From the NCBI GenBank assembly GCA_963789785.1, contig CAWBNC010000031.1, positions 76,041 to 140,040 of the forward strand: a stretch of DNA of 64,000 nt, in the 5' to 3' direction. Position numbers and translations under genes: made by a program. This document shows positions 1 to 64,000 of the stretch, one piece after another. Position 1 is the stretch's first letter; every line of letters begins with the position of its first letter. The stretch comes from an uncultured Alphaproteobacteria bacterium (lineage in GTDB: Bacteria > Pseudomonadota > Alphaproteobacteria > Rhodospirillales > Defluviicoccaceae). Under the pieces are notes generated by a model. It saw only the letters and a program-made list of their open reading frames with translations, was not told the origin of the DNA and made no database searches.

Positions 1-93
1 AGCAGCAATAAGCGGCTGAAAGCGGCTTTCGTCGGACGGCGGCAGGATGGTCCTGCGTTGCCGGCGGCTCATGGGAGGAAGGAAGACGAGGAG

Positions 94-1856
94 ATGAAGA
101 GAACATACTTGGCGTTACGCTCGTCGGCTCTGGGTCTCGTCGCCGCCGCCGTGCTGGGCGGACCGCTCGCCGCCGGGGTCACCGACAAGGACCTGCGCGA
201 GGCCGGGCAGAAGACCGACTCGGTCATCACCTACGGCATCGACCTGCGCAATCAGCGATTCAGCCCGCTCGACAAGATCAACCGCGACAACATCAAGGAC
301 ATGGTGCCGGTCTGGTCGTTCTCATTCGGCGGCGAGAAACAGCGCGGCCAGGAATCCCAGGCCATCGTCTATGACGGGATGATCTACGTCACCGGCTCGT
401 ACTCGCGCGTCTTACGCCATCGATGCGGCCACCGGCGACGAGATCTGGGAGTACGACGCGCGCCTTCCCGAAGGGATCATGCCGTGCTGCGACGTCATCA
501 ACCGCGGGGTCGCGATCTACGGCGACAAGGTCTACTTCGGCACCCTCGACGCCAAGGTCGTGGCGCTGGACCGCAAGACCGGCAAGGTCGTCTGGAGCAA
601 GAAGGTCGACGATTACAAGGAGGGCTACACGATCACCGCGGCCCCGATCATCGTCGACGGCAAGGTCATCATCGGCAACGCCGGCGGCGAGTTCGGCGTG
701 GTCGGCCAGGTGCGGGCGCTGGACGCCGAGACCGGCAACATCGTCTGGGAACGGCCGACGGTCGAAGGCCATGTCGGCACCCTCAACGGCAAGCCGTCGA
801 CCATGACCGGCAAGCTCAACGCGAGCTGGGAGGGCGATCAGTGGAAGACCGGCGGCGGGGCGCCGTGGAACGCCATCACCTACGATCCGGATGCAAAGCT
901 GATCTATGCCGGCTCGGGCAACGCCTCGCCGTGGAACTCGTGGATGCGCCCCGGCGACAACCTTTACACCGCGTCGAAGCTGGCGCTGAACCCGGACACC
1001 GGCGACATCGTCTGGGCCTATCAGAGCACGCCCCACGACGGCTGGGATTACGACGCTATCAGCGAGTTCATCCCGTTCGACATGCAGATGGACGGCAAGA
1101 CCATCAAGGCCGGGGCATCGGCGGAGAAGAACGGCTTCTTCTACGTTCTCGACCGGACCAACGGCAAGGTCGTCAAGGCGTTCCCCTTCGTCCACAACAT
1201 CACCTGGGCGAACGGGCATCGACGAGAAGACCGGCAAGCCGATTATGGTGCCCGAGAACCGGCCGCCGGCGCCGACGGAACTGACCGGCGATCTCAAGGG
1301 CAGCCCGGTCTTCACCGTTCCGTCGTTCCTGGGCGGCAAGAACTGGAACCCGATGGCCTACAGCCCCGACACCGGCTGGTTCTACGTCCCGGCCAACGAG
1401 TGGGGCATGAACATCTGGAACGAGCCGGTGAACTACAAGAAGGGCGCGGCCTTCCTCGGCGCCGGCTTCACCATCATGCCGGTCTTCGATGACCACATCG
1501 GCGCCCTGAAGGCGATCGATCCGAAGACGGGCGAGGTCAAGTGGGAGGTCAAGAATCGTTCGCCGCTGTGGGGCGGCGTGCTTGCGACCAAGAGCGGGCT
1601 GGTCTTCACCGGCACTCCGGAGGGCTATCTCGTCGCCTACGACGCGAAGACCGGCGAAGAGGTTTGGAAGTTCCAGACCGGCTCCGGCGTCGTCTCCTCG
1701 CCGGTGACCTGGGAGAAGGACGGTGAGCAGTACATCGGCGTCACCTCGGGCTGGGGCGGCGCCGTGCCGCTGTGGGGGGGAGAGGTCGCCAAGTACGTCA
1801 AGGAGCTCAACCAGGGCGGCAGCTTCTGGGTCTTCAAGCTGCACAAGAGCACCTAG
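94..1856 (+). pseudogene. xoxF: XoxF-type PQQ-dependent methanol/ethanol dehydrogenase, reading frame broken twice (+1 near 412, +1 near 1217)
   Basis: Three ORF-track pieces (58..1284 N-terminal part, 479..1492, 1245..1856) join into one quinoprotein. It has a signal peptide [21 protein letters not shown], the vicinal-Cys motif [10 protein letters not shown], propeller repeats and the C-terminus [16 protein letters not shown] carries the extra Asp typical of lanthanide-type XoxF rather than MxaF. The junctions read GSYSRV|[14 protein letters not shown] and ITWANG|[16 protein letters not shown], and each needs removal of one base. Confidence 0.85.
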
Positions 1857-1987
1857 GCGGCTGGTCGACGAGGGAGTCGACCAGGGGCGGACGTCCTCCC
1901 CGTCCGCCCGCCGCCCGCATTAGGTATCGCGCGCAACAGCCGGCCGCTTGCCCAAACCCTCCGGCGCGGCCGAATGGCGAGGATGAC

Positions 1988-2473
1988 ATGACCCCAAAAC
2001 CGACATCGCCGATAACCCCGGTTCAAAGGTTCTTCCACTCCGCGGGCCGCGCCCGATTCGCGCGGTCCGCTGCCGGGCCGCGACGCTCCGCCGCCGCTCT
2101 CCGGGCGGCCGTGTTCCTGCTTGGCGCCGTCGTCGTGGCGGCCCCGTGGCGCGGCGCCGTCGCCCAGGAGCTCGACAAGGGCGAGCGGGTATTCAAGAAG
2201 TGCCAGGCCTGTCACTCGCTCGACCCTGCCCAGCAGACCGACAAGGGGCCGACCTTGCACGGCGTATTCGGCCGCAAGGCCGGCACCGCGCCGGGCTTCG
2301 CCTACTCCGAGGCGATGAAGGCGGCGAACGTCGTCTGGACCGAGGAAACGCTGGAGGCGTTCCTCGCCGACTCCCAGGCCGTCGTTCCCGGCAACACCAT
2401 GAACTTCTCCGGCCTGCGCAAGCCGGAAGATCGCACCGCCGTCATCGCCTACCTGCGCGAGGCGACGAAGTAG
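1988..2473 (+). CDS. class I c-type cytochrome (cytochrome c2/CycM-like, N-terminal anchor or signal)
   Basis: In-frame ATG at 1988 inside ORF 1772..2473. A hydrophobic segment AAVFLLGAVVVAAPW is followed by the haem motif CQACH and the distal Met region PGNTMNF. It lies about 130 nt downstream of the xoxF remnant. Confidence 0.8.
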   Translation: MTPKPTSPITPVQRFFHSAGRARFARSAAGPRRSAAALRAAVFLLGAVVVAAPWRGAVAQELDKGERVFKKCQACHSLDPAQQTDKGPTLHGVFGRKAGTAPGFAYSEAMKAANVVWTEETLEAFLADSQAVVPGNTMNFSGLRKPEDRTAVIAYLREATK

Positions 2474-2504
2474 GGGAAGCGTTCCGGCGGCGGTCCTGTC
2501 CCCG

Positions 2505-4664
<2,160 letters not shown>

Positions 4665-4769
4665 GGGTTCGGTATAGGCGGATCACTCGCCGGGAACCAG
4701 TGCCCGTTGATGTCTGCGCCCCCTGCTGAGAGCGCCGGGCGCGCGCAAGACTGCTGCGTGCAAGGGCGC

Positions 4770-4800
4770 AAAAAGCGTGGGGCGCCCTGTCGGGCGCCCC
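4770..4800 (-). terminator. rho-independent terminator of the small lipoprotein gene
   Basis: Perfect 9-bp GC stem GGGGCGCCC (4779-4787) / GGGCGCCCC (4792-4800) with a 4-nt loop. On the minus strand it is followed by ACGC and a run of five T (plus-strand A at 4770-4774). Confidence 0.6.
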
Positions 4801-4845
4801 GTATCTCGCAGCCTAATCCAGCTCAAATGTGACGAAGATCACACG

Positions 4846-4986
4846 TTAGTCGGGAATCTTGTTCATTTTCATGCAGCTGGCGTACGCATCCGTTCCCGGC
4901 GAGTATCCCTTCTTCGTGCAGACCTCTTGCGCCGAGGTGCAGCCTGCAAGCACCGCCAATGTCATCAAAACGAGTAACCAGCGCAT
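4846..4986 (-). CDS. small lipoprotein (46 aa), absent from the ORF track because it is under 60 aa
   Basis: Minus-strand ATG at 4986 is preceded by GGGAGGA with a 7-nt spacer. Translation is MRWLLVLMTLAVLAGCTSAQEVCTKKGYSPGTDAYASCMKMNKIPD, with lipobox LAGC. A terminator follows, and the gene sits in a visibly AT-richer islet. Confidence 0.6.
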   Translation of the reverse strand: MRWLLVLMTLAVLAGCTSAQEVCTKKGYSPGTDAYASCMKMNKIPD

Positions 4987-5256
4987 CCGCGTTTCCTCCC
5001 TTTTAAAGCTCATTGCGAGCCTATTGGCATCACGCAGATTACTCTGGATGCCAGTTACCGATATACTTAATTTTCATGACAGCAGTTCAGGGCAAGTTAA
5101 CTTATGTGCTGGATCTCCGCGTCCGGACGATATTGCTGCGGCTGTCGAGTCATGCCGGCGAAGCCGGCCGCTCCGACACGTCTTAAGTGGCCGCCACTTG
5201 CGGGGTTGCGGGTGCTTTCGTCGGACCCTAAGGTGCCGGCGCTGTCCACACTTTAA

Positions 5257-6474
<1,218 letters not shown>

Positions 6475-6583
6475 GCGTCGGGTTTTGCGCTTGATTCACC
6501 GTCTTGAGGCGGTAGGCTGACGCCATAACGTCATGTGGTGCGTCCGCGCGCCCGCCAAAAAGTCATGCCCCGGGAGAACGCTC

Positions 6584-8617
6584 GTGAGCACGAAATCGCC
6601 ATCGCCACCGCGCTGCGCGGCGCTCGTCGGCCCGTACCTCAGCGGCAAGACCTCGCTGCTGGAAAGCATCCTGTCGCTCACCGGGGCGACGACCCGCAAG
6701 GGCAGCGTCCGCGACGGCAACACCGTCGGCGACGCCTCGGCTGAAGCCCGCGCGCGGCAGATGAGCACCGAGCTCAATGTGGCTGTGACCGAGTATCTTG
6801 ACGAAACCTGGACGTTTCTCGACTGCCCAGGCAACATCGAGCTGATTCAGGAGTCCTACAGCGCCCTCCTTGCCGCCGATATCGCTGTCCTGGTCTGCGA
6901 GCCGGCGCCGGAGAAGATCCTGACGGTGGCGCCGCTGCTTCGCTTTCTCGACGAGAACGGCATCCCCCACATCGTCTTCATCAACAAGATGGACCTGGCA
7001 GAGACAAGCGTGCGCGGCACGCTCGAGGCACTGCAGGGGCTGTCGACCCGGCCGCTGGTCTTGCGCGAGATCCCGCTGCGCGAGACGCAGGAGGAGATCA
7101 CCGGCTTCGTCGACCTCGTCAGCGAGCGCGCCTTCCGCTGGACGCCGGGTCAGCGCTCGGAGCTCATCTCCGTGCCCGAGGAGGCGACCGAGCAGGAGCA
7201 GGAAGCGCGCCGGGAAATGCTGGAAGCGATCGCCGACTTCGACGACGATCTGCTCGAGAAATTGCTCGAGGACGTGGTCCCTTCGACCGACGAGATCTAC
7301 GCCGGGCTGAGCCGCGACCTCGCCCAGGATCTGATCGTCCCGGTGTTCTTCGGTTGCGCCGAGTCGATGCACGGCGTCAACCGGCTGATGAAGGCGCTGC
7401 GTCATGAGGCGCCCGAACCGGCCGCAACCGCGGCGCGCCTCGACGTTCCCGACGCGGACGAGCCGTGCGCGCGGATCTTCAGGAGCGTTCATGCCGCCCA
7501 CACCGGCAAGCTGTCCTATGTGCGGGTCTGGCGCGGCGAGATCACCGACGGCACGACCCTGAACGGCGAGCGGGTGAGCGGCGTTAGCCGGCTGGTCGGC
7601 GCCCGGCTGGAGAAGAGGGCCGGCGCGGAAGCCGGCGAAGTGGTCGCACTTGGCCGCCTCGACAACGCCACGACCGGAGCCCTGCTGTCGCCGAGCGGCA
7701 AACTCACCGGCCCGCCGTGGCCGGCGCCGCTGAAGCCGCTGTTCGCGCTGGCGGTGCATGCCGAGCAGCGCGCCGATGAAGTGAAGCTCACCAGCGCTCT
7801 CGCCCGCCTTGTCGAGGAAGACCCGTCGCTGTCCTTCGGGCACGATCCGGACACCGGCGAGATGCTGCTGTGGGGCCAGGGCGAGATGCACTTATCGATC
7901 GCGCTGGACCGGCTGCGCAACCGCTACAACGTCCAGATGGTCTCGCACCGGCCGCAGATCCCCTACAAAGAGACGATCCGCGCCGCGGTCAGTCAGCACG
8001 CCCGGCACAAGAAACAGTCCGGCGGTCACGGCGAGTTCGGCGATGTCAACATCGACATCAAGCCGCTCCCGCGCGGCAGCGGCTTCGCTTTTTCCGACTC
8101 GATCACCGGCGGCGTTGTTCCCAAGCAGTACATCCCGGCGGTCGACGCCGGGGTGCGCGAATACATGAACCGCGGCCCCCTCGGCTTTTCCGTGGTCGAT
8201 GTCGCCGTGACCTTGACCGACGGCCAGTTCCACACCGTCGACAGCTCCGACATGGCCTTCCGCAAGGCGGCCCAGCAGGCAATGCGCGAGGGCATGCCGA
8301 AGTGCAATCCGGTCATCCTCGAGCCGATTTTCAACTTCAAGATTTCGGTGCCGTCGGAGTTCACCTCGCGGATACAGCGGCTGGTCAGCGGCCGGCGCGG
8401 CCAGATCCTCGGCTTCCAGGCGCGCACCGACTGGCAGGGCTGGGACGAGGTCTCGGTGCTGCTGCCCCAGGCGGAGATGTACGACCTGATCATCGAGCTG
8501 CGCTCGGCGACGCTGGGGGTCGGCACCTTCGAGTGGAGCTTCGATCACCTGCAGGAGCTGACCGGCCGACTCGCCGACGACGTCATCGCTCAGCGCGCGG
8601 CGCAGCAGGCGTCCTGA
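6584..8617 (+). CDS. elongation factor G-like GTPase (EF-G paralogue)
   Basis: GTG at 6584 is preceded by GGGAGAA. GTPase motifs are G1 GPYLSGKT, G3 DCPG and G4 NKMD. EF-G domains II-V can be recognised (GKLSYVRVWRGEI, HGEFGDV, KPVILEPI-like NPVILEPIF). Confidence 0.85.
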   Translation: MSTKSPSPPRCAALVGPYLSGKTSLLESILSLTGATTRKGSVRDGNTVGDASAEARARQMSTELNVAVTEYLDETWTFLDCPGNIELIQESYSALLAADIAVLVCEPAPEKILTVAPLLRFLDENGIPHIVFINKMDLAETSVRGTLEALQGLSTRPLVLREIPLRETQEEITGFVDLVSERAFRWTPGQRSELISVPEEATEQEQEARREMLEAIADFDDDLLEKLLEDVVPSTDEIYAGLSRDLAQDLIVPVFFGCAESMHGVNRLMKALRHEAPEPAATAARLDVPDADEPCARIFRSVHAAHTGKLSYVRVWRGEITDGTTLNGERVSGVSRLVGARLEKRAGAEAGEVVALGRLDNATTGALLSPSGKLTGPPWPAPLKPLFALAVHAEQRADEVKLTSALARLVEEDPSLSFGHDPDTGEMLLWGQGEMHLSIALDRLRNRYNVQMVSHRPQIPYKETIRAAVSQHARHKKQSGGHGEFGDVNIDIKPLPRGSGFAFSDSITGGVVPKQYIPAVDAGVREYMNRGPLGFSVVDVAVTLTDGQFHTVDSSDMAFRKAAQQAMREGMPKCNPVILEPIFNFKISVPSEFTSRIQRLVSGRRGQILGFQARTDWQGWDEVSVLLPQAEMYDLIIELRSATLGVGTFEWSFDHLQELTGRLADDVIAQRAAQQAS

Positions 8618-8674
8618 CAAACGCGCGCTGCGCGTCGACCGGGATCCGACCACGAACGACGCGAAGGGATCCCG

Positions 8675-9487
8675 GTGAACGCGGTCGTCGCATACTTTTC
8701 GAGCCTGTCGCCGATCTACGCGGGGAGCCTCGCCAGTCTGATCGCGAGCCTCGCCACCGGCCTCGGCGCTCTGCCGGTCCTGCTGATCCGGACAGCGTCG
8801 CGCCGTCTCCAGGACGTCCTGCTCGGCGGCTCGGCCGGCATCATGCTGGCCGCCGTCTCGTTCTCGTTGATCATCCCCGGCCTGGACGCGGGATCGGCGC
8901 AAATGGGCAGCGTGCTGGGCGGCGGCATCCTCGTCGGCCTCGGAATGATTGTCGGCGCGGGCGGCATCTGGCTTGCCCACCGCTACCTGCCGCACGAGCA
9001 TTTCTTCCTGGATCATGAGCATCACTCCCCAAGTGCGGTGCGGCGCATTTGGCTCTTCGTCTTCGCCATCACCCTGCACAATTTCCCGGAAGGCGCGGCG
9101 GTCGGAGTCGGCTTCGGCGGCGGCAACGTCGCCAACGGCCTCGCGCTGATGGGAGGGATCTTCCTGCAGAACCTGCCCGAGGGTTTCGTCGTCGCCCTGG
9201 CGCTCCTCAGCCTCAACTACAGTCGCGTTAACGCCGTGCTGGTCGCGCTCGCGACCGGCGTCGTCGAGACGTTCGGCGGGCTGACCGGCGCGTGGTTCGT
9301 CTCGTTGTCGCAGACCTTTCTGCCCATAGGGCTGTCGGGAGCGGCGGGCGCCATGCTGTTCGTCATCAGCCACGAGATCATCCCCGAGACCCACGGCAAC
9401 GGCCACGAGTCCGAGTCCACCTTCGGCCTGGTGGCCGGCTTCGCGGTCATGATGATCCTCGACGTTCTCACCGCCGGGCTCGTCTGA
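8675..9487 (+). CDS. ZIP family divalent-metal transporter (ZupT/GufA-like)
   Basis: 270-aa polytopic membrane ORF with ZIP signature helices (AITLHNFPEGAAVGVGF, IFLQNLPEGF) and a His-rich loop HEHFFLDHEHH. Confidence 0.85.
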   Translation: MNAVVAYFSSLSPIYAGSLASLIASLATGLGALPVLLIRTASRRLQDVLLGGSAGIMLAAVSFSLIIPGLDAGSAQMGSVLGGGILVGLGMIVGAGGIWLAHRYLPHEHFFLDHEHHSPSAVRRIWLFVFAITLHNFPEGAAVGVGFGGGNVANGLALMGGIFLQNLPEGFVVALALLSLNYSRVNAVLVALATGVVETFGGLTGAWFVSLSQTFLPIGLSGAAGAMLFVISHEIIPETHGNGHESESTFGLVAGFAVMMILDVLTAGLV

Positions 9488-9498
9488 TTGCGGCGCAG

Positions 9499-9526
9499 AA
9501 AAAAAGCCGGGCTAAAAAGCCCGGCT
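9499..9526 (-). terminator. rho-independent terminator (U-tract on the minus strand; possibly bidirectional)
   Basis: Perfect 9-bp stem AGCCGGGCT (9505-9513) / AGCCCGGCT (9518-9526) with a 4-nt loop. A run of six or seven T follows on the minus strand (plus-strand A-run 9499-9505). There is no T-tract on the plus strand. Confidence 0.7.
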
Positions 9527-9666
9527 CAAGTCCAACAGGGAGGCTTCACGTCTGGGAGACGTAGGACCCGTTCGGAAACGAGCCCCTTTTTCGAGCGTTG
9601 CACTCGAAAACCATGAAACTCTTCGGTGTCACGATCAACTCGATTGCTGCACCGCAACACCATAGT
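9499..9666 (-). ncRNA. candidate trans-acting small RNA (about 168 nt) with CCUCCC anti-SD motifs
   Basis: It is bounded by a near-consensus sigma70 promoter (9700-9672) and the terminator above, and is convergent with the ZIP gene, so no downstream cistron is possible. Internal hairpins are UUUUCGAG/CUCGAAAA (9588-9610) and ACGUCU-CCC-AGACGU (9548-9562). A single-stranded CCUCCC lies at 9543-9538 just before the terminator. The only ORF inside has poor codon usage. Confidence 0.5.
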
Positions 9667-9671
9667 TCGCT

Positions 9672-9700
9672 TATATAGCGCCACTCACGCGACGTTGCAA
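9672..9700 (-). promoter_or_regulatory. sigma70-type promoter TTGCAA-N17-TATATA driving the sRNA candidate
   Basis: Read on the minus strand, the -35 TTGCAA is at 9700-9695, followed by a 17-nt spacer and the -10 TATATA at 9677-9672. The predicted start is at about 9666. Confidence 0.55.
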
Positions 9701-9708
9701 ACCAAAAA

Positions 9709-9723
9709 ATGTGCACTGCACAT
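9709..9723. promoter_or_regulatory. 15-nt palindrome ATGTGCA-C-TGCACAT centred about 50 nt upstream of the sRNA start
   Basis: Perfect 7+1+7 inverted repeat seen directly. A related perfect palindrome TGCATATGCA lies at 9865-9874 over the start codon of the next gene. Confidence 0.3.
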
Positions 9724-9863
9724 ATGCGGTACGCGCATGACGGCTGAGGCCTGGAGGCAATTTTTGCCAGCCGACTTTTCGCTGTTGTGGCGAAAGTGGT
9801 GAGTGCCGGCCGGCGTCGGAGGTTGCCGCGATTTGCCGCCTTGCCGGAACCAGCAGCGAGGTA

Positions 9864-11225
9864 GTGCATATGCAGAAGGTGCGCACAACTGGGCCAGGCT
9901 TCGGTCGGGCGAAGCGGCGGGCGCGGCAGGGACAAGTGGCCGACGCGTCGGCCGGTGCGCTGGTCGAAGTGGAGGTGACCCGGCTCGGCCGCCGCGGCGA
10001 TGGCCTGGCCGTCGGCCCCGATGGGGAAACGTTGTTCATTCCCAAGAGCCTGCCGGGCGATCGGCTGCGGGTGCGGCCCGGCCCGGCCCACGGCGACGGC
10101 CAGACCGCCGCAATCGTCGACATTCTCCAGCCCGGCCCCGGCCGGACCGCGCCGCCGTGCCCCCACTTCGACCGGTGTGGCGGTTGCGCCCTGCAGCATC
10201 TTCGCGACGACGACTATATCGGCTGGAAGGTCGGGCAGCTGCGGCTGGCGCTGGACCGGGCCGGCTTCGGCGGCTCGCGGTAGCGCCGCCGGTGCGCATC
10301 CCGCCCGGCGCCCGCCGGCGCGCGACCTTCACCGCCGTCCGGGCGGCCGCGGCCGGGTCTCGCGTCCGCATCGGCTTCGCCGCCGCCCGCAGCCACGACA
10401 TCGTCGATCTGGCCGTCTGTCCGGTGGTCGATCCGGAGATCGCGGCTCTCATCGCGAAAGTGCGCGATGTCCTCGCCGACACGCTCGCGCCCGGCGGCCA
10501 GACGCGGGTCGCGGTCAGCCGGCTCGACAGCGGCCTCGATGTCGTCTTCGACTGGCCGGAACCGCCGCCGTTGGAGCTGCGCCAACGCTGGTCCCGCTTT
10601 GCCGGCGACGCCGGGCTGGCCCGGCTCTCGTGGCGGCGCGGCCCGACGGCGCCGGCCGAACCTGTCGTCCAGCACCGCCCGGCCGTCGTCGTTTATGCCG
10701 GGACCGCCGTCGCCGTTCCGCCAGGCGCCTTTCTGCAGGCCAGCAGCCTTGGCGAAGCCGCGCTCAGCGAAGCGGTGCTCGCGGCAACGGCGCAGGTGCA
10801 CGCCGTCGCCGATCTGTTCTGCGGCCTCGGCGCCTTCACCCTTCCGCTTGCCGCCGCAGGGAAGAAGGTTCACGCCGTCGACGCCGATGGCGCGGCCGTT
10901 GCGGCGCTGTCCGTGGCCGCGCGCGGCCTGCCCCGGATCACGACCGAAGTGCGCAATCTCTTCGCCCGACCGCTGGAGCCGGACGAATGCGGCCGGTTCG
11001 ATGCGGTGGTGTTCGATCCGCCGCGGGCCGGCGCCCGCGCCCAGGCGGCGGCATTGGCGACATCCGACGTGGCCGTGGCGGTCGCGATCTCGTGCAATCC
11101 CGAGACCTTCATCCGCGACGCGCGGATCCTCGCCGCCGGCGGCTTCCGCCTCGAGACCGTGACGCCGGTCGACCAGTTCCTCTGGTCGCCGCATCTCGAA
11201 CTCGCCGCCGATCTTCACGCGCTGA
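9864..11225 (+). pseudogene. TRAM/RumA-like SAM-dependent RNA (uracil-5) methyltransferase, two frame breaks
   Basis: ORF 9864..10283 (GTG start) gives a TRAM-like N-terminus and the Cys cluster CPHFDRCGGCALQH. After a -1 shift near 10265-10285 it continues in the frame of ORF 9803..11638, with MTase motifs DLFCGLGAFTLPLA, VVFDPPRAGA and ISCNPETF. The plausible native end, HLELAA|IFTR then TGA at 11223-11225, is reached only after a +1 shift near 11205-11212. Confidence 0.75.
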
Positions 11226-11319
11226 GCCTTCGCGCCCGACCCTCTTCAGGCGTCCCTCGCCAGCGGCCGCGGCTTGACCTACTTTCGCTAACAGCCGATG
11301 GGTTCGGCTGGGAGGAAAC

Positions 11320-14345
<3,026 letters not shown>

Positions 14346-15823
14346 GGAGCGCCCGTGGCGGCCGGATCGACTGGGGGCAAGCATACGCAAATTACGCGGA
14401 GGCCGCCAAGCACACCGCTCATGCGTCCGCCAATAAGGTGCCCCTGTTTCCGACGCCGCGCCCGACGGCCGTGGATCGCCAGCTGCATATTGAACGGCTT
14501 GCGACCGCGCTGAGCAATGGAACCGCCAAGGACAAGCTCGTAGAAATGGTCGACGCGGATGTCCTTCGCAGGACTGGCGTCGATATTGGCGGCAAGTTCT
14601 TCGCGAACGGCGAGACGTTCGGCGTTCGGGTGCCGGTTTCCGGTTACTTCAGTCCCGAGTTCACTCTCTTTGTTCGCAAGTTGATGCTCAAGGGCGCCCG
14701 CATCGTCCCCATCACGGAACACGGAGAAGAGCCCGTCCTTACGGCGTGACCACAGTTGCTCCGTTTGCCGACCCGGCGTTGAACGCGCTGCAGATCACGG
14801 AAGGAATCGCCCGTCTGGGCCGGCAGTTCCTCACGCCCGCCCAGCGCGACAGGTACGATGAAAGGCGTAACGCCGCTGTAGCGCAAGGCGCCGAGGCCGT
14901 TCCTCCCGAGATGGACCCGGTCGGCGAGTACACCAGCTTCCTGCAAAACCCGACGAGCCTGCGCGACCTCGTTCGCGACAGCTATCCCCGTCCCAAGCAA
15001 GGCGAGGGCGTTCGGGAGGATTTCGCGGCGCGCCTCCATCCCGACTTGGTGGCGTTCGATACGTTCGCCGGCATGGCCTGGGTCGGCGGCGGCGGAGCGA
15101 TCGGCCTTCGGAAATAACACGCGCGACTGGGGGCTGCTCGAGGCGTTCGTCAAGGGCGGCAAGCCGGTGGCGTGCATCTGCTACGGCTCGATCGCTCTTG
15201 CCCAGGTCAGGGATTCGCTTACGGGCGCTTACCTTCTGCGAGGTCATTTCGCAACCGGCCACGGTGACGCCGACAATTACACCGAGAACACGGCGACCAT
15301 GAACCCGGACGGCACCTACTATCCGTCCATTAGCGGTGCTGCGCCGATCAACCTCAGCGACATGCTAAAGCAGGCGATCGGGCCGGAGGACGGAGGATAT
15401 GTCATGGAGCTCGGTCAGGCGCCCATGGCGGTTATGAGCGGCGGCGCGATCATCACTGGCAACACCGTGGAGGATGGAGACAGTGCGGCGGACCTGTTGC
15501 TGGCCAGCCGGCTGGGTGATCTGAAAGGCGACTACTTCATCGCTGGCGACGGGCGCGGACGCCATTTGACAAAGGACGACCCTGCGGTCGAGCGCATCGC
15601 GCAACTGTGAAGGGGCGGGGGCCGCGTCATGGCGACGACCGTGCTCCTACGCCAAGCGCGACAAGACCTTCTCCACGAGGACGAAGACGGCGATGGCCGC
15701 GACCCGGGATAGGTTCATGAGCCCGGCGCCCGGCCGCAGCCTATGGTATAGTCGCCTGGACCGACAGACGTGGCGGCATGATCCAGGCCACGCAGGGAAC
15801 GACGGGGACGGCGACAGCGGGTT

Positions 15824-16490
15824 ATGCGCCTGCATGCGGACCTTGCCGAACGGGCCGTGAGTTTCGCCGACGAGGCGGAGTGGACGGCGTCGCCGATTTC
15901 CGGCGTCGAGCTGCGGATGCTCGAGCGCGACGGCGACGAGGCGGCGAGGGCGACCAGCATCGTCCGCTATCGGCCGAACACCCGGCTTAGGAGCCATGAG
16001 CACGCGCCGGGTGAGGAGATCCTGGTCCTGAACGGCGCATTCGCCGACGAAGCTGGTGCGTATTCGCGCGGGACCTACGTCCGCAACCCGCCGGGATCGG
16101 AATTCGAGTCGTGGAGCGAAGGCGGCTGTGTCCTTTTTGTCAAGCTGCGTCAGTTTCACCCCGACGATCGTGCGCGGGTCGTCGTCGATACCCACGCAGA
16201 GGAGTGGTTTCCCGGCCTGTCGCGGGGCATCGGCGTACTGCCGCTGCACGGCTTCGGCAGCGAGCGCGTCTCGCTGGTGCGTTATGCGCCCCAGAACTCG
16301 GTTTGCTCCCCATGATCATCCCGGCGGCGAGGAGATCCTGGTGGTGGACGGCGCCGTCGAGGACGAGGAGGGCCGCTACGCGGCCGGTTCCTGGCTGCGC
16401 AATCCGCCGTGCAGCCGGCATGCGCCGTTCAGCCTCGAAGGCTGCCTGCTTTATGTGAAGATCGGCCATCTTCCGGCGGTCGTCGCATAA
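15824..16490 (+). pseudogene. bicupin (ChrR-like cupin domains), one +1 frame break in a C4 homopolymer
   Basis: The first cupin reads SIVRYRPNTRLRSHEHAPGEEILVLNG. The second reads SLVRYAP|[20 protein letters not shown] once one C is dropped from CCCC at 16289-16292. The pieces are 15824..16315 and 16056..16490. Confidence 0.7.
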
Positions 16491-16726
16491 GCCGGACGTG
16501 CAGAGGTGGCCGCCCGTCGCAGATGCTTTCCAAAGAGCGGGACGTAGACGGGACAGATCGTGTGCTAGCTAAAGGCCGCGGGCCGTCGCCGCTTGTCACC
16601 ACTGCGGACGGGGTCTATAAGGCCGCGTCCCTGCGGCAGGCGCACGCTTGGCGCCGGTGGACACAAGCACCGCCTGACGGGGCTTGCACGAGCGGATTTC
16701 CAATTGATCGCAAGAAAAAGGGGACT

Positions 16727-17155
16727 ATGGCCATGGCCGCGGAACGGACGCTGTCCATCATCAAGCCCGACGCGACGGCGCGCAATGTGACCGGAAAGAT
16801 CATCGCCATGTTCGAAGAGGGCGGATTGCGGGTGGTCGCGCAAAAGCGGCTGCACCTGACAAAGGCGATGGCCGAGCAGTTCTACGCCGTGCATGCCGAG
16901 CGCTCATTTTATGAAGAGCTGGTGGAATACATGATGTCGGGACCGGTGGTCGCGCAGGTTCTCGAAGGCGAGAACGCCATCGCGCGCAACCGCGAGATCA
17001 TGGGGGCGACCAACCCGGCCAGTGCCGTCGGGGGGACCGTGCGCCACGCCTTCGGCCAGAACGTGCAGGAAAACGCCGTACACGGGTCGGACTCGCCGGA
17101 AAACGCGGCGAACGAGATCAGCTTTTTCTTCAGCGATATCGAGATCGTCGGCTAA
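16727..17155 (+). CDS. ndk: nucleoside diphosphate kinase
   Basis: In-frame ATG at 16727. [16 protein letters not shown]..., the active-site region [20 protein letters not shown], and a length of about 142 aa fit Ndk. Confidence 0.95.
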
Positions 17156-17184
17156 GGCGCTTCCTGCGTTACACCCGCGGCGGC

Positions 17185-17840
17185 TTATCCCCGCGGGTTG
17201 GTCAGCGACACTTCGTCATGGGCCGCGCCGAGAACGCAAACGCGGGCGCCCACGACGCGCACCCGCGCCTCGGCGATCAGGCGGACAGCCAGCGGGTAGA
17301 TCCGGTGTTCCTCGCTGAGAACCCGGGCTGCGAGGCTGTCGGGATCGTCATCGTCGAAAACGGGAACGACGGCCTGGACGATGATCGGCCCGTCGTCCAT
17401 GGCCGGGCGCACGAAGTGCACGGTGCAGCCGCTGAAGCGGGCTCCGTACGCGAGGACCTGCTCGTGCACGTGCAAACCGCGGAAGGCCGGAAGCAGCGAC
17501 GGGTGGATGTTGATCAGGCGGTCCCACCAGGTCTCGACGAACGCGCCGGTGAGCAGCCGCATGAAGCCGGCAAGACAGACAAGGTGGCAGTCTGACGCGC
17601 GCAGCGTTTCGGTGAGCGCCCGCTCGAACGCTTCGCGCGAGGGGTAGGCTGTGTGCTCGACCACCCGGGTCGCAAGACCTGCCGCCGCCGCCCGCTCGAG
17701 GCCGTAGGCGCCCGCGATGTTGGAGATGACGAGCACGATCTCGGCGGGGTAATCGGACTGGTCCGCCGCCTCGATGAGCGCCTGCAGGTTGCTGCCGCGG
17801 CCGGAAATCAGCACCCCGATCCGAAGTCTCGGCCCACCCG

Positions 17841-17853
<13 letters not shown>
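17185..17853 (-). CDS. purN: phosphoribosylglycinamide formyltransferase
   Basis: 222-aa ORF with [17 protein letters not shown] and [13 protein letters not shown] motifs. It overlaps the purM stop by 13 nt. Confidence 0.95.
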
Positions 17854-18967
<1,114 letters not shown>

Positions 18968-18968
<1 letters not shown>

Positions 18969-20126
18969 TGACCGATCGGCGCAGATCGCCGGCCCGCCGG
19001 CCAGCCCTTCTCGCCTGTCTTGCGATTGCCTCTCTTGCGGTCGTTTTGGCCGCGACAAAGGTTGCCGCTCAGGATCCGGCGATCCGCGGATCCGACGGGC
19101 GCGCAGGTGGGGCTGTTCGAGGTTCGCGGCGTCGCGGTCGACGTGACGGCGGCAACCGCCGCGGCCGCGCGCGAACAGGCCATGACCAAGGGCGCGCGTG
19201 ACGCCTTCTGGCAGGTCATCGACCGGATGACGCTGTCGTCGGATCGGGCCAAGGTCGGCAAGGTTTCCGATGCCCAGATCGAGACGATGATCAAGGATTT
19301 CTCGGTGGCCGATGAGAAGTACTCGTCGGTTCGCTACCTCGCGACGCTCAACTACATGTTTAAGGAAGAGGAGGTCCGCCGCCTGCTGGCGCAAAAAGGC
19401 GTGCCTTACGCGGTGACCAGGGCGAAGACGCTCGTCGTCCTTCCGGTGTTGCGCAGCGACGGCTCGCTGGTTCTTTGGGAGGAGCCCAATCCGTGGCTGG
19501 CGGCCTGGCGCTCACTGCCCGGCGGGCAGCTCGTGCCGGTGATGATTCCGCTGGGCGACGCCGCTGACATGGCCGCCATCGACGCCGAACAGGCCGCCGT
19601 CGGCGATGCGGGCCGGATGCGTGAGATCGCCCTGCACTATGGCACGCTCGACGCTCTGGTGCCTTTTGCCGTTCTGAGTCCCGACAGCGGATCCGGTACG
19701 ACCGAACTCGCCGTTGCCCTGACCCTTTACGACGCGGACAAGGCGCGCAAGGGGCCGACCCGCCGCTACAACTCCGCCGAGGGAGAAAGCGTCGAGGACA
19801 TGCTCGCCCGCGCGGCGGAATCGACCATGACCGAGGTGCAGAACCAGTGGAAGCGCGAGAACGTTTTGGTCGCGTCGCAGGCGGCGGTCGAGTCGGTCGC
19901 CGTGCCGATTTCGAGCCTCGATGACTGGCTGAGCGTGCGTCGCCGCCTGGAGGGCGTTGAGACCATCGAGAAGACGGACGTCGTTCTGCTGACGCGCTCC
20001 CACGCTCTCATCAACATTTATCACTACGGCACGACCGAGCAGCTCGGCCTCGCCCTGGAGCAGGCCGATCTCATCCTCCGGCAGGGCGCGGAGGGTCTTG
20101 TGCTGACCTCGCGGCCGCGCTCCTGA
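18968..20126 (+). pseudogene. secreted conserved hypothetical protein (DUF2066-like), one +1 frame break after the signal peptide
   Basis: The signal piece [35 protein letters not shown] (frame of ORF 18923..19201) joins ORF 19020..20126 ([13 protein letters not shown]...) near 19085-19100. The family name is recalled from its conserved position between purM and perM/hda and is not verified. Confidence 0.55.
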
Positions 20127-20136
20127 GGCCGAGCCC

Positions 20137-21261
20137 ATGAGCATCGAGCGGCGCCAGCTGATCTGGCTCGCCATCACCCTCATCGGCGCCGTTCTGGTCT
20201 ACGAGTTGCGCGGCGCCCTGCCGCCATTCATCGCCGGCATGGCCGTCGCCTACCTGCTCGACCCGCTGGCCGATCGGCTGGAGGCCGTGGGGTGCCCGCG
20301 CACCGTCGCCGTTCTGATCATTCTCGGCTCCTTCCTCGCCATCTTGGTCGCCGCCGCCGTTCTTCTCTTTCCCGTCCTTCAGGTCCAGGTCGTCGAGCTC
20401 GTTGCGCGCCTGCCCGGATACATCCAGAAGGGCCGCGACGCCATCATGCCGATGTTCGAGCGGCTTCAGGCGTCGCTGTCGCAGGACGAGGTCGAGCGCC
20501 TGCGTTCGGCCGTCGGCAATGTCGCCGGCGATGTGGTCGGTTGGTTGGGACAGATTGTCGGCGGACTGTGGAGCGGCGGGCTCGCCATCTTCAACGCCCT
20601 GTCGCTCGTCGTCATCATGCCGGTGGTGGCCTTCTATCTGCTCCGCGACTGGGACCGGATCGTCGCCCACGTCGACAGCCTGCTGCCGCGCGACGGCGCC
20701 GATACAATCCGCGAGCAGGTCGGCGAGATCGATAACAGACTGTCGGGTTTCGTCCGCGGGCAGGCTTCGGTCTGCCTCGCGCTCGGAACCTGGTACGCGG
20801 TGGGGCTCACCCTCGTCGGTCTCGACTTCGGGGTGCTGGTCGGGGTCGGCGCCGGGCTGATCTCGTTCGTGCCCTACCTGGGCACGGCGCTCGGCCTGAT
20901 CGTCGGCCTGGGCCTCGCCCTTGCCCAGTTCAACAGCTGGCTGCCGATCGGTCTGGTCGCGGCGGTGTTCGCCACCGGGCAGATCCTCGAGGGTTATGTT
21001 CTGACGCCGCGGCTGGTCGGTCAGCGGGTCGGGCTGCATCCCGTCTGGGTGCTGTTCGCGCTGATGGCGGGCGGTGCCCTACTCGGCTTCACCGGCGTTC
21101 TGCTGGCGGTGCCGGCAGCGGCGATCATCGGCGTCCTGGTGCGCTTCGCCATCGCGCGCTACCTGCAGAGCCCGCTCTATCGCAGCCGGAGCGGCGAGCA
21201 TGCGGGAGGCGGGGCTTCCGCCGATGCGACGCCGGCGGAGGCGGTCGACGGCCGTGAATGA
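20137..21261 (+). CDS. AI-2E family transporter (PerM-like permease)
   Basis: 374-aa polytopic ORF. The motifs LSGFVRGQ, ISFVPYLG and LTPRLVGQRVGLHPVWVLFAL are typical of the family. Confidence 0.85.
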   Translation: MSIERRQLIWLAITLIGAVLVYELRGALPPFIAGMAVAYLLDPLADRLEAVGCPRTVAVLIILGSFLAILVAAAVLLFPVLQVQVVELVARLPGYIQKGRDAIMPMFERLQASLSQDEVERLRSAVGNVAGDVVGWLGQIVGGLWSGGLAIFNALSLVVIMPVVAFYLLRDWDRIVAHVDSLLPRDGADTIREQVGEIDNRLSGFVRGQASVCLALGTWYAVGLTLVGLDFGVLVGVGAGLISFVPYLGTALGLIVGLGLALAQFNSWLPIGLVAAVFATGQILEGYVLTPRLVGQRVGLHPVWVLFALMAGGALLGFTGVLLAVPAAAIIGVLVRFAIARYLQSPLYRSRSGEHAGGGASADATPAEAVDGRE

Positions 21262-21952
21262 CGGCGGCCAGCTTCTTCTCGCCTTCGCCCATGAGCCGGC
21301 CATGGCTGGCTCCGACTTTCTCGTTGCCGCGAGCAACGCCGACGCGGTGGCCTGGCTGCGTCGCTGGCCGGACTGGCCGACGGCGGCGCTGGTTCTGCAT
21401 GGGCCGCCAGGGTGCGGCAAGACCCATCTCGCCCGGGTCTTCGCCGAAGACAGCGGGGCCGCCCTGCTCCGTCCCGAAAACCTTGTGGGAGGCGACCCGC
21501 TCTCCCTCTTCGAAGGCGCACCGGCGGCCGTGGTTGACGATGCCGATCAGTGTCTCTGCCTGGCAGGCGACGAGGCGGCGCTGCTGCACCTCGTCAACGC
21601 CGCGGCGGAGATGGAGCGCAAGGTGCTGCTGACGGGGGGCGAGCCATCGGCGCGCTGGCCGCTTGCGTTGGACGACCTCGCCTCGCGGCTGAACGCGGCG
21701 TGCACCGTTGGCATTGACGAGCCGGACGATGCCCTGATGCGCGCGGTCATGGGCAAGCTCTTTCTCGACCGCCAGCTTCGCGTCGGCGACGACGTATTGA
21801 GCTACCTCCTCGCCCGGATGGAGCGGTCGCTCGCCGCCGCTCGTCGTCTCGTCGAGCAAATCGACGCGGCTGCGCTGGCGCAGCGGCGGGCAGTAACGAT
21901 TCCGCTGGCGCGCGCGGTTCTCGTCGGGAGCAGGGCAGGCAGCGGGCAGTAG
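21254..21952 (+). CDS. hdaA: DnaA regulatory inactivator Hda-like AAA+ protein
   Basis: In-frame GTG at 21254 overlaps the upstream stop. Features are Walker A GPPGCGKTHL, a Walker B-like VVDDAD, and the sensor region LASRL...I..PDD. Confidence 0.75.
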   Translation: MNDGGQLLLAFAHEPAMAGSDFLVAASNADAVAWLRRWPDWPTAALVLHGPPGCGKTHLARVFAEDSGAALLRPENLVGGDPLSLFEGAPAAVVDDADQCLCLAGDEAALLHLVNAAAEMERKVLLTGGEPSARWPLALDDLASRLNAACTVGIDEPDDALMRAVMGKLFLDRQLRVGDDVLSYLLARMERSLAAARRLVEQIDAAALAQRRAVTIPLARAVLVGSRAGSGQ

Positions 21953-21998
21953 GTCCGTGCGAGCGTAGCCGTAACCCCAAGCTGCGATGCCCGACGGC

Positions 21999-23945
21999 TC
22001 AGCGCGGCTCGGGCTCTGTCGTTGCGGCGGGCGTGGGTCGAGAAGCGCCGGCGCTGCCGCGATCCGCCGGCTTCGCCTTCGGCAGCTCGAGGCGGATGTT
22101 GAGTTCCTTCAGCCGCGCCGCGTCGACTTCGGCGGGGGCGCCCATCAGCAGATCCTGGGCCTGCTGGTTCATGGGGAAGGCGATGATCTCGCGGATGTTG
22201 GGCTCGTCGGCCAGCATCATGACGATCCGGTCGATCCCTGGCGCGCAGCCGCCGTGAGGCGGGGCGCCGTAGCGGAAGGCGTTGAACAGGCCGCCGAAGC
22301 GGCGGCGGACCTCGTCCTCGCCGTACCCGGCAATGGCGAAGGCCCTGATCATGATATCGGGCCGATGGTTGCGGATCGCGCCGCTCGACAGCTCGATTCC
22401 GTTGCAAACGATGTCGTACTGGTAGGCCTTGATGTCGAGCGGATCTATGCCGTTGAGCGCATCAAGACCGCCCTGCGGCATCGAGAACGGGTTGTGGCTG
22501 AACTCGATCTGGCCGGTGTCCTCGTTCCGCTCATAGGCCGGATAGTCGACGATCCAGACGAAGCGGAAGGCATCGACTTCGCGCAGGCCCAGCTCATCGC
22601 AGATCCGCTCGCGGACGGCAGCGGCGAAGCGCTGCGCCTTCGCCTTCTCAGCGCTGACGAAGAACACCGCATCGCCCTCGCCGTAGACGCAGGGCGGCAG
22701 GCCGAGGCCGTCGGCCGCCTGGCGCGCGGCATCGTTAACCGCTGTCAGGATCGCCTCGAGACGCGCATCGTCCAGATGCTTGGCGATCGGCCCCTTGGCC
22801 GCGGGCGATTGCGCGCCTGCCCCGTTGCCGTCCGCCACCGAAACGGTCCGTCCAGCGAAGATGACATAGCCGAGGCCGCTGGCGCCTTCGTCGCGGGCCC
22901 AGGCGTTCAGGCCGTCGAAAAAGCTGCGCGGTCTGGCCGCGGCGCCGGGCGCGGGGATGGCGATGACGACGTTGCCCGCCTCCACCGCACGGGCAAACAG
23001 GCCGAACCCCGAGCCGCGGAAGGCCTCGCCGACGTCGGCCATGACCAGCGGGTTGCGCAGGTCCGGCTTGTCATTGCCGAACCATTCCAAGCTGGCGTCG
23101 TAGGGGATGCGCGCAAAGGGCAACCCCGTCACCGTCCGGCCGCCGCCGAACTCGACGAATACGTCGTGGAGGATCGGCTCGATGGCGGCGAAGACGTCGT
23201 CCTGGGTGGCGAACGCCATCTCGAAATCGAGCTGGTAGAATTCGCCGGGCGAACGGTCGGCGCGGGCGTCCTCGTCGCGGAAGCACGGCGCGATCTGGAA
23301 GTAACGGTCGAAGCCGGAGGCCATCAGGAGCTGCTTGAACTGTTGCGGCGCCTGCGGCAGGGCGTAGAACTTGCCCGGATGCTGGCGGCTGGGGACAAGA
23401 TAGTCGCGCGCGCCTTCGGGCGAGCTCGCTGTCAGGATCGGCGTCTGAAACTCGACGAAGCCGGCGTCGACCATCCGCCGGCGGATCGAGGCGATGACCG
23501 CGCTGCGCAGGGTGATGTTGCGATGCGGCCGCTCGCGGCGAAGATCGAGGAACCGATAGCGCAGCCGCGTCTCCTCGCCGTAGTCGGCGTCGCCGGAGAC
23601 CTGCAGCGGGAGGATGTCGGCCGGTGCCTCGACCTTCAGGTCATCGATCGCGAACTCGATCTCGCCGGTGGCGACGGCGGGATTGACCGTCTCCGGAGAG
23701 CGGGCGACAACTCTACCGGTGACGGTAAGGACGCTCTCCGGCCTGGCCTCGGTGGCGTCGAGGAAGAACCCGCTCGAGGCGTCGATGACGCACTGAGTCA
23801 CGCCGTAGTGGTCGCGCAGATCGATGAACAGCAGGTTGCCGTGATCGCGTTTGCGGTGGACCCAGCCCGACAGCCGGGCTTCGATCCCCGCGTGCGAAAG
23901 CCGGAGCTCATTGCAGGTGTGGGTGCGGAATGGATGCATGGACAT
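21999..23945 (-). CDS. aspS: aspartate--tRNA ligase
   Basis: 648-aa ORF with an OB-fold N-terminus ([24 protein letters not shown]) and class II motifs ([14 protein letters not shown]-like, GGLDRIVMML-like GIDRIVMML). It has a longer insertion domain and C-terminal tail than I expect for the family. Confidence 0.97.
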
Positions 23946-24206
23946 TCAGGCGGCTGTGGCAACGCCGCGATCCGTGGCGGCGCCTTGCGGGCGGGCGCGT
24001 TCACCGGTGGTCTGGCGCGGGGAATACCAGGCAGCGCGACAGGGATTCCGACCGAAGACGCGAAGGGCGGCGGCTCGCGGGCCGGCGAGCGCCCACAGAA
24101 CGACACGGAAGGCCCATGTTTGTCAAGCCCATGACGGACGGTTGCCACGTCACGGCGGGCAGAGGTTGCTTTGCGTTCCGGGCAAATGCCGCTATAGGCT
24201 GCAGCG

Positions 24207-25358
24207 ATGCAGCTGATCACCGATACCGACGCCCTGCGCGGCTTTTGCGATGCCATTGCCGACAGTCCCTTCATCGCCGTGGACACCGAGTTCATGCGCG
24301 AGCGCACATTCTGGCCGAAACTGTGCCTGGTCCAGGTCGCCGGCCCCGAGGCGGCGGCGGCCGTCGATCCGCTCGCCGACGGCATCGATCTCGGCCCGCT
24401 TCTGGCGGTTCTTACCGCTCCCGACGTGGTCAAGGTGTTCCACGCGGCGCGACAGGATCTCGAGATCTTCTACCAGCTGATGGGCCGGCTTCCGGCCCCG
24501 GTTTTCGACACCCAGGTCGCCGCCATGGTCTGCGGTTTCGGCGACCAGGTCGGCTACGAAACCCTGGCGGCCAAGCTCGCCAAGGCGAAGCTCGACAAGG
24601 CCTCGCGGTTCACCGACTGGTCGGTGCGGCCGTTGAGCCAGCGACAGATCGAGTATGCGCTCAGCGATGTCACCTACCTCCGCGAGATCTACCGCAAGCT
24701 GAAGCGCAAGCTGGAGACGAGCCGGCGCAGCGACTGGCTCGGCGAGGAAATGGCGACCCTGACCGATCCGGCGATCTACCGGACCGAGCCGATGGATGCC
24801 TACCGCCGGCTCAAGACACGCGCCGTCAATGGCCGCTTCCTGGCCATCCTGCGCGAGGTCGCGGCCTGGCGCGAACGCGAGGCGCAGCATCGCGATGCGC
24901 CTCGGGCCTGGGTTCTGCGCGACGAGGCGATCATGGAGATTGCCCATCACGAGCCGACGACGATGGAGGCGCTGGCGCTGACCCGCGGTCTTGGGCGGAA
25001 ATTCGCCGAGGGCCAATCGGGCCAGCAGGTGCTGGCCGCGGTTCGTCGCGGCCTGGACCTGCCCGAGAAGGATCTGCCCGTCGCGATCGCCCGGCGCGAG
25101 CCGCCGCGCGGCGCCGGTCCCGTCGCCGACCTGCTCAAGGTGCTGCTCAAGCTGAAGTGCGAGCAGGAGGACGTGGCGCAGAAGCTGGTCGCTTCGGCCG
25201 AAGATCTCGAGGCGCTGGCGGCATTTGGCGAGGCCGCGGAGGTGGCGGCTTTGCACGGCTGGCGCCGGTCGCTGTTCGGCGAAGCCGCGCTGCGGCTGCG
25301 CGACGGCCGGATCGCGCTCGCCGTTCGCGCCGGCAAGCTCGCCGTCATCGAGGTTTGA
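24207..25358 (+). CDS. rnd: ribonuclease D
   Basis: 383-aa ORF with a DEDDy exonuclease N-terminus (IAVDTEFMRERTFWPKLCLVQV, ALSDVTYL) and an HRDC region. Confidence 0.93.
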   Translation: MQLITDTDALRGFCDAIADSPFIAVDTEFMRERTFWPKLCLVQVAGPEAAAAVDPLADGIDLGPLLAVLTAPDVVKVFHAARQDLEIFYQLMGRLPAPVFDTQVAAMVCGFGDQVGYETLAAKLAKAKLDKASRFTDWSVRPLSQRQIEYALSDVTYLREIYRKLKRKLETSRRSDWLGEEMATLTDPAIYRTEPMDAYRRLKTRAVNGRFLAILREVAAWREREAQHRDAPRAWVLRDEAIMEIAHHEPTTMEALALTRGLGRKFAEGQSGQQVLAAVRRGLDLPEKDLPVAIARREPPRGAGPVADLLKVLLKLKCEQEDVAQKLVASAEDLEALAAFGEAAEVAALHGWRRSLFGEAALRLRDGRIALAVRAGKLAVIEV

Positions 25359-25542
25359 GGTTCGTCGACGGCACAGGCCGTTCCTTCCCGTCACGGCCGT
25401 GCTTGTCACGGCCATCCAAGCCTCAATTGTCAAGACGTGGATCCGTGCAACAAGTGCGCGGATGACGAGCGAAAGCGGGGCAGCACAAGTACCCTATGTC
25501 TGATGGACCTTGATGGGCGTTACGCGCGGCCCTTCCGCTGGC

Positions 25543-27093
25543 TCAGGAGGGCGCCTCGGCCGCCTCGGCGTGTTCGACCATCTGCGGCTTGAGGGCCATG
25601 CAGCGGGCGAGGCGGTTCAGCCGCCGCTCGACCGCGCCGCTCATGAACACCGCGCCGTTCCGGGGGATCCGCAGACTGAGGCGCTTCTCGTCCATCGCCA
25701 GAGCGGTCTGACGGAGCAAACCGGGCGCACCGCCCGACAGGGTGTGCGCCAGCCGCAGGGCAAGGCCGATGATCTGTGCGCGCATCGTCCGGGCCTGGTC
25801 GAGAAGGCTCAGGTGCCGGGCCACCCACGGGTCCGCGGCGGTTCCGCCGTAACGGACAAAGATTGCCAACGCCATCTCGACGCGGTCGGGATGGGTCAGG
25901 CCCGGGTACGGCACGCGCAGGACGCGGAAGAAGGCATGGATGGCGCGATAGTCCGGATGCTCGCTCCAGCCGATGTCGCTGACGAGGCAGATCGCGAGGC
26001 GCAGGCGCCGCTCCCAGGCGGTCTCGGCAGCGAACAGCGGCGCCATCCAGTCGAGGATCTCCTGGCCATGAATGGCGAATCGCCCCGTGCGCTCGGCGTG
26101 GGACTCGCAGGCGCTGATCAGCGGATCCTGGCGACGCAGGCCCGGCGGCAGAAGCTCGATCATCTGCCCTTCGCGCATCCCGAAGGCGGAGAAGACGACC
26201 GTCGCCGGACGCGCCCGCTCAAGCAGCACCGCCAGTGTCAGGGCCGCGTAGGGCAGGGTCTCGAGCCGCTTCTGATCGATGCTGCCCCCTACGGCGAGGG
26301 TTTTCTGGCTCAGCCCGGCAACCAGATTGGCGAGGCGAAGGGCGTCGAAGAAGCCGAGCTCGTAATTGTCGATGACATGCAGGGGGTGGTGCGTCTGCTC
26401 GATAAAAATCCGCGCCAGCGCCCGCCATGAACCGCCGACGGCGTAAAGGCGCCGCCCGTTCGTTTCGTCGAGCCAGCCGATCCGGGCCAGATCGTCTTCG
26501 ACGATGGCGCGGGCCGTCTCCATGTCGCCATTCGCCCGTTCCGGCAGGCGCAGATGACCGAGCGGCAGGGTCGCGTAGGTGCCCACCTCCCCCGCCGCGA
26601 GGCTGACCAGGTCGAGGCTGCCGCCGCCGAGATCGCCCAGCACGCCGTCGGCCACGGGAACGCCGTTGACGAGTCCGACGGCGGCGAGCCGGGCCTCTTC
26701 GGCGCCGCTCAGCACGTGCACGGGTACCGCGCATTCGCTCTCGACGCGGCGGACAAATTCCGAACCATCGCTCGCATCGCGGACCGCGGCGGTTCCGACG
26801 AGTTCGAGATGGCTGACGTCCATGGCGTGGGCGAGTTTGACGAAGCGCACCAGGCTGCGCATCGCCTCGGCGATCCCTTTGGGGTTGAGCCTGCCGGTCT
26901 CGCCCATGCCAAGCCCAAGGGCGCACTGACTTTTCTCGTTGAAGATGGGGATCGGTAAGCGGTTGGGCAGATCGTAAACGACCAGCCGGACCGTGTTGGA
27001 GCCGATGTCGACAACTCCGATACGCCCCGGTTGCGCCGCGACGGCCGCGCCTGCTGGTTCGTGGTCCTGCTCTTGTCGCTTGCCGTCGCCCAT
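25543..27093 (-). CDS. ppx: exopolyphosphatase (Ppx/GppA family)
   Basis: 516-aa ORF with the ASKHA-fold N-terminus VVDIGSNTVRLVVYD, then DLGGGSLDL, and a C-terminal HD-like helical domain. Confidence 0.9.
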   Translation of the reverse strand: MGDGKRQEQDHEPAGAAVAAQPGRIGVVDIGSNTVRLVVYDLPNRLPIPIFNEKSQCALGLGMGETGRLNPKGIAEAMRSLVRFVKLAHAMDVSHLELVGTAAVRDASDGSEFVRRVESECAVPVHVLSGAEEARLAAVGLVNGVPVADGVLGDLGGGSLDLVSLAAGEVGTYATLPLGHLRLPERANGDMETARAIVEDDLARIGWLDETNGRRLYAVGGSWRALARIFIEQTHHPLHVIDNYELGFFDALRLANLVAGLSQKTLAVGGSIDQKRLETLPYAALTLAVLLERARPATVVFSAFGMREGQMIELLPPGLRRQDPLISACESHAERTGRFAIHGQEILDWMAPLFAAETAWERRLRLAICLVSDIGWSEHPDYRAIHAFFRVLRVPYPGLTHPDRVEMALAIFVRYGGTAADPWVARHLSLLDQARTMRAQIIGLALRLAHTLSGGAPGLLRQTALAMDEKRLSLRIPRNGAVFMSGAVERRLNRLARCMALKPQMVEHAEAAEAPS

Positions 27094-27234
27094 GGCTCGC
27101 CTGATATTGGCTGGGTGCGCCGATCGCCGGCCCCGCCGACGTGCAGGGCGTGGTCAGGAAAATGATGCCGCCGGTGCGATGTCCCTTTTTCCCCGGCGTC
27201 ATGTAGCACAGCGGGACGGGGAGGACGGGAGAAA

Positions 27235-28899
27235 ATGTTTCGTACCGCCGAGCTCGGCAAGACGCTTTCGAAAGAGGATTACCATAGCACCGTCGAGGTT
27301 TTGCGCTCCGAACTGCTTGCGGTTCAGCAACGGCTGCGATCCGCGCCGTTCCCCGTCATCATTGTCTTCGGCGGCGTCGATGGCGCCGGCAAGAGCGAGA
27401 CGATCAACCTTCTCAACGAGTGGATGGATCCGCGCTGGCTGATCACGCGGGCCTACGGCGCGCCCTCCGACGAGATGGCGGAACGCCCGGAATACTGGCG
27501 CTACTGGCGTGATCTGCCGCCGCAGGGGCGGATCGGCATGTTTCTCAGCTGCTGGTACTCGCGGCCGATCCTCGATCGGGTTCACGAACGGGCGAGCGAA
27601 GCCGAGTTCGACGAGGACCTGGAGCGGATCACGGCGTTTGAACGGGAACTGGCCGATGACGATGCGCTGATCATCAAGTTCTGGATGCATCTCGGCAAGA
27701 AGGCGCAGAAGGATCGTCTGGCGTCGCTCGAGAAGAACCCGCTGACCCGCTGGCGCGTCACCCAGACCGACTGGGATCACTGGCACATGTACGACAGCTT
27801 CGTCGCCGCCGCCGAGCAGGTCATCATGCGCACCAGCACGGGCTGGGCGCAGTGGCACATCGTCGAGGGTTTCGACAAGCGCTACCGGAGTGTCACCGTC
27901 GGCAGCATCCTCCTGGAAGGCATCCTCAAGCATCTCGAAGAGGTCGAAATCCGCAAACGCCTGGCGCATGAACTCCGCGAGCGCCGAGAGCACGCAACGG
28001 GAAAGGTCGTCAGGCAGGCCGTCGACAGCGACAGCACCAGGGCAGGTGCGGGCAACGTCGCGGGCGCGAAAGAAAATGCAAGCGAGGCGGATGCGGAAGA
28101 GGCGGGAGCCGCCGAGCAGATCATTCGTCTGCCGAGGGTGACGATTCTCAGCAAGCTCGACACTAGCCAGACGGTCGACAAGAAAGGCTACCGCAAGAAA
28201 CTGGAAGCCGCTCAGGGCTCTCTCAACCAGCATTGCCGCCGGGCCAAGCAGCTTGGCATCTCGACGATCCTGGTCTTCGAGGGCTGGGACGCCGGCGGCA
28301 AGGGCGGCGTCATCCGCCGGATCACGGCGGCGCTGGATGCACGCGATTTCCAGGTCATTCCCATCGCCGCACCCACCGACGAAGAGCGCGCGCACCACTA
28401 TCTCTGGCGATTCTGGCGGCATCTGTCGCGCGCCGGCCGGGTGACCATCTTCGACCGAAGCTGGTACGGCCGCCTTTTGGTCGAGCGGGTTGAAGGTTTT
28501 GCCGGCGAAACGGAGTGGCGGCGCGCCTACAGCGAGATCAGGGATTTTGAGGAACAGCTCGTTCAGAGCGGCATCGTGCTGTGCAAGTTTTGGCTGCACA
28601 TTACCAAGGACGAGCAGCTTCGCCGCTTCGAAGAGCGGAAAGCAACTCCTTATAAACAGTGGAAACTGACCGATGAGGACTGGCGCAACCGCGAGCGCTG
28701 GGAGGAGTATGAACTGGCCGTCAACGACATGGTCGAGCGCACCAGCACACGCCGGGCGCCGTGGACGCTGGTCGAGGGAAACGATAAGCGCTTTGCCCGG
28801 CTGAAGGTTCTTGCGACACTCAACGACAGCCTTGCCGTGAGGCTCGAACAGCAGGAGCTCGAAGGCGTGAAGGCCCTGCGCAAGCAAGAGAGGGGATGA
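27235..28899 (+). CDS. two-domain PPK2 family enzyme (polyphosphate:AMP phosphotransferase-like)
   Basis: 554 aa with two PPK2 repeats. Each repeat carries a P-loop-like GVDGAGKSE / GWDAGGKGG and an RFWR/YWRYW lid motif. Confidence 0.85.
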   Translation: MFRTAELGKTLSKEDYHSTVEVLRSELLAVQQRLRSAPFPVIIVFGGVDGAGKSETINLLNEWMDPRWLITRAYGAPSDEMAERPEYWRYWRDLPPQGRIGMFLSCWYSRPILDRVHERASEAEFDEDLERITAFERELADDDALIIKFWMHLGKKAQKDRLASLEKNPLTRWRVTQTDWDHWHMYDSFVAAAEQVIMRTSTGWAQWHIVEGFDKRYRSVTVGSILLEGILKHLEEVEIRKRLAHELRERREHATGKVVRQAVDSDSTRAGAGNVAGAKENASEADAEEAGAAEQIIRLPRVTILSKLDTSQTVDKKGYRKKLEAAQGSLNQHCRRAKQLGISTILVFEGWDAGGKGGVIRRITAALDARDFQVIPIAAPTDEERAHHYLWRFWRHLSRAGRVTIFDRSWYGRLLVERVEGFAGETEWRRAYSEIRDFEEQLVQSGIVLCKFWLHITKDEQLRRFEERKATPYKQWKLTDEDWRNRERWEEYELAVNDMVERTSTRRAPWTLVEGNDKRFARLKVLATLNDSLAVRLEQQELEGVKALRKQERG

Positions 28900-28900
28900 G

Positions 28901-31255
28901 ATGTCCGTTGCTGCGAATGACGGCGAGGCCTCGGGCGCCGACAGCGAGACTTTGCCGCGAGCGGATGACGGTGCAGATAACGGTGCGGATGCCGGCGCGG
29001 TAGAGGCGGACGCGTCGCCTCGTACCGCGTCGACCGATGCGACGAACGTCGACAAACTGGAAGCGGATGAAGCCGAAGCTCGGAGCGAAGGCGTCGTCGC
29101 GGCGGACGAGGCGCCGCCGCGCGCGAGCTTCGATTTGCGATCGCCCGAACTCTACCTCAATCGCGAGCTGACTTGGCTGCAGTTCAACAACCGGGTCCTG
29201 CACGAGGCGCGCGACCGGCGCACACCACTGCTGGAACGGGTCAAGTTCCTCGCGATCGCCTCGTCCAACATGGACGAGTTCTTCATGAAGCGGATCGGCG
29301 GCCTGAAGCAGCAGATCGGCGCCGGGGTGCAGAAGCTGACGGTCGACGGGCGCACGCCGAGCCAGCAACTCGAAGAATGCCGGGTCGTTACTGCCGAGTT
29401 CCGGCGCAAGCAGCGCGAGACATACTTCGACCTGATCAGCGACCTGCGTCGCCACGACATCCACATCCGCGCGTTCGCCAAGTTACCCAAAGCGGCGCAG
29501 ACGCAGATCCGCGAATATTATCACGAGAACATCTTCCCGCTGGTCACGCCGCTGGCGATGGATCCGGCGCATCCGTTCCCGTTCATCTCCAACCTGTCGC
29601 TGAACCTGCTGGTCACGCTGCGGTTCCCCCACGAGTCCAGCCTGACCATGGCGCGGATCAAGGTTCCCAGCGGCGCAGGCGTGCCGCAATTCCTCCGGGT
29701 TGCCGGCGTTGACGAGTTCGTCCTGCTCGAGGACGTCATGGCCCACTGCCTCGAGGACATGTTCCCCGGTATGGAGATCGAGACGGTCGAGCTGTTCCGG
29801 GTTACGCGGAACGCCAACACCGATCGCAGCGAAGAGATGGCCGACGATCTGGTCGCGATGATCGAGGCGGAACTGCGGGAACGCAAGTTCGCGCCGATTG
29901 TTCGCCTTGAAACCATCCGGGACATGGACCTGAACCATCGCGGCATGCTTGCGGCGGAACTCGGCCTCGATGCCGAGAAAGAGGTCTACGACACCGACGT
30001 GATGATGGGCATGCGCGATCTGATGGAGATCGCAGGCCTCGATCGACCTGAGTTCCGTTACCCCCCTCACCAGGCGATCGACAACATCAAGCTCCAGGAT
30101 CACGACAGTATCTTCCACATCATTCGCGAGAATGGGCCGATCCTGCTCAGCCATCCTTACAAATCGTTCGTCACCTCGGTCGTCCGCTTCGTCCGGGAGG
30201 CGGCCGAGGATCCGAAGGTCTATGCGATCAAAATGACGCTCTACCGGACCTCGGCGGATACCAAGATCATCGAATACCTTGTCGAGGCCGCGCGCAACGG
30301 CAAGCAGGTTGCCGTCGTCGTCGAGCTCAAGGCGCGTTTCGACGAAGCGGCGAACCTGCGCTGGGCGAGCCGGCTGGAAGAGGCCGGCATCCACGTCACC
30401 TACGGCGTCCTCGGGCTGAAGACGCACTCCAAGCTGATCCTCGTCGTCCGCCGCGACTACAACGGGCTGAAGCGCTACTGCCACATCGGCACCGGCAACT
30501 ACCACGCCGGTACGGCGCGGCTTTATTGCGACCTCGGGATGCTTACCTGCGACAAGGAGATCGGGTTCGACATTACCGAGCTGTTCAACTACCTGACCAC
30601 CGGCTGCCGGCCGTCGCGCAACTACCGCAAGATTCTGACCGCGCCGACGTCGATGAAGAAAGCCCTGATCGCGAAGATCGAACGCGAAGCCGCGGGCCAC
30701 AGCACGGAGCACCCCGGACTGATCCGGCTCAAAGCCAACGCGCTGGAGGATTCTGACATCGTCGAGGCGCTGTACCGCGCCGCGCAGGTGGGGGTGAAGG
30801 TCGATCTGATCATCCGCGACACCTGCAGGCTGCGCCCGGGTATTCCGGGCCTGTCGGATACGGTCACGGTGATCGGCATCATCAGCCGCTTCCTCGAGCA
30901 CGCCCGGATCTACTATTTCCAGAACGGCGGCGACGAGGAGTACTTCATCGGCTCGGCCGATCTGATGAACCGCAACCTGCAGAGCCGGGTCGAGGTGCTG
31001 GCCCCGGTCGAAAACCCCGAACTGCGGAAGGATCTGCGGGCGATCGTGGAAACCCAGCTCGCCGATCACCGCAGCGCCTGGCAGATGCAGCCCGATGGCA
31101 GCTACGTCCAGCGCCGGCCACGGGGCGGTCAGGCCCATCGCGGGTCGCAGGAGGTGCTGATCGTCGCTGCCGAGCGGCGGCTGGAGCGGGCGCGCCGGCT
31201 GCGCAAGATCAAGCCGCGGGCCTACGCTCGCCGCGCGCCGCGAGAGCCGCGTTGA
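28901..31255 (+). CDS. ppk1: polyphosphate kinase 1
   Basis: 784-aa ORF. The motifs ELYLNRELTWLQFNNRVL, YRTSADTKII, GLKTHSKLILVVR (phospho-His region) and two PLD-like domains are present. The ATG lies 1 nt after the upstream stop. Confidence 0.96.
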   Translation: MSVAANDGEASGADSETLPRADDGADNGADAGAVEADASPRTASTDATNVDKLEADEAEARSEGVVAADEAPPRASFDLRSPELYLNRELTWLQFNNRVLHEARDRRTPLLERVKFLAIASSNMDEFFMKRIGGLKQQIGAGVQKLTVDGRTPSQQLEECRVVTAEFRRKQRETYFDLISDLRRHDIHIRAFAKLPKAAQTQIREYYHENIFPLVTPLAMDPAHPFPFISNLSLNLLVTLRFPHESSLTMARIKVPSGAGVPQFLRVAGVDEFVLLEDVMAHCLEDMFPGMEIETVELFRVTRNANTDRSEEMADDLVAMIEAELRERKFAPIVRLETIRDMDLNHRGMLAAELGLDAEKEVYDTDVMMGMRDLMEIAGLDRPEFRYPPHQAIDNIKLQDHDSIFHIIRENGPILLSHPYKSFVTSVVRFVREAAEDPKVYAIKMTLYRTSADTKIIEYLVEAARNGKQVAVVVELKARFDEAANLRWASRLEEAGIHVTYGVLGLKTHSKLILVVRRDYNGLKRYCHIGTGNYHAGTARLYCDLGMLTCDKEIGFDITELFNYLTTGCRPSRNYRKILTAPTSMKKALIAKIEREAAGHSTEHPGLIRLKANALEDSDIVEALYRAAQVGVKVDLIIRDTCRLRPGIPGLSDTVTVIGIISRFLEHARIYYFQNGGDEEYFIGSADLMNRNLQSRVEVLAPVENPELRKDLRAIVETQLADHRSAWQMQPDGSYVQRRPRGGQAHRGSQEVLIVAAERRLERARRLRKIKPRAYARRAPREPR

Positions 31256-31298
31256 GGCGAAGCGGAATGGCGCGGCGGTCGATCCTGCGAATAGAACG

Positions 31299-31431
31299 CC
31301 CTCACCTTGATCCTCTCCGAAGGCTCCCAAGGGGAGGAAGAAGAGGCGGCGGCGCTTCACCCTCTCCCAGCAGCGGAGCGCTTGCGGAGCGTTTGGGACA
31401 GGGAGGGCCCGCAAGAGCGGGAGCGTGAGGG
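31299..31431. repeat. REP/MITE-like intergenic element with nested hairpins
   Basis: Terminal inverted repeat CCCTCAC (31299-31305) / GTGAGGG (31425-31431). Internal hairpins are TCCTCTCC...GGGGAGGA (31311-31338) and CCCGC-aaga-GCGGG (31408-31421), plus a direct repeat GCGGAGCG x2. Copy number elsewhere is unknown. Confidence 0.4.
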
Positions 31432-31551
31432 GATCGCAGGCCATTAACCCATGGCACCGCAGCAAGACCGCCACGGGAGCACACTGCGTCCCGTGAGTTG
31501 GCGCCGCGCTCACTGGGGTGCGTGCGCGCGTGGCTACGAAACGGCGGGGCG

Positions 31552-32706
31552 ATGGACAAACGACAGCGGACCCTTCTCTGGCTCGCGGTCGGCGCGGTGC
31601 TTGTCGCCGTGCTGTACGCGCTGGGCCCAGCGCTGGCGCCGTTCTACATCAGCCTCGCGCTCGCTTTCGTTCTGGTGCCGCTGTGTGACCGGCTGGAGGG
31701 CTGGCGCCTGCCGCGCACCGTCGCGGTCCTGGTCGTTATGATCGTGTTCGCTCTGGCACTGGTCGCCGCCGTTCTCATTCTCGTCCCGATCCTGGTCCAG
31801 CAGGCCGCTGACTTGCTGTCATCGGTTCCCGATTTCGCCCAGAAGCTGATGGGATATCTCAAGGAAGTCTCGGCGGTGGTCGAGCACCGCTTCGGCGTCG
31901 ATATCGTCAACCGCATCGAAGGCGCGATCGGCGGTAGCGAGCGCCTGATCAACTGGTTCACCGGCATGGTCGGCGGCCTGCTGACCAGCGGCATGACGAT
32001 CACGTCGGCGCTGCTGCAGGCCGGCATCGCGATCGTCGTTGTCTTCTTCCTGCTGCGCGACTTTCCGAAGATCGTCGACGACGTGAACGACTGGCTGCCG
32101 GCCGATTATGCCCCGACCATCCGGGCGATGGCCGCCCAGGCCTACGACACGCTCGCCGGTTTCATCCGCGGCCAGAGCCTGGTCTGCCTGATCCTCGGTA
32201 CCTTCTATGCCTTGTCGCTGACTTTGATCGGGCTCAAGTTCGGCCTGCTCGTCGGCTTCTGCATCGGCCTGATATCGTTCGTCCCCTATGCCGGCGCGAC
32301 GCTGGGCCTGATCACGGCGATGGGACTGGCGCTGATGCAGTTCGACTCGTGGCTGATGATCGCGGGCGTCGCCGCGATCTTCTTCGTCGGTCAGGCGGTG
32401 GAGGGCAATTTCCTCGTCCCGGTGCTGGTTGGCGACCGGGTCCGGCTGCATCCCGTCTGGGTCATCCTCGGGCTTTACCTCGGCGGTTCCCTGTTCGGCT
32501 TCTTCGGCATGCTGCTCGCCGTGCCGATTACAGCGCTGGTGGGCGTCATGGCCCGTTTCGCGTTCGGCGCCTATCTCGACAGCGATCTTCGGCGCGGCCA
32601 TGGCTTCGGCGGCTCGCGCGGCCCCTCGAGGATATTGACCAGCGACGGGACACCCGGTGCGGGAGGCGAGGAGCCGGCCGCGGTCGCGCCGCCGGGCCGG
32701 ACATGA
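31552..32706 (+). CDS. AI-2E family transporter (second paralogue in the window)
   Basis: In-frame ATG at 31552 (MDKRQRTLLWLAVGAVL). It has the same family motifs as the first copy (FIRGQ, ISFVPYAG, LVGDRVRLHPVWVILGL). Confidence 0.85.
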   Translation: MDKRQRTLLWLAVGAVLVAVLYALGPALAPFYISLALAFVLVPLCDRLEGWRLPRTVAVLVVMIVFALALVAAVLILVPILVQQAADLLSSVPDFAQKLMGYLKEVSAVVEHRFGVDIVNRIEGAIGGSERLINWFTGMVGGLLTSGMTITSALLQAGIAIVVVFFLLRDFPKIVDDVNDWLPADYAPTIRAMAAQAYDTLAGFIRGQSLVCLILGTFYALSLTLIGLKFGLLVGFCIGLISFVPYAGATLGLITAMGLALMQFDSWLMIAGVAAIFFVGQAVEGNFLVPVLVGDRVRLHPVWVILGLYLGGSLFGFFGMLLAVPITALVGVMARFAFGAYLDSDLRRGHGFGGSRGPSRILTSDGTPGAGGEEPAAVAPPGRT

Positions 32707-32922
32707 GCCCGAGAACCGGGTCATGCCTGTTGGTATTTTCCCCTCACTCGTCCGGTCGGGAAGCGGCAGGAAGGAATTCGCCGCCGCATTGCGGCGCCGC
32801 TTCTTTCCGAAAACCGGGCTGGAGCGCGGGCCGATCGTGAATTACCGCTTTCGCCTCTTCGCCCCATGGCTTAACCAGAGCGATCTCTGGCAACGCCCGA
32901 TGAGTTGGTTCGGCAGACGATA

Positions 32923-33699
32923 ATGGCATCGCAGGACACAGCCGACACGCCCGGATCACCGACCACAGGCCCGGCCCTGGAACTCGATCAGGCCTTTCTT
33001 CGCCGGACGGGTGAGGAGGTTCGCGCTTTCTTTCCCCGTCCGCTTACCGACGTTGAGCTTGTGCTGATCGATGTCGATCCGGACCACATCCACGCCTTTT
33101 GGAACATTCCGCCGGCGGTCATCGAGTCGGCGCAGGCGCGCTCGGCCGGCGGCGCCTCGATGGTTCTGCGCCTTTACCCTGTCGACCATGGCGCCGCGGC
33201 TGCAGAGAGGGTCATCGAGGTCGACGTCGGCGGCCTGCAGGGCCGGACCTATGTCGATGTCCGGCAGGCCGAGCGGCGTTATCGGGGCATGATCGGGTTG
33301 CGGACGGGAGCAGATGACCTGATGGTCCTGGCAACATCGAACGAGGTGACGCTGCCGCCCGCTGGACCGGTACCCGATCCCGCGGCCGACCCCGCGCCAG
33401 CCGCGGCTTCAGCGATACCTGCGGACCGCATTGATCCGTTCGCCGCTCTCTATGAATTGGAAGCGGTCCTGCCTGTCTCGAGCTATATCCTCGCAGGCGA
33501 CCGCGTTGCCTTCGAGGCCACCGCCGAGCTGCACATCCATGGTCGCGCGGAGCCGGGGGCGACGGTTCGCCTGTTCGGACGCACGGTGCCGCTGCGCCCC
33601 GACGGCAGCTTCTCCGTGGTTCACGTCCTGCCGCAGCAATCCCGCCAGCTGTCGATGCTGCTGGCCGCCGCGGCGGCGGAAGCGGACGGCTCGGCTTGA
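32923..33699 (+). CDS. conserved hypothetical protein, DUF4912-like partner of GH57 enzymes
   Basis: Its stop is 1 nt before the GH57 start. The region VLIDVDPDHIHAFWNI...MVLRLYPV resembles the DUF4912 core as I recall it. The start could be ATG 32923 or TTG 32905. Confidence 0.5.
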   Translation: MASQDTADTPGSPTTGPALELDQAFLRRTGEEVRAFFPRPLTDVELVLIDVDPDHIHAFWNIPPAVIESAQARSAGGASMVLRLYPVDHGAAAAERVIEVDVGGLQGRTYVDVRQAERRYRGMIGLRTGADDLMVLATSNEVTLPPAGPVPDPAADPAPAAASAIPADRIDPFAALYELEAVLPVSSYILAGDRVAFEATAELHIHGRAEPGATVRLFGRTVPLRPDGSFSVVHVLPQQSRQLSMLLAAAAAEADGSA

Positions 33700-33700
33700 G

Positions 33701-35284
33701 ATGAACCGCGGCACCCTGGCGCTCGTACTCCACGCCCATCTTCCCTACGTCCGCCATCCCGAGTACGAGAGCTTCCTCGAAGAGCGCTGGCTGTTCGAGG
33801 CGATCATCGACACCTACGTGCCGCTGATCCGGGTGTGCGAAAAGCTTCTGGCCGACGGTGTTCCCGTTCGCCTGACGCTGTCGATCTCGCCGACGCTGCT
33901 GGCGATGCTGGCCGATCCGCTGCTGCGCGAGCGCTTCGCCGCCCACCTTGCCAGACTTACCCGTCTTGGCGATCAGGAAATCCTGCGGACGCACGGCGAT
34001 CCGCGCTTGCTCGAAGTCGCGCGGATGTACCGGCGGCTGCTCCACGAGACCGAGGAGACCTTTGCCGCTCACTATGACGGCGACCTGATCGCGGCGTTTC
34101 GCAAGCTTCAGGATGCCGGCGCGCTCGAAATCGCGACAGCGGCGGCGACCCATGGCTACCTGCCGATCCTGAAAACCAGCCCGGCGGCGGCGCGCGCCCA
34201 GCTTCAGGTCGCGGCCGACAGCTACCGCCGGGCCTTCGGCCGGACGGTGCCGGGCTTCTGGCTGCCGGAATGCGGCTACTACCCAGGTGTGGAAGAGCTG
34301 GTCGCCGATGCCGGCGGCCGGTACTTTTTCGTCGACACCCACGGAATCCTGAACGCCGAGCCCCGGCCGCGCTACGGTTATGTCGCGCCGCTGGCGTGTC
34401 CCAACGGCGTCGCCGCCTTCGGGCGCGATCCGGCGTCGTCGCGGCAGGTCTGGAGCGCCGGCGAAGGTTATCCCGGTGACCCGTGGTATCGCGACTTCTA
34501 CCGCGACATCGGCTTCGACCTCGATTTCGAGACGATCAAACCGTACAGCCTCGACGGCCACACACGGATCTTCACCGGCTTCAAGTACCACCGCATCACC
34601 GGCGCGACCGACGACAAGGAGCTCTACGAGCCGGCGCGGGCGACCGACCGGGTCGACGCCCATGCCGCGGACTTCGTCCACCGTCAGCTTGAGACGGTGG
34701 ACCGGTTCGCGCCGGCGATGGACCGCCCGCCGGTCATCGTCGCCCTCTACGACGCCGAGCTGTTCGGCCATTGGTGGTTCGAGGGTCCGCAATGGATCGA
34801 CCGGCTGATCCGGCGCGTCGCGGCCGAGGACCGACTGGAGCTGGTGACGGCCAGCGACGATCTGGCCCGTCATCCCCAGCCGCAGGTGGCTCAGCCGTCG
34901 GCCTCGAGCTGGGGCGAGCGCGGCTACAGCGAGTTCTGGCTTAACCCGGGCAACGACTGGATCTACCGTCATCTGCACGACGCCGCGTTGCGCATGCACA
35001 ACCTCGCCCGCACCCAAGCGGGCCTGGCCGTCGGCTCCCCAGCCGATCGCGCCCTTCGACAGGCCGCGCGCTCTCTGCTGCTGGCCCAGGCGTCTGACTG
35101 GCCGTTCATCATGAAGACGGGCACGGCTGTTGAGTATGCCTACAATCGCATTCGCGACAATCTCGCCCGCTTCCACTTCCTCTGCGATTGCGCGGAGCGC
35201 GAGGATATCGACCAGGCCCGCATCGCGGCGCTGGAGGCGATGGACGCGATCTTCCCGGACCTCGACTTCCGGATTTACGCCTGA
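33701..35284 (+). CDS. GH57 family 1,4-alpha-glucan branching enzyme-like protein (with DUF1957 C-terminus)
   Basis: ATG at 33701. The motifs LALVLHAHLPYVRHPE, FWLPECGY and YDAELFGHWWFEGPQW are hallmark GH57 motifs. Confidence 0.85.
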   Translation: MNRGTLALVLHAHLPYVRHPEYESFLEERWLFEAIIDTYVPLIRVCEKLLADGVPVRLTLSISPTLLAMLADPLLRERFAAHLARLTRLGDQEILRTHGDPRLLEVARMYRRLLHETEETFAAHYDGDLIAAFRKLQDAGALEIATAAATHGYLPILKTSPAAARAQLQVAADSYRRAFGRTVPGFWLPECGYYPGVEELVADAGGRYFFVDTHGILNAEPRPRYGYVAPLACPNGVAAFGRDPASSRQVWSAGEGYPGDPWYRDFYRDIGFDLDFETIKPYSLDGHTRIFTGFKYHRITGATDDKELYEPARATDRVDAHAADFVHRQLETVDRFAPAMDRPPVIVALYDAELFGHWWFEGPQWIDRLIRRVAAEDRLELVTASDDLARHPQPQVAQPSASSWGERGYSEFWLNPGNDWIYRHLHDAALRMHNLARTQAGLAVGSPADRALRQAARSLLLAQASDWPFIMKTGTAVEYAYNRIRDNLARFHFLCDCAEREDIDQARIAALEAMDAIFPDLDFRIYA

Positions 35285-35420
35285 GACCGCCATCGGCAAC
35301 GGCGTGGCCTCGTCGGCAGCCGACTGGCGGGCGCGGAAGTTACGCAATATCTGATCGTAGGTAATCTCGCGCCCGAACCTTCGGCGCACAAGCCGTTCGA
35401 CAGGTCGACAGTAAGACATC

Positions 35421-36604
35421 ATGACCGTGAAACTATCGATCATGTCTGCGGCGCGGCCACGGATACGTGTCGCGTTCGCCGGCGCCTGCACACTGTTGCT
35501 GCTGGCGGGATGCGACACGCAAAGCCAGACTCCGCCAAAGGCGCCGCCGCCGCCGGCCGTTACGGTCGCTCCGGTGACGAAAAGCGAGATCAATCCCGTC
35601 TTCGAGTTCATCGGTCAGACCGAGGCGGTCGATACGGTCGAGCTGCGGGCGCGGGTCGAGGGCTTCCTGGTCAAGCGGGCCTTCGAGGAAGGCGACGACA
35701 TCGATAAAGGCGCGCTCTTGTTCAGCATCGAGAAGGCGCCCTATGAAGCGGCCCTTGCCGCCGCCGACGCGGACGTGGCGCAGGCGCAGGCGACTTTGGC
35801 CCGCACGCAGAAGGATCTCGATCGCTCGAAGACCCTGTTCTCACGGGGGAATGTCAGCGCGAAAACGCGCGACGACGACCTCGCCGCCGAACGCGCAGCG
35901 ACGGCGCAGGTCGCGGCGGCTGAAGCCCAACAACGCACGGCCCAGCTCAACCTCGGCTATACCGATATCTATGCGCCGTTTGCAGGAAGGATCGGCCGCT
36001 CCGCCTACAGCGTCGGCAATCTTGTCGGGCCGAGCAGCGACGTGCTGGCGAGGCTGGTCAAGCTCGATCCGATTTACGCCGTGTTCAACGTCAGCGAGCA
36101 GCTCTATCTCGATTACCAGAGCAAGGTCGCCAAAGACCAAGGCGGCGACCGGCGAAACCGGTTCCGCAGCCGGTTCCGCGGCTGCGTCTGGCGAACGATA
36201 CGGAGTACCCTCATGCCGGCCGGATCGAGTTCGTCGACAACCGGGTCGATCCGACGACCGGCACCATTGCCGTGCGCGCCGTCTTCCCCAATCCGGACAA
36301 GCTGCTCGTGCCCGGCCTCTTCGTCACCGTCGAGCTTAAGGCGCGCGACGCCAAGCCGGCGCTGCTGATCCCCCAGGCCGCGGTGCAGGAAGACCAGGCC
36401 GGGCGCTTCGTCCTTGTCGCGAAGCCCGACAACACCGCCGAAGTCCGGCGGATCGAGACCGGCGATCGCACCGGCACCTCCTGGCAGGTGACGAGCGGGC
36501 TCGGCGAGGGCGAACTGGTGGTCTACGAGGGAATTCAGAAGGTCCGCCCGGGCGCGCCCATTACGCCGGTGGTTCGGCCGCCAGAGCAGGCGCCGGCGGG
36601 ATAG
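35421..36604 (+). pseudogene. RND efflux periplasmic adaptor (MexA/AcrA family lipoprotein), one -1 frame break
   Basis: Lipobox LLLAGC and coiled-coil hairpin, then LGYTDIYAPFAGRIG. ORF 35421..36368 loses sense after KVAKDQ. The frame of ORF 36272..36604 restores AKPVPQPVPRLRLANDTEYPHAGRIEFVDNRVDPTTGTI. The break is near 36141-36154. Confidence 0.8.
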
Positions 36605-36606
36605 CC

Positions 36607-39600
36607 ATGATCAGCGCCTTCTTCATCGACCGGCCGAAGTTCGCCTTTGTCGTCTCGATCATCATCACCCTGGCCGGGCTGATCTCGCTGGCCACCCTGC
36701 CGATCGATCAGTACCCCGATATCACCCCACCGGTGGTGCAGGTCACGGCGACCTATCCGGGCGCCAATGCCGGCGTCATCGAGTCGACCGTGGCGCAGCC
36801 GATCGAGGAGCAGGTCAACGGCGTCGACAACATGCTCTACATGGCCTCGCAGAGCGCCAACGATGGAACCTACAGTCTGAAGGTCACCTTCGCCGTCGGC
36901 ACCGACCCCGACATCGCCCAGGTCAACGTGCAGAATCGGGTCGCCCTTGCCACGCCGCGGCTGCCCGAGGAGGTCAACCGTCAGGGAGTCTCTGTGCGCA
37001 AGCAGTCGACGAACCTGCTGCTGGTGGTCAACGTGCTGTCGCCGAAGGGCACGTTCGACAGCCTGTTTCTAAGCAATTACGCCAGCATCAACATGACCGA
37101 CGCCCTGGCCCGCCTGCCCGGTGTCGGGCAGGTGACGATCTTCGGCGCGCGCGACTACGGGATGCGGATGTGGCTCGACGCCCAGCGCATGGCCAGCCTC
37201 GGTATCACCACCAGCGACGTGGTCGCGGCAATCCGCGAACAGAACGTACAGGTCGCGCCGGGGCAGATTGGTGCGCCGCCGATCGATGGCGAGCAGCAAT
37301 TCCAGTACACGATTCGCACCCAGGGCCGCCTGGTGGACGTGGACGCCTTCCGCAAGATCATCATCCGCGCCAATCCGGACGGCTCCAGCGTCCGGGTCGG
37401 CGAGATCGCCCGCGTCGAACTGGGCGCGCAGAGCTATGCCTCGTTCGGCCAGCTCGATGGCCAGCCGTCGGCCAACATCGGCATCTATCAGCTTCCGGGC
37501 TCGAACGCTCTCGAAGTCGCCCGCGGCGTCCAGGGCGAGATCGACCGCCTGTCGCAGACCTTCCCCAACGATCTGCAAGCACGGATTCTCTACGACACGA
37601 CACGCTTCATCACCGCGTCCGTGAAAGATGTCGCATTGACGTTCGCGATCGCCATCAGCCTGGTGGTCTTCGTCGTCTTCGTCTTTCTCCAGGACTGGCG
37701 GATGACGCTGATCCCGTTCGTCGCCATTCCGGTGTCGCTGATTGGCGCCTTTGCCGCGCTCGCCGCGCTCGGCTTCACCATCAACACCATCACCCTGTTC
37801 GGCCTGATCCTGGCCATTGGCATCGTCGTCGACGACGCGATCATCGTCGTCGAAAACGTCCAGCGAAAGCTCACCGAGGGCCTGCCGCCGCACGAAGCGA
37901 CCCTTCGGGCGATGCGCGAAGTGACCGGCCCGATCATCGCCACGTCGCTGGTGCTGCTCGCCGTCTTCATCCCGGTCGGGTTCCTGCCTGGCATCACCGG
38001 ACGGGTCTATCAGCAGTTCGCCCTGACCATCGCCGCCGCCGTGGCGTTCTCCACCATCAATGCCCTGACCCTGAGCCCGGCGCTGTGCGTGTCGTTCCTG
38101 CGTCCGCACAGCCATCGCGTCGGTCCGCTCTTTCGCGGCTTCAACTGGGTCTTCGATCGCGCGCTCGGCGGTTACGTCCGCTCGGTCGGCGTTCTTCTTC
38201 GTCACATCCTGCTGGTGCTCGTGGCCTTTTGCGGACTGCTCGTCCTGACCTATCTGGGCTTTGTCCGCCTTCCGACGGCTTTCCTGCCGGAGGAGGACCA
38301 GGGATACTTCTTCGTCAACGTCCAGTTGCCGCCCGCCGCATCGCTGGGCCGGACCAGCGAGGCGCTCGACCACGTCCGCGAGATCCTCGCCGCCACCCCC
38401 GGGATCGCCCACGTGGTGACCATCGGCGGATTCAATTTCCTCGCCGGTTCGGCAGCGCCCAACAGCGGGGTGATGTTCGCGGTTCTCGAGCCCTGGTTCG
38501 AGCGGACGGCGCCGGAGCTTCAGGTCAGCGGCATCCTTAACCGCTTGCGCGGGCAACTCTTCGCCATTCCCGAGGCGAACGTCATTGCGTTCAATCCGCC
38601 CTCCATCCGCGGCCTCGGGACCGTCGGCGGCTTCGACTTCCAGCTCCAGGACCGGCGCGGCGGCAGCCCGCAGGATCTCGCCGCGGCGCTGCGCGGGCTT
38701 GTTTTCGAGGCCAACCAGGATCCCGTGTTGAGCAATGTCTTCAGCACGTTCCAGGCCGACGTGCCGCAGATCTGGCTCGATATCGACCGGGAAAAGGCGA
38801 AGCGTCAGGGCGTCGCCTTGAGCGAAATCTTCACGACCCTGCAGGCCCAGCTCGGCTCATTCTACGTCAACGACTTCAACAAGTTCGGCCGTGTCTACAA
38901 GGTCATGATCGAGGCCGACCGGGATTATCGCCAGCGTCCGGATGACATTCTGCGCCTCTATGTCCGCAACGGCCGTGGCGAGATGGTGCCGCTCAGGACC
39001 CTCGCGACAATCTCGCCGACCCTCGGACCGGAGACCCTGCGCCGCTACAACCTCTTCCGCGCGGCACAGGTGAACGGCTCGGCGGCGCCCGGGTCCAGCT
39101 CCGGCGATGCGATCGCGGCCATGGAACGGGTCGCCGCCCGGGTTCTTCCCGACGGTTTCGCCTTCGAATGGTCGGGAGTGACTCTGCAGGAACTGTCGGC
39201 GGGGAAGACGGCGCCGATCCTGTTCGCGCTGGCGATCGTCTTCGCCTATCTGTTTCTGGTCGCCCAGTACGAGAGCTGGTCGGTCCCGTTCGCGGTCGTG
39301 CTCTCGGTGCCCCTGGCGGCGCTGGGCGCTCTCGCCGGGCTGTTCATTGCGGGACTGAGCAACGACATGTACGCCCAGATCGGCATGGTTCTGCTGATCG
39401 GACTGGCGTGCAAGAATGCGATCCTTATTGTCGAGTTCGCCAAGGTCAACCACGAGGCCGGACAAACCATTCATGAGGCTGCGCTCACGGCCGCGCGACT
39501 GCGTTTCCGGGCGATCATGATGACCGCTTTCTCATTCATTCTCGGCGTAATGCCGCTGCTGTTCGCAACCGGCGCCGGAGCCGCCGCCCGGCGGGCGCTG

Positions 39601-39753
39601 GGGACCACGGTGTTCTCGGGTATGCTCGCCGCGGCCATCGTCGGAACGCTGCTCGCGCCGGTCTTGTTCGCCGCGATCCAGAGTGCGGTGGAGCGAACAT
39701 CGCGGCGGCGATCCCACCCGGATGCGCCTGATGCGCCAGTCGGCGAGACGTGA
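36607..39753 (+). CDS. RND multidrug efflux permease (AcrB/MexB family)
   Basis: 1048-aa ORF with 12 TM helices, the N-terminus FFIDRPKFAFVVSIIITLAGL and conserved motifs LAIGIVVDDAIIVVENV and GLACKNAILIVEFA. Confidence 0.95.
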   Translation: MISAFFIDRPKFAFVVSIIITLAGLISLATLPIDQYPDITPPVVQVTATYPGANAGVIESTVAQPIEEQVNGVDNMLYMASQSANDGTYSLKVTFAVGTDPDIAQVNVQNRVALATPRLPEEVNRQGVSVRKQSTNLLLVVNVLSPKGTFDSLFLSNYASINMTDALARLPGVGQVTIFGARDYGMRMWLDAQRMASLGITTSDVVAAIREQNVQVAPGQIGAPPIDGEQQFQYTIRTQGRLVDVDAFRKIIIRANPDGSSVRVGEIARVELGAQSYASFGQLDGQPSANIGIYQLPGSNALEVARGVQGEIDRLSQTFPNDLQARILYDTTRFITASVKDVALTFAIAISLVVFVVFVFLQDWRMTLIPFVAIPVSLIGAFAALAALGFTINTITLFGLILAIGIVVDDAIIVVENVQRKLTEGLPPHEATLRAMREVTGPIIATSLVLLAVFIPVGFLPGITGRVYQQFALTIAAAVAFSTINALTLSPALCVSFLRPHSHRVGPLFRGFNWVFDRALGGYVRSVGVLLRHILLVLVAFCGLLVLTYLGFVRLPTAFLPEEDQGYFFVNVQLPPAASLGRTSEALDHVREILAATPGIAHVVTIGGFNFLAGSAAPNSGVMFAVLEPWFERTAPELQVSGILNRLRGQLFAIPEANVIAFNPPSIRGLGTVGGFDFQLQDRRGGSPQDLAAALRGLVFEANQDPVLSNVFSTFQADVPQIWLDIDREKAKRQGVALSEIFTTLQAQLGSFYVNDFNKFGRVYKVMIEADRDYRQRPDDILRLYVRNGRGEMVPLRTLATISPTLGPETLRRYNLFRAAQVNGSAAPGSSSGDAIAAMERVAARVLPDGFAFEWSGVTLQELSAGKTAPILFALAIVFAYLFLVAQYESWSVPFAVVLSVPLAALGALAGLFIAGLSNDMYAQIGMVLLIGLACKNAILIVEFAKVNHEAGQTIHEAALTAARLRFRAIMMTAFSFILGVMPLLFATGAGAAARRALGTTVFSGMLAAAIVGTLLAPVLFAAIQSAVERTSRRRSHPDAPDAPVGET

Positions 39754-39768
39754 GCGGCGGCCGCGTCA

Positions 39769-42399
39769 ATGGCTGTCCAGGTTGTTGAAGCCCGAGACCC
39801 ACCCGGTGGCGCGGGCGGGGGCGACGACACCGGGTCCAGCGATGAGCGCTTTGCCCGGCTGAAGCGGTTCGGTCCGCCGGCCGCGGCGGCGCTGGTCTTC
39901 GCCCTGACGCTGTCCGCGATCGACCGTCTGCTCGGCCACCTTAACTACCACATCGTGATGGCCGACCTGCGCGCCCTGCCGGCATCGGCAATGGCGCTCG
40001 CGATCGCCTTTACCGCCGGGAGCTTCCTCTGCCTGACCGGCTACGACTGGTCGGCGGTTCGCTATATCGGCAAGAGACTGCCCTATCACCGGATCGCTCT
40101 CGGATCCTTCGCCGGCTACGCCATCTCCAACACGATCGGCTTCAGCCTGCTCTCCGGGCCATCGGTGCGCTACCGGATCTACGCCGCCGCCGGGCTCGAG
40201 GCGGTCGATGTGGCGCGGGTCGCTGTCGTATCCGGGCTAGCGTTCCACGTCGGAGTCTCGGCGGTGGCTGGCTTCGCCATGACGCTGCGTCCGCACGCCA
40301 TCGCTGCGATCATCGCGGTTCCGGCGCCGGCCTTGCGGACGCTGGGGCTGGTCATGTTGTTCGCCGTCGCGGCCCTGATCGCCTTCGTCTTTATCCGCCG
40401 CCGGCCGTTGCGGCTATGGCGATGGACGGTCGAGCTGCCCAGCGGTCCGCTGGTCATGGGTCAGCTCGTCCTGTCGGTGATCGAGATCGCCTCCGCCGGC
40501 TCGGTGCTGTTCGTCCTGCTGCCGACCGGCGATATCACCTGGTTCGCGTTCATCACCTTCTACTGTCTGGCCATCGTCGCCGGGGTGCTCAGCCACGTGC
40601 CCGGCGGCTTCGGCGTATTCGAAAGCGTAATGCTGTTCCTCCTTGCCGGTTCGGTGCCGGCGGAAACGACGACGGCGGCGCTTGTTGCCTATCGCTCCAT
40701 CTACAATCTCTTTCCACTTCTGCTCGCCGCGATACTCCTCGCCGCCGACGAAGCGATCCGCAAGGTGGCGCCGGCGCTGGAGGCGGCGCGCCAGATCGGC
40801 GCCTGGAGCACGCGCCTCATCCCGACAATCATGGGCACGGTCGTCTTCATTGCCGGCGCCGTCATGATCGCCTCGTCGGCGACGCCGGCGGTGCCGCGAC
40901 GGATGGTATTCCTTTCAAACACAGTGCCCCTGTCGCTGGTCGAGACGGCGCATTTTCTGTCCAGCATTGCCGGCTTTCTCCTGCTCATTCTCTCGCGCGG
41001 GCTGTTTCGCCGTCTCAACGGCGCCTACTGGCTGGCCCTGTTCATGCTGCCGGTCGCCGCGGCGACGTCCTTCGCCAAGGGTTGGGACTACGAGGAAGCA
41101 ACCCTCATGATGGTGGTGCTCGTCGCGCTGCTGCCGTGCCGCCGCGAGTTCTACCGGCAGACGTCGCTCCTCGATGCGCCGTTCACCTGGGGCTGGCTGC
41201 TCGCCATCGCCGCCGTCGTTGGGTCGATGGTCTGGCTCATCACCTTTTCCTACAAGCACGTCGACTACGCCGAAAACCTCTGGTGGGAGTTTGCATTCAA
41301 GGATGACGCGCCCCGCTCTCTCCGGGCGCTCCTGGCCGTGCTTCTGGCCGGCACCGCCGCCGGCCTCGCCCGCCTGCTTCGCCCACCGCGCCACGCGCCC
41401 GATCTTCCCGTCAAGGCGGAGATCGCGCGTGCCGGCGCGATCATCGCGGCGCAGGACCGGACCTACGCCAACCTGGCGCTGCTGGGTGACAAGGCATTGC
41501 TTTTCAGCGAATCCGGCGATGCCTTCATCATGTATGGCGTCCGCGCACGAAGTTGGGTGGCCATGGGTGATCCGGTCGGCCCGCAGCAATCGTGGGCCGA
41601 TCTGGCCTGGACCTTCCGCGAGCTCGCCGATCGCGTCGGGGCCCGCATCGCCTTCTATCAGGCGTCACCCGAGGCGCTGCCGCTCTATCTCGATCTCGGT
41701 CTCGTGCCGCTGAAGATTGGAGAGGAGGCGATCATCGATCTCACCGCCTTCTCCCTGCAGGGCCGCAGGCGGCGGGAGGACCGCAATGTCCTCAGCCGCG
41801 GCGAGCGCGAGGGGCTCGACATGGAGGTGCTGCCGACCGGCGCCGCGACGCCGCTGCTGGCGGAGTTGGAGGCGATTTCCGATGACTGGCTGCAGACCAA
41901 GAACACGCGCGAGAAGCGGTTTGCCCTGGGAGCGTTCTCCGCCGCCATCGTCGAGCGCTCACCGGTTGCCGTCGCCCGCCTGCACGGCCGGGCGGTCGCC
42001 TTCGCCTCCCTGATGACGACGCCGACAAAAGCGGAAGCCTCGATCGACCTGATGCGCTACAGCAGCGAGGCGCCCCGCTACACGATGCAGTTCCTTTTTC
42101 TGCGGCTGATGCTGCACCTTAAAGAGGCCGGATTTGCAACATTCACTCTTGGCATGGCGCCCATGTCGGGGATGGAGGGCCATCCGCTCGCGCCGGTGTG
42201 GCACAAGGTCGGCAGATTCCTTTTTCAGCACGGCGAGCACTTCTACAACTTCCAGGGCCTGCGCGGGTTCAAGGACAAGTTCGACCCCGTCTGGCAGCCG
42301 CGCTACCTCGCCGCTCCCGGCGGACTGAGCCCGCTGATCGTCATGACGGATGTCGGCGCTCTGGTCGGCGGCGGTTTCAAGGGCATGATCGCGCGATGA
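39769..42399 (+). CDS. mprF: bifunctional lysylphosphatidylglycerol flippase/synthetase
   Basis: 876-aa ORF with a polytopic N-terminal flippase half and a C-terminal aminoacyl-PG synthase domain (FALGAF, DLMRY, FRGLRGFKDKFDPVWQPRYL). Confidence 0.9.
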   Translation: MAVQVVEARDPPGGAGGGDDTGSSDERFARLKRFGPPAAAALVFALTLSAIDRLLGHLNYHIVMADLRALPASAMALAIAFTAGSFLCLTGYDWSAVRYIGKRLPYHRIALGSFAGYAISNTIGFSLLSGPSVRYRIYAAAGLEAVDVARVAVVSGLAFHVGVSAVAGFAMTLRPHAIAAIIAVPAPALRTLGLVMLFAVAALIAFVFIRRRPLRLWRWTVELPSGPLVMGQLVLSVIEIASAGSVLFVLLPTGDITWFAFITFYCLAIVAGVLSHVPGGFGVFESVMLFLLAGSVPAETTTAALVAYRSIYNLFPLLLAAILLAADEAIRKVAPALEAARQIGAWSTRLIPTIMGTVVFIAGAVMIASSATPAVPRRMVFLSNTVPLSLVETAHFLSSIAGFLLLILSRGLFRRLNGAYWLALFMLPVAAATSFAKGWDYEEATLMMVVLVALLPCRREFYRQTSLLDAPFTWGWLLAIAAVVGSMVWLITFSYKHVDYAENLWWEFAFKDDAPRSLRALLAVLLAGTAAGLARLLRPPRHAPDLPVKAEIARAGAIIAAQDRTYANLALLGDKALLFSESGDAFIMYGVRARSWVAMGDPVGPQQSWADLAWTFRELADRVGARIAFYQASPEALPLYLDLGLVPLKIGEEAIIDLTAFSLQGRRRREDRNVLSRGEREGLDMEVLPTGAATPLLAELEAISDDWLQTKNTREKRFALGAFSAAIVERSPVAVARLHGRAVAFASLMTTPTKAEASIDLMRYSSEAPRYTMQFLFLRLMLHLKEAGFATFTLGMAPMSGMEGHPLAPVWHKVGRFLFQHGEHFYNFQGLRGFKDKFDPVWQPRYLAAPGGLSPLIVMTDVGALVGGGFKGMIAR

Positions 42400-43870
42400 C
42401 AAGGGCGTCTACGCTCGCGGCTGTCCTCTCGCTGATCCTGATGCTGATCGTGATCTTCAACGTGGTCATATCGCCGCCGGAGACGAAGCCCGTCAGTATC
42501 AGCGGCCATCCTGCGCTCGCACCGGCCCATGTCCTTGCGCCACCAGTGCCGGCGCGTGGCGCCGTCGTGATGTTCTCCGACCGGCAGGGCTGGAACGCGG
42601 CGATGGATGCGGCGGCCAAGGCCATCGCCGAGGCCGGCGAAATCGTCGTCGGTTTCGATACGCCGCGAGTGCTTGTCGAAGCAGCGCGAACCCCGGATGG
42701 ATGCCTCGACCTGTCCGAGGCCATCGCCGACGCGACGGCCGACGCACGTTCGCGGCGGCGAGGAGGATGGGACGGCAGGGCGGCCCGGCATTGCGCCGGT
42801 TCTGGCGGGAACGGGAGACGGCGCAACCCTGGCCTATGCCATCCTCGCCCAGTCGCCGCAGGGTCGGTTCGCGGGCGTCGTCCCGGTCTCGTTCACCGGC
42901 GATCTGGCAAGCGCCGCACCGCTGTGCGCCGGCGCCCCGAGCGAGCCGGCGGGGACAGGCGTTTTCCATTACCGGCCGGCGACAATGCTGCCGGGCTGGC
43001 TCGCGATCGTCAGCGAACATCCGGACGCATCGAGGATCGCTGCCTATGCCGCGGCTGCCGGAGCCGCGGTCATTGCCGTGCCCGGCAACTTCGACTTCCC
43101 GGCCTCTGTCATCACCGTCCTGGCGCAAGCGCACGAGCCGGCAGACGTTTCCGACGACGGCGGCGTCGGCGCATTGCCTCTCGTGCCCCTGCCGGTGGAT
43201 AAGCCCGGCGGGTTAGATGGCCGTCATCTATTCCGGCGACGGCGGCTGGCGCGATGCCGACAAGCGGCTCGGCGAGGCGCTGCAGTTGGACGGTGTGCCC
43301 GTCGTCGGCGTCGACAGCCTGCGCTACTTCTGGCGCGAAAAAACGCCCGAGCAGGTGGCGGCGGACCTGGCGATGATTCTGGGCTACTACCCGCAGCTCT
43401 GGGGCACGCCAAAGGTGATCCTCATCGGCTATTCGTTCGGCGCCGATGTTCTCCCGTTCGCCGTCAACAGGCAGACGCCCGCGGCGCGAACGAGCATCGT
43501 CCAGATATCGCTCCTCGGGCTCGCCGAACGCGCCGACTTCGCAATCCAGATCGCCGGCTGGCTGGGGGCGGGGCCAAGCGATGCCGCGCTTCCCGTCCTG
43601 CCCGAAATCGCCCGCCTCGATCTCTCCCGCGTGCAGTGCTTTTACGGTCAGGAAGAGGAGGACAGCCTCTGCCCGACCCAGGCCCTGTCCGGCGCCGAGG
43701 TCATCGCCATGCCGGGCGGTCATCATTTCGACGGTGAATACGAGAAGATCGCGAAACGCATCATCGACGGCGCCCGAAGCCGATCCGGGTGCCGTCGCTT
43801 CAGGTGCCGGATTGGCGGCGGTGCACTGAGAAAGGGAGGGGATTTCGCGGCGGGAGGACGCTTTGCTTAG
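42396..43870 (+). pseudogene. acvB: AcvB/VirJ-family protein (lysyl-PG hydrolase family), two +1 frame breaks
   Basis: ATGA overlap with the mprF stop. The pieces are 42396..~42760 (signal/anchor TLAAVLSLILMLIVIF), the frame of ORF 42607..43737 (IAPVLAGTGDGATLAYAIL), and 43217..43870 (AVIYSGDGGWRDADK, LIGYSFGADVLPF, GGHHFDGEY). The second break is at 43214-43217. The first lies somewhere in 42725-42790. Confidence 0.75.
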
Positions 43871-45255
43871 AAGCCGCCGCCGGTGTGAAAATCACCGCCG
43901 CCGCCGCCACCAGCCGCCGCCACCACGCCGCCGCCTCCGCCAGCACCGCCGCCGCCCCAGCCGCCGCCTGGAAACTGGGTCGGGCGGTGATGACGGCCGA
44001 TCTCGCCCCAGAAGGTGTCGCGGCCGATGGCGCCGCTGAGCACCTGTCCCAGCATGGTGCCGAGCATCGCGCCGGCGGCGCTGTCGAAGGTGCCGCGGTT
44101 GTAACCGCGCCGGCGGTAGTCGCGTCGCAGCGCGCCGATCTCTTCCAGCTCGCGGCGCTGCTGTTCCTGCTGCGCCTTGGCCTGATCGAGCGCGGCCACG
44201 ATCTTCTGCTCTTCGGCCTCGAGCGTTTCGAGGTCCTGGACGACCGCGTCGTCCTCGGCGGCGGCCGTGCGCCGGGCCTGATCGCGCAAGGCCCGCAGTT
44301 CCTGTCGGCGAAGGGCCTCGACGATGACCGCGGTCGCGGCACGGGTGGCGGGATCCTCGCCGGCCAGCAGGTGGGCGCGCCGCTCCTGGGCCTCGACGAG
44401 CGCTTTGCCCTTTGCCTCGATCCGGTCGTCGATCGTATCGACTTCAGCCTCGGCCTCCTCGAGGTCGGCGTGGCGCGCGGCCGCGTCGCCCTCGTCCAGC
44501 GCGGCCTTTTCCATCGCCGCGAGCTTCCCGGTTTCGATGTTGGCCTGGGCGTGTTGGCGCCCGGCATGGTCCTGAAGCCGGCGGGGGATCTCGTTGAGCA
44601 TGGCGAAGCTGGCGCGCGCCTTGTCGTAGCCGGTGAACCGGGCGATCCAGCGATCGACCATGCGCGCAAGGAAGCCGGCGGAGTAGGCCGAGGTGCCATA
44701 GCCGCGCGCCCAGAGATACTGGAACAGCTCGTCCGCCTCGTAAGGTTTGCCCTTATCGCGCCGATCGGCTTCGGCCTGCCGGGTCTTGCTCTCGGCGGCG
44801 GCCGCGGTCTCTGCGGCCTTCCGCGCCGCCTCCTGTTGCGCGCGATACGGCTCGGTCGCCGCCAGACGTCGGCGCACGTCCTCGGCCGCCGCGTCGAAGG
44901 CCGCCTGGCGTTGGCCGACGAGATCGGTCGCCGTCGTCCGGTCCGCGCGAAGGGCCTGCACCTCGCGCTCGAGCGCGCCAACCTCCGCATCGATCTCGGC
45001 CGACCCTGCCTCCTGCCGTTGCTTCGCGGCACGGACATTCGCGTCCAGCGCCGCGAGGCTCCGGATCAGCGGATCTTCCTCAAGCAGCCCGAGGCGCACC
45101 TGCGCCAGCCTGCGGTAGGCCTCGCTCTCCTCCGTCCTGACCTGGAGCAGGCGCGCGCTCAGGTCGTTCATCTGCCCATGTAGCGCGTCGGTGCGCCGGT
45201 GGGCGTCCCCGAACGCGTCGTCCATCGGGTCGATCAGCTGCGAAGCGCTATACAT
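43867..45255 (-). CDS. coiled-coil protein with C-terminal glycine zipper and poly-Gly tail (function unknown)
   Basis: 462 aa from ATG 45255 (TTG 45261 is also possible). It is Ala/Glu/Arg-rich and heptad-like throughout, with an aromatic block PYEADELFQYLWARGYGTSAYSAGFLARMVDRWIARFTGYD. It then has GAMLGTMLGQVLSGAIG and the tail GGGWGGGGAGGGGGVVAAAGGGGGGDFHTGGGF. It lies 6 nt downstream of the preceding gene. Confidence 0.7.
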   Translation of the reverse strand: MYSASQLIDPMDDAFGDAHRRTDALHGQMNDLSARLLQVRTEESEAYRRLAQVRLGLLEEDPLIRSLAALDANVRAAKQRQEAGSAEIDAEVGALEREVQALRADRTTATDLVGQRQAAFDAAAEDVRRRLAATEPYRAQQEAARKAAETAAAAESKTRQAEADRRDKGKPYEADELFQYLWARGYGTSAYSAGFLARMVDRWIARFTGYDKARASFAMLNEIPRRLQDHAGRQHAQANIETGKLAAMEKAALDEGDAAARHADLEEAEAEVDTIDDRIEAKGKALVEAQERRAHLLAGEDPATRAATAVIVEALRRQELRALRDQARRTAAAEDDAVVQDLETLEAEEQKIVAALDQAKAQQEQQRRELEEIGALRRDYRRRGYNRGTFDSAAGAMLGTMLGQVLSGAIGRDTFWGEIGRHHRPTQFPGGGWGGGGAGGGGGVVAAAGGGGGGDFHTGGGF

Positions 45256-45261
45256 CGCCAA

Positions 45262-46230
45262 TTACCACTCGAGGATGACGCCGCCGGGCGTCGGAAAGTT
45301 GAACTTCGGCTCGAGGTGGCCGACCTGCTTCTCGCCGAAGCGATTGTTCTGGATGATCCCGTCGTCCTGCTTGTCCGCCTTGACGCGGTTGAAGGTCTGC
45401 TCATCGACGCGCATCCCGAACACGCTCGCCCGCTCCGTCTTGTTGTCCTCCTCGCTGTGCACCACGAGTTCGACCGGGCGACCGTCCTGATCGACGGCTT
45501 CAACCAGGATGTAGTAGTTGCGCGCATTCGGATTGAGCCGCGGCACCCGCCATACCCCGCTCTGCTGGCCCGGCCGGACCAGGATCCGCAGGGTATAGCT
45601 CTGCTCGAGACGCTTGCGCAGATCGACCAGCGCGCCCAGCTTTTCGCGCGCCGCCGGCGCATCGTCGGCGGCCAGAGCGACATCGACCGCGGCGGCAAGA
45701 TCGCGCGCCTTCTGCGTCGCAGCCGGCTCCTTGCTCAGCGCCACTACACGTTCGAGCTCGGTGCGCGTCTGCTGCGGGATGGTCTGGGCGAGCTCCCGCT
45801 GCTCCGCGGCAACGCGGCGCTCTTCGGGAAGCTTGACGCCGAAGTACCAACCGCCGGCCACAGCCGCGAGGAGGCCGACGGCAACGGCCGCGACCTTCAT
45901 CAGCCGGTTGCGCCGCACCCAGAGCAGCGCCAGCGACCGCCTTATCCCGGCCGGCGGCGGCCGGTAGACGAACCGGTCCTCGCGGAGCGCCGCGACACCC
46001 TCGTCAAGGATTCGCTCGGGAACCTCGATCCCCTGAGCGGCGTAGAGCCGGCGCAGCCGCTCCTTCATCTCGGCATCGCGCACGTCGGATCCAAGCTCGC
46101 GTTCCACCAGCACGTCGGCGTGGCGGAGGTTGTCGACAACGTCCATCGCCAGCATGACGTCGTCGAGCGGCGGGGCGGCCTGCCCGTTGCGCGGCTGGTC
46201 CTGCCCGGATGCGGCCCCGGATGCTGCCAT
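45262..46230 (-). CDS. single-pass membrane protein with a beta-rich C-terminal domain (function unknown)
   Basis: 322 aa. One TM helix LMKVAAVAVGLLAAVAGGWYFGV is followed by a helical linker and a compact domain YTLRILVRPGQQSGVWRVPRLNPNARNYYILVEAVDQDGRPVELVVHSEEDN. It lies 11 nt downstream of the preceding gene. Confidence 0.7.
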   Translation of the reverse strand: MAASGAASGQDQPRNGQAAPPLDDVMLAMDVVDNLRHADVLVERELGSDVRDAEMKERLRRLYAAQGIEVPERILDEGVAALREDRFVYRPPPAGIRRSLALLWVRRNRLMKVAAVAVGLLAAVAGGWYFGVKLPEERRVAAEQRELAQTIPQQTRTELERVVALSKEPAATQKARDLAAAVDVALAADDAPAAREKLGALVDLRKRLEQSYTLRILVRPGQQSGVWRVPRLNPNARNYYILVEAVDQDGRPVELVVHSEEDNKTERASVFGMRVDEQTFNRVKADKQDDGIIQNNRFGEKQVGHLEPKFNFPTPGGVILEW

Positions 46231-46241
46231 CGTCGCGCCGC

Positions 46242-47426
46242 TCAGCTGCCGGCCGTCGCCAGTTCCGCGCTTCTCTGCGCCAGGCGGGCCATACGGCGTT
46301 TGCCGTCTTCGACGGCGCGGCCGATCTCCTGCGCATTCTGGGTGCTCAGCGTGCGCATCTCGTCGATGATCTCGGTAGACCGCTCCTGGTAGTTGACCAC
46401 AGAATCGACCAGCTTCTTCACCAACTCGGCGCGGATCGTCGGCCCGTAGCCGGCCTTGAGCGCCTCTTCCTGGATCTTGCCGCCGATCTCTGAAAGCGTA
46501 TCCAGGCTTTGGCTGATCCCGTCCTTCATCGTGTTCAGCGTCTTCGTGCTCTCGTTCAGGCCGTGCAGGCCGGTGAACGAGGCGCTGAGCGCCGTCAGCA
46601 CCAATTCGTTGGTGGAAAAGAAGCTCACCGACTGCTGATACACCCGCTCCTTGGCGCTCGTCGTCTGCATCAGCCGGGCCATGATCACCTCAGAGGTGTT
46701 GTAGCCTACGGTCAGGTTGTCGCTAAGATCCTTGGCGATCTGGTAGCGGCGCTCCTCGTTCTGCAGCGCCCGCAGCTTCTCGTCGCGGGCAAGTTCGAGC
46801 CTGGCCCGCTCCGCCGGCTCGACCTGTCCCGCCTGCTCAACGACGCCCGACGCGGTATCGACCTCGGTGCGGGCCGCGCCGAGCTTCTTTTCCGCCTCCT
46901 TCAGAACCTCGAAAGCCATGACTTCGGCTTCCTTCAGCGCACCGCGAAAATCGCGGTAGGCTTCGAGGATGAGGTGCTCGCGCTCGAACTGGTCCTTCGT
47001 CGCCGCCGCGACGCCGAGGTAGGTCTTCTTGATGCCGTCGAACCGGGTGGCGATGTCGCCGCGGGTCGCCTTCTGCCAGATGTTCGCCAGCCGCTCGAAG
47101 GTGTCGATTTTGCCGTCCTCGACCTGATCGACCATCTGCTTGGCGTCGTCGCGAATGGAGTTGAACGATTTGGCAATGTCGTTGTAACGCTCGCCGACAT
47201 CCATGGCGCTGATCTGTTCGCGCACGACCTCGTTGAACAGCGACATCTGGTCCAGGGTCCGCGCGATCAGGGCGATGCGTTCCTCGTCGAGATCGGAGAT
47301 CTGGTTGAGCAGCGAAACGACGGGGGCCACCTCCTCGCGCTTGTCCGGGACAAGACCCAGATCGCGAAGCGTGCCCAATGCCTTGTCGAGATACTTCATC
47401 GGTTGGCTGACGGCGACCTCGCCCAT
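46242..47426 (-). CDS. TelA/KlaA-like all-helical protein (toxic anion resistance family resemblance, tentative)
   Basis: 394 aa. ATG 47426 is preceded by AAGGA with a 6-nt spacer. The protein is uniformly helical and heptad-rich. Its length and C-terminal pattern (FFSTNELVLTAL...GYGPTIRAELVKKLVDSVVNYQERSTEIIDEMR) loosely recall the TelA profile. The assignment is by eye only. Confidence 0.7.
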   Translation of the reverse strand: MGEVAVSQPMKYLDKALGTLRDLGLVPDKREEVAPVVSLLNQISDLDEERIALIARTLDQMSLFNEVVREQISAMDVGERYNDIAKSFNSIRDDAKQMVDQVEDGKIDTFERLANIWQKATRGDIATRFDGIKKTYLGVAAATKDQFEREHLILEAYRDFRGALKEAEVMAFEVLKEAEKKLGAARTEVDTASGVVEQAGQVEPAERARLELARDEKLRALQNEERRYQIAKDLSDNLTVGYNTSEVIMARLMQTTSAKERVYQQSVSFFSTNELVLTALSASFTGLHGLNESTKTLNTMKDGISQSLDTLSEIGGKIQEEALKAGYGPTIRAELVKKLVDSVVNYQERSTEIIDEMRTLSTQNAQEIGRAVEDGKRRMARLAQRSAELATAGS

Positions 47427-47686
47427 GGCTCAAATCCTTCCCGCTGAACAGGTTTTTAGGCCGACGCAAGCATCGGCCGCCTCCGCTACGCGCCGCAGGC
47501 TAGTAGAGATCACTTTGCCGGTGGAAGAAAGCACTCGTTCTTTCCGCCGTTCTCCGGCTGCGCGCCTTTGTCTGAAGGGCCGAGGGAACGGCGCGCGCCC
47601 ACCATTGCCTTAGCGCAGGACTGGGCCTGTTCCAGGTGAGGCAGTAGTCTGATCCATCGGAGCAAACGATTAAGAGGGAGCGAGAG

Positions 47687-48196
47687 ATGTTCAAGATCGC
47701 AGCGGCCAGCCTGCTGGCCATCACCGCCATCGGCGGCGCTCAGGCCGCCGACATGGCCGGCGCAACCGCCAAGGCAGCGTTGCAGGGACCCGATGGCAAA
47801 TCCGTCGGCCAGGCGACGCTCGAGTCCACGCCCCACGGTGTGCTCGTCCACGTCCGGGCCGAGGGCCTGTCGCCCGGTCCGCATGGCATTCATCTGCACG
47901 CCGTCGGCGCCTGCTCTCCGGACTTCAAGGCGGCCGGCGGCCACATCAAGACCTCCGGCAACGAGCACGGCCTGCGCAACCCCAAGGGTCCGGAAGCCGG
48001 CGACCTGCCGAACCTCTATGCCGGCGCCGATGGCCGGGCCGAGGCGGAATACTTCACCACCCTGGTGGACATGAAGACGGTGCTCGACAATGACGGCTCG
48101 GCAGTCGTGATCCACGCTCAGCCCGACGACCAGATGACCCAGCCCATCGGCGGCTCCGGCGATCGCGTGGCCTGCGGTGTCATCAATGCCTCCTAG
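47687..48196 (+). CDS. sodC: periplasmic Cu/Zn superoxide dismutase
   Basis: Signal peptide MFKIAAASLLAITAIGGAQA, metal ligands HGIHLHAVGAC and GGHIKTSGNEHG, and C-terminal GDRVACGVI. Confidence 0.93.
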   Translation: MFKIAAASLLAITAIGGAQAADMAGATAKAALQGPDGKSVGQATLESTPHGVLVHVRAEGLSPGPHGIHLHAVGACSPDFKAAGGHIKTSGNEHGLRNPKGPEAGDLPNLYAGADGRAEAEYFTTLVDMKTVLDNDGSAVVIHAQPDDQMTQPIGGSGDRVACGVINAS

Positions 48197-48594
48197 CCGC
48201 GGCAAGACCATAGCGCTCGGAAAGCCGGCGGCGGCCTGCCCTCTGGGTTAGGCCGTCGTCGTACGCCGGACAAGCGGCTGCCGCCGATGACACCACAGGA
48301 TGTGAGGCTGGCCTGTAGAGATACGACATTTTGTGCGCGGGACTCCGAATCGCTCATGCCGATTCGGCCGACGCGGCCTCCTCGCGAGTTGCCAGCGAGG
48401 ACCGGAGGCTCTGCGACGGCACTTTGGCCCAGGCCGTAAGAATCCATTTTTGCAATGCCTTCTGGCGATATCTTCAGGCGACCGCATGGCCGGTCCGGAA
48501 ATTCTGTATTTCACGTCTGTTGGAGCGGCCATTATGCCGGAGACGAACGCGGGACCGGGGTCCGGCCCCAGGCCCGGAGGCAACAGGAAGTCGG

Positions 48595-49446
48595 ATGGAT
48601 TTGGCAGCTGAGGCGCACCCTGCGGAGCAGAGCGAGAGACCGCCTTTTCAACTCCGCGGCGGCGCCTACACCATGATCGTGCTGAGGCTGATCGAGCCGA
48701 AGCACCCGGCATTCTACCAGATGCTGATGGCAAAGGTTGCCCAGGCGCCGGGTTTCTTCATCGACGCGCCGGTGGTCCTCGACCTGCAGGATCTTGCCGA
48801 TGCGCCTCCCTTCAATATGGCCGAACTCCGCCGCCGTCTGCGCCAGCACCGGCTGATGGCGTTCGGCGTCCAGAACGCCACCGAGGAACAGAACCAGATC
48901 GCGATCAACGCCGGCATGGTCGTTCTCCCGCCCGGCCGGCAGGCGCCGATCCGCGCGACACCTCGGCCGGCGCCGCCCGCCGAGGCATCCGGGCCGGCGA
49001 CTGCCGGTACCGCTGATACGGGCACTCCCGAACCGGATGGCCATGCTGCGGCTCATCCTGCGACGGATCCCGGCGCGGAGGCCGCGCCGCTGGATCAGGA
49101 GCATACGGCCGAGCCGGCGGTGAGCCTTGTCGTTGCCCAGCCGGTCCGGTCGGGACGGCAGATCTACGCCCAGGGCGGCGACCTGATCGTTCTGGCGTCG
49201 ATCAGCCCCGGCGCCGAGCTCATCGCCGACGGTCACATTCACGTCTATGGCTCCCTGCGCGGGCGGGCCCTGGCGGGCATCGCCGGCAATACCGAGGCGC
49301 GCATCTTCTGTCGCAGCCTGGAAGCCGAACTGGTCTCGATCGGCGGCTACTGGCGCGTCCGCGACGACATCCCGGAGGATCTGATCGGCAAGCCCGCGCA
49401 GATCCACCTGGAGGGCGAGCACGTCGTCATCGAGTCCTTGACCTGA
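48595..49446 (+). CDS. minC: septum site-determining protein MinC
   Basis: In-frame ATG at 48595. The N-terminal domain has FQLRGGAYTMIVLRL, followed by a Pro/Ala linker and a C-terminal beta-helix VRSGRQIYAQGGDLIVLASISPGAELIADGHIHVYG. Confidence 0.88.
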   Translation: MDLAAEAHPAEQSERPPFQLRGGAYTMIVLRLIEPKHPAFYQMLMAKVAQAPGFFIDAPVVLDLQDLADAPPFNMAELRRRLRQHRLMAFGVQNATEEQNQIAINAGMVVLPPGRQAPIRATPRPAPPAEASGPATAGTADTGTPEPDGHAAAHPATDPGAEAAPLDQEHTAEPAVSLVVAQPVRSGRQIYAQGGDLIVLASISPGAELIADGHIHVYGSLRGRALAGIAGNTEARIFCRSLEAELVSIGGYWRVRDDIPEDLIGKPAQIHLEGEHVVIESLT

Positions 49447-49523
49447 ACATCGAACAGCCGGTTCATCGATGCCTCTTCACTTCGCGCCCACTCACAAACC
49501 ACCACTGACCGTTGGAGGAACAC

Positions 49524-50339
49524 TTGTCTAAAGTCATCGTCATGACATCGGGCAAGGGCGGGGTCGGCAAGACCACGTCTAGCGCAGCGTTTGCCGCGGG
49601 TCTCGCCCTCAGAGGCTACAGGACGGTCGTCATCGACTTCGACGTCGGCCTGCGCAACCTCGACCTGATCATGGGCTGCGAGCGCCGGGTCGTCTTCGAC
49701 TTCATCAACGTCATCAACGGCGACGCCCGACTCAATCAGGCCCTGATCAAGGACAAGCGGGTCGAGAACCTCGCCATCCTGCCGACCAGCCAGACCCGGG
49801 ACAAGGAGGCGCTGACCCGCGAAGGCGTCGGCAAGGTCATCGACGAGCTGAGGGAGACGTTCGACTACATCATCTGCGACAGCCCCGCCGGCATCGAGCG
49901 CGGTGCGCTGATGGCGCTCTATTTCGCCGACGAGGCAGTCATCGTCACCAACCCCGAGATCTCAAGCGTCCGCGACAGCGACCGGATCCTGGGCGTTCTG
50001 CAAAGCAAGTCGCGCCGCGCCGAGGAAGGCCTCGATCCGGTGAAGGAGCACCTGCTTCTGACCCGCTACGACACCGCTCGGGTCGCCCGTGGCGAGATGC
50101 TCAAGGTCGAGGACGTGCTCGAGATCCTGGCCATCCCGCTGATCGGGATCATCCCCGAGAGCCAGACCGTGCTGAAGGCTTCCAATACCGGCACACCGGT
50201 CATCCTCGACGCCCAGTCGCCCGCGGCGGCCGGCTACAGCGAGGCGGTCGGCCGGTTTCTCGGCGAGACGATCGAGGTGCGCTTTCCCAAGCAGCAGCGT
50301 CGGGGCCTGTTCCAGCGTCTGCTCTGGAGGACCGCATGA
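49524..50339 (+). CDS. minD: septum site-determining ATPase MinD
   Basis: TTG at 49524, 4 nt after GGAGGA. It has the deviant Walker A SGKGGVGKTT and a C-terminal amphipathic helix RGLFQRLLW. Confidence 0.95.
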   Translation: MSKVIVMTSGKGGVGKTTSSAAFAAGLALRGYRTVVIDFDVGLRNLDLIMGCERRVVFDFINVINGDARLNQALIKDKRVENLAILPTSQTRDKEALTREGVGKVIDELRETFDYIICDSPAGIERGALMALYFADEAVIVTNPEISSVRDSDRILGVLQSKSRRAEEGLDPVKEHLLLTRYDTARVARGEMLKVEDVLEILAIPLIGIIPESQTVLKASNTGTPVILDAQSPAAAGYSEAVGRFLGETIEVRFPKQQRRGLFQRLLWRTA

Positions 50340-50626
50340 GCATCATGAATTACTTCCGCTCCCGGCCGAAGGCGTCAGCCGATCAGGCCAAGGAGCGGCT
50401 GCAGATCCTGCTCGCCCATGAGCGAGCCGGCTCGACCAGACCGGACTATCTCCCGCGCATGCAGGCCGAGCTCATGCAGGTGATCGCCCGGTACATCGAC
50501 ATCGACGAGGATATGATCTCGGTCGAGTTCGAGAACTCGGGAACCGTGTCCACGATCGAAGTCAACATCGAGCTGCCGACCGAGCTGGTCATGCAGGGAT
50601 CGGCGGCGCTTGCCGTCGCCTCCTGA
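50336..50626 (+). CDS. minE: cell division topological specificity factor MinE
   Basis: 96-aa ORF. ATGA overlap with minD. The motif KERLQILLAHER is present. Confidence 0.92.
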   Translation: MSIMNYFRSRPKASADQAKERLQILLAHERAGSTRPDYLPRMQAELMQVIARYIDIDEDMISVEFENSGTVSTIEVNIELPTELVMQGSAALAVAS

Positions 50627-50735
50627 AGGACGCGCAGCGGGAAGCTGGACGCAAACGGACGGCGGTTGCGACTCGGCAACGGCGCAACACAGGCGGCTGA
50701 GCGCGGCCCGCCCGCGGTAATGCGCTGCGGAACGA

Positions 50736-50760
50736 GGCGTTGCTGTATACTCGCAACGCC
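50736..50760 (+). promoter_or_regulatory. 8-bp hairpin abutting the start codon of the downstream GTPase gene
   Basis: GGCGTTGC (50736-50743) / GCAACGCC (50753-50760) with a 9-nt loop, immediately followed by ATG 50761. No T-tract follows, so it is not a classical terminator. Confidence 0.35.
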
Positions 50761-51656
50761 ATGCTGAAGCGCTTTGCCCGGTTCATTCCCGTGCTCGCGG
50801 CTGCCGTTGCGGTTGCGGTGGCGCTCGTGGTGCTGTCTCGGGTCATGGTGACCGTCGACGCCATCGCGCAGCCGGAGTACCGCTACGTCTATCTTGGCGG
50901 GGTGGTGCTTCTGCTCGGCGGCCTCGGCGTCTTCGCCTGGGTAAAGCTGCGCCCGAGGCGCGATGCCGCAGCGCCGCAGCAAATTCCGCACCACCGCCGC
51001 CTGTCGCCGGAGTCGCGGCTGGGCGAGCTCTATGCACGTCACCATCTCGACCGGAGCGGGCCCAGCGGCGCCGGCCCGGAGCAGGCAAGGGCGCGACCGC
51101 GGGAACCCGGCCGAATACGCATTGCCCTCGCCGGGGTGCGCGGGGTGGGCAAGAGCGCGCTCGCTGCGGCCCTGCGCATGGCGGCGACCAGCGACGGGTT
51201 CGACGCCCTTTCGGTCGATCTGGTCGAGCTTCCCTCCCTGGGCACCAATCTGGGGCATAATATTGAGAGCCTGACACTGGCGCTCTCGGCAGATCTGACT
51301 CTGTTCGTTGTCGATCAGGATCTCCGCGATTATGAGCAGGATGCGATCGCGGCGCTTGCTCACCGGCAGGCGAAATTTGTGGTTGTCATCAACAAGACCG
51401 ATCTCATGCGTCCCGCGGCGCTGGCCGAGACCAGGGCGGCGGTCGCCGCCAGGCTTGCAAGCGGGGCCATCGAGGCCGACATCCTCACCACGGCGGCCGC
51501 GCCCAGATGCCGACGGTGCGCCTGGCCGAGGAAGGCGATGGCGAAGACGAGGACGTCGCTCGCCCACCGGAGGTAGCCGCCATCATCAGCTGTTTCGAGA
51601 CACTCGCCGTCCGTCGCGGCCGCTCCGGCGTGCGCGTCGCGCCCGGCGCCGGTTGA
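50761..51656 (+). pseudogene. membrane-anchored P-loop GTPase, one -1 frame break near the C-terminus
   Basis: Two N-terminal TM helices (FIPVLAAAVAVAVALVVL, LGGVVLLLGGLGVFAWV), G1 GVRGVGKS and G4 NKTD. After DILTTAAA the protein-like sequence continues in another frame (QMPTVRLAEEGDGEDEDVARPPEVAAIISCFETLAV...) to TGA 51654-51656. Confidence 0.6.
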
Positions 51657-51670
51657 GGCTCGGCGCGGCC

Positions 51671-52999
51671 ATGGCCGGGAAGGACAAGCAGTACGACGAG
51701 ATCCTGACGGCGCTGCGCCAGCTCTCGCGGACCGACCTGCGCGAGAGCGAGCGCGCGGCAGTGGCCCAGGAGCTCGACGACATCGACACCATGGTCACGA
51801 AGCTGGAGCATGGCGTCGTCGAAATCGCGGCCTTTGGCGAGGTCAACTCCGGCAAGAGCTCGCTCCTGAATGCCCTGCTCGGTCGTCCGGCCTTTGCCGT
51901 CGCGGCCATCGCCGGCAAGACCCGCGAGCTGAGCCGCCAGGACTGGACACCGCGCCGCGAGACGATCAAGGGCTTCGCCGACAACCGCCTGGTCATGGTC
52001 GATACCCCCGGCATCAACGAGGTCGAAGGCGACGACCGGGCGGCCATCGCCGAGGCGACCGTCCGCTATGCCGATATCGTCCTGTTCGTCACCTACGGCG
52101 ATCTCAACGACGTGGAGTTCAGCGCCATCAAGGCGCTCCGCGCGCTGCACAAGCCGATCATCCTGGTCATCAACAAGATCGACCTGTTCAAACAGCGCGA
52201 ACTGGAGCAGACAGTCGCCTCCATTCGCGCCAAGGTCGGCGGCATGATCGGCGAGGCCGACATTGTCTTCGCCGCGGGCGATCCCTCGCCGGCGCTGCGC
52301 GTCTACCACAACCTCGACGGCAGCGAACGCGAGGAGTGGGCCGACCGGCCGGCGATCATCGAGGATCTTTCGGCGCGCATCCTCGAAATCCTGCATCGCG
52401 AGGGCAAAGCCGTCGTTGCCCTGAACGCGAACCTGTTCGCCACGGAGGTCTCCGATCGCATCGCCGCGCTCAAGGCGAGCGTGCGCGGGGAAGAGGCGGA
52501 CCGGCTCATCCGCCGCTTCATGTGGATCAAGGCTTCCGCGGTCGCGCTCAACCCGATCCCGATCGCCGACATCGCCGGCGGCATGGTCTCCGACGCGATC
52601 ATGGTCCAGCAGCTCGGCTCGGTCTACGGCCAGCCATTCTCCCGCGAGAACGCCCGGGCGCTGATCACCGAGATCCTCGGCGCCTGGGGGATCATGGTCT
52701 CGCTGGAGTGGGTGACCCACCTGGCGGCGGCGGTCCTGAAGGGCGCTGCGCCCCTTGCCGGCCATGCGCTCGTCGCCATTCCGCAAGGACTGGCCGCGGC
52801 GTGGACGACCTATATCGTCGGGCAGGCGGCGAGCGTCTATTTCCGCCAGGGCGGCTGGGGCGGGCGCGGCGCCAAGGCGATCCTGCGCGACATCCTCTCC
52901 GGCGTCGACCGCGACAGCGTGCTCGATCCGCTGAAGGACGAACTCCTGCACCGCCTCCGCACGAAGACGACATCCTCCGCGCTGGCAAAGCGTCCGTAG
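51671..52999 (+). CDS. GTPase fused to a DUF697-type membrane domain
   Basis: In-frame ATG at 51671. G1 GEVNSGKSS, G3 DTPG and G4 NKID are present. The C-terminal half (WIKASAVALNPIPIADIAGGMVSDAIMVQQLGSVYG) matches the DUF697/YcjF-type pattern as I recall it. Confidence 0.75.
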   Translation: MAGKDKQYDEILTALRQLSRTDLRESERAAVAQELDDIDTMVTKLEHGVVEIAAFGEVNSGKSSLLNALLGRPAFAVAAIAGKTRELSRQDWTPRRETIKGFADNRLVMVDTPGINEVEGDDRAAIAEATVRYADIVLFVTYGDLNDVEFSAIKALRALHKPIILVINKIDLFKQRELEQTVASIRAKVGGMIGEADIVFAAGDPSPALRVYHNLDGSEREEWADRPAIIEDLSARILEILHREGKAVVALNANLFATEVSDRIAALKASVRGEEADRLIRRFMWIKASAVALNPIPIADIAGGMVSDAIMVQQLGSVYGQPFSRENARALITEILGAWGIMVSLEWVTHLAAAVLKGAAPLAGHALVAIPQGLAAAWTTYIVGQAASVYFRQGGWGGRGAKAILRDILSGVDRDSVLDPLKDELLHRLRTKTTSSALAKRP

Positions 53000-53170
53000 C
53001 GGCAGACAGCGGCGGCAGAGCCCTTGTCTGCCTGCAACGGCGTAGATGCGCTGCGAAGGATCCCGGCCCCGACCGGCCCCCGACCGGCCGCGCTTGCGCG
53101 CGCGGCGGCAGGGAGGGTATGACACAGGCCGGAGCACGCGGTGACGCTGCCGGTGGTGGGATCAGCCTGA

Positions 53171-54499
<1,329 letters not shown>

Positions 54500-54651
54500 C
54501 CTGCGGCCGGATCGGCCGGATTGGAAGGACCGGGGAGCGGCATCGGCCCGCTCCCTTCCTCTTCGATGCGCAAGGCACGCCGCGGCACATGGCGCCGGCG
54601 GCAAAATTTCCGTTTTGCGCGACGGGGGCGGTCGACGATACTCAAGGGAGG

Positions 54652-55092
54652 ATGAACGAATTCGATATCCCGGACGGGCCGTCGCGTCTGCTGCCGCGAA
54701 GCGCCGAGCTGCGCAAACGGGTGCCCCAGGCCGTCATCGTCCTCGTCGGCGTCTGCGTCATCGGCTACTTCGTCTATCACGTCATTCATGGTGACCGGGG
54801 TCTGATCGCGTGGCGGGTGCTCGATCAGGACGTCGCCGATGCACGGGCCGATCTTGCCACGGCTCGCGATGAACGGATCGCGCTCGAACGCCGCGTCCGG
54901 CTGCTACGCCTGGAAAGCCTCGATCTCGACATGCTTGACGAGTGGTCGCGGCGGATCCTGAACTACGGCGCGGCTGACGAAGCCGTCATCTTCACCAAGG
55001 ACGAGGACGCCGCCCTGCTGCGCGGCGAGCCGAGGGCCGGTCGAGGCGGGTCCGAGGAACAGGGCCAGCGCGTCCCCGGCGAAAATCGCTGA
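54652..55092 (+). CDS. ftsB: septum formation initiator (FtsB/DivIC family)
   Basis: ATG 54652 is preceded by GGGAGG. It has a single TM helix (AVIVLVGVCVIGYFVY) followed by a coiled coil. Its position between eno and pdhA is conserved. Confidence 0.7.
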   Translation: MNEFDIPDGPSRLLPRSAELRKRVPQAVIVLVGVCVIGYFVYHVIHGDRGLIAWRVLDQDVADARADLATARDERIALERRVRLLRLESLDLDMLDEWSRRILNYGAADEAVIFTKDEDAALLRGEPRAGRGGSEEQGQRVPGENR

Positions 55093-55262
55093 GCCGAAGA
55101 CGAACACGTCGAACAACGGGGCGAACAACACCATCGCGGCGTGCTTCGCCGCTTGTCTTTCAGAGCCCCTCGCAATAGGATCCCGGCCGCCGTCCCGCCG
55201 CTGATCCGTCCAGCACGAGACCGATACCAAGCCGATTTGCGTCGACCGCAGGGAGGGTCGCC

Positions 55263-56297
55263 ATGCCCAACGAGACCAGGACCGAGCCCGGCAGCAAGGG
55301 CTCCGGCAAAGGCCGCGCCTCTCGCCGCGAGGCCCCGAGCGGCGAGCAGCTCCTGCACGACTACCGGCAGATGCTGCTCATCCGCCGGTTCGAGGAGAAG
55401 GCCGGACAGCTCTACGGCATGGGTCTGATCGCCGGGTTCTGCCATCTCTACATCGGCCAGGAAGCGGTCGTCATCGGCATGCAATCGGCCGCGCGCGAGG
55501 GCGACTCGATCATCACCACCTACCGCGATCATGGCCACATGCTTGCCACCGGCATGGAGGCCAGGGGCGTCATGGCCGAATTGACCGGCCGGATCGGCGG
55601 CTATTCCAAGGGCAAGGGCGGCTCGATGCACATGTTCAGCCGCGAGAAGGGCTTCTACGGCGGCCACGGCATCGTCGGCGCCTCCGTCCCCCTCGGCACC
55701 GGCCTCGCGTTCGCCCACAAGTACCGCGAGGACGGCGGCATCTGTTTCTGCTACTTCGGCGACGGCGCGGCAAACCAGGGCCAGGTCTACGAGTTCTTCA
55801 ACATGGCCTCGCTGTGGAAGCTGCCGATCATCTACATCATCGAGAACAACAAGTACGGCATGGGAACCTCGGTCGAGCGCGCCTCGGCCACCGTCGATCT
55901 CTACCGCCGCGGCGAGAGCTTCGGCATCCCCGGGGTACAGGTCAACGGGATGGACGTTCTCGAGGTCCGCGCGGCCGGCGCCGAGGTGGCCGAGTACGTC
56001 CGCGGCGGCAAGGGGCCCTACGTGATGGAGATGAATACCTATCGCTACCGCGGTCACTCCATGTCCGACCCGGCCAAGTACCGGACCAAGGAAGAGGTCG
56101 CGAAGATGCGCAAGGAAAGCGACCCGCTCGACACCCTGCGCAGCTACATGCTCGAACGTCAGCTTGTCGACGAGGCGCGGCTGAAGGATATCGACCGCGA
56201 CGTCCGGGCAGTGGTCAACGAGGCGGCCGATTTCGCGCAGACCAGCCCCGAGCCCGACCCTAGCGAGCTTCACACCGACATTCTGATCGACGCCTGA
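55263..56297 (+). CDS. pdhA: pyruvate dehydrogenase E1 alpha subunit
   Basis: 344 aa with the ThDP-binding region [17 protein letters not shown] and [11 protein letters not shown]. Confidence 0.95.
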
Positions 56298-56328
56298 GCG
56301 TCCTGAGACCTTCGTTCGGGAGACCGCG

Positions 56329-57702
56329 ATGCCCATTCAGGTTCTGATGCCGGCGCTGTCGCCAACCATGGTCGACGGCAAGCTGGCTAGGTGGATCAAG
56401 CACGAAGGCGACGCGATCGCCTCGGGCGACGTGCTGGCCGAGATCGAGACCGACAAGGCGACGATGGAGGTCGAATCCGTCGATGAGGGTGTGCTCGGCA
56501 AGATCCTTGTCGTCGAAGGCACCGAGGGCGTCGCCGTCAACACCCCGATCGCGGTGATCCTTTCGGAGGGCGAGGATGCGGCGGCGCTGAAGGACGCGGC
56601 CGACATCCCGGCTCCGATCAACATGGAGCCGTCGACGATGCCGGCCAGCACGCCGGCGCCTTCGCCGGCTCAGCCGTTGCCGGCTTCGGATGTGCCGGCG
56701 GAGCCGCACTACACCGGCCCGACCGCGCAGATGACGGTGCGCGAGGCCTTGCGCGACACCATGGCCGAGGAGATGCGCCGCGACCCGGAGGTCTTCCTCA
56801 TGGGCGAGGAGGTTGCCTCCTACCAGGGCGCCTACAAGATCAGTCAGGGCCTGCTCGACGAATTCGGGCCGAAGCGGGTTATCGACACCCCGATCACCGA
56901 GATGGGCTTCGCCGGACTTGGCGTCGGCGCCGCGTTCGGCGGACTGAAGCCGATCGTCGAATTCATGACCTTCAACTTCTCGATGCAGGCGATAGACCAG
57001 ATCATCAACTCGGCGGCCAAGACCCTGTACATGGCCGGCGGCCAGCTCGGCACGCCCATCGTCTTTCGCGGCCCCAACGGCGCGGCGGCGCGGGTCGCGG
57101 CTCAGCATTCGCAATGCTTCGCCTCCTGGTACGCGCACTGTCCCGGTTTGAAGGTGGTTGCGCCGTACTCGGGCGCCGACGCCAAAGGGCTGTTGCGCGC
57201 CGCCATCCGCGACCCGAACCCGGTCGTGTTCCTGGAGAACGAAATCCTCTACGGCCAGACCTTCGATGTGCCGACCGACCCCGAGTTCATGCTCGCGCTC
57301 GACCGGGCGAAGGTCGAGCGGCCGGGCTCGGACGTGACCATCGTCGCCTTCTCGCGCATGGTCGGTGTCGCCCTGGAAGCGGCGGCGGCGCTCGCCGAAG
57401 CCGGCATTGACGCCGAGGTGATCAATCTTCGCTCGCTGCGGCCGATCGACGTCGGCACCATCGCGGCGTCGATCAGGAAGACCAACCGGCTGGTCAGCGT
57501 CGAGGAGGGATGGCCGGCGGCCGGCATCGGCGCGGAGATCGCGGCGCTGATGATGGAGCACGCCTTCGATTATCTGGACGCACCGGTCGTGCGCGTCACC
57601 GGCGCCGACGTTCCCATGCCCTACGCCGCCAACCTCGAGCGACTGACCCTGCCGCAGCCGCAGGCCGTTATCGAGGCGGCGCGTTCCGTCTGCTATCGCT
57701 GA
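56329..57702 (+). CDS. pdhB: pyruvate dehydrogenase E1 beta subunit with an N-terminal lipoyl domain
   Basis: 457 aa. A lipoyl domain ([13 protein letters not shown]) is followed by an Ala/Pro linker and the transketolase-like beta core. Confidence 0.95.
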
Positions 57703-57720
57703 AGGCGGGGGAGCGGAATC

Positions 57721-59058
57721 ATGACCATTCAGGTGCTCATGCCGGCGCTGTCGCCGACGATGACCGACGGCAAGCTGGCCAAATGGCTGAAGCGCGAAGG
57801 CGACGCGGTGGCCTCCGGCGACGTCATCGCCGAGATCGAGACCGACAAGGCGACGATGGAGGTGGAAGCGGTTGACGAGGGCGTAATCGGCCGGATCCTG
57901 GTGGCCGAAGGCAGCGAAGGGGTGCCGGTGAACGCGCCGATCGCGCTGCTGCTCGAAGAGGGCGAGGACGCCGCTGCGCTCGAGGCCGCCGGCGCGGCCG
58001 CCGGCCGCTCGGCGTCCAGCGAAGCGATGCCGGCGGGTCCGCCGGTACCGGCGGCCGGCACGGCGGCAACGGCGGCAACGCCGGCCCCCGCGCCGGCGGC
58101 TGCGCCGCAGCCTTCACCTGCCGGCGGGGCGAAAGACGGCCGGCGTGTCTTCGCCAGCCCGCTCGCGCGTCGGCTCGCCGCCAATGACGACCTCGATCTC
58201 GCCCAGCTGTCCGGAAGCGGGCCGCACGGCCGGATCGTCAAGCGCGATGTCGAAGCCGCTCTCGCCGAAGCCAGGGCCAAGCCGCGGGCCGCCCCCGCCG
58301 CTCAGCCGTCTGCCGCTCCGGCCACCGGCACGGCGACGGCGCCCGCTCCGGGTGCGGTCGCGGCGGCGTACGACGACGTGCCGCACAGCACCATGCGCAA
58401 GGTCATCGCCCGGCGGCTGAGCGAATCCAAGCGCGACATCCCGCACTATTACCTCACCATCGACTGCAATCTCGAGGCGGTGCTCGACCTGCGCGGCCGG
58501 CTCAACGCGCGCTCGCCGGAAGGCGCCGGAGCGTTCAAGCTTTCGCTCAACGATTTCATCATCCGGGCTGTCGCGCTCGCGCTTCGCGCCTATCCGGAAG
58601 CCAACTCGGCATGGACCGACGAGGCCATGCGCCTGTACCGCACGGTCGACATCGCCGTCGCGGTGGCGACGCCGAACGGCTTGATCACCCCGGTGGTCCG
58701 CAATGCCGACACGAAGGGCCTGGCCGCCATCGCCGCCGAGGTCCGCGACTTCGCCGGCCGCGCCCGCGCCGGCAAGCTCAAGCCGGAGGACTACCAGGGC
58801 GGCACCTTTACCGTCTCCAACCTCGGCATGTACGGCATTCGCGAGTTCTCGGCGATCATCAACCCACCGCAGTCGTGCCTGCTCGCCATCGGCGCGGCGG
58901 AGAAGCGGCCGATCGTCAAGGACGGTGCGCTGGCCGTGGCGACCATGGCGACCTGCACCCTGTCGGCCGATCATCGCAGCGTCGACGGCGCCAAGGGCGC
59001 GGAGTTTCTGGCGGTCTTCAGGCGGTTCCTTGAAGATCCGCTGACGATGATGCTGTAG
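57721..59058 (+). CDS. pdhC: dihydrolipoyllysine-residue acetyltransferase (E2)
   Basis: 445 aa with a lipoyl domain, the E3-binding segment ASPLARRLA, and a catalytic domain with the DHRSVDG motif. Confidence 0.95.
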   Translation: MTIQVLMPALSPTMTDGKLAKWLKREGDAVASGDVIAEIETDKATMEVEAVDEGVIGRILVAEGSEGVPVNAPIALLLEEGEDAAALEAAGAAAGRSASSEAMPAGPPVPAAGTAATAATPAPAPAAAPQPSPAGGAKDGRRVFASPLARRLAANDDLDLAQLSGSGPHGRIVKRDVEAALAEARAKPRAAPAAQPSAAPATGTATAPAPGAVAAAYDDVPHSTMRKVIARRLSESKRDIPHYYLTIDCNLEAVLDLRGRLNARSPEGAGAFKLSLNDFIIRAVALALRAYPEANSAWTDEAMRLYRTVDIAVAVATPNGLITPVVRNADTKGLAAIAAEVRDFAGRARAGKLKPEDYQGGTFTVSNLGMYGIREFSAIINPPQSCLLAIGAAEKRPIVKDGALAVATMATCTLSADHRSVDGAKGAEFLAVFRRFLEDPLTMML

Positions 59059-59076
59059 CCGGAGGGCAGGCAGGGT

Positions 59077-60477
<1,401 letters not shown>

Positions 60478-60568
60478 GCCCGGCCCGGCGGCCGCCCGGC
60501 CCGCGGCACCGGCCGTCTCGCCGGCGCCGGGCGTTGATCTTGTCAAGGCGGACGGCCATATCCCCTCC

Positions 60569-61510
60569 ATGCCGACCGCCGCGCCGCCGCGTCATCCCGA
60601 GAAGGTCCACAAGCCGGTCAACCCGTCGCCGCGCAAGCCGGCATGGATCCGGGTCCGGGCGCCGTCATCGGACGCCCATGCCGAGACCCGGGCGCTGATG
60701 CGCGGGCGCAACCTGCACACTGTTTGTGAGGAAGCCGCCTGCCCGAACATCGGTGAGTGCTGGGCGCGCAAGCATGCGACGGTGATGATCCTGGGCGCGA
60801 TCTGCACCCGCGCCTGCGCGTTCTGCAACGTCGCAACGGGAAAGCCCGGGCCGGTCGACCCGTTCGAGCCGGAGAACGTGGCGATGACGGCGGCGACCAT
60901 GGGCCTGAAGCACATGGTCATCACCTCGGTCGATCGCGACGATCTGGACGACGGCGGCGCCGATCAGTTCGTTCGCTGCATCACCCTGATCCGGGACAAG
61001 GCGGCAGGGACGACCATCGAGGTGCTGACCCCCGACTTCCGCCACAAGGACGGCGCACTCGAGGCGGTGGTCGTGGCCGGACCCGATGTGTTCAACCACA
61101 ATCTTGAGACCGTGCCGCGGCTTTACCCGACGATCCGGCCCGGCGCGCGGTATTTCCACTCACTGCGCCTGCTCGATCGCGCCAAGGATCTGGCGCCGTC
61201 GATCTTCACCAAATCCGGGATCATGGTCGGGCTCGGTGAGGAGCGTGGGGAGGTTCTTCAGGTGATGGACGACCTGCGCTCGGCGCGCGTCGACTTTCTC
61301 ACCATCGGCCAGTATCTCCAGCCGACGCCGCACCACGCCGGCGTCGCCCGCTTCGTCACCCCCGATGAGTTTGCCGAATACAAGCGCATCGCCGAGGCGA
61401 AGGGGTTCCTCATGGTCGCTTCATCGCCGTTGACCCGGTCGTCGTACCACGCGGACCGGGACTTCGCGACGATGCAGGCCGCGCGGCTGGCCGCTCCGGC
61501 CGGTTCCTGA
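60569..61510 (+). CDS. lipA: lipoyl synthase
   Basis: In-frame ATG at 60569, with [12 protein letters not shown] and the radical-SAM CTRACAFC clusters. Confidence 0.93.
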
Positions 61511-61536
61511 GCAGGAGCGGGGAACGCCCGGCAGCC

Positions 61537-62022
61537 ATGCCAACGCACGCCGAAAAGCGCATGCTCCCCTACAGCCGGGAGCAGATGTTCGACCTTGTCG
61601 CCGATGTCGAACGTTACCCGGAATTCCTGCCCTGGTGCGTCGCCTGCCGCATTCGCCAGCCGGCCTCTCCTGACGCCTTCGTCGCCGATCTCATCATCGG
61701 CTTCAAGTTCGTCCGCGAACGGTTCACCTCCCAGGTGACACTGCAGCGCCCGGATCGTGTTGACGTGGATTACAAGGAAGGCCCGTTCAGGCGGCTCACC
61801 AACCACTGGTTCTTCGAGGCCGATGGCGACGACCGGTGCATCATCGACTTCTACATCGATTTCGAATTCCGCTCGAAAACGCTACAGAGGCTGATCGGCC
61901 GGCTGTTCAACGAGGCGGTCCAGCGCATGGTCAACGCCTTCGAGCGGCGGGCGCGAGTACTCTACGGGCCGCAGTCGCGTCCCTCCGAGGTCCTGTCCGA
62001 GTCTTCATCGGACCCGGTCTGA
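61537..62022 (+). CDS. ratA: SRPBCC/RatA-Coq10 family protein
   Basis: 161 aa with VADVERYPEFLPWC and HWFF motifs. Its position after lipA is conserved in Alphaproteobacteria. Confidence 0.75.
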   Translation: MPTHAEKRMLPYSREQMFDLVADVERYPEFLPWCVACRIRQPASPDAFVADLIIGFKFVRERFTSQVTLQRPDRVDVDYKEGPFRRLTNHWFFEADGDDRCIIDFYIDFEFRSKTLQRLIGRLFNEAVQRMVNAFERRARVLYGPQSRPSEVLSESSSDPV

Positions 62023-62507
62023 CCGACGCATTCCAGCAATAGCGCGAGCGCCGCTTCGACCGAGGCGAGGCGGATCGTGGTCCGGTCGCCGCCGAACACA
62101 TGCCGGCCGTGGCGGGTCGGCCCGCCGCGACAGGCGGTCGCCATGTGCACCAGCCCAACCGGTCGCGTCGGCGAACCGCCACCGGGTCCGGCAATGCCCG
62201 TAACGGCGACAGAAAAACGGGCGTCTGCGCGGCTCAATGCGCCCTCGGCCATGGCGCGGGCGACCTCTTCACAGACGGCGCCGCGAGACCTGAGGAGGTC
62301 GCCGGAAACCCCCAGCAGCTCGTGCTTCGCCCGGTTGCCGTAGGTGACGAAGGCGCGGTCGAGCACATCCGAGGCTCCCGGCACCTCGGTCAGGCAGGCG
62401 GCGATCAGCCCGCCGGTGCAGGACTCCGCCACCGTCAACTGGCACCGCGCCGACTGGCAGCGACGGACCACCTCGCCGGCAAGGTCGATCAGCCGGGGTT
62501 CGAACAC
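61962..62507 (-). CDS. CinA-family nicotinamide-nucleotide amidohydrolase domain protein (PncC-like)
   Basis: 181 aa with LTVAESCTGGLIAA and VAVTGIAGPGGG motifs. Confidence 0.85.
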   Translation of the reverse strand: MFEPRLIDLAGEVVRRCQSARCQLTVAESCTGGLIAACLTEVPGASDVLDRAFVTYGNRAKHELLGVSGDLLRSRGAVCEEVARAMAEGALSRADARFSVAVTGIAGPGGGSPTRPVGLVHMATACRGGPTRHGRHVFGGDRTTIRLASVEAALALLLECVGQTGSDEDSDRTSEGRDCGP

Positions 62508-62537
62508 GGCTTCAGCATCTCCCGGCCAGCATTTCGC

Positions 62538-64000
62538 TTACGCTTCAGGCGCGGCGGCCTCCTTCTGCTCGAACTCGAGGATGATCTGGCCGGCCGACAG
62601 CGTCGCGCCCGGTTCGACGTGCAGCTTGATGACCATTCCCGGCCGGGTCGCGCGCAGGATGTTCTCCATCTTCATCGCCTGGATAATCGCCAGTTCGTCG
62701 CCGGTATCGACCCGCTCACCCTCCTCCACCGCGAGCGACTGGAGGAGTCCCGGCATCGGCGACAGCAGGTATTGCGACATGTCCGGCGGCTTGCGCTCGG
62801 GCATCTTCTTGGCCAGTTCGGCGATCCGGCTGTCGTAGACCGTGACCTTGACGTCAGCGCCCATGTGGAACAGGCGATAGCCGAGCCCGTCGCGTTCGAC
62901 CTTAAACCGCCGCGGCTCCGCGTTGATGGTGCAGCGCAGCACCGGATCGCCGACCTGCCAGTCGCTGCGGATGGCGAGCAGGTGACCCTCCCGAGTCACG
63001 TCGAAGCCTTCTTCCGAACCGCGGCCGACGAACTGTTCGACATGGATGGGATAGTACGTGCCGTTGACGTTGACGACCCAGTCCGAAAGGATCTTGCGCC
63101 CGTAGCCCGGCATCTGCCCGCTGATCTCCTTGGCGCGATAGAGGTAGCGCAGGTGCATCAGGATGCTGACGGCGACGATATCGTCGATATCGCCCTTTTC
63201 GATCGGCGCCGGCGAGAATCCGTCCGGATACTCCTCAACGATGAAGTTGGTGCTGAGCCGGCCTTGCAGGAACCTCGGGTTGGCCATCAGCGCGGTGAGA
63301 AAAGCGATGTTGTGGTGCACGCCGACGATATAGAACTCGTCGAGCGATCGGCGCATGAGGGCGACGGCGGCATCGCGGTCCCGGCCCCAGGTCGTGACCT
63401 TGGCGATCATCGGGTCGTAGAACATGCTGATCTCGCCGCCCTCGTAGACGCCGGTATCGACGCGGACGTCCTGGCTCTCCTCCGGCTCGCGGTAGCGGAC
63501 CAGCCGTCCTGTCGACGGCATGAACTTGCGGTTCGGATCCTCTGCGTAGATGCGCGACTCGATCGCCCAGCCCCGGGGTTGAATCTGCGTCTGGTTGAGC
63601 GTCAGCCGTTCGCCGTTGGCGATGCGGATCATCCACTCCACGAGGTCGATGTTGTGGGTGAACTCCGTGACGGAATGTTCGACCTGCAGGCGTGTATTCA
63701 TCTCGAGGAAGAAGAAGTTCCGCCGCTGGTCGGCGATGAACTCGACCGTGCCGGCGGAGTCGTAACCGGCGGCGCGGGCCAGCGCCACCGCGCGCTCGCC
63801 CATCTCCCGGCGGGTCGCGGCATCGAGAAATGGCGATGGCGCCTCCTCGATGACCTTCTGGTGCCGGCGTTGGATTGAGCACTCACGCTCGTTCAGGTGG
63901 AAAACGTTGCCGTGCTTGTCGGCAAGGATCTGGATCTCGATGTGACGGGGGTCTTCGATGAACTTCTCGATGAACACCCGCTCGTCACCGAACGAGGATC
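62538..64000 (-). CDS. pccA: propionyl-CoA carboxylase alpha subunit (biotin carboxylase plus BCCP), N-terminus beyond the window edge
   Basis: The ORF runs off the window edge. It has the biotin carboxylase C-terminal half (EMNTRLQVEH), a BT linker and a biotinyl domain with AMKMEN. LLSPMPG precedes the lipoyl-like fold, as in PCC alpha chains. Confidence 0.85.
   Translation of the reverse strand, partial: SSFGDERVFIEKFIEDPRHIEIQILADKHGNVFHLNERECSIQRRHQKVIEEAPSPFLDAATRREMGERAVALARAAGYDSAGTVEFIADQRRNFFFLEMNTRLQVEHSVTEFTHNIDLVEWMIRIANGERLTLNQTQIQPRGWAIESRIYAEDPNRKFMPSTGRLVRYREPEESQDVRVDTGVYEGGEISMFYDPMIAKVTTWGRDRDAAVALMRRSLDEFYIVGVHHNIAFLTALMANPRFLQGRLSTNFIVEEYPDGFSPAPIEKGDIDDIVAVSILMHLRYLYRAKEISGQMPGYGRKILSDWVVNVNGTYYPIHVEQFVGRGSEEGFDVTREGHLLAIRSDWQVGDPVLRCTINAEPRRFKVERDGLGYRLFHMGADVKVTVYDSRIAELAKKMPERKPPDMSQYLLSPMPGLLQSLAVEEGERVDTGDELAIIQAMKMENILRATRPGMVIKLHVEPGATLSAGQIILEFEQKEAAAPEA

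Follow-up and report, generated by a model that had tools for sequence, protein, structure and literature searches.

A conserved three-gene unit of double-membrane bacteria that includes a DUF6384 protein and probably builds an inner-membrane structure

What kind of machine is encoded by three closely packed genes that carry no enzyme? The question is raised by a locus in a 64,000-nucleotide stretch of DNA (the window) from an uncultured alphaproteobacterium, in which an original prediction, made from the letters alone, had singled out three genes, here called g1, g2 and g3. The genes and the region upstream of them are:

47427..47686, minus strand: g1-sodC intergenic region, 260 nt, with sodC divergent; it holds the Shine-Dalgarno sequence of g1 and presumably the promoter
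47426-46242, minus strand: g1, ATG start, 394 aa, predicted to be cytoplasmic and all-helical; the core of the module, highly conserved, putative distant TelA-like fold
46230-45262, minus strand: g2, ATG start, 322 aa, predicted single-pass inner-membrane protein, full-length DUF6384 (PF19911)
45255-43867 (ATG start, 462 aa) or 45261-43867 (TTG start, 464 aa), minus strand: g3, without a curated family

The ORF list and the sequence agree with the predicted layout of three intact minus-strand ORFs, with gaps of 11 nt between g1 and g2 and 6 nt between g2 and g3, and a clear Shine-Dalgarno sequence (GGAAGGA, 7 nt upstream of the start) precedes g1 alone, as had also been noted. The true length of g3 is 462 aa, because its homologues begin at the ATG position (MYSG.../MLSG...). 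Relative to a close relative, dN/dS is 0.10 for g1, 0.17 for g2 and 0.21 for g3, values similar to those of the flanking MinD, MprF and SodC; all three genes are under purifying selection, as predicted, and the neighbouring virJ/acvB bears two frameshifts within the window. No catalytic family was detected in any of the three proteins (Pfam, NCBIfam and PADLOC were among the searches), in line with the earlier failure to see a catalytic motif, and effector or sensor domains, nucleases and NTPases included, were absent from the Pfam, NCBIfam and PADLOC results. Inspection of the sequences revealed no cleavable signal-peptide-like N-terminus. The view that the trio is undescribed also stands, since no search (Pfam, NCBIfam, PADLOC, PHROGs, PDB by sequence, Foldseek) placed the three proteins together in a characterised system.

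The trio is kept together far beyond the window. With the g1 motif FF[SGA]TNExV[LF]T as the pattern of a genome scan, 80 unrelated genome loci were examined, and g1, g2 and g3 occur in the same order and on the same strand in all 69 that have enough downstream DNA. The loci span at least ten phyla-level lineages in total (Alpha- and Gammaproteobacteria, Nitrospirota, Desulfuromonadales, Deinococcota, Planctomycetota, Omnitrophota, Acidobacteriota, Verrucomicrobiota and Bdellovibrionota), so that synteny, on which the original prediction had staked itself, does reach past close relatives. Only double-membrane lineages are represented among the 80 loci and the named database matches. In most loci the genes overlap or are separated by small gaps, pairwise distances are correlated among the three proteins (Spearman 0.55-0.66), and the linkage holds at 28-30% g1 identity, even with g1 inverted relative to g2-g3. 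There is no fourth conserved gene: no neighbour is common to more than 7 of the 80 loci, and because of this lack of a conserved neighbour we conclude that no Ter genes accompany the trio. MprF, VirJ, SodC and MinCDE flank it in this lineage only, and the argument first drawn from an envelope-defence neighbourhood therefore fails.

The distribution is patchy (at least 459 of about 185,000 species genomes), and the lack of agreement between identity and taxonomy suggests horizontal transfer. The trio is also found on Pseudomonas megaplasmids, including a 398-kb conjugative P. aeruginosa megaplasmid, and as g190-g192 of the Yersinia jumbo phage phiR1-37, for which the consulted portion of a transcript table gives levels of 14,000-42,000 across the early, middle and late phases, among the highest values there. 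Could the trio then be a barrier dedicated to stopping phages or plasmids? It would work through superinfection exclusion, fertility inhibition or abortive infection, the complex either sensing or blocking DNA entry at the inner membrane or collapsing that membrane upon infection. Patchiness and unrelated flanks are typical of mobile accessory modules, and the apparent horizontal transfer and the carriage on conjugative megaplasmids and in a lytic jumbo phage, with strong expression from early infection, point the same way; TelA and Ter systems have moreover been tied to phage resistance and plasmid fertility inhibition (PMC7824862). We nevertheless hold such a barrier to be unlikely. The flanking genes, unrelated between loci, are metabolic or housekeeping genes and not defence islands, the trio lacks the effector and sensor domains searched for above, and phiR1-37 is the only phage with the trio in INPHARED and IMG/VR. 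PADLOC gave no credible match, its best one, LeoBC (E 0.003), lying in coiled-coil and Gly-rich sequence, and g1, at about 67% identity across phyla and with its low dN/dS, is unlike fast-evolving defence genes. The abortive-infection role first suggested for the trio thus gains no direct support from match, context or evolutionary rate.

More than 8000 relatives of g1 are present in the database (613 clusters at 50% identity), and the mean pairwise identity over 74 trios is 0.67, compared with about 36% across phyla for g3. Accessory genes for stress or defence are seldom so conserved and yet so patchily distributed, which counts against the protective role considered below. The protein has no family in Pfam, NCBIfam or PADLOC. 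Its AF2 model (pLDDT 78, pTM 0.71) is all-helical, as foreseen, with three long helices, and one end of the bundle stands out:

46437..46643, minus strand: g1 residues 262-330, the most conserved stretch (profile 0.82-0.88), containing FFSTNELVLTALSASFTGL and a conserved low-confidence loop

Within it, FFSTNELVLTALSASFTGL is the most hydrophobic segment of g1 (hydropathy 1.03) and residues 289-326 have a pLDDT below 50 in the model; the stretch is a candidate membrane- or partner-binding tip.

The original prediction compared g1 with TelA/KlaA. The TelA/KlaB 'toxic anion resistance' family (PF05816) is represented by klaB (telA) in the RK2 kilA operon, klaA-klaB(telA)-klaC(telB), and by the xpaC-telA pair of Firmicutes. 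The modelled all-helical long-bundle fold of g1 resembles that of TelA/KlaB, and the two share a size of about 380-400 aa; both lie beside a membrane-protein gene in a small enzyme-free operon, and chromosomes, conjugative plasmids and jumbo phages all carry one or the other. In Foldseek, the named models that best match g1 in fold are phage TelA proteins, which account for three of the four best-scoring named BFVD matches and three of the top five overall (E 6e-4, 7.7e-4 and 8.9e-3; best TM-score 0.43-0.46). A profile comparison by hhalign against a TelA alignment of 10 sequences gave a collinear match of 284 columns at 38% probability and E 3.3e-4, with helical controls at 0.2-1.1%. Long helical bundles readily cross-match, a caution that applies to this likeness. 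Membership of the family, however, does not hold: g1 fails the PF05816 model entirely, with no match at E<=1, and TelA is among the listed families of none of 66 diverse g1 homologues. The partners are unrelated as well, KlaC matching neither g2 nor g3 and g2 having no XpaC match in Pfam, and members of the TelA set are only 20-28% identical to KlaB, in contrast to the cross-phylum conservation of g1. From sequence and model we thus read g1 as a distant TelA-like fold outside the TelA family, by a weak link; the earlier comparison survives at the level of fold and remote profile, and not as family assignment.

Against the PDB the g1 model has no Foldseek match with E<0.01, and the list is filled with ClyA-family proteins (MakA, ClyA, SmhB, Hbl-B, AhlB/C, NheA, XaxB), whose elongated bundle of three to five helices, partly hydrophobic at a conserved tip, recalls g1 with its own conserved, mildly hydrophobic tip. 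One could accordingly imagine that g1 inserts into a target membrane, either as an alpha-helical pore-forming toxin of the ClyA/Hbl type or within a holin-like lysis system, and phage g191 does show a faint holin-family match (E 0.002, below the cut-off). We regard this as very improbable. The ClyA-family matches all lie at E>0.01 with TM-scores of 0.14-0.26, g1 is cytoplasmic by sequence, and neither a signal peptide nor a secretion system goes with the trio. To our knowledge, every component of the tripartite toxins (AhlABC, SmhABC) has the ClyA fold, whereas g2 and g3 do not, and the partner architectures of the trio differ from theirs. It is also conserved in free-living, non-pathogenic lineages, and its high phage expression throughout infection, including early, does not suit a lysis effector.

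The second protein matches DUF6384 over profile positions 3-308 of 308 (Pfam E 2.1e-116), and the domain is present in all g2 homologues retrieved. Hydropathy and the AF2 model (pLDDT 77) bear out the predicted charged head, single transmembrane (TM) helix and C-terminal beta domain:

45946..46173, minus strand: g2 residues 20-95, conserved cytoplasmic helical head (LDDVMLAMDVVDTLRH...YAxQGIEV...RFxY) with invariant and near-invariant columns
45841..45912, minus strand: g2 TM helix, about residues 107-130, from 19-residue hydropathy, preceded by an Arg-rich stretch
45265..45603, minus strand: g2 residues 210-322, conserved beta-rich domain, predicted periplasmic (YxLRIV...NYYLIVEA...DDGIIQ...W-COOH)

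The head is modelled as helices 23-65 and 72-83 at modest pLDDT and is a probable docking site for g1 or g3. The TM helix has a 19-residue Kyte-Doolittle hydropathy of 1.84 (family median 2.11), and the Arg-rich stretch before it gives a positive-inside layout and hence an N-in topology. Strands are modelled within residues 212-301, after a helical spacer of variable length; the two end domains are conserved, and the spacer is longer in the forms of the protein from the plasmid (476 aa), from the phage (440 aa) and from distant homologues (403-481 aa). The g2 chain has neither a fold nor a sequence match in the PDB, and for the beta domain, which was searched within the complete chain, no relative could be recognised by fold.

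RodZ couples MreB, and RodZ-MreB and TolA/TonB are single-pass couplers; g2 resembles them in layout only (cytoplasmic partner-binding head, one TM helix, variable periplasmic spacer, small C-terminal domain), with no sequence or fold match to them in the Pfam and PDB searches. This layout, the extreme conservation of g1, even along its length as in polymer-forming proteins, the long coiled-coil segments of g3 and the minCDE genes adjoining the operon in this lineage could together indicate a cytoskeleton-like positioning system, in which g2 would link polymers of g1 beneath the membrane to the periplasm. Its role would lie in the growth of the envelope, in division or in polar organisation, as opposed to protection from stress. 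We find this quite improbable, given that the trio is patchy and carried by plasmids and a phage, that the minCDE adjacency is not kept elsewhere, that no NTPase is there to drive polymer dynamics and that known bacterial cytoskeletal proteins are absent from the best 50 Foldseek matches.

The third protein, whose homologues are 26-78% identical and which has no Pfam family among 53 members, runs from an N-terminal coiled coil through a conserved central aromatic domain and a second helical region to an amphipathic helix and a Gly-rich tail:

44560..44787, minus strand: g3 residues 157-232, core motif EKGKPYEADxLFxYLWxRGYGTxxY...D.W.A...EIPxRLxxH
44020..44082, minus strand: g3 residues 392-412, 'glycine-zipper' helix, best read as an amphipathic helix
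43870..43974, minus strand: g3 residues 428-462, low-complexity Gly-rich tail with the conserved end F-x-T-G-G-G-F-COOH

Strong heptad periodicity is confined to residues 1-140 and about 337-392, and the coiled coil of about 400 residues first proposed must be shortened to these. In the core, K157, K168, F178, Y180, L181, W182, Y191, D201, A205, L220 and P224 are invariant; the motif is recognisable in the P. aeruginosa plasmid homologue and faint in phage g192. The segment called a GxxxGxxxG glycine zipper (GAMLGTMLGQVLSGAIG) is indeed present, but a conserved TM helix was rejected: hydropathy over residues 392-412 is 1.27 in this protein, the family as a whole is barely hydrophobic here (median 1.13, range 0.5-1.8) and frequently has charged residues, and the GxxxG spacing varies across homologues. 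An amphipathic helix is no clear membrane anchor, which counts against a membrane scaffold. The tail ending in DFHTGGGF was described correctly; F456, T458, G459, G460 and F462 are invariant or nearly so, a [RKST]TGGxF-type end occurs in about 70 of 78 genome homologues, and the phage version has a Ser/Gly tail with the end SDSF. The tail is a probable flexible tether with a docking tip.

The 260-nt region upstream of g1 contains no sigma-70-like site, no EcfG, sigmaE, sigma32 or sigma54 motif and no Rfam match, and one weak generic ECF-type match (in L053) is the sole match upstream of g1 among 81 loci. With no stress-sigma promoter motif upstream in these loci, no tie between the operon and an envelope-stress regulon emerges, a further point against the protective role.

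The explanation we prefer, at a probability of roughly 45%, is that the trio is a self-contained, non-enzymatic machine that organises or protects the cytoplasmic membrane of double-membrane bacteria. In the contacts that we infer, g2 would anchor g1 beneath the membrane, g3 would link or regulate the assembly via its core domain and C-terminal docking peptide, and the complex would be a scaffold beneath the inner membrane that organises or stiffens it. Membrane-damage sensing or repair, as first proposed, is a possible role. By analogy with TelA, the complex might shield the cell, a resident plasmid or a phage from agents that damage the envelope or from competitors that arrive later: TelA has been proposed to build structures below the membrane that keep phages or xenobiotics from entering (PMC7824862), telA in Listeria adds to resistance to nisin and cell-wall antibiotics (PMC11765107), and in E. 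faecium the deletion of xpaC, the membrane partner, redistributes phospholipid microdomains, an effect that requires intact telA (PMC6811118). Only limited weight can be placed on this analogy, because TelA's own mechanism is not established.

In conclusion, the trio is an uncharacterised unit, kept together in hundreds of species and probably building an inner-membrane structure. Pfam lists DUF6384 as a family of unknown function, and the literature searched held no mention of it. For this family, of which g2 is a full-length, high-scoring member, our analysis adds a predicted topology (head, TM helix, spacer, beta domain) and a steady partnership with the g1 and g3 families, found in every complete locus examined.

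The main outcome of our analysis is that g1, g2 and g3 form a unit, which consists of one integral membrane protein and two cytoplasmic helical proteins, with conserved ends and a variable spacer. In the window the three genes are arranged as follows:

47426-46242, minus strand: g1, ORF of 394 aa, helical protein
46230-45262, minus strand: g2, ORF of 322 aa, single-pass membrane protein (DUF6384)
45261-43867, minus strand: g3, longest ORF, with an ATG at 45255 from which it encodes 462 aa; coiled-coil protein with a Gly-rich tail

We assigned 462 aa to g3 because its homologues start at this ATG (MYSG.../MLSG...). The intergenic gaps are 11 nt (g1-g2) and 6 nt (g2-g3), and an obvious Shine-Dalgarno sequence (GGAAGGA) is present at g1 alone among the three genes. 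At this locus, neither a sigma-70-like site nor a terminator rose above shuffle expectation.

Selection was assessed by comparing the window with L099, a MAG of closely related Rhodospirillales with the same local gene order. Protein identities were 94% for g1, 85% for g2 and 81% for g3, with dN/dS values of 0.10, 0.17 and 0.21, respectively, which are close to those of MinD (0.06), MprF (0.12) and SodC (0.12) in the same comparison. The neighbouring virJ/acvB gene (42396-43870, plus strand) is broken near 42,760 and 43,205, so that its coding sequence runs through three reading frames, and its orthologue in L099 is an intact gene of 473 aa. The contrast drawn in the original prediction, between an intact trio and broken neighbours, is therefore real for at least this one neighbour, the breaks being either those of a real pseudogene or assembly indel errors. 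On the other side of the trio, a complete minC-minD-minE cluster (48331-50626, plus strand) lies just past sodC (47687-48196). The longest MinC ORF of the window (371 aa) has an N-terminus about 80 aa longer than the 289-aa call in L099, which makes an internal start codon the probable one.

The linkage of the three genes extends far beyond this lineage. When a single genome of each species was scanned with one peptide pattern derived from a 14-sequence g1 alignment, g1 relatives turned up in at least 459 species. When the 80 best loci were inspected, all 69 with enough downstream DNA carried the three genes on one strand and in identical order, and in most of them the junctions are small or overlapping. 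These loci belong to Alpha- and Gammaproteobacteria, Nitrospirota, Desulfuromonadales, Deinococcota, Pirellulales, Omnitrophota, Terriglobia, Chthoniobacteraceae, Bdellovibrio, Rickettsiales and Micavibrio, and every lineage with the trio among the 80 loci is double-membrane. Synteny past close relatives, the check proposed with the original prediction, thus came out in its favour. We found no conserved fourth gene, as no other family was common to more than 7 of the 80 loci within 3.5 kb. Distant g3 homologues also occur in g1-DUF6384-g3 trios of Roseomonas, Methylobacterium, a 4.4-Mb metagenomic contig and a gammaproteobacterial MAG, and the flanks of these four are unrelated. In the window, the neighbours of the trio are MprF, VirJ, SodC and MinCDE; the envelope-defence neighbourhood that had been read into this region (an RND pump, MprF-AcvB and SodC) turned out to be a feature of this lineage only.

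The distance matrices of g1, g2 and g3 are also correlated across 74 trios (Spearman 0.55-0.66). Even at 28-30% g1 identity, a DUF6384 protein and a third protein of 470-490 aa are still linked to it. At one such locus (L102, 1006-5306), g1 (about 28% identical) is divergent from a DUF6384 gene (481 aa) and a gene for a 490-aa protein; as the inverted g1 is still found with g2 and g3, the linkage outlives rearrangement. At L102, a Holliday-junction-endonuclease-like gene and an HTH gene follow the trio. The sole insertion seen inside a trio is a gene for a 98-aa antibiotic biosynthesis monooxygenase-like (ABM) protein, located between g1 and the DUF6384 gene on the 4.4-Mb metagenomic contig (L004, 6745-7041). 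Three database proteins that appear as g1-g2 or g2-g3 fusions (P0288, P0356 and P0455) were considered as evidence of g1-g2 contact and rejected, being out-of-frame read-throughs with Arg/Pro-rich junk that come from assemblies with frameshifts. Analyses of domain fusions could be misled by such entries.

The trio is likewise carried by mobile elements. By tblastn, g1 relatives were found on 11 plasmids, seven of which are Pseudomonas megaplasmids, and the remainder include the megaplasmid of Methylorubrum extorquens AM1. A complete trio is present in P. aeruginosa PA83 on a conjugative plasmid of 398 kb, which encodes a g1-like protein, a DUF6384 protein and a genuine homologue of g3 (99.85% by hhalign). 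RefSeq calls the g1 homologue of this megaplasmid (L088, record 287826-291738) "merozoite surface protein 3b", and a copy on a Bradyrhizobium plasmid goes under "cell surface protein"; neither name looks credible for a protein that lacks a signal peptide. In the lytic jumbo phage phiR1-37, the counterpart of g1 is g190 (43% identity), g191 belongs to DUF6384 (E 5e-26), and g192 has the layout of g3, with a core motif, a hydrophobic helix and a low-complexity tail whose last residue is F. By profile, the similarity of g192 to g3 is not significant. This phage trio (L090, 5974-9805) is AT-rich and highly diverged, with a Ser-rich tail instead of a Gly-rich one. In the published RNA-seq table for phiR1-37, the means for g190-g192 lie at about 14,000-42,000 in the early, middle and late phases, with no temporal change, and are among the highest of the values compared (PMC4848604). 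INPHARED and a pattern scan of IMG/VR yielded no further phage with the trio, so phages do not commonly carry this gene set.

The g1 protein is the most conserved member of the unit, with a mean pairwise identity of 0.67 among the 74 trios (about 67% between phyla), as compared to 0.45 for g2 and 0.36 for g3. More than 8000 relatives were among the matches listed, the best 120 being at least 73% identical, and the family comprises 613 clusters at 50% identity. Scans of Pfam, NCBIfam, PADLOC and PHROGs gave nothing credible for g1, PDB sequence searches with single proteins and profiles gave no match, and a Pfam scan of 66 diverse homologues returned scattered coiled-coil noise at most. The protein has no signal-peptide-like N-terminus. 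Its AF2 model (pLDDT 78, pTM 0.71) is an elongated bundle, predicted to contain three long helices (125-198, 204-291 and 333-393) and an N-terminal helical region, with a conserved loop (289-326) that is of low confidence.

The original prediction had described g1 as TelA-like, and this description stands for the fold and falls for the family. The PF05816 (TelA) profile, with a gathering score of 30 bits, gave no match to g1 at E<=1, whereas KlaB and KlaA scored 290 and 41 bits in the same kind of search; TelA is also missing from the families listed for the 66 diverse homologues. Judged by sequence profile, g1 is not a TelA family member as defined. Aligned by hhalign with ten TelA sequences (KlaB, KlaA and eight phage TelA proteins), the g1 family gave an intermediate result, with 284 collinear columns (E 3.3e-4, probability 38%), against 0.6% with KlaB alone and 1.1% and 0.2%, over about 20 columns, with two helical-protein controls. 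When the g1 model was compared with the viral protein models of BFVD by Foldseek, a model-versus-model comparison with modest scores, phage tellurite or toxic-anion resistance proteins were three of the five top matches (best TM-score 0.43-0.46). These are a "tellurite resistance protein" of Lactobacillus phage Semele (E 6.1e-4, TM 0.43/0.46), a "toxic anion resistance protein" of Escherichia phage VEcB (E 7.7e-4) and a TelA-type protein of phiPsa397 (E 8.9e-3). Within the limits of models and modest scores, g1 and TelA-family proteins share a fold; the fold of g1 is probably TelA-like, and g1 may be a very distant TelA relative.

The g2 protein matches DUF6384 (PF19911) over profile positions 3-308 of 308 (388.8 bits, E 2.1e-116; gathering score 25 bits), and its N- and C-terminal pieces each match alone. 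The g2 model had no PDB neighbour over the whole chain (Foldseek, best E 0.14), and the family profile found no relative among PDB sequences. From alignments, hydropathy and the AF2 model (pLDDT 77), its layout is:

residues ~20-95: head, highly conserved, cytoplasmic and helical
residues ~107-130: single, strong TM helix, preceded by an Arg-rich stretch
after the TM helix: helical spacer, poorly conserved
residues 210-322: C-terminal domain, conserved and beta-rich, with an invariant Trp at its end

The g3 protein evolves fast (26-78% identity among homologues). It has no curated family in Pfam or NCBIfam, nothing credible came from PADLOC and PHROGs scans, and a Pfam scan of 53 homologues gave scattered coiled-coil noise at most. 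Sub-domain scans at E<=10 brought no further families for g1 or g3. Heptad periodicity is strong at residues 1-140 and 337-392. Across homologues, conservation is seen in a central aromatic core (EKGKPYEADxLFxYLWxRGYGTxxY ... EIPxRLxxH), in a T..DD..V motif, in a short amphipathic helix and in a Gly-rich tail (window 43870-43974) which closes with a near-invariant F-x-T-G-G-G-F-COOH. The glycine zipper that had been proposed for g3 did not survive as a conserved TM helix: across the family this segment has a median hydropathy of 1.13, often contains charged residues and does not preserve the GxxxG spacing. The Gly-rich tail with its aromatic end resembles the tails of TPM-domain (YgcG-type) membrane proteins, and the two may have a tail motif in common. 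JGI names several g3 homologues "YgcG" or "SbcC/SMC ATPase".

KlaC of pBS228 (RK2 kilA-type) has no similarity to g2 or g3 (BLASTP E>=4.3; hhalign to the g2 family 0.6%), and partners of the KlaC and XpaC types are absent. Of the Ter system (terZABCDEF), no TerB, TerC, TerD or vWA gene is among the neighbours of the trio in the window, and Ter domains are absent from the gene tables of nine compared loci (L001-L006, L099, L102 and L103). At E<=1, neither g1 nor g3 had a PspA_IM30 Pfam match, and no PspA/Vipp1 fold was in the top 50 PDB matches of the g1 model. No enzyme was detected among the three proteins.

TelA has been proposed to build sub-membrane structures hindering the entry of phages or xenobiotics (PMC7824862), and in Listeria telA contributes to the resistance shown against nisin and against cell-wall antibiotics (PMC11765107). 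When E. faecium lacks the membrane partner XpaC, its phospholipid microdomains are redistributed and it becomes more sensitive to daptomycin, but only as long as telA is intact (PMC6811118). The reading we favour for the trio by analogy with TelA, with a probability of about 0.45, is that it would serve to organise the inner membrane or protect it, for the cell or for a resident plasmid or phage. Judging from its anatomy, the conserved head of g2 could recruit g1 to the cytoplasmic side of the membrane, where the conserved, mildly hydrophobic tip of g1 (262-330) may contact the bilayer or a partner. The aromatic core of g3 and its flexible tail with a docking peptide might bridge or regulate the assembly, and the spacer and beta domain of g2 would reach a periplasmic target.

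Several searches bear on the other explanations. PADLOC-DB v2 gave weak matches at most (E 0.003-0.044), in low-complexity or TM regions; EcfG, sigmaE, sigma32 and sigma54 motifs were not found upstream of g1 in 81 loci; and an Rfam search of the locus returned no RNA element, an M23 match (E 0.14, under the gathering score) being treated as chance. These absences bear on all the explanations. We consider a dedicated exclusion or defence barrier fairly unlikely, a cytoskeleton-like positioning system less probable still, and a pore-forming or lysis system very improbable. ClyA-family toxins dominate the PDB Foldseek list of g1, at E 0.024-0.2 (none below 0.01) and TM-scores of 0.14-0.26.

A bolder version, doubtful in our estimate, is that the trio is a hitherto unrecognised membrane-skeleton system of double-membrane bacteria. 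Here g1 would form an ordered lattice or filament beneath the inner membrane, g2, with its spacer and beta domain spanning the periplasm, would tie this lattice to the outer membrane or the wall, and g3 would cross-link it by a flexible Gly-rich tether with a terminal docking peptide. Lattice contacts would then account for the roughly 67% g1 identity between phyla, and the capture of the trio by megaplasmids and a jumbo phage would serve to keep the host envelope intact or shut to competitors. If true, this would be a new class of bacterial membrane scaffold, kin to TelA by ancient descent alone.

The databases and literature searched hold no description of the trio system, and DUF6384 is not mentioned in that literature. 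The system is not categorically new, since its core shares its fold, and possibly its ancestry, with TelA. The TelA-type mechanism has long been unsettled since the work on RK2 kilA and tellurite resistance, and the trio is a clean three-part, enzyme-free version of it, with defined topology and strongly conserved interfaces. Some of its hosts are culturable (the AM1 megaplasmid strain, Roseomonas, Devosia, Mesorhizobium and strains with P. aeruginosa megaplasmids) and, together with the tractable, highly expressing phage phiR1-37, make the role of TelA-like sub-membrane proteins directly testable. The trio is of interest because the g1 family is so large and so unusually conserved, and because it gives experimental access to the TelA question; as functional dark matter it is extensive and coherent and reaches beyond one lineage.
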